A DNA stretch of 26,575 nt, taken from positions 1-26,575 of IMG/VR virus record IMGVR_UViG_3300032050_000692; one strand, written 5' to 3'. The notes under the pieces were generated by a model. That model was given only the letters and a program-made list of their open reading frames with translations, ran no database searches and was not told the DNA's origin. Positions 1 to 26,575 of this stretch are shown in pieces. Numbering within the stretch: position 1 is the stretch's first letter; the number at the start of each line of letters is the position of its first letter. The position numbers were made by a program, and so were the translations under genes. The DNA is from a virus. Its lineage: Duplodnaviria > Caudoviricetes.

Positions 1-475
1 AAGTTGTTGTACCTACTACACCTGTGTTTATATCAAAATAAGAAGTTTGCAAAGAACCATTAATTGTGCTTACTAATGCTATATAGCCATAAGTATTCTT
101 TTTTACATAAAAAGATTGAGTGTATTGGCCAACATTTATAAAAAAAGAATTTCTAATTAAATAATATTGAGCATTTGTTGTGCTTGGTATTGTTAATGTA
201 TCGGCAGTTAATGTACCATTTGGAGCAGTCGTTGTATTTACAGTAATTACATCAGTTGTGAACCAAGCAGCGTTGGTAAAATCCTCAGAGTAACTAAATA
301 AGTTATAAGGCACAATCTCTACAAGTCCTGCTGCATTCACGCGCGTACCTGTGGTAGCACGAGTAAATGTCATCTCTCTTGGGTAATACTTGCTATCAAT
401 CGTCTTGTATCCCAATAGACTGTCTGACTTAACAGCCCAGTTGCCACTTCCTAATTGTAAACTTGGTGTCGCCAT
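1..475 (-). CDS. Partial fibre/spike protein, paralog of 475..2184; runs off the left edge
   Basis: Not in the ORF track. ATG at 475 overlaps the upstream TAA (TAATG). Hand translation is open to the edge: MATPSLQLGSGNWAVKSDSLLGYKTIDSKYYPREMTFTRATTGTRVNAAGLVEIVPYNLFSYSEDFTNAAW..., matching TRATTATRVNSQGLVELVPYNLVTYSNDFSSSW in the neighbour. Confidence 0.85.
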   Translation of the reverse strand, partial: MATPSLQLGSGNWAVKSDSLLGYKTIDSKYYPREMTFTRATTGTRVNAAGLVEIVPYNLFSYSEDFTNAAWFTTDVITVNTTTAPNGTLTADTLTIPSTTNAQYYLIRNSFFINVGQYTQSFYVKKNTYGYIALVSTINGSLQTSYFDINTGVVGTTT

Positions 476-2184
476 TATTGCAGTGTATAGTTATAATATG
501 AAGCCATCTCGGCATATGTGTTGAATGAAGTGCCTGTTAGGGCTTCTAGTTGGTCATCTGTTAATGCTGTTTTCCAAACATTAAGAAAATCATAATACAT
601 TGGTGCTACTCCCGAACCCATACTTAATTTGGAAATTGTATTGGTTATTGGGCTAGAGTTTGTGCTCGAAGCAACTTGAGATCCATTTATATATAATTTA
701 TATGCTCCCGCTTTATATACAATACCAATATTATTAATTCCTTTTGAAATTGGAGATGTAGATGTTAAAGTAAATGAGTATGAACTACCAATGTAAAAAT
801 CAAATGCCACTTTACCATCATTGGCTACATAAGAAATAATAAATAATTGAGATTCTGAATCATTTGATGCTTTTAATAAAGATTGAACTCCTAAACCTAT
901 TGGTTGAACAACATTTGCTTTAAAAACAAATGTTCCTTCCGTCTGTCCAATCAAGCTACTAATACCTGTCTTTGAAACAACGTCTGCGTTGCGTGTTACA
1001 GTTGCTGATGTTGTAGGGATGTATGAGGTAGGGTATGAACCTGCTTCGAGTTGAAAGCCGTAAGCATAAAGTTGCACTATTGCAGGCGAAACAAGCCCCG
1101 TACTCATTGAGGTCGAATCTGCTGTAAATGTATGAGTAAACCTTTGCCATTCTTGCGTGGCGGTAAAAACGCTTGATGCTTTATTCGAGTTTCCGTAAAT
1201 TCTAAAGGATTGATTTGACCCCACAGCACTTTTTACATAGCAAGAAACCGTATAAGTATTTCCGCTTACAATAGTGCCATTTTGGTCTATGTAGTTAGAA
1301 GCTGAAGTTATGTTTAACAGGTCTGCATTTTGTGTTCCGTCGGGACTGATTGCGGCATTTGCAGTTACGGAAATGTTAGATTTAACCCAAGCCGAATTAT
1401 TAAAAGCCTCTGACCAAGTAACCACATTAGTCCTCTGCGGCTCTACCAACAAACTTGGGCAACTACCATTTGAGTAGTCTAAGCGTGGGATGTTCAATCG
1501 TGTTATGGTAGGTTGATAAGGTAATAATGAACCTGCGTTTACTTGTGCACCATAAAGGAAAAGTCCATCAGTTGTATTTGCCCCCGAATATGCGCTAATA
1601 CCGAACCACTCCATTGATGCACTATTGGCAATAGCGCAATAAATACCATTTGAGCCGTTAGTAAATACAACGCTGCATCTATACCATCCATTGCCTACAT
1701 TTTCAATTTGTACATTACTTGCAAGGCTTCCATAAGTTCCGATTACACCCGTTCCTAAATTAAAATTAGCATATTCATAAATGCTTTGGGCAGATGCAAT
1801 TTGAATAAATTGAAGTTCGCCAGCTTTTGCATAAACTGAATGTGCATTATTACCAGTTATTCCCGACAATCCTTGAGTAATGCTGTGATAGGCACTACTT
1901 GTATTATATTTTAATTTAATAGCATTATTACCACCAAATGGGTCTGCTTGACCTGATGTTGTTGTAGATTGAAATAAAGCCCAACTTGAACTAAAATCAT
2001 TGCTATAAGTAACCAAATTATAAGGCACAAGCTCAACCAAGCCTTGTGAGTTTACTCTCGTGGCAGTAGTCGCACGAGTAACGGACATATCGCCCGAACC
2101 ATCGGACGGAATAACGGAATATAGTTTGCCCTCTTTGTATCCGTTAGGCGTTACAATTAAAGAAGCGGTCTCTAATAGGCTCAT
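475..2184 (-). CDS. Virion fibre/spike protein with two carbohydrate-binding-like jelly-roll repeats and a C-terminal LamG/ConA-like domain
   Basis: 569 aa. Two repeats NL/V..YS/WS..F...W...A.P.G...A. Motifs LLVEPQRTN and QLEAGSYPTSYIPTT..VTRNAD are typical of Bacteroidota phage spike-fibre proteins. YKLYINGSQV is LamG-like. Confidence 0.75.
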   Translation of the reverse strand: MSLLETASLIVTPNGYKEGKLYSVIPSDGSGDMSVTRATTATRVNSQGLVELVPYNLVTYSNDFSSSWALFQSTTTSGQADPFGGNNAIKLKYNTSSAYHSITQGLSGITGNNAHSVYAKAGELQFIQIASAQSIYEYANFNLGTGVIGTYGSLASNVQIENVGNGWYRCSVVFTNGSNGIYCAIANSASMEWFGISAYSGANTTDGLFLYGAQVNAGSLLPYQPTITRLNIPRLDYSNGSCPSLLVEPQRTNVVTWSEAFNNSAWVKSNISVTANAAISPDGTQNADLLNITSASNYIDQNGTIVSGNTYTVSCYVKSAVGSNQSFRIYGNSNKASSVFTATQEWQRFTHTFTADSTSMSTGLVSPAIVQLYAYGFQLEAGSYPTSYIPTTSATVTRNADVVSKTGISSLIGQTEGTFVFKANVVQPIGLGVQSLLKASNDSESQLFIISYVANDGKVAFDFYIGSSYSFTLTSTSPISKGINNIGIVYKAGAYKLYINGSQVASSTNSSPITNTISKLSMGSGVAPMYYDFLNVWKTALTDDQLEALTGTSFNTYAEMASYYNYTLQ

Positions 2185-2354
2185 GAAATGCTATTTAACT
2201 TTGTTAATGCAGTTTCTAAACAAGATTCTGCTTCAAATACTCCTCCATCTATTTTAGTACGAGTTTCGAGTTTTAGTGTTAAGTATACACTCAAATTTCT
2301 ACTCCTCATAAAAAGGTTAGTATTGTAGGGATTATATGCTAAAAGATAGCTCAT
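2181..2354 (-). CDS. Small hypothetical protein (57 aa), probably fibre-associated
   Basis: Below the track cut-off. Hand translation MSYLLAYNPYNTNLFMRSRNLSVYLTLKLETRTKIDGGVFEAESCLETALTKLNSIS. It fills the gap and has an ATGA overlap with the 569-aa gene. Confidence 0.75.
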   Translation of the reverse strand: MSYLLAYNPYNTNLFMRSRNLSVYLTLKLETRTKIDGGVFEAESCLETALTKLNSIS

Positions 2355-2357
2355 ATA

Positions 2358-2690
2358 TTATCTTCTTACTAATAGTACAGAACCACTAGATAATTTTAAA
2401 GAATTAAAATATTGCCCTTGACCCCAAGAAAGAATAGCACCTGCGCGTACAGGTAATGCTGGAGTTGTTACAAGATTTGTTAAAACTTCTTGATTATTTA
2501 CTTTTATACTGTTAAATACTGTGTCTTCTAAAACTACAATCGATTCAAATTCTCCTGTAATAGTATTAACATCATTTAATACTACAGTAGAAGAACCTAT
2601 CATACTTGATTTTGTAAGTATTTCTTGTTGTCCTGTGATTTTGACTTTTGTATTGTTATGCCCTACAATGGCAACTTCTCTTTGTGACAT
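2358..2690 (-). CDS. Hypothetical beta-rich protein, putative structural
   Basis: 110-aa ORF co-oriented in the structural module with an A-rich leader. Confidence 0.7.
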   Translation of the reverse strand: MSQREVAIVGHNNTKVKITGQQEILTKSSMIGSSTVVLNDVNTITGEFESIVVLEDTVFNSIKVNNQEVLTNLVTTPALPVRAGAILSWGQGQYFNSLKLSSGSVLLVRR

Positions 2691-2738
2691 GATAATAAAT
2701 TTAATGCTAAATTAAAAAATTTTAAGTAACAACTAATA

Positions 2739-3044
2739 TTAAAAAGAAAGTTGTTTATGTTCTTCTTCTGCCCTATAATTAATAAATCCAGTAGAATCTT
2801 CTATATTAATAGATGCCATAATTAGTGTAAATGTGCCTGTAGGCTTATTAGCATTATATAATGATTTGGCTAAATCAGAATCTTTTTTAGTTGGAGTTTT
2901 AGTTATTCCTACTTTAATAATAGCAGAAATTTCTTCACGTTCTTCTAATGTACCAGAGTTAAGTAATTCAAGTTGTTCTGGAGTAAGTTCTACTTTTTCT
3001 ATACTGTACCAAGTATTTTCAGTAGTGCTATGTAATATTTTCAT
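2739..3044 (-). CDS. Hypothetical protein
   Basis: 101-aa ORF 2 nt downstream of the glycosyltransferase stop. Confidence 0.7.
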   Translation of the reverse strand: MKILHSTTENTWYSIEKVELTPEQLELLNSGTLEEREEISAIIKVGITKTPTKKDSDLAKSLYNANKPTGTFTLIMASINIEDSTGFINYRAEEEHKQLSF

Positions 3045-3046
3045 CT

Positions 3047-3778
3047 TTATTTATTTAAAAGTTTACCATTAAAACCATATGTTCCAAAGTGAATTATTTC
3101 AGGATAAGCTACTGCATAAACTTTGCCACCTGTATCTCTCCATAATTTACAAAATTGATAATCTTCAGAAAGCAGCTCTTCTCGTTCATCAATAGTAAGA
3201 TTCCAATAATCATAGATGTATTGACCCCTTTTTACATTATAAACTTCTGAGGTATTGTGCTTGTATTTTTTTACAACTGAAGATAACTTATCAAATACAT
3301 TTCTATTGATTAACATCATTCCTGTTCCAACATATTTTACTTCAAATACTTTTGTAAAATCTACTTTTTCAGATGGATCAATAGGATTAATATTAAATTC
3401 TCCAGTATATAAATATAAATCTGGTTTAGCATCTAATACAGCTTCTCTAACATTTGTCCAATTAATACTTTTCATTGGAACAACAGCACCTAAAATATCT
3501 TTATCTTCATTATACATTCTTTCAATATCTTCAGCTCTGAATGTCTGATCCGCATCAATAAAAAGTAAATGCTTACAAGAACTTTGAAGAAATATTTCTG
3601 TAAGTGTATTTCTAGCTCTAGTTATTAAACTTTCATTAATTAAACTGCAATATTGAACATAATATCCTTTAGATACTAATTGCATTACCGTATTAACAAG
3701 AGACTCTGTATAACCTGCTGTACAATTACCTCCATACATTGGAGTAGCGATAAATATTGATTTATCAGCTAATTTCAT
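3047..3778 (-). CDS. GT-A fold (GT2-like) glycosyltransferase
   Basis: Motifs IFIATPMYGG, ESLITRARN, LLFIDAD (DxD), VGTGMMLINR and LSEDYQFC. Confidence 0.8.
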   Translation of the reverse strand: MKLADKSIFIATPMYGGNCTAGYTESLVNTVMQLVSKGYYVQYCSLINESLITRARNTLTEIFLQSSCKHLLFIDADQTFRAEDIERMYNEDKDILGAVVPMKSINWTNVREAVLDAKPDLYLYTGEFNINPIDPSEKVDFTKVFEVKYVGTGMMLINRNVFDKLSSVVKKYKHNTSEVYNVKRGQYIYDYWNLTIDEREELLSEDYQFCKLWRDTGGKVYAVAYPEIIHFGTYGFNGKLLNK

Positions 3779-4701
3779 TATAATTTATTTTGAGGAATAA
3801 ATCCTGCATTATAAGGATTTGCACTATCGTAACAATATATAAATTTACCAGATCCTGACGGTGTAGGAAAGCTACCACCCTGTATACTACAAAAAGTAAA
3901 AATTCCTGATGCGTTTCCAGAAATGCCACTACCAAAACTATTATTACCTCCTGAACATGCATCAAATGTTCCGCTTGCAGTTCCATTAAAGCCTCCAAAT
4001 GATTCTGAGCCTGCTACACAATTTTTAAAAACACCTGTTGCTGATGTGCTATTGTAGCCACCGCCAAATGATAATGCTTGAGCTTCACAATTTTTAAATG
4101 TTCCAGCAGCTACAGTATTACCACCAAAAGAAGCAAATCCTCCTACACAATTGATATATGTTCCATAGGCTCCTCCTGTATAACCAAAGCTATAATCTCC
4201 TCCTTTACAATTTTCAATAATTTGAGACCCTCCTCCACTAGAAGTTTTAAATGGTAAAATTCCAGTGTCAATTCCTTGGATATATACTTTACTAGCAGTA
4301 ACACTTATTGTATTTGAACCAATAATAAACACATCACGTAATCCTGTTAAAGAAACTATATTAATATAATTAGTAGTTACTAAAAAATCAGTATTAAAAC
4401 TATAATAACCAGGGGCTAGTAAAATATAAAATTGATTATTTGCATCTATAATATTTCCGTATGGAGTAGTAGTTAAAGCTTTATTATAAGCAGCTATAAC
4501 ATTATTTCCATTTTGAAAACGATCTGTTCCATTTGCTAAAATAGTAGTAAAGTTTTCTCCTTTTAGTTGGAATTCACTAGTAGGAGCAAACGGCACAATA
4601 ATTCCGTTTTTGTCTTTATACGACATTTTATTAGTATTTCTATCAAAGAAGATTTCTTCTCTGTTAGCTTCTCCTGGAGTTTTAGTTTCGTAAAGTAACA
4701 T
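3778..4701 (-). CDS. Putative fibre/spike protein with C-terminal beta-helix-like repeats
   Basis: About six tandem repeats of G.F.NC.gG..SFGg in the C-terminal half; located in the virion module. Confidence 0.6.
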   Translation of the reverse strand: MLLYETKTPGEANREEIFFDRNTNKMSYKDKNGIIVPFAPTSEFQLKGENFTTILANGTDRFQNGNNVIAAYNKALTTTPYGNIIDANNQFYILLAPGYYSFNTDFLVTTNYINIVSLTGLRDVFIIGSNTISVTASKVYIQGIDTGILPFKTSSGGGSQIIENCKGGDYSFGYTGGAYGTYINCVGGFASFGGNTVAAGTFKNCEAQALSFGGGYNSTSATGVFKNCVAGSESFGGFNGTASGTFDACSGGNNSFGSGISGNASGIFTFCSIQGGSFPTPSGSGKFIYCYDSANPYNAGFIPQNKL

Positions 4702-4705
4702 GATA

Positions 4706-5251
4706 TTAATAGTTTAATAAGTCGTTAATTGTATCGTAAGTAAGAGTATTATACTCTGGCTCTGTGTTATTTAAATCACGGAGATCGTAACAATTTAATA
4801 TACCGAGCACTCTTTTTTTATTTTTTAAATCTTCTAAAGCATTGCAACATGCAAAGCCAAACTCTAATGCTTTTAAATACTTTAAAGTTTCTTGAGCAAA
4901 CTCACATTGTTTTTGCCATACTAAAGCATTATAGCAATTAATCTCCTCTAGTGTAGGATTACACTCTGTTATCTGAGGATTGTTTCCTAAATAATAAGGA
5001 CTTAGTTCTGCATTAAAAGTCCACTCACTTGTAGGGCAATCTATTGACGTACTACTGCCAATGCTAATATCTCCTTCATGAGCTACTACCCAAAGCGTCC
5101 AAAGTTCTCCATCCCAAATAATGTAAAATTCTTGACCTCCTAAGGTAAAATAATATTCGTTAAAACCCTCTACTATGACACCAAAAGCCTGTACAGTTTC
5201 TTCAACTCCTGTAATAGACGGTGTACCAGTAATTTGAAGGCAGTCACACAT
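4706..5251 (-). CDS. Cys-rich virion protein, tail hub B-like by position
   Basis: 181 aa, starts MCDC, helical C-terminus containing ACCN; position downstream of the auxiliary capsid gene. Confidence 0.5.
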   Translation of the reverse strand: MCDCLQITGTPSITGVEETVQAFGVIVEGFNEYYFTLGGQEFYIIWDGELWTLWVVAHEGDISIGSSTSIDCPTSEWTFNAELSPYYLGNNPQITECNPTLEEINCYNALVWQKQCEFAQETLKYLKALEFGFACCNALEDLKNKKRVLGILNCYDLRDLNNTEPEYNTLTYDTINDLLNY

Positions 5252-5805
5252 TATGATAAGCGATTAATAGTAAGTACTCCAAAATTTAAATATGCTGTTG
5301 TTGGTGCTGTACTAGTAGAACGTACATCAATAATATCGCCTACAGCTAAAGTAACATTTGATATTTTAACTAATGCTGGAATAATAAATGATCCTCCTTC
5401 TGCATTAGCATTACTTATTTTAATACGTTTTTGCACATTAGGGTTAATCTCTACACCATTTTTAAATACTTGAATAGTAACTTGATTAGAAGCTATACCT
5501 GTAAAAGTAAACTCTGTATCTGCAGCAAACTCTAATTCATATGTACCAGCACCTCCTGAAGGTACTGTGTAAGTCATATTTGTTAATAATGTGTATGTAG
5601 GAGAAGTGCCAGATGTATTAATACCTAAACGTTCTGTTTGGTATTTTACTTGAGACTGTGCACAAGAGCATGGTAATGTTACAGTTTCTCCATTAGTATA
5701 GGTAAAAGTAACTGTACCAAATGAATTAGAAGTAATATTAGCAATACCTACCCCATCTTGGCCTGTTGGCATAGTAATATCTTTACAATTTTTGCAACCG
5801 CACAT
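5251..5805 (-). CDS. Virion protein with N-terminal Cys motif and C1q/TNF-like beta-sandwich C-terminus
   Basis: MCGCKNC start, G.DGVGI..I....GT.TFTYTNG repeat unit, then YTVP..G.YEL...FKNG...L.VGDIIDVR pattern. Confidence 0.55.
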   Translation of the reverse strand: MCGCKNCKDITMPTGQDGVGIANITSNSFGTVTFTYTNGETVTLPCSCAQSQVKYQTERLGINTSGTSPTYTLLTNMTYTVPSGGAGTYELEFAADTEFTFTGIASNQVTIQVFKNGVEINPNVQKRIKISNANAEGGSFIIPALVKISNVTLAVGDIIDVRSTSTAPTTAYLNFGVLTINRLS

Positions 5806-5816
5806 AGTCTTTTAAA

Positions 5817-6653
5817 TTAACAGTTTCCACCGCAGCCGCAGCCACAGTCAGAAACTAATGAACAATATTTTGTAGCAGCTTCTAACAATGTAGTAGCTGT
5901 TGTATAATCTTGACATGAAAAAGCAGATTGAATTCCGTAAATAAATACTTCCATCTGATCTACTTGAGTTTTTAGTTTTTCTACTTCTAATTTATCACAT
6001 GCTTTTACTAATCTTGTAACAAGTGCGTCTTTACAGTTACATAGATTACAAATGAATAATTCATAACTTTTACTAGTTCTAATAATGCTGATATCGTCTT
6101 CGTGCACTGTGTAGACCATCTGGTAAATACCATCAGGATTTGACCATGTTTGCTCTACTAATGCATCAAAGATATAAGGTGTAGTATAACCTGGAGCACT
6201 AGCATAAACATTTATAGTATTATTGCGTAAATAATAACTAGCTGCAATGCTAATTCCTGTAATAGGAGTACTAGATACTGTTTGTGATATATTTACTTGG
6301 TAAGTACCACCATTATTAGATCCTGTACCCGTAAGTAAAGCAGTAATAACAGTTCCTGGTGCAATACCTAAACCTATTAAGGTTTGTCCGACTTGAAAAG
6401 TCCCTGAAAGATGTGATGTATCAGTAAATGTAGTACCTGAGATAGTACCAGTTCCTGATGCATTGACTATACTATACGGAGCACTAAGAGGATAAAAAGA
6501 TACGTAAGCTAAACTAATGTCTCCTGCGTCAATGTTAGGAGCTCCCCAACCTCCAGGATTATTTGTAGCATTATATGGCTTAGTTTCTTCTGTAAGCGTA
6601 ATAAGATTACATTTACCTGAAATAGAAGCTGATATTTTAGGGATAAGTGCCAT
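5817..6653 (-). CDS. Tail hub A-like virion protein
   Basis: 278 aa, NPGGWGAPN motif, PDGIY, C-terminal helices ending [10 protein letters not shown]; crAss-like synteny after the auxiliary capsid gene. Confidence 0.55.
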
Positions 6654-6667
6654 ATTAATGTTTTAAT

Positions 6668-6675
6668 CAAAGTTA
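6668..6675 (-). promoter_or_regulatory. Bacteroidota sigma70-type -7 element TAACTTTG
   Basis: Exact TAnnTTTG between a terminator and the ATG at 6653. Confidence 0.7.
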
Positions 6676-6708
6676 ATCAATTTCTTTTAACAAGAAATTG
6701 TAATTACT

Positions 6709-6755
6709 AAAAAATAGTAGCCCACCACAAGACAGCTATGTGGTGGGACTACTGT
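6709..6755 (-). terminator. Intrinsic terminator after the auxiliary capsid gene
   Basis: Stem CCCACCACA/TGTGGTGGG extended by AGTAG/CTACT, 9-nt loop, T6 tract on the minus strand. Confidence 0.8.
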
Positions 6756-6765
6756 GGGCGGAGAA

Positions 6766-8082
6766 TTACATGTTAAGGATAGCCTTAATCGCTGTAGCAG
6801 CTGCTCCAGAGAATAAAGTATCTACAACTGCTTCTGCAGTTGTTGCAGTAATAACACCTGTTGCAACATTAGTCAAGTTACAGTGTAGAAGTACGCTACC
6901 TTGAGGCTTGTTAACAGATGCAAGACCGAGGATTTCTTCTGTCCAATTGAAAGTCAAAGTTGAGTAACGAGAAGATTGCTCAGTGTTACCAGCTACGCCA
7001 GGGATTTTAACAACTTGATCACGTGGTACAGAAGGAACAGCCAATTGGTTGTTTTCTCCTTCGAAACCATAGTTCAAGTACTCATCCATAGCTACTTGTT
7101 GCCATACACCGTTTCCGTTTTGAGCACCAGTTACAGTAATCAAAGTTGAAGAATCAGAGAAAGATGTAGTCCAACGGTTAGCATAGTAATCACGGAATGC
7201 ATTAACATCAAACGGAGCAACAACACCAGTAAGACGAATACCGAAGTTTGCAGTTGAAGCAGTTGCAGCAGCAATAACTTGTACGTTAGCAACAAGAATA
7301 GTTGCGCTATCGCCTACATAAGGAGTAGCTAAAGTAATAGTAGTTGCAGTTACGGCAGTTACACGATATACAGGGTTAGTTACGGCTGCACCACCAATAC
7401 GAAGGAAATCGCCTACAGCAACGTTAGATGTTGCAGTACCAGTGATAGTCATTACACGTGATTTGTAAGTAACACCGAAAGATGTAGGAGCACCTGTAAT
7501 TGCAGCACTAGCAGCACTAGAGATAGCTTCAAATTTCAAGTAACCATTTGCAGGCTCTTGGTTAGTGAAGTTACGGTAGCCAGAAGCAACAAGAGCAACA
7601 GCCAATTCTGCTTGAGTACCAGTAGCATCAGTTTTTACTGGACCAGCAAACAAACTCATCGGTTGTGAACGGTTAGCAGCATCGTTATCGCGCTTACGAA
7701 CTTTGATCCAGAAATCAGTGTTGTTAGCTACAGGAAGAGCACCAGTAGTACCATTATAACCAACTGTAGTTACTTGTTGTACTGCAGCTTTAAATTTGCT
7801 TGCAGAAATAGTAACATTAGCTTTGGTCATAGCTGGAGATTTCATCAAAGGTTGAGTAGCACCTTTACCTTGTACGATGAAAAATTTGTCAGTTGCAGCC
7901 AATGCTGTATAAGAAGTATTGTCGAGACGACGCATACCCATGTCACATACTGCTACTGCTCCGATAGGGAGGTTCAAGTTTGTTACTACTGTTCCTACAG
8001 GAACTGCAGTATTCAAAGCTGAAGTTAATGCACTAGCGTCAGAAAGAACGACACTAAATACGTTGTTTGCTTTTCTAAACAT
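6766..8082 (-). CDS. Auxiliary capsid (decoration) protein, crAss-like
   Basis: 438 aa, Ala/Thr-rich, strong codon bias like the MCP gene, GNG.WQQV...E...G motif, own terminator, syntenic position. Confidence 0.6.
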   Translation of the reverse strand: MFRKANNVFSVVLSDASALTSALNTAVPVGTVVTNLNLPIGAVAVCDMGMRRLDNTSYTALAATDKFFIVQGKGATQPLMKSPAMTKANVTISASKFKAAVQQVTTVGYNGTTGALPVANNTDFWIKVRKRDNDAANRSQPMSLFAGPVKTDATGTQAELAVALVASGYRNFTNQEPANGYLKFEAISSAASAAITGAPTSFGVTYKSRVMTITGTATSNVAVGDFLRIGGAAVTNPVYRVTAVTATTITLATPYVGDSATILVANVQVIAAATASTANFGIRLTGVVAPFDVNAFRDYYANRWTTSFSDSSTLITVTGAQNGNGVWQQVAMDEYLNYGFEGENNQLAVPSVPRDQVVKIPGVAGNTEQSSRYSTLTFNWTEEILGLASVNKPQGSVLLHCNLTNVATGVITATTAEAVVDTLFSGAAATAIKAILNM

Positions 8083-8112
8083 TTTGTTTAAGTTTTAATT
8101 AATAATTATTTT

Positions 8113-8877
8113 TTATTCTAACTCTTTAAACGGTTCTACCGTTTGTATTTTCTGTTCTTGTACTCTTTGCATCATTAGATCGGTTGCAATATCAATAATA
8201 ACTCTGTGAGTAGATTCATCTAATTCACAGTTTTGTTGATTTGCGGGCGTACTACGATCGACAACAATGTCTGATGGATTTTTGAGATATCGCATATGAT
8301 AATCAACGATATCAAAAGTTCCATCCGTTAGTAGCTCATGACGTTTAGCAGTTGCAGGTTGTAGCGGATCGATGCCCGATGTTTGTCTGCTATATTCTAG
8401 ACGCCATACTCTACCATCACCATAAGATTTATAAAACGGTTTTTTGTATTTACTCCAATTAAAACGTTGGATCTCATTGTGTGCTACTGTAATTACATAT
8501 GCGTAAATAGGATCTGTAGTTCCACACTCCGTTTTATTAATTGTACACTCTTCAAAAATAGTGTACATATGGTCGGTCGGTAAATCAAAGAACTTTCCTT
8601 GAAGTAGGTTGTTTGATATAACTCCTACTTGGGAAGCCGAAACTGGGAGTGAAGCAGCGTCTTTAACTAACGCTGCTAATCCCTGATTTCTTATTTCAAT
8701 TTCTTCAAAGCCTTTTGCTTTGCGATTATTTACCTCATCGTAAAATTTCTTGACATAAAAATTAACGGCCTCAGTTAGTACAGAAGATAATTCAAAATCT
8801 TCGTAACCAGGAGAACCAAAGCTGTCTGAGCGATCAAGCTTTAATTCTAATTCATTGGCCATGTCATTTGCCGTCAT
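8113..8877 (-). CDS. Ring/neck protein, crAss-like gene 74/73 family
   Basis: N-terminal PGYEDFELS.VLT.A and C-terminal Y.MRYLKNP..I...CELDESTH..IIDIA; second gene after the MCP. Confidence 0.7.
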   Translation of the reverse strand: MTANDMANELELKLDRSDSFGSPGYEDFELSSVLTEAVNFYVKKFYDEVNNRKAKGFEEIEIRNQGLAALVKDAASLPVSASQVGVISNNLLQGKFFDLPTDHMYTIFEECTINKTECGTTDPIYAYVITVAHNEIQRFNWSKYKKPFYKSYGDGRVWRLEYSRQTSGIDPLQPATAKRHELLTDGTFDIVDYHMRYLKNPSDIVVDRSTPANQQNCELDESTHRVIIDIATDLMMQRVQEQKIQTVEPFKELE

Positions 8878-8879
8878 TG

Positions 8880-9818
8880 TTATTTACGTTTTGATAATTC
8901 AATTTTTGCTTTAACTCGAAGTTTTACCTCTTGGTTATCTGGATTAAGTAGGTAGTTAATAACATCAGTTAAGTCACCTAACTCAGCACCATTATCTAGA
9001 GTATATCGCTTCTCACCTTTGCGGATAATTGCACCAGCTTCAACAGCTTCTTGTACAAAGATACGCTCATTATATTGTGGATGTGTCACAATCTCTAGGA
9101 AATATTTAGGATTAGATTCCACAATATTTGCAACTTCTGACTTGAGCCACTCTTCAGTAGCAGTAGCAGGAATTGTTCGGCCAAGAGATTTGATAAATCC
9201 AATAGTTGCAGCCTTACTGTTTGTAACCTCTGCGTATTTAACATACGCTTGAGCTTTAAGATCTGCTTCTTCAAGTTTCTTAGAAGTGATTTTATTTTCG
9301 TCTACAATCATAAACTCATACGTTGCTTTGTTTACTCTTTCTTCATAAGAAGGAGAAACTAACATTTTGTTAGAGATTAAGATTAGATATTTTAACATAT
9401 CTAATGGTAGATTAAGATTTAATGTTGTTCCTTCTTTTGTAAGAATAACACGTCCTCTACGATCACTTCTCCAGAAGTTTTTCTCTACTGGAAGTGTAGG
9501 ATTTAAATCTACACCTAATTCTTTTTCAAAGAACTCTTTTTGAGTCATCCCGTTTGGATGAGACTCCATGTATTTCTGAATCTTCACACGTGTGATATCA
9601 TCAAGAACTACTTTTACTCCACCTCCGCGTGTCTCGCTGTTAAGAGGCACTTGGTAGCTTCGTTTTGTTTTGTTGTACATGAACGGGTCTTTTAGACGCT
9701 CTTGTCCTTGTACTAGTAGGTTACTCCATTTGCCCGATGATTCTACTGGCTTAATTGATACAATACGATTCTGTAAGAATGAGCCGTATACTACTTTGTC
9801 TTTTGTTGCTGTCTCCAT
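8880..9818 (-). CDS. Conserved crAss-like protein downstream of the MCP (gene 75-like)
   Basis: FEKELG.DL...NFW, LNL..P.D.LKY.IL and YL.NP.NQE motifs; immediately follows the MCP. Confidence 0.7.
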   Translation of the reverse strand: METATKDKVVYGSFLQNRIVSIKPVESSGKWSNLLVQGQERLKDPFMYNKTKRSYQVPLNSETRGGGVKVVLDDITRVKIQKYMESHPNGMTQKEFFEKELGVDLNPTLPVEKNFWRSDRRGRVILTKEGTTLNLNLPLDMLKYLILISNKMLVSPSYEERVNKATYEFMIVDENKITSKKLEEADLKAQAYVKYAEVTNSKAATIGFIKSLGRTIPATATEEWLKSEVANIVESNPKYFLEIVTHPQYNERIFVQEAVEAGAIIRKGEKRYTLDNGAELGDLTDVINYLLNPDNQEVKLRVKAKIELSKRK

Positions 9819-9847
9819 TTTTGCTGTCTTATTATTTAATTCTCTTT

Positions 9848-9896
9848 AAAAAAAGGGGGGTCCTTGAGGCGTTCAACTCCCAAGGAGACCCCCTTT
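9848..9896 (-). terminator. Intrinsic terminator/attenuator after the MCP
   Basis: GGGGG..TCCTTG / CAAGGA..CCCCC stem followed by T7 on the minus strand. Confidence 0.8.
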
Positions 9897-9912
9897 CTAT
9901 AGTAGGTAGTTA

Positions 9913-11424
9913 TTATCTTTCAACAACTAAACGTAAATCAATTACTTTAGTTGGATCTTCGATCATCAAGCCACCCCATTTTTGGATGTGTACTTCGTAA
10001 CCATCTACACGGGAAGCTACCATTTTTGGCGAACCTTTACCTGCAGGTGAGAACGGATCACGCATACCAGGGATGTATGCCCAGTTGTAATCTGGAACTC
10101 CTTTTGGTTTAACGCGGTAGATACCAGCGTTATCACCATAGTCAAGAGCTAAGATACGGTGAGACTCAACAATACCTTTTCCATCTGGGTGACGTTGTGG
10201 GAAGTATACGTCATCATCGAAGAAATCAACGATTTCAACCATGATAGTAACTCCGTTGTACCACTCGTACACGTTCCACTGTGGCTCCATGAGACCTTTA
10301 GTGTTTTTACCACCAAGGTTACCTGGGTTAGTGTTAGATGTAAGGAATTTGTCAGAGATAACTGTAAATTTACCGCTACCAGATTTAGCATTGATTTGCT
10401 TAGAGATTTCAATTGCACCAAATTCACCTGTTAACAAGTGGATAGTACGTTTGCCACGCTCAAGTTTACCAACACCCATATCCAACAACAACTCTAAATG
10501 CCAATCAAGGTCATAAGTGTTATAGTAGTGTACGTTTGAAGGAGCGATTTGATCAAAGAAACCTGCACCAGATTCGATAGCATATTTAGTCTTATCGTCT
10601 TTGTTTAAGTACTTGTGATCAGAAGTCCAGTTTTTCTTACCGTACATCAACATACGAGCAAACATTTCTTCTGCTTGGTGGTGAGCTACCAAATCTTGGT
10701 AGTTAATCCAAATAGACTCAGTTTGTCCTTTGTAGTTAAAACCAAACTCAAGTGGTTCGTTTTTACCTTTGTTGATTGTGTTACCTGCTACTTCATACTC
10801 CATACGAAGTGTAGAAGGACGGTTTTCCATTCTCCAAGGAGAAGTGAAATAAGGCTTAGCACCTTGGTAAGAAAGTGTTGAAGGAGAAAGAGAGTAGAAC
10901 TTAGACCAACGTGTACCAATAGCCAATTCCTCAGAAGGAATAGTTTTGTTAGCGTTGTCAGTTACTAATTCAACTTCAAACTTGTAACGAGAACCAGCAT
11001 CCATAGCACGTTTTACCAAAAGATGGTAATCGTCTACTTCACCACGAAGAACGTTAGTTTCTTCGAAAAGTGGTTCGTCAAAGATTAAGTAGAAACGCTC
11101 ACCGTTTGAACCTACGTTAGCTGGGAATGTACCAGCAGAGATAGACAAACCGTTAATTGTTTCTGCATCAACTAGAGGCAAGTTTTTGTCGTGTTGACCT
11201 TGCAACATCCAGTTGTAGAATCCGTTTTCTTGTTCAACCTCTTTAACAGGGAAACGATCAACGAATTCACGTAATTTACCTTGAAGATTAGTTTTGTAAA
11301 TCTCTTTGATTACATTACTAATCAACTGCGGTTTTTGCTGATACAAAGAGTAGAAGTGATTATCAGTCACTAACCCGTTGTAATCTTTAGCCTCATACCG
11401 TTGTAGTGGAAGTAATTGAGCCAT
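9913..11424 (-). CDS. Major capsid protein, crAss-like
   Basis: 503 aa, strong codon bias, position after portal and scaffold; motifs LLTGEFG, YIPGMRDPF.P and DGYEVH....G..I.DP resemble crAss-like MCPs. Confidence 0.9.
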   Translation of the reverse strand: MAQLLPLQRYEAKDYNGLVTDNHFYSLYQQKPQLISNVIKEIYKTNLQGKLREFVDRFPVKEVEQENGFYNWMLQGQHDKNLPLVDAETINGLSISAGTFPANVGSNGERFYLIFDEPLFEETNVLRGEVDDYHLLVKRAMDAGSRYKFEVELVTDNANKTIPSEELAIGTRWSKFYSLSPSTLSYQGAKPYFTSPWRMENRPSTLRMEYEVAGNTINKGKNEPLEFGFNYKGQTESIWINYQDLVAHHQAEEMFARMLMYGKKNWTSDHKYLNKDDKTKYAIESGAGFFDQIAPSNVHYYNTYDLDWHLELLLDMGVGKLERGKRTIHLLTGEFGAIEISKQINAKSGSGKFTVISDKFLTSNTNPGNLGGKNTKGLMEPQWNVYEWYNGVTIMVEIVDFFDDDVYFPQRHPDGKGIVESHRILALDYGDNAGIYRVKPKGVPDYNWAYIPGMRDPFSPAGKGSPKMVASRVDGYEVHIQKWGGLMIEDPTKVIDLRLVVER

Positions 11425-11457
11425 TGTTTTTTGTTTTTATTTATTAGACGAATTGTG

Positions 11458-12627
11458 TTATTTCTTATTAAAAGCATTCTCAAGCATAGAAAGTAGACCC
11501 TGTGTTTTCTGTGAAGTTTCTACAGAAGTGTTACGTCCTACACCACGTTGTTCTTCAGCTGCAATAACTTTATCAAGTTCGTTGATTGCTGCTGTTTTTG
11601 CAACTGTTTTAAGTTTAGAGATATCAGGTTTAAACTTACCTTCTTTATCTAAGTTGAATAAACCTATTGTATCATAGTAATTAATCAACATTTCAAACTC
11701 AACAGGGTTGCGTTTTTGTTTATACATCAAGCTGTTGTACTCTACACCTGTTTCTGGATCCTTATGTACAGGATTCATAATATTGGCTTTAAGTTTATCT
11801 TTGGCAACCTTATTAAGATTTAAACCATCAATAAAAGCATCACGAGATTCAATGTTTTGTACAAGACTATCAAACATTTTAGTCTGCGCTTCTTGCTCAG
11901 CTTTTGTTTTAGTTTCTTTTTCAAGACGCGCACTTTCTACTACTTGATTAGCTTGTTGACGAAGTTCAGGAATTGCTTTTAAAGACTTTTCTTGTAACTT
12001 GTTCATTTGCTCAGCATCATTAATAGCTTCTACCGCATCTTGATCACTAAAGTTTTTAGATTTTAGAAGCTCATAGTAAATCTGTTTTTGAAGATTTACA
12101 TCTGATTTTACTGCTTCTGCATCTACTGTATCAAAGAACTCTAATCGTTGGGCCATTAATATTGCTTGGTCCGTAGCATCAAAAGCATCTTCTATTTCTA
12201 AAAAACGCTTTTTAGTAGGGTCTAAATTTCTTTTCCAGTTTTCTTGAGTTTGTTTAACTCCAGTTTCAACTGTTTTAGAAACTAATTCCTTAATTGTATC
12301 TAGAGTACCTGGTAACTCATCTAACTTTTCTACCTCTTCTACTGTTAAAACTCCTGCAGTAACTAACTCTTTCATCAGAGCTTTGTAAACTGCTTCGTTT
12401 TTAGTAATAGTTTCAGTAGTGTCAGGTTTATCTGGTACTACTTTATTTTCGCCAGCACCTTCTCCTGTTTCAGTTGTTACTGGTGTAAATAATGTTGCAG
12501 GTTCATTATTTTCCGTTGCTTGACCTGCATTAGTATCTTCTTCTCCTTTTGTTTGACTGTCTACAGCCTTGTTTAATTCTTCAGGCGACATTATCTGTAG
12601 CCCTTCAAATAATTCATTATTCTCCAT
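11458..12627 (-). CDS. Putative capsid scaffolding protein (gene 77-like)
   Basis: Acidic disordered N-terminus and coiled-coil body, located between portal and MCP. Confidence 0.65.
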   Translation of the reverse strand: MENNELFEGLQIMSPEELNKAVDSQTKGEEDTNAGQATENNEPATLFTPVTTETGEGAGENKVVPDKPDTTETITKNEAVYKALMKELVTAGVLTVEEVEKLDELPGTLDTIKELVSKTVETGVKQTQENWKRNLDPTKKRFLEIEDAFDATDQAILMAQRLEFFDTVDAEAVKSDVNLQKQIYYELLKSKNFSDQDAVEAINDAEQMNKLQEKSLKAIPELRQQANQVVESARLEKETKTKAEQEAQTKMFDSLVQNIESRDAFIDGLNLNKVAKDKLKANIMNPVHKDPETGVEYNSLMYKQKRNPVEFEMLINYYDTIGLFNLDKEGKFKPDISKLKTVAKTAAINELDKVIAAEEQRGVGRNTSVETSQKTQGLLSMLENAFNKK

Positions 12628-12648
12628 TTTGCTGTCGTTAATTGGTTA

Positions 12649-12711
12649 CAATATTAAAATTATTTTTATAAATAGGGCCTAGAATCTTTATGAGAGCTTC
12701 TATGGCCCTAT
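12649..12711 (-). promoter_or_regulatory. Hairpin after the portal gene followed by a near-consensus -7 element (TAATATTG) for the capsid operon
   Basis: ATAGGGCC-TAGAA/TTCTA-GGCCCTAT inverted repeat at 12672-12711; TAATATTG at 12656-12649 has one mismatch to TAnnTTTG. Confidence 0.55.
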
Positions 12712-12717
12712 AGCTTT

Positions 12718-15180
12718 TTATTTACTCTGTGTGCTTTGAGTCTTTTTAATGTTGAGTTCTTTTGCTTTAAGTTCTTCTGCTACAAGATTAGCACGAGTCT
12801 TTTCTGCAAGTTCTTCTTCTTTTAAACGAATCTGATTAATCTTGTAATTTTCATCGATATCTGTACGGCGTATGTCTATATAATCATCAATACCGTTTTT
12901 ATCAGTATCTACGCGATCTTGCTCTAAACCATTAGCTCTAGCATCACGAACATCAGCACCTATTTCTTTAATCTTAGCAATCTCTAAGTTAGTTGCCATT
13001 TTTTCGCGTTCAATGTTAACAACATCATTATGACGTTTAACTTCAAAGTCAAGAAGTGCTTGCTTAGCTTGGTTGTCCATTTGTGCTGCTTCTTGTGCTT
13101 GTTTAAGTTTGGCTTCTTCCATTTTGTTAGTTTCCTCCTTAATACGTTCAGCAGAATCTTGAAGACGGCGAGCAATGTCTTGTACAGATTCAGATTGAGA
13201 AATAGCAATAAGATCGGAGATAGTAGCTTGACCGTTTTGAATAGCAGCTTGAGAAAGTGCGCGCAAATCTTCGTAAAGTTTAGTATCGTTGGTAGAGTTA
13301 GATACGTGTAGATCATAATCTGTAGAAACAAATTCATCAAATTGTGTAACAAACTCTTGACCCATATCGTCAAGTAGGAATTGTCCCTTTTTAGGATTAG
13401 ATTTGTAAGCAAACTTACAGCACTCTAAAAACTTAGTAAGTACTCTTTTACGGAAGTTAGCATCAATAGCAAACCACTTTTCAGTAATATGTGATATCTG
13501 TGTAACTTCTTGGTTAACGTTAGATACTGCCGCACGCTCTTGTACCTGTCCTTCACGCGCACCTGATACACCTGCTAATTTTCCAAGTGTGTTTTCAATG
13601 TCAAGCAGTAGGTTAGTGTACATGCCGATGGCGTTAGGGTCGCCCATCTGAATTTGTTGAGCAGTTAACTGGTTAAATGCGCCAGCAGATTTACCCTGTG
13701 ATGGGCCTTTGAGAATTTCGTTAGTAGGATCCAACCATGCAAATTTATTAATAGTCACATAGCGCATCCACTCTTTAGGATCCCAACCTGAAGGAATAAG
13801 AGAAGAGTTAATAGCAGTAAAGGACCCCTTGTATGTAGCGATCTCTAGTTCGCGCTTGTAGTAGGCGATGTCATAAGAATAAGCAAGAGGCTTCATCACG
13901 TCCATGAGAGATTGGACTTTGTAATCATTGGTAGAGTTAACAGACCCTACATACGGAGGGGTGCCTTTAGATTTGTTTACTAATGATTTTGATGCATAAG
14001 GTACAGGACGCATAAGTGTATAAATATGGTCGGCAATTTTTGTACCTTCCATCCACTCATTGACCCAGATCCACTTAACAGTCTCTCCTAATTCTTTTTT
14101 AGGTCGATAGTCTTCGGGAACATAGTCTTTTTGTTCTTGTCCGTCTTCATCAAAATATGTTAATTCTCCAATTTTACGACGTGATCTCCAGCATACTTTT
14201 AATACACGGACATTACCATATGTATCAAAAGCACCTGCAAATGTTCGTGTTCCCATCTCATTAGGATGGAATATATTCATTGCTCCTTGTTCTCCGTAGT
14301 AATCATACACCGAGATATCACGATTGAGACCAATACCGCCACCTGTTCCAAGTGACGCATCTACTTTACCATTTTCTAAGAAATCAATATCAGCAGGTTC
14401 TAGTGTATCCCAATAGTCATCAATTACTTGGCCAATAGATTTGTAGCCATACTCTACAATAATGTCAGCATCCTCAATATACATTGAGTTGCCTCCCATA
14501 GTATAAAGGTTCATTGGGTTTACTCGACGCATAACAGGATTACCGCCTAGTACTCCACAATACATAATTTCTTCGCCTCCAACTAATAAGTCTTCAAAAG
14601 TTTTAAGGAAAGTAAAATCAAAGTCACCTTCTTTGTATTCTTTCTTGAGAATCTTGTTAGCTACTGTTTCTGCAATATCCTGATACTCATACTTGCGATA
14701 GTGCTCAAATTGTTTTAGTCTTTTTTGAATCTCCTCTTCTGTAAGCGATGTACTCATGATCATTTCGCTAGTGATCTTTTTGAGTTCATCCATAAGACCC
14801 ATTTCTTTACGGCCGATAGCTTCAGAATCATTAGAAGAGATATAAGCTTTAAACTCTTTACGTCGTTGAGAGTATTCGCCAAGTAGTAAATTAATCTTAG
14901 TATTCTCAATGCCGATATGTTGAAAGCTAGCAGGTAAAGATTCTAGATCTAGATTATCAGGGTTAATAAACTTTTCAAAATCTTTAGTATTGATTATATT
15001 AGCTCTAAGATTATAATTAGTCTTTTTGTTCTTAAAGTTAGAACGTAGATTAACATCAGAGGTGAGCAAGTGCTCTGCAAAGTCCATGTTTTTCTTATAC
15101 CAGTAATCGGTCTTTTCTTTGTCAGACAGTTTCTGACGAGGGAAACTGATATATCCTTGAATCTTTACAGGTGCGCTCAT
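12718..15180 (-). CDS. Portal protein, crAss-like
   Basis: 820 aa directly after the terminase; P.QKL...EK..W start, KINLLLGE...R, W.WVNEW.EG.KI, GVS..REGQ, coiled-coil C-terminal barrel. Confidence 0.9.
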   Translation of the reverse strand: MSAPVKIQGYISFPRQKLSDKEKTDYWYKKNMDFAEHLLTSDVNLRSNFKNKKTNYNLRANIINTKDFEKFINPDNLDLESLPASFQHIGIENTKINLLLGEYSQRRKEFKAYISSNDSEAIGRKEMGLMDELKKITSEMIMSTSLTEEEIQKRLKQFEHYRKYEYQDIAETVANKILKKEYKEGDFDFTFLKTFEDLLVGGEEIMYCGVLGGNPVMRRVNPMNLYTMGGNSMYIEDADIIVEYGYKSIGQVIDDYWDTLEPADIDFLENGKVDASLGTGGGIGLNRDISVYDYYGEQGAMNIFHPNEMGTRTFAGAFDTYGNVRVLKVCWRSRRKIGELTYFDEDGQEQKDYVPEDYRPKKELGETVKWIWVNEWMEGTKIADHIYTLMRPVPYASKSLVNKSKGTPPYVGSVNSTNDYKVQSLMDVMKPLAYSYDIAYYKRELEIATYKGSFTAINSSLIPSGWDPKEWMRYVTINKFAWLDPTNEILKGPSQGKSAGAFNQLTAQQIQMGDPNAIGMYTNLLLDIENTLGKLAGVSGAREGQVQERAAVSNVNQEVTQISHITEKWFAIDANFRKRVLTKFLECCKFAYKSNPKKGQFLLDDMGQEFVTQFDEFVSTDYDLHVSNSTNDTKLYEDLRALSQAAIQNGQATISDLIAISQSESVQDIARRLQDSAERIKEETNKMEEAKLKQAQEAAQMDNQAKQALLDFEVKRHNDVVNIEREKMATNLEIAKIKEIGADVRDARANGLEQDRVDTDKNGIDDYIDIRRTDIDENYKINQIRLKEEELAEKTRANLVAEELKAKELNIKKTQSTQSK

Positions 15181-15201
15181 AATAATTTTTTAACTAAGAT
15201 A

Positions 15202-15230
15202 CAAATCTATGAATAAAAATTTGAATCAAA
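15202..15230 (-). promoter_or_regulatory. Bacteroidota promoter TTTG-N17-TAGATTTG upstream of the portal gene
   Basis: Exact TAnnTTTG at 15209-15202 overlapping the terminase TAG; TTTG at 15230-15227. Confidence 0.65.
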
Positions 15231-17378
15231 TGTAGTAGGTATTTTCTTTTTTATTACACCCATTTTTTCAAAGTAGGGATCATCTAAGAAAGTTTTTACT
15301 TCTTCTACGCGTTGAGTTACTTCTTTATACATAGTAGAATCTAACCACATTAACATAATTAACGCAGAAACTCTATCAAAGTTTCCATCAGGGTTCCACA
15401 TAATTAACTCTGTAATAATACCAGAAGAATAAATTGTCTCATATACGCGGGTCTCAGACACAGTAGATATTCTTTCTTGTAGCCAAGACTTAATCATATT
15501 ACGTCCTTCTGAGTTAATAGCACCAGATGCGTTAATACCTTTAGATGTGTTAGTACCTGCTTTATAAGTATCTGTAGATCGTAACTGATAAGGAGTTTCT
15601 GCTAAAAGATACGTACATTTCATCTGGTCAAAATAATTATAAAGCCCGATGAGGTTTTTCTCATACATACCCACAGCGTTGTAGTATAATAATAACTTAC
15701 GACATGTTTCGTAGAAGTCCTTAGCCTCACCTGTACGGCCTGTATACTCTGCTACTATTTGTCTAGTAAGTCTATTCATTATTAGTATACAAGGGAGAGA
15801 GTCTGTGGTTGACTTATCTTTATCAACAACGTCGATTCCTGCTATGTAGGTACCACGAGGTATAATCCCATCAGGATTTCTTTGTGGCTTAACCCAGATT
15901 TCTATACAGCCCCGCTTGTCATCATTTTTACTGAGTGGATATTTTCTAATAGGAGTAGCATCTTGCTCTGTGTAAAACTCTGGTTCGTTTTTAGTATTAA
16001 AACTGATGTGTCCTTTAAAGCTAGCCTCTTGGTATTTTTTATATTTACCGCCCTCTACTTCAGCAAGTTGTTCTTTGAGTAGTAAGGTAGGAAAGAAAGC
16101 GCCTTCGAGTACCAAGAAAGCCTCGGATGGTACTTCAGGACCGTTGATGATTTCTGTTTGATATACAGTAGGGTCTGGTGATTTTTTAGCCGTAGTACGT
16201 TTGTCTTCAATGTATAGTTTAGCTAGATCTAAATCTGTGATGTAGTCCTCTGTTTTTTTAAACTCATTAAGAGTGAGTCTGTATGGTACAAAATAACCTA
16301 TGTTGCCACGGTTTTCAAAGATATCCTCAAAGATTAAGCAGTTATAATCTTGAGGATTACGAAATACGGACTCTGCATAGAGTGCTGCTCTACCAGATAC
16401 AAGACCGCCTGTTCCTAAAGCCCAGATAACTAAGCTTTTCTTGGCCTTTGATGCTTGTGTTGCTTCAATAGCACCCCAAGATTCTTTAAGGTTGTACATG
16501 AAACCTACCTCATCGAGAATACACAGGTTAGGACGAGTACCGTTAGCTGCAAGTGGGTTATCTTTAAAAGATCGGTGGCGTAATACCGACCCTGTACCTG
16601 TTGTACCTTCTCGGTTAGGCATTAGAGAACCCGTATAAGTAGTAGCTAGTGGTGAAGGGTATTTATCGTCTCCCATTTCAAAGCTACCTGGCAAAAGTGT
16701 TAAGGCAGTTTGAATCTTCTTCATTAGCGGCACGGTATACTTAGTATCAATCGCCCCAATGATAGTATCAGATGCTAGAAATTGCTTAGCTTTCTTACGT
16801 TCTAGATAGTCATCATAGTCAGTAGCACCATCAAAAAGAAAGTTATGGGCGGCAATACCTGATGAGGAGTAGGATTTACCTGAACCACGAGCCTGAATAC
16901 TGATTAAATGCTGTGCAGAGTTACGATATAAGGGTTTGCCTAGGTTTTTTGGGTGGATTCTGCGTAGATATTCTCTAGCAGGAATGTAAGTTTTAGAATT
17001 AGCCTCAGCTTCTGTGATACGCTGTAGTTTAATGGCCATCTCTTTCTCTGGGCCATACTTTCTGTCGCATGTGAAAGCAGTATCTTCACTAAAACCAGAG
17101 AATCCACGACATTCTTCATATATCAAAAACAACTCCCAATCGATGTCGCGTAGAAACGGTAGACCAAAGGCCTGGGAAACTGAAGTGTCGTCTTCAAACT
17201 GAATGTTATGAAAGTTTATGTAATAATAAAGAGGTCCAGGCATCCACTTACCACCGACCCAATAACCTTCTATACACTTGCGTTTCTCATCTCTCCAAAA
17301 AGAAACACGATCATAGTATTCTAACTCTGGATGGAAGTTAGGAATCTCCTTGAGCCTAAAGTTAGAATTGTTTATCAT
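15207..17378 (-). CDS. terL: Terminase large subunit
   Basis: Walker A QARGSGKS, Walker B CILDEVG, coupling motif GTGG, nuclease YIAGID and GNFDRVSA; FW..EKRKC.EGY N-terminus typical of crAss-like TerL. Confidence 0.93.
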   Translation of the reverse strand: MINNSNFRLKEIPNFHPELEYYDRVSFWRDEKRKCIEGYWVGGKWMPGPLYYYINFHNIQFEDDTSVSQAFGLPFLRDIDWELFLIYEECRGFSGFSEDTAFTCDRKYGPEKEMAIKLQRITEAEANSKTYIPAREYLRRIHPKNLGKPLYRNSAQHLISIQARGSGKSYSSSGIAAHNFLFDGATDYDDYLERKKAKQFLASDTIIGAIDTKYTVPLMKKIQTALTLLPGSFEMGDDKYPSPLATTYTGSLMPNREGTTGTGSVLRHRSFKDNPLAANGTRPNLCILDEVGFMYNLKESWGAIEATQASKAKKSLVIWALGTGGLVSGRAALYAESVFRNPQDYNCLIFEDIFENRGNIGYFVPYRLTLNEFKKTEDYITDLDLAKLYIEDKRTTAKKSPDPTVYQTEIINGPEVPSEAFLVLEGAFFPTLLLKEQLAEVEGGKYKKYQEASFKGHISFNTKNEPEFYTEQDATPIRKYPLSKNDDKRGCIEIWVKPQRNPDGIIPRGTYIAGIDVVDKDKSTTDSLPCILIMNRLTRQIVAEYTGRTGEAKDFYETCRKLLLYYNAVGMYEKNLIGLYNYFDQMKCTYLLAETPYQLRSTDTYKAGTNTSKGINASGAINSEGRNMIKSWLQERISTVSETRVYETIYSSGIITELIMWNPDGNFDRVSALIMLMWLDSTMYKEVTQRVEEVKTFLDDPYFEKMGVIKKKIPTTFDSNFYS

Positions 17379-17379
17379 G

Positions 17380-17901
17380 TTAAATTTCTCCTGAATCTGT
17401 TAATGATGCAATATTTTTGCCCTTACGTGTAGTCTTGTCTTCGTCGTATTCTTGTTTAATCTTTTTATAATCCTGAAACAGCTTAGCTGTGTTAGCTAAC
17501 ATCTTATCTAGCTCTACTAATTCTTTGAGATTTCTTTCTAAGATAGCATCTTTATACATGTTCTTCAAAGATTCATCCCGAACATTCATAATTTCTGTCC
17601 AATTAACAAGACCGCGTTCTGCTGGAGTTAGTACTAACTCTTTATAAGTAAATACTTGTTGGCGTAAAGTATCCCAATTAAATTCTGGGTCTTTAAGAAA
17701 GTCTTTAGCTAAGACGTATAGCTTGTTAGGAATATTAAAAAACTTAGACTCTGGATTGTAAGCATAATAAATAGCCCACATTTTACGTGAGCTTTCTAAT
17801 TTGTTTTTGCTTTTATCTCGATAATGCAACTCGTTAAAACTATCTAGCATTACTAACTCAGGATAGGTATCCCAAAAACTAAAGTCGTGGAGAGCTTTCA
17901 T
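17380..17901 (-). CDS. Conserved protein, candidate terminase small subunit
   Basis: Directly upstream of TerL; helical, with RDKSKNK..S motif and C-terminal RKG. Function inferred from position. Confidence 0.5.
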   Translation of the reverse strand: MKALHDFSFWDTYPELVMLDSFNELHYRDKSKNKLESSRKMWAIYYAYNPESKFFNIPNKLYVLAKDFLKDPEFNWDTLRQQVFTYKELVLTPAERGLVNWTEIMNVRDESLKNMYKDAILERNLKELVELDKMLANTAKLFQDYKKIKQEYDEDKTTRKGKNIASLTDSGEI

Positions 17902-18173
17902 TATTTTACTCCGTGTGTTTGAGTGTAAATAGTAGACAGTTTATCGTAAAGTTCTCCGTGACTATATGTACATAAGAATTCTGTACCTCCACTAAATACT
18001 ATAGTATAATCTCCATAAGGAGTTTTAAAAGGAGAAATAGCGTTGATAGTAAAAAACGTAGTAAACGTAGGCTCTAAACTATCATTAATTAGTTCTTCTA
18101 TTTTTAAACTATTATCCGTTATCTCTATGTCTTCAGGAAACGGAACTGTCGGTAGGGTTATCTTGAGTATCAT
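17901..18173 (-). CDS. Hypothetical protein
   Basis: 90 aa; TAATG overlap with the next gene. Confidence 0.7.
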   Translation of the reverse strand: MILKITLPTVPFPEDIEITDNSLKIEELINDSLEPTFTTFFTINAISPFKTPYGDYTIVFSGGTEFLCTYSHGELYDKLSTIYTQTHGVK

Positions 18174-18429
18174 CAGTTTTATTTTTATCTATGCAATAAT
18201 TAGCGTAATTGATTCTTTTTTTGTTAGGTATAAATTTACCAAAATGCTCTATGTGAATTACAGGAAATTTATCTAAGACAAACTTGTTATCTTCTCCACG
18301 ATGGTTAGAACTAATATGTTTAGCAATAGTAAAGCCAAAACTAGCCCAAATTTCTTCTGCTTGAGTAAGAGTTAGACCATGGCGTTGTGCTGTAGCTATT
18401 AGCAAATCACGTTGTCTAGAGTTCTTCAT
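18133..18429 (-). CDS. IHF/HU-like DNA-binding protein (divergent)
   Basis: Two helices (LLIATAQRHGLTLTQAEEI) followed by VIHIEHFGKF, resembling the HU/IHF V.I.GFG.F strand. Confidence 0.65.
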   Translation of the reverse strand: MKNSRQRDLLIATAQRHGLTLTQAEEIWASFGFTIAKHISSNHRGEDNKFVLDKFPVIHIEHFGKFIPNKKRINYANYCIDKNKTDDTQDNPTDSSVS

Positions 18430-19018
18430 CAGGCGGAGTTAAGCTAAAATCAAATTGTTCTTCTTCAATCACAGGAGCTTTAGATGCATCATGCTGATAT
18501 TCAGTAGGTGGAGTTACTTCTCCACCCCATACCATATTTTCCAGTACTTTAGTATCTTGCTCTGCTTGTTCTATCATAGCTTCTCCAAGTGTTTCGTTAA
18601 AAGACTTTTCAGGAGCAGTAGTAGGTATAGAAGGGGTTTCTGTCATCACAAGGTTTACTTCAATACGAAAGCCGTCTTGATCAGGTTTGTACCTAAGCTC
18701 TTGATGTAAAAGATTATTATCATCTATCAAAGGCTTATTAAACAAAAGTTTCTTTTTAAGTCTAGAGATGATAACATTAAACTGCTTCTCTTCTATCTTA
18801 ACAAGTTCTCTCATCTCTTTACGCATATCAGTAGACAAGATAAACTTAGCACGTTTCTCTTCAGGAAGAGCTGCGTACTCGTTATCTAATCTAATAATCT
18901 CTGCTAAAACATCACGCTCTTGTGGCGTAAGGTTTAGCATGAAGTTCATGAACGCAAGGATCTGCTTATAGATCTTGTTTTGGTTCGTCGGTAGTGAAAT
19001 TACTTTGCGTTGCTTCAT
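18416..19018 (-). CDS. Putative winged-helix DNA-binding protein with acidic tail
   Basis: LTPQERDVLAEII...MRELVKI....FNVIISRLKKK pattern; Pro/Glu-rich C-terminus. Confidence 0.55.
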   Translation of the reverse strand: MKQRKVISLPTNQNKIYKQILAFMNFMLNLTPQERDVLAEIIRLDNEYAALPEEKRAKFILSTDMRKEMRELVKIEEKQFNVIISRLKKKLLFNKPLIDDNNLLHQELRYKPDQDGFRIEVNLVMTETPSIPTTAPEKSFNETLGEAMIEQAEQDTKVLENMVWGGEVTPPTEYQHDASKAPVIEEEQFDFSLTPPDEEL

Positions 19019-19388
19019 CGATAATTTGTTTTTGTAATTCTTCGTCCGTGTTCATCATCTTACCCACTTGAAGCCAAGTAAATACAGAGGTCTCTGTAAA
19101 TGCTGCAATTACTTCTACTAACACATGGTACTCCATATTCTTAGCATCAATACCAGCAGGCCGTGGATATCTAAACTGTTGGATAATAACTTCAGGGTAA
19201 GCAGCTTCTTTTACCATAATGTCTACATGCCAAGCTTTAAATCCTTCTGTTTCTTCTGTAGCCTCTACTTCTACGGGGTAAGATTTGTAAGTAAATTGCA
19301 AACCGTATTGTTGTGCGCGATTAGTAGCTAGCATAAAAGTGTTTGCTAGTACCTCTTTAATCACTTGTAGTTTCTCCGTTGTTCCCAT
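18966..19388 (-). CDS. Hypothetical protein
   Basis: 140-aa co-oriented ORF overlapping both neighbours. Confidence 0.7.
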   Translation of the reverse strand: MGTTEKLQVIKEVLANTFMLATNRAQQYGLQFTYKSYPVEVEATEETEGFKAWHVDIMVKEAAYPEVIIQQFRYPRPAGIDAKNMEYHVLVEVIAAFTETSVFTWLQVGKMMNTDEELQKQIIDEATQSNFTTDEPKQDL

Positions 19389-19569
19389 TATTATTAATTT
19401 TAAATTGTAAAGTAAAAAGAGCGGCCCCAGTAGTGCTGGTAGAGATAAAATATTCTACTTCTAAATTCTTACTGTGCTGTCTACAGTAAGTATTAAATTT
19501 TTCCACCAGGGCTTCCTCCCGTTTGAATAGTTCTTCTAGACTATTTGATCTTAATTCTCCAATCTCCAT
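19357..19569 (-). CDS. Hypothetical protein
   Basis: 70 aa; TGATG coupling with the upstream gene. Confidence 0.65.
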   Translation of the reverse strand: MEIGELRSNSLEELFKREEALVEKFNTYCRQHSKNLEVEYFISTSTTGAALFTLQFKINNNGNNGETTSD

Positions 19570-19838
19570 CAGCAGTCCAAAAAATAATCAGGAAGCTTAT
19601 ACTTCCCTCTCTGTATTTTAATTAACAACCCTCGTTCTCGTAACGATGCTATCATTTTTTCTAAGGCAGGTAAAGATACATTAAGCTCCTCAACGATGAG
19701 GTTCTTGTTAAAGTTATCTGCGTACCATATGTTAGCGTATAGGTCTGCCTGTTGAATAATGTAATATAAAGCATGAAAGCTCGTATCGTTTGCTTTAAGC
19801 AAGATGCTGTCTTTTGTGTCAAGATAAACTAGTATCAT
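19569..19838 (-). CDS. Small winged-helix (RepL-like) protein
   Basis: IVEELNVSLPALEKMIASLRERGLLIKIQRGKYKL is an HTH-plus-wing pattern. Confidence 0.65.
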   Translation of the reverse strand: MILVYLDTKDSILLKANDTSFHALYYIIQQADLYANIWYADNFNKNLIVEELNVSLPALEKMIASLRERGLLIKIQRGKYKLPDYFLDC

Positions 19839-19842
19839 GACG

Positions 19843-19850
19843 CAAATATA
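19843..19850 (-). promoter_or_regulatory. -7 element TATATTTG
   Basis: Exact TAnnTTTG 4 nt before the ATG at 19838. Confidence 0.65.
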
Positions 19851-19894
19851 TAAATAATTTAGAATAACAGAATATATTCTATAAATTATTATAA

Positions 19895-20413
19895 TTATTT
19901 TATAAAAGGCTGAAAGACATTAAAGACAGTATTGTCTATCGTCTTACGTTTACGGGCTATGTAAGGATTTAACATATATACAACGCGTAGTTCTCCTGAG
20001 ATCCTACCTTTGATCTGATAAAGCACACCAAGCTCCATAAGTTTTTTTAACAGCTTAAAGAACTTATCTCTTGATGAGTAGCCTAAGAACGATTGAAGTG
20101 ATTCATTGCTGTGAGGTTGAGGACCATTGTATACAAGGTTTAAGGGAGTCTTGAGATCAGTAGCCATAAGAAGCACGTTGCTAAGCTCAGCACGTGATAA
20201 CTCATTAGATAAAAACTTTACTGTTTCACTGTCTAATACAACATAATCATCAGAACTCATTACGACATAGTCTCCTTTCTCTGTGACGCTTACGGAAAGT
20301 TTGTCTTTGCCAAGTGTAGAGCTTAGTAACTCACCAGTCTCGGTGTTAACATAAGTTTCTAGATCAAAGTCTATATTTTTCTTTAGTCTAGGCTGTGTAA
20401 TTTTGTTTCCCAT
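19895..20413 (-). CDS. RepL-like winged-helix replication/regulatory protein
   Basis: YVNTETGE start, LQSFLGYS..KFFKLLKKLMELGVL HTH and VYMLNPYIARK, as in RepL-family proteins. Confidence 0.65.
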   Translation of the reverse strand: MGNKITQPRLKKNIDFDLETYVNTETGELLSSTLGKDKLSVSVTEKGDYVVMSSDDYVVLDSETVKFLSNELSRAELSNVLLMATDLKTPLNLVYNGPQPHSNESLQSFLGYSSRDKFFKLLKKLMELGVLYQIKGRISGELRVVYMLNPYIARKRKTIDNTVFNVFQPFIK

Positions 20414-20417
20414 AGTA

Positions 20418-20447
20418 CAAAGTTAATATAATTTTTTTATAATACAA
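20418..20447 (-). promoter_or_regulatory. Bacteroidota promoter TTG-N19-TAACTTTG
   Basis: Exact TAnnTTTG at 20425-20418, 4 nt before the ATG at 20413; TTG at 20447-20445. Confidence 0.7.
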
Positions 20448-20456
20448 TGACGTAAT

Positions 20457-20505
20457 GTCCCTTTTAGGGGACTTTTAACCCCCTATAAGTCCCTTTTAGG
20501 GGACT
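20457..20505. repeat. Two 17-bp direct repeats GTCCCTTTTAGGGGACT, each a near-palindrome, 32 bp apart
   Basis: Copies at 20457-20473 and 20489-20505. Confidence 0.9.
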
Positions 20506-20760
20506 CGTATAAATCCTCTGTAACGTAAGAGCAGTATAGGATATAGAAGATTTTTTGTGATTTCACGCTTGATATTATTTGGGAACCTTCTTTCAGTAGT
20601 TAAGGGTATAGCCTTATATACCAAAAAAATTTTCAGGGTATGGCCTAAAAAATACACCAGTGGTTTAAAAAAATATACCCCCCCCCCTATTCCCTGTGGG
20701 GAAAAACTAAGAAGAGGCAATAGTGGTTACCACCTAGACCTCGAACCCCTACTAACTTTT

Positions 20761-20783
20761 GGGCGGGGGAAACACCCCCGTCC
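20761..20783 (+). promoter_or_regulatory. GC-rich hairpin upstream of the first plus-strand gene
   Basis: GGGCGGGGG-AAACA-CCCCCGTCC, 9-bp stem with one G-T pair. Confidence 0.55.
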
Positions 20784-20808
20784 GTTTAACGCCTCTAAAA
20801 CCGTAATC

Positions 20809-21105
20809 ATGGCACTAAACATCAACCTCATCTCGGCTACCGTCAAGCAGTACGGTACGCCTCTATTCCAACTCGAAGAGACTATCGGCACCTTCGATGC
20901 TAACACTGCCGATATCACCATCGTCGACGACACGACGTTTATGTTTCAAGGCTACTATGTACGCCTTCGAAACAAAAACATCGAGGCAGGCGAGACTACT
21001 GCGACACCACGTGAGTGGACCATGGGACAGTTCGTCTCGACACGTGAGTTCGAGTTCAACGGAACCACGTATCCTGCTGGTCGTCAGGTACTTATGGCGT
21101 TCTAA
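20809..21105 (+). CDS. Hypothetical 98-aa protein, first gene of the plus-strand (early) block
   Basis: Start reassigned to ATG 20809 (MALNINLISATVKQY...): it has a CCTCTAAAACC leader and consistent C-ending codon bias begins here. Confidence 0.8.
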   Translation: MALNINLISATVKQYGTPLFQLEETIGTFDANTADITIVDDTTFMFQGYYVRLRNKNIEAGETTATPREWTMGQFVSTREFEFNGTTYPAGRQVLMAF

Positions 21106-21113
21106 GAGTGCTT

Positions 21114-21139
21114 ACCAACCCCCTTCGGGGGGTATTGGT
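21114..21139 (+). terminator. cUUCGg hairpin, terminator or processing stem
   Basis: ACCAA-CCCCC-TTCG-GGGGG-TA-TTGGT with only a weak U-tract. Confidence 0.6.
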
Positions 21140-21219
21140 GTTGTTCTGCGGTCCTTAAATACGACTCGATATATTAAGTTTATCGCTTAATTCAGTATTC
21201 ACCTCTAAAACCTCAGACT

Positions 21220-21288
21220 ATGGAGACATACATCATAGTAGACGGTGTTGTTACTATCCTCGAATGGGTAGTAAACACCAACGCATAG
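21220..21288 (+). CDS. Candidate 22-aa microprotein METYIIVDGVVTILEWVVNTNA
   Basis: Same CCTCTAAAACC leader as the 98-aa gene, C-ending codons, double stop TAG TAA. Confidence 0.45.
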   Translation: METYIIVDGVVTILEWVVNTNA

Positions 21289-21336
21289 TAACATGCGTGA
21301 TAAACACAGCCCTTTGACTAGGGCTATGTTTAATAT

Positions 21337-21427
21337 ACTCTCATCCAATAGGTAAATGTGGGCCATCAGAAATGATGTCTGCTTCAAATGTGTCACATAC
21401 ATCAAGGATTAGAACCTTGTGAGAGTA
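21337..21427 (+). ncRNA. tRNA-shaped structured element
   Basis: 7-bp closing stem ACTCTCA/TGAGAGT plus A, directly preceded by a 5-bp stem with 7-nt loop (CAAGG-ATTAGAA-CCTTG); internal CATCA-GAAA-TGATG hairpin. Confidence 0.4.
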
Positions 21428-21462
21428 CTAATCTAGGAGATGATACGTAGGCCTAGCTACAA

Positions 21463-21612
21463 TTAACTAATCTGCACCATTCTCACTTCCCAAGGGTGAG
21501 CAGTTGTAATATACTCCCAGTAAATTTGCCTATAAGGTTTGGGGTTAAAACACGTAAAAGTAGCCAGTGAAACAAATGGTTGTGGTATTACAACTGAGTG
21601 CAGAGGGGTTAA
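21463..21612 (+). ncRNA. Twister-ribozyme-like pseudoknotted RNA (P1-type variant with long P5)
   Basis: P1 TTAAC/GTTAA, TAA, P2 TGCA/TGCA, P4 CTCAC/GTGAG with loop TTCCCAAGG, P5 CAGTTGTAATA/TATTACAACTG, 3' GAGGG. Confidence 0.6.
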
Positions 21613-21640
21613 CTATTATTTACCTTTAAAACTAAACACA

Positions 21641-21844
21641 ATGAACACAATCAGATTAATCGGAAGACTAGCAGTAAGCATGCTAATTGTAATCTTATTC
21701 GAAGGCTTATTAACATTAGGATTGGCCTTTAAATCAGAGATTTACCAATCTCCACTTGCATGGATAGTACAAGTACTAATAGTATGTGGTACAGTATGGT
21801 GGGCTGCTGAATGGCATAACGAAGAAACAAGTAAACAGTCATGA
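21641..21844 (+). CDS. Small membrane protein (67 aa, two hydrophobic segments)
   Basis: Start reassigned to ATG 21641 (MNTIRLIGRL...) after the CCTTTAAAAC leader. Confidence 0.75.
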   Translation: MNTIRLIGRLAVSMLIVILFEGLLTLGLAFKSEIYQSPLAWIVQVLIVCGTVWWAAEWHNEETSKQS

Positions 21845-21915
21845 TAGTAGTAAACATCATTATCATAGCTGCAATTCTTGGATTCACTATTTATTTATTA
21901 CTCAATAACTTATGA
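21841..21915 (+). CDS. 24-aa single-TM microprotein MIVVNIIIIAAILGFTIYLLLNNL
   Basis: ATGA overlaps at both ends; entirely hydrophobic. Confidence 0.6.
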   Translation: MIVVNIIIIAAILGFTIYLLLNNL

Positions 21916-22082
21916 AAAAGACAGCATTAGCCCTTATGATCTTTATGATACTAGTCACCTTTACAATGGTGCTAGTATCATTATCTAACACATTACTCAA
22001 CCCTGCACTGTCCTGGTTCTTGACTGCAATGTATTTCATAGCCACACTAGGCTCTATTCTTGTATATCAGGGTGAGAAATAG
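21912..22082 (+). CDS. Small membrane protein (56 aa, two hydrophobic segments)
   Basis: Hand translation MKKTALALMIFMILVTFTMVLVSLSNTLLNPALSWFLTAMYFIATLGSILVYQGEK; ATGA overlap; 11-bp hairpin at 22067-22095 over its stop. Confidence 0.65.
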   Translation: MKKTALALMIFMILVTFTMVLVSLSNTLLNPALSWFLTAMYFIATLGSILVYQGEK

Positions 22083-22127
22083 TCTCTCACCTTGATTATG
22101 CTATAACTTGTATTAAATCTATACACA

Positions 22128-22373
22128 ATGAAGTATCTTAAAACCTTAAACCGACCAACAAAAGCACTAGTTGCTTTATTATTGCCTGCTGTATACTTGA
22201 CTATACTCAACAAGGCATTATTACTAGCTCTATATATCTCATTCGGCATGACTACTAAAGAGTATAACAACTCTTACTTAGTACTGACCTTGAATATCTT
22301 GGCTGGCCTGTTCTTCTTGTATGAGACACTACTGTTCTTATACAGCAACAAGCGAACACCGATAGAATATTAA
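22128..22373 (+). CDS. Small membrane protein (81 aa)
   Basis: Two long hydrophobic stretches and an A-rich leader. Confidence 0.7.
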   Translation: MKYLKTLNRPTKALVALLLPAVYLTILNKALLLALYISFGMTTKEYNNSYLVLTLNILAGLFFLYETLLFLYSNKRTPIEY

Positions 22374-22378
22374 TTACA

Positions 22379-22462
22379 TAGTTATAGTAGGATAGCTCTT
22401 ACTATAACTACACGTTTTAGAGGTAAGCCCTGCTTGGTTAATACTAAGTGGGGCTTTATTTC
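22379..22462 (+). terminator. Tandem hairpins, the second a terminator
   Basis: 14-bp stem at 22379-22410; AAGCCCTGCTTGGT/ACTAAGTGGGGCTT stem at 22425-22456 followed by TATTT. Confidence 0.65.
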
Positions 22463-22621
22463 TACACATTGTTTTTTCATTTAATAATCCAACATCAAAG
22501 CGCATCGTCACAAAAACTTTGATAGGAAACCATTACAGCATGTTCGGCTGTAATGTCTAGGCTTTATAAGCCTGATCTAGAACACAATCTATTATTTATT
22601 TATCTATTAAAAACAATTATC

Positions 22622-23140
22622 ATGAACAAAATCGTTTTAGAATCTGCAAAAGGAGTAAAAGGTAACAAAGTACAACTTACTTTCTCACAAGTAGTGAACA
22701 CTGGCAAATCATCAAATAACATTCTTGGTTTATTAAACGCATCTGACGATCGCTTTAATCAATCTAAGCCTCGTTATGCATGGTTATCAGGTGAGAAAGC
22801 AGATATCACTGCACAATTTGGCATCGATGTAACTAACCTTACTGAAGGTGAAGAGCTTATCATTAACCAAGAAGATCCACGTCTTGCTGGTGCACCTGAT
22901 ATGCCATTAAACATTCAGATTGTAGAGACTACAAAAGGTACAGAGTATGATGTAGCTAACTTTGAGACACGTGCTAAACGTGCTGGTAAAGATGGTGACT
23001 TCATTCTTCACAACGGTTTGTATATCTATAGCCGCTCACTTGTAGTAACAGGTGAAGCAAAACATGTTATTTTGGAAGGTACTACTCGTTTAGATGTAGC
23101 ACAAACAGCTGATGTATTGTCTGCAGCACTCAACAATTAA
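22622..23140 (+). CDS. Phage protein (172 aa), possibly ssDNA-binding
   Basis: Start reassigned to ATG 22622 (MNKIVLESAKG) after an A-rich leader; high-expression codon bias; beta-rich with AKRAG..G....G.YIY motif. The function is a guess. Confidence 0.6.
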   Translation: MNKIVLESAKGVKGNKVQLTFSQVVNTGKSSNNILGLLNASDDRFNQSKPRYAWLSGEKADITAQFGIDVTNLTEGEELIINQEDPRLAGAPDMPLNIQIVETTKGTEYDVANFETRAKRAGKDGDFILHNGLYIYSRSLVVTGEAKHVILEGTTRLDVAQTADVLSAALNN

Positions 23141-23154
23141 TTGTTGATATAATA

Positions 23155-23186
23155 TAAGGGGTAGAGCAATCTGCCCCTTTATTATT
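23155..23186 (+). terminator. Intrinsic terminator with GCAA tetraloop
   Basis: AAGGGGTAGA-GCAA-TCTGCCCCTT followed by TATTATT. Confidence 0.75.
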
Positions 23187-23208
23187 AACCTTTAAATACC
23201 ACACTATC

Positions 23209-23472
23209 ATGTCTAAAGTAAAGAAAATTAAAAGAGTTCGCATGGATGAACTTGGTCTCTATTTAAATACAATAGAACTAGACCATAAACCACGAACAAA
23301 TAAAGAGCGAGCGGAGTTGGTAACTAAATACTTTAATGTAAAGTGTTTAGAAGAGGATGTAGATAATTATGAGAGACTTTTAAAAGAATACGATTATATA
23401 GTACAAGAAGATTACGAACTTGAGTCAAGACGTCAAGAGTATTTTTCACACCTAGGGTTTATATTCATATAA
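23209..23472 (+). CDS. Hypothetical protein
   Basis: 87-aa ORF with CCTTTAAATAC leader. Confidence 0.75.
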   Translation: MSKVKKIKRVRMDELGLYLNTIELDHKPRTNKERAELVTKYFNVKCLEEDVDNYERLLKEYDYIVQEDYELESRRQEYFSHLGFIFI

Positions 23473-23482
23473 ACAGTAGGAT

Positions 23483-23568
23483 AGTCAGGTGGCGGAATGG
23501 TAGACGCTAATGGTCAAGTATGTGAATCTAACCGCATACTGTTACAGGTTCGAATCCTGTCCTGACTA
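23483..23568 (+). tRNA. Atypical tRNA-Leu-like gene lacking a canonical anticodon arm
   Basis: Acceptor AGTCAGG/CCTGACT plus A73; D-arm TGGCGGAATGGTAGACGC; T-arm ACAGG-TTCGAAT-CCTGT; the middle is one 8-bp hairpin with loop AATCTAAC; no encoded CCA. Confidence 0.75.
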
Positions 23569-23620
23569 CTAGACAGCTTGGATAGACAAGCATTTTTATT
23601 AATCCTTTAAAACTTAAATT

Positions 23621-23881
23621 ATGTTAAAAGTACTAGACTTTAGTGCCAAATGGTGTGGACCCTGCAAAATGCTAAGTCCCATTATTGATGAGCTTGCATT
23701 AGAATATCCTGATGTTGAGATTCAAAAAATAGATGTAGATACTGAAAAAAATCTTACTATAGAATATAAAGTAAGAAGTATCCCTACTATAATCTTCATA
23801 AAAGATGATGAAATCATGCATAAACATGTAGGTAGTGCAAATAAGTTACAGATTGTTGAACTAATAGAATCTTTAAAATGA
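23621..23881 (+). CDS. trxA: Thioredoxin
   Basis: DFSAKWCGPCK active site, KIDVD, and VRSIPT cis-Pro motif. Confidence 0.93.
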   Translation: MLKVLDFSAKWCGPCKMLSPIIDELALEYPDVEIQKIDVDTEKNLTIEYKVRSIPTIIFIKDDEIMHKHVGSANKLQIVELIESLK

Positions 23882-24195
23882 GAGAGAGACAAAAATTAAC
23901 AGCAGGAATGTATGTTAAGATGAGTAATGATACTACTCAGCATGCAGCAGGTCTTACAAAAGACAAAAAATATAAAGTATTTGATGTAGAACATCTTGGA
24001 AAAAACACTTATTTCAGTATTATAAATGATCACGGTACAGCAGTATTGTGCATATTTGACAAATGTAGTTTGTTATATAAAAAGGATTGGGTTATAGTAT
24101 CTAACAGCATTTTAGATAATGAAGTCTATCAAGCATTGTTATATTTCTTTGCAGGTATTGGTTTTGGTTATTTACTATTTAATGTGATATTATGA
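23878..24195 (+). CDS. Hypothetical protein with SH3-like N-terminus and C-terminal TM anchor
   Basis: LTKDKKYKV...F.IINDHG pattern; hydrophobic C-terminus; ATGA overlaps. Confidence 0.65.
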   Translation: MRERQKLTAGMYVKMSNDTTQHAAGLTKDKKYKVFDVEHLGKNTYFSIINDHGTAVLCIFDKCSLLYKKDWVIVSNSILDNEVYQALLYFFAGIGFGYLLFNVIL

Positions 24196-25061
24196 AACCT
24201 TCTTTAGTAGAAAAAGTCAGTAGAAAGACTTTTAAAATCAGAGAATCAGGTAGATCTAGCGACTATATAAGCCCCTCATTTGGTTTTGGCTGCTTACTAG
24301 AATGTGGTTACTGCTACATGAAGCGTCATAAACCAAAGGGGCTTAGTGTTGCTAAGAATACAGGTGATATATTAACAGAGATTAACAATCATGCATTCTT
24401 TTATGCTGATGTTCCTAAACCTAATCAAACAGATGAACATTTTATTACTTACGATATTGCATGCAATGAAGACTTTGCGCTCCATGCCAAGTATCACGAT
24501 TGGCAAAGAATATTTGAATTCTTCCGCACGCATCCTATTGCAAAAGCTACACTTGCGACTAAAATAATACCTATTGACTTTCTAGAATACAATCCTGAAG
24601 GTAAAGTAAGAATTAGATTTAGTCTAATGCCACAAAAGATATCAAGTATATTGGAACCTAATACTAGTTTAATCATCGATAGAATCAAAGCTATTGATGC
24701 ATTTATAGAAGCAGGGTACGATGTACATGTTAACTTTAGTCCTGTAGTAGTATATCCTGGTTATTTAGAAGACTATGCTGAATTGTTTGAAATGTTAGAG
24801 CATTATGTAGATTATAAGGATCAAGTAAAAGCTGAAGTAATTTTCTTGACTCATAATAAATCTAAGCATATTTACAATCTTATAAATAATGTACCAGGTG
24901 AAGATTTGTTATGGACTCCTAACAACCAAGAGACTAAAAATTCACAGTACGGCGGAGAGAATATTAGATATCAATTAGCTCTTAAAGCTAAATATATCCA
25001 AGATTTTAAAACTTTACATGATTCTATAATCCCTTGGAATACAATTCGTTACATTTTTTAA
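24192..25061 (+). CDS. Spore photoproduct lyase-like radical SAM protein
   Basis: CLLECGYC (CX3CX2C), YDIACNED, ATK, RIRFSLMP, E..TS.I..RI.A...F.EAGY.V..NFSPV, consistent with the SplB family. Confidence 0.85.
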   Translation: MKPSLVEKVSRKTFKIRESGRSSDYISPSFGFGCLLECGYCYMKRHKPKGLSVAKNTGDILTEINNHAFFYADVPKPNQTDEHFITYDIACNEDFALHAKYHDWQRIFEFFRTHPIAKATLATKIIPIDFLEYNPEGKVRIRFSLMPQKISSILEPNTSLIIDRIKAIDAFIEAGYDVHVNFSPVVVYPGYLEDYAELFEMLEHYVDYKDQVKAEVIFLTHNKSKHIYNLINNVPGEDLLWTPNNQETKNSQYGGENIRYQLALKAKYIQDFKTLHDSIIPWNTIRYIF

Positions 25062-25070
25062 ACTATCTTT

Positions 25071-25256
25071 ATGCAGAAATTTAAACTAATTTTTATAGGC
25101 ACAATGTTAGGCATAATAGTAAGCATTTTTGTTGACAAAGCTAATTATAGACCTATTGTAGAAAAATATACTATTAGTATTACTCAAGATTGGGAAAAAA
25201 CATGTAACCCACGTGAGCGTGCTTATTACGAACATTTAATTAGAACTAAGCCATGA
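25071..25256 (+). CDS. Small protein with N-terminal TM/signal segment
   Basis: 61 aa with hydrophobic N-terminus. Confidence 0.65.
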   Translation: MQKFKLIFIGTMLGIIVSIFVDKANYRPIVEKYTISITQDWEKTCNPRERAYYEHLIRTKP

Positions 25257-25351
25257 TTAAAGAATTAGAATTCTGGCTTAAATACATCATAGTTATTGTA
25301 CTAATTGTGTACATACTTAAACAACTATCATGTTATGAGTTTCTCTATTAA
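25253..25351 (+). CDS. 32-aa single-TM microprotein
   Basis: MIKELEFWLKYIIVIVLIVYILKQLSCYEFLY; ATGA overlap with the previous gene. Confidence 0.5.
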   Translation: MIKELEFWLKYIIVIVLIVYILKQLSCYEFLY

Positions 25352-25389
25352 CTAAACAACAAGAACAATAAACCCCTAAATTTCTAAAT

Positions 25390-25584
25390 ATGACAAAGTA
25401 CAAAGTAGTGCAAGTAGATGAGAATGTATTCGCTATTAAAAAGCGTGTATTATTTTTCTTTTGGTCTTATGTAACAGTGCCTAACTATCCTCGTATAGTA
25501 TGGACTTCTAGCTCTTACAGAGGCGCAAAAGCATACCACACTTTATTGGTTAATAAAGTGCAAAACAAAAAGAAAACTAAATAG
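25390..25584 (+). CDS. Hypothetical basic protein
   Basis: 64 aa, KYKVV...F.IKKRVLFFFW pattern, A-rich leader. Confidence 0.7.
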   Translation: MTKYKVVQVDENVFAIKKRVLFFFWSYVTVPNYPRIVWTSSSYRGAKAYHTLLVNKVQNKKKTK

Positions 25585-25697
25585 TCAAGTCTCTTGACAG
25601 TTGCATAATTATTGTAAATTATTTATATTTACAGTTAGCTTTTAGTTTTCCCGTACAACAATAATTTACTGATTATCAACTTAATAAGTTTTTACTT

Positions 25698-26575
25698 ATG
25701 ATTTATTTAGTTACTAACCAGCAGAGTATGTTTACCTCTGCTGGTTATTCTTTGGCGACTGTCGAAGACTCAATAAAATACCTCAAAACACTAGACATTA
25801 TCGGTTTCGATACCGAGACTATGGGCTTAGACCCTTACACTAAACCTTTGCTGTCTATGCAGCTAGGTGATGAGCAAAAACAGTATGTAGTAGACTGCAC
25901 GACTGTAGATCCCAAAGTGTACAAAGAATTGCTTGAAAGCAAGGTTTTGATCATGCACAATGCAAAGTTTGACTTGAGATATCTATTTCACCATGGAATT
26001 GTGCCTACTAAAATCTTTGATACTTTTCTTATCGAGAGAATCTTAACTACTGGCATAGATACTGTTAGAAGATCGCTTGATGCAGTGGTGTATAGATATT
26101 GCAAAATAGAACTTGATAAAACTGTACGTGGCCATATTCATCGTGAAGGCTTGTCTACAAGAGTTATTAAATATGCAGCTGATGACGTTAAATATCTTCA
26201 CCAAGTGATGAGAAAACAACAAGTAGCATTGCAAGAGAATAACTTGACACGTGCTGCTAGTCTTGACAACGAGTTTGTTGTGGTACTAGCATACATCGAG
26301 TATTGTGGCTTCTATATGAATCCACAAGACTGGGCTAAAAAATGCGAAGAAGACAAGAAAGATCTTGAAGCTGTTAAGAAGAAGCTAGATGATTTTATCT
26401 TGGCTAATCCTGAGCAATATGCTGATTATATAGACAATCAGCTAGATTTATTTGCTGCAGGTGTATCTACTAAAATCAATTGGTCATCTTCTAAACAAGT
26501 AATAAGCTTTATGCAATCGCTAGGCGTCGAGACTCTTACTAAAGACAAGGAGACAGGCTTGTTTAAACACTCTGT
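25698..26575 (+). CDS. polA: DNA polymerase family A, N-terminal 3'-5' exonuclease part; runs off the right edge
   Basis: Not in the track because there is no stop in the window. Hand translation MIYLVTNQ...GFDTETMGLDP (ExoI)...HNAKFD (ExoII)...YAADDV (ExoIII)...LAYIEYCGF...INWSSSKQV. Confidence 0.9.
   Translation, partial: MIYLVTNQQSMFTSAGYSLATVEDSIKYLKTLDIIGFDTETMGLDPYTKPLLSMQLGDEQKQYVVDCTTVDPKVYKELLESKVLIMHNAKFDLRYLFHHGIVPTKIFDTFLIERILTTGIDTVRRSLDAVVYRYCKIELDKTVRGHIHREGLSTRVIKYAADDVKYLHQVMRKQQVALQENNLTRAASLDNEFVVVLAYIEYCGFYMNPQDWAKKCEEDKKDLEAVKKKLDDFILANPEQYADYIDNQLDLFAAGVSTKINWSSSKQVISFMQSLGVETLTKDKETGLFKHS

Follow-up and report, generated by a model that had tools for sequence, protein, structure and literature searches.

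The RNA element at positions 21463 to 21612 of the window (here the whole 26,575-base virus record that was analysed) is best read, with a probability of about 0.58, as one copy of a mobile cassette of crAss-like phages, built on a re-wired twister core that is likely to be self-cleaving in its normal form, while a two-base insertion, UC, likely leaves the window copy inactive. Intact copies would be cut, as predicted, between U and A, which would split the leader of a phage RNA module and leave a 5'-OH RNA consisting of the folded core and its insert, often running into a small gene. In the window copy, loop L1 would be closed into an almost continuous helix and T1 could not assemble the active site, so that the element would persist as an uncut stem carrying its insert ahead of a 67-aa gene.

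The carrier phage and its genomic setting

The window represents a genome with an estimated completeness of about 20%. Judged from its proteins, the carrier is a crAss-like (Crassvirales-type) phage: the capsid protein matches the Pfam profile Crass_capsid with an E value of 1e-82, and CrAss_Ring_3_4 is also encoded (E 8e-24, Pfam), which provides both the capsid and the tail ring expected of such a carrier. Protein comparison with cultured crAss phages gave about 30% identity (capsid), and a BLAST search of the element region against cultured phages returned no meaningful match. The portal, terminase and capsid genes are located on the minus strand. Small plus-strand genes occupy the region from 20.8 kb onward, and the 150-base element lies within a gene-poor part there.

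The 3' end of the element is separated by 28 nt from the ATG at 21641 of a 67-aa ORF, which is followed by three further hydrophobic ORFs; the downstream cluster of small ORFs is thus as hydrophobic as the original prediction had it. The distance of about 30 nt to the gene, given in the same prediction, holds for the 3' end of the element, whereas the predicted cut would lie 172 nt upstream. The transcript carrying the element would be an early one, to go by the gene layout; a promoter scan of the window gave 8 sites against 7.8 in shuffled sequences, which is no excess.

Several other features of this region were observed. A gene of the spore photoproduct lyase (radical SAM) family at 24192-25061 (+) adjoins a thioredoxin gene, and a tRNA-Leu(TAA) is encoded at 23483-23569 (+); in L115 and L036, a similar tRNA starts at most about 10 nt 3' of a family element. 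Between the divergent gene blocks, at 20456-20506 and 20625-20700, a short inverted-repeat unit is directly repeated and long A and C runs occur; this may be an origin, a genome end or a promoter region. A 22-codon ORF with an A-rich start at 21220-21288 (+) is conserved in L121-L126.

Layout of the element

When the sequence was read directly, all stems and loops were found where they had been claimed to be (Table 1; the labels P0-P5, T1 and T2 and the rice numbering are those of the cited twister papers). P4 of the window copy encloses TTCCCAAGG at 21487-95, and G-AGGG stands at 21603-07. According to the comparative wiring described below, the two C residues at 21477-78 have separate roles, the first belonging to P2 and the second to T2. 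The predicted fold of the window copy contains a 7-bp helix extended by the UC. The two hairpins described inside P5 are present in the sequence; their stability is no better than that of shuffles (z +0.93).

Table 1. Features of the element and its immediate surroundings in the window
Feature	Position	Strand	Remarks
Upstream 39-nt module	21427..21473	+	8-nt direct repeat at its borders, 21427-34 and 21466-73
P1, 5' strand	21463..21467	+	TTAAC; pairs with GTTAA 21608-12
U-A-A of loop L1	21468..21470	+	by analogy with twister, a cut would fall at 21468/21469
UC insertion (TC)	21471..21472	+	lineage-restricted; pairs with G21603-A21604
P2, 5' strand	21473..21477	+	TGCA 21473-76 and C21477; 5 bp with 21598-21602 (TGCA 21599-602)
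T2, single C-G	21478	+	C would pair with G21494, by homology to twister C14-G30
A-rich linker, 3-4 nt	21479..21481	+	where P3 would be; ATT 57, ATAA 53, ACAA 47, other 8 (n=165)
P4 and loop L4	21482..21500	+	CTCAC 21482-86/GTGAG 21496-500, 5 bp, plus U21487-G21495
Loop L4	21488-21494	+	5' strand of T1 at 21489-21491
P5	21501..21596	+	conserved 11-bp basal stem 21501-11/21586-96, enclosing an exchangeable insert (about 75 nt)
3' half	21597..21612	+	A21597 linker, P2' 21598-602, putative catalytic G21603, A21604, T1' 21605-07, P1' 21608-12
First downstream ORF	21641..21844	+	67 aa, two hydrophobic segments, without family match

A large family with covarying stems

The exact 19-mer that makes up P4 and L4 was found in at least 119 viral stretches, and about 160 are estimated to exist. 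Among 106 distinct contexts of this 19-mer, 94 could be parsed on both sides, while 12 remained unparsed owing to contig ends, deletions or variant P5 stems. The bases of the twister catalytic type, at positions that the search pattern did not fix, are kept in nearly all parsed homologs (A+1 91/94, A+2 91/94, G 91/94, A 92/94), and A+1 and A+2 directly precede P2 in 91 of the 94. All of these bases are intact together in 86 parsed copies; eight are altered in L1 or T1. A strict pattern for the 3' half was present in 42 of 50 large records, which had been chosen for already holding a match, and occurred twice in six of them, with none found in the reversed control. Capsids were detected in 16 of these 50 records and share only 22-49% identity with the window capsid, so a near-identical RNA core is common to very distant phages. 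Part of this conservation may reflect recent spread by recombination, which is counted against the favoured reading. In a scan of bacterial genomes, true elements occurred at 10 of 21 loci. All ten belong to metagenome-assembled bins, the phyla being unrelated, and isolates contributed none; these are probably binned phage DNA.

Variant-directed scans, with all P4 pairs formed and a 3' half present as requirements, yielded 165 compact elements, in which T1 occurs as CCC/GGG (105), CAC/GTG (23), CCA/TGG (20), CCT/AGG (4), TCC/GGA (1) and TCA/TGA (1), with 11 mismatched. The covariation test proposed for the CCC/GGG pseudoknot is thus answered by five compensatory triplet types, the three pairs being formed in 159, 160 and 159 of the 165. 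P1 pairs 1-4 form at least 3 bp in 47 of 89 homologs against 13.0 +/- 3.1 when shuffled, despite unrelated flanks. An alignment of 37 sequences (the window and 36 of 41 diverse elements) has 96% paired cells, compared with 31-49% in slid controls; neither its pairing nor its covariation was equalled in any of 500 shuffles. Each of the five P4 pairs covaries. Left out were five elements whose 3' halves are broken or were mis-parsed (L012, L451, L123, L157 and L170), so the 100% T1 pairing of this alignment is inflated relative to the 159-160 of 165 in the wider set, and the window's own P1 is misaligned in it. Some positions were fixed by the search patterns. On this comparative evidence, P1, a 5-bp P2, P4, the base of P5 and a three-pair T1 covary in twister order.

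These results bear on the idea that the twister resemblance is a chance arrangement of short stems. Two observations would suit it. The fold of the window copy taken alone reaches a z score of only -1.99, with 8 of 200 shuffles equally good, and searches with Rfam models gave no match to the window element, either at the gathering threshold or at E<=10, nor did they ever match the element in 20 UC-free loci, even with permissive cut-offs. However, covariation of P1, P2, P4, P5 and T1 in twister order, together with the size of the family, rules out such an arrangement for the fold, and we regard this explanation as scarcely credible. The Rfam check that had been proposed ends without a match to the element. 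The Rfam twister-P1 model matched one of the 50 large records. A twister-P3 match at window 20437-88 (E 9.5) was dismissed as noise.

Side by side with complete copies, rod-only relatives occur in L005, L023 and also L107; they consist of P2 and P5, lack P4/L4 and have the cut-site bases paired.

A probable re-wiring of P2, T2 and P4

It was originally proposed that T2 is a compensatory two-pair CC/GG helix. This is contradicted by the alignment, in which C21477 covaries with G21598 and not with G21495. Among the 165 compact elements, the pair 21477-21598 is C-G in 132, U-A in 30, U-G in 2 and C-A in 1, across many P4 and T1 types. Of the 32 elements with U at 21477, 30 have A at 21598 and 31 retain G at 21495; in two cases G21495 is replaced by A opposite C. 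In the alignment, 16 double changes affect the P2 pair and one affects the T2 pair. P2 is thus composed of five pairs and T2 of one, C21478-G21494. The latter is nearly invariant (C-G in 164/165, U-G in 1/165; a scan for elements with a base other than C at 21478 gave one true element, with U, among 56 matches), so that this pair is assumed by homology to twister rather than proven by covariation.

The extra U noted in L4 is present, but it is a family-wide feature and not a peculiarity of the window copy. The pair 21487-21495 is U-G in 162 and U-A in 3 of the 165 elements, with U fixed by most patterns; the pair below it is C-G in 146, U-A in 12, A-U in 5 and G-C in 2. In an expanded subfamily, extra arms of 66-194 nt are located exactly between 21486 and 21487, and the sixth P4 pair is C-G in 33 of 34 complete elements (the expanded set comprises 81 distinct matches from 109 loci). 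Expanded elements with two extra arms inside P4 were observed at L443:915-1175 and in L466-L574. U21487 would most simply pair with G21495 and mark a second insertion site; since the changes at this pair are one-sided, we hold this with moderate confidence. Taken together, one pair appears to have moved from T2 to P2, giving an arrangement of 5+1 instead of 4+2, and the freed G would close P4. The total of P2 and T2 pairs stays at six, so a stack like that of twister is plausible.

The UC insertion

The UC noted in the original prediction is not shared by the family at large. A scan for a base other than A before P2 gave 17 matches, five of which were true elements, and all five carried UC (L253 (=L075), L254 (=L121), L258 (=L122), L259 and L263). 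Its presence in five other contigs shows that the insertion is real and not an assembly error; at the same time, against a family of well over 160 members, it is a rare allele as far as the sequences compared here indicate. A metagenome scan for the upstream module together with the element gave no real match among 119 because its pattern was too loose, and the UC census is thus that of the viral contigs only.

The proposed pairing of UC with the putative catalytic G-A in a 7-bp helix agrees with the predicted fold. In a 305-nt context, the pairing probabilities of UC with G21603-A21604 are 0.9998 and 0.98. The putative catalytic G is unpaired with a probability of 0.00 in all four distinct UC copies, whereas the median for 130 UC-free copies is 0.98 and only four of them fall below 0.1. 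The fold with an open L1 costs 6-8 kcal/mol in UC copies, according to a folding model that leaves out tertiary energy, pseudoknots and Mg2+. The twister arrangement of an open L1 with A-A next to P2 is lost in the window copy, in which UC separates A21470 from P2. Signs of decay are found near UC in its relatives, with the first P1 pair lost in L104/L122 and UAA gone in L259/L263, while every UC copy has kept L4 and T1 whole. Based on the folding model, UC most likely inactivates the window copy, and it is for this reason that the window copy probably does not process the transcript, contrary to what had been suggested.

The UC pairing with the catalytic G-A makes an inactive copy more plausible than the switchable ribozyme that had also been put forward. 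According to the latter idea, the window copy would still cleave, slowly or as a switch: Mg2+, temperature, an antisense RNA or a protein would make the UC flip out, so that G21603 becomes free. In the window copy, T1 and every catalytic-type base are undamaged, the UC allele is maintained with three or more insert/gene combinations, and the folding model does not include tertiary energy, all of which would be compatible with such behaviour. Nevertheless, the penalty amounts to 6-8 kcal/mol with a pairing probability near 1, and even a flipped-out UC would still part A21470 from P2, where the sheared pair must stack. A register shift by two bases, considered as a way to rebuild the active site, was rejected on the sequence, as it would put a G in the place of the conserved A and leave only two T1 pairs. 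Moreover, the allele is rare, relatives lose a P1 pair or UAA, and no alternative partner for UC was found. We therefore consider slow or switched cleavage improbable, and useful cutting by the window copy is doubtful to the same degree. The intact L4 and T1 and the neighbouring genes of UC copies (in L075, the adjacent gene is 67% identical to that of the window, 137/205 nt) fit neutral shuffling but also selection, and this is counted against the reading of the window copy as jammed.

As for the origin of the insertion, the second copy of the 8-nt repeat that bounds the upstream 39-nt module includes UC. The module lies upstream of the UC copy in L075, L104/L122 and L121, occurs without a UC copy elsewhere in L034, L080 and L094, and L034 also provides the junction without the module. 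The position of UC inside the bounding repeat and the L034 junction make a recombination scar a plausible origin, and UC may thus, tentatively, be attributed above all to the arrival of this module.

Other modules were observed upstream. A short module at 21433-21461 (+), conserved and containing an inverted repeat, is also present in L034, L075, L080, L094 and L104, and its order relative to other modules varies among loci. A tRNA-like module at 21336-21429 (+) had no Rfam match; its outer stem of 8 bp surrounds a variable inside, and a 5-bp hairpin whose loop has 7 nt lies at the 3' side. Eleven distinct copies were found elsewhere; their interiors vary, and the outer stem shows one compensatory change. 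The module of the window differs from that of L122 in both conserved loops, which may be taken as a further sign of drift.

Swappable inserts and flanks

The P5 span in the family ranges from 38 to 312 nt, and grouping of 187 distinct P5 inserts gave 150 classes unrelated to one another, 30 of which occur with more than one downstream context. Only mild structure is seen in the inserts (median z -0.85; 17% below -2; n=130). In L122, the downstream gene is identical to that of the window (204/204 nt) and the insert is different, and the window's insert is joined to other 3' flanks in contigs from RNA libraries. Upstream of the counterpart of the window's 67-aa gene, L443 carries an expanded, UC-free form, and L441 and L442 have no element within 500 nt upstream of the same gene. 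Recombination through the conserved flanks would be the simplest reading of this exchange of inserts and flanks. Translation starts that are rich in A are typical of phages of Bacteroidetes. An ORF with such a start was found within 70 nt downstream in 59 of 173 copies, compared with 5.2 in shuffles.

Four RNA-library contigs from one study, which carry the window insert in another phage context, stop at 21482-21485 without loose ends. These stops lie 13-16 nt inside the predicted cut, and contigs from a run that is probably DNA stop at 21491-21494. Because the DNA-run contigs stop nearby and a repeated core would break assemblies, the contig ends say nothing on cleavage.

Does the family cleave?

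In our analysis, intact (UC-free) members probably cut. The catalytic bases, the covariation of P1 and T1, the neighbouring ribozymes and the tolerance of P5 arms in twisters that have been tested all make cutting likely. Within 1.5 kb of family copies at the 20 UC-free loci, a twister was found in 1/20, a pistol above the cut-off in 1/20, weak pistol matches in 2/20, and a weak partial hatchet match also occurred. The twister, a twister-P1 at L028:2534-2598, shares the letters of P2 and L1 with the family and scores 57 bits (E 3.5e-10), below the gathering score. The other nearby candidates, pistol or possibly hatchet ribozymes, are located at L060:2224-2283 (the pistol above the cut-off), L021:160-219 and L080:1-91. 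All of these lie in the corresponding leaders of related phages.

Published work on twister can be read in both directions. In the sections of PMC11662667 consulted, natural twisters tolerate P5 arms, the length of the L1 strand is not correlated with cleavage, and imperfections just 3' of the cut site go with a mean cleaved fraction of 0.19. In the rice twister, any substitution of G13 leaves less than 0.2 activity, and A40C, suspected by the authors to extend P2 at the cost of T2, has an activity of 0.09 (PMC5113685). As far as the consulted part of PMC5408937 goes, the active site may be disrupted if P2 gains or loses pairs, P4 is closed by an essentially invariant G-C, and the A that follows the cut-site A has to make a sheared pair with G, stacked on P2. 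Read from its sequences, the family departs from twister at G13, in the number of P2 pairs and at the G-C closing P4, and these departures are counted against cutting.

The same departures support an alternative in which the whole family has stopped cutting and serves as a twister-derived scaffold that protects or displays swappable inserts, so that UC costs nothing: the changes in T2, P2 and P4 match those that cripple the rice twister. Broken copies are, moreover, not rare (8/94 altered in L1 or T1, 12/106 unparsed), relatives reduced to the rod of P2 and P5 with a closed L1 exist (three distinct matches in L005 and L023), and two insertion sites hold a great diversity of inserts. In contrast, U-A-A, G-A and the bases of L4 persist through a wide range of P4 and T1 types. 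P1, next to the cut site, covaries although its surroundings are unrelated, known ribozymes lie in the same region, and the inserts show only mild structure. A family that has altogether ceased to cut is thus unlikely, although it deserves to be taken seriously. A bolder proposal keeps cleavage and adds a purpose: the family would be a modular platform for RNA expression, with a still-cutting 5+1 core, two insert sites, and cutting and non-cutting alleles swapped by recombination that decide whether the insert and the downstream gene are released as a 5'-OH RNA. We rate this as rather improbable.

Returning to the favoured reading of a normally self-cleaving cassette, the window copy is probably a built-in negative control, and its insertion-free relatives are the ones of interest. 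If UC-free members cleave, they would be a natural active twister with one pseudoknot reduced to a single pair; an arrangement that is near-fatal when approached by mutation in the rice ribozyme would then work in nature, and the consensus would need revision. This would also explain why well over a hundred phage copies are missed by Rfam. The reason why phages carry self-cleaving RNAs is still called unknown in the part of PMC6765202 used here. Close relatives provide matched natural alleles (intact, expanded, UC-jammed and absent) in front of one and the same small gene, which offers a direct way to ask this question.

Comparison with known systems

The literature searched contained no description of the re-wired form, which may nevertheless have been listed before in other papers or supplements. 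The closest known system is twister type P1 (RF03160; Roth et al. 2014, rice Osa-1-4; the consulted part of PMC5408937), which has the same order of elements, P1-L1-P2-T2-P4/L4-(P5)-P2'-G-A-T1'-P1'. The family shares with it N-A-A at the putative cut site, G-A, a three-pair T1, the U..A-A-G in L4, the C-G of T2, an optional P5 and proximity to other ribozymes in phage DNA; like the rice twister, it has no P3. In contrast to the 4/2 pairs of P2/T2 in twister, the family has 5/1, and P2 of the window copy is predicted to have 7. A pyrimidine occupies the position of G13, the closing pair of P4 is U-G or C-G where twister has its invariant G-C, and, unlike in twister, P5 abuts P4 and carries unrelated inserts, with a second insertion site inside P4. 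A non-circular permutation of twister was considered and rejected, as the order of elements is plainly that of type P1; no such permutations had been found according to the part of PMC10085705 consulted.

Thus, the family has the covarying P1-P2-P4 order of twister-P1, its three-pair T1 and its A-A before and G-A after P2. Four defining features are missing, namely a two-pair T2, a four-pair P2, a G-C closing P4 and a score at the Rfam gathering level, and the window copy also lacks an open L1. For this reason, it is filed as a twister variant and not as a member of RF03160. The original prediction had left a choice between a twister variant, a switch and a new RNA class; a variant related to type P1 is what stands, nothing found here points to a switch, and a new class is too strong a term.

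The natural imperfect twisters tested by CHiTA (PMC11662667) resemble the family in that an imperfect P1, long auxiliary arms and a variable L4 length are tolerated; changes just 3' of the cut, comparable to the window's UC, are those with the low cleaved fraction given above. Non-cleaving structured RNAs that lie beside ribozyme-associated genes are known as RAGATH. Such RNAs, as treated in the consulted part of PMC6765202, are likewise conserved phage RNAs of a ribozyme-rich region; no Rfam model of these motifs matches the family, which in contrast to them keeps the twister core.
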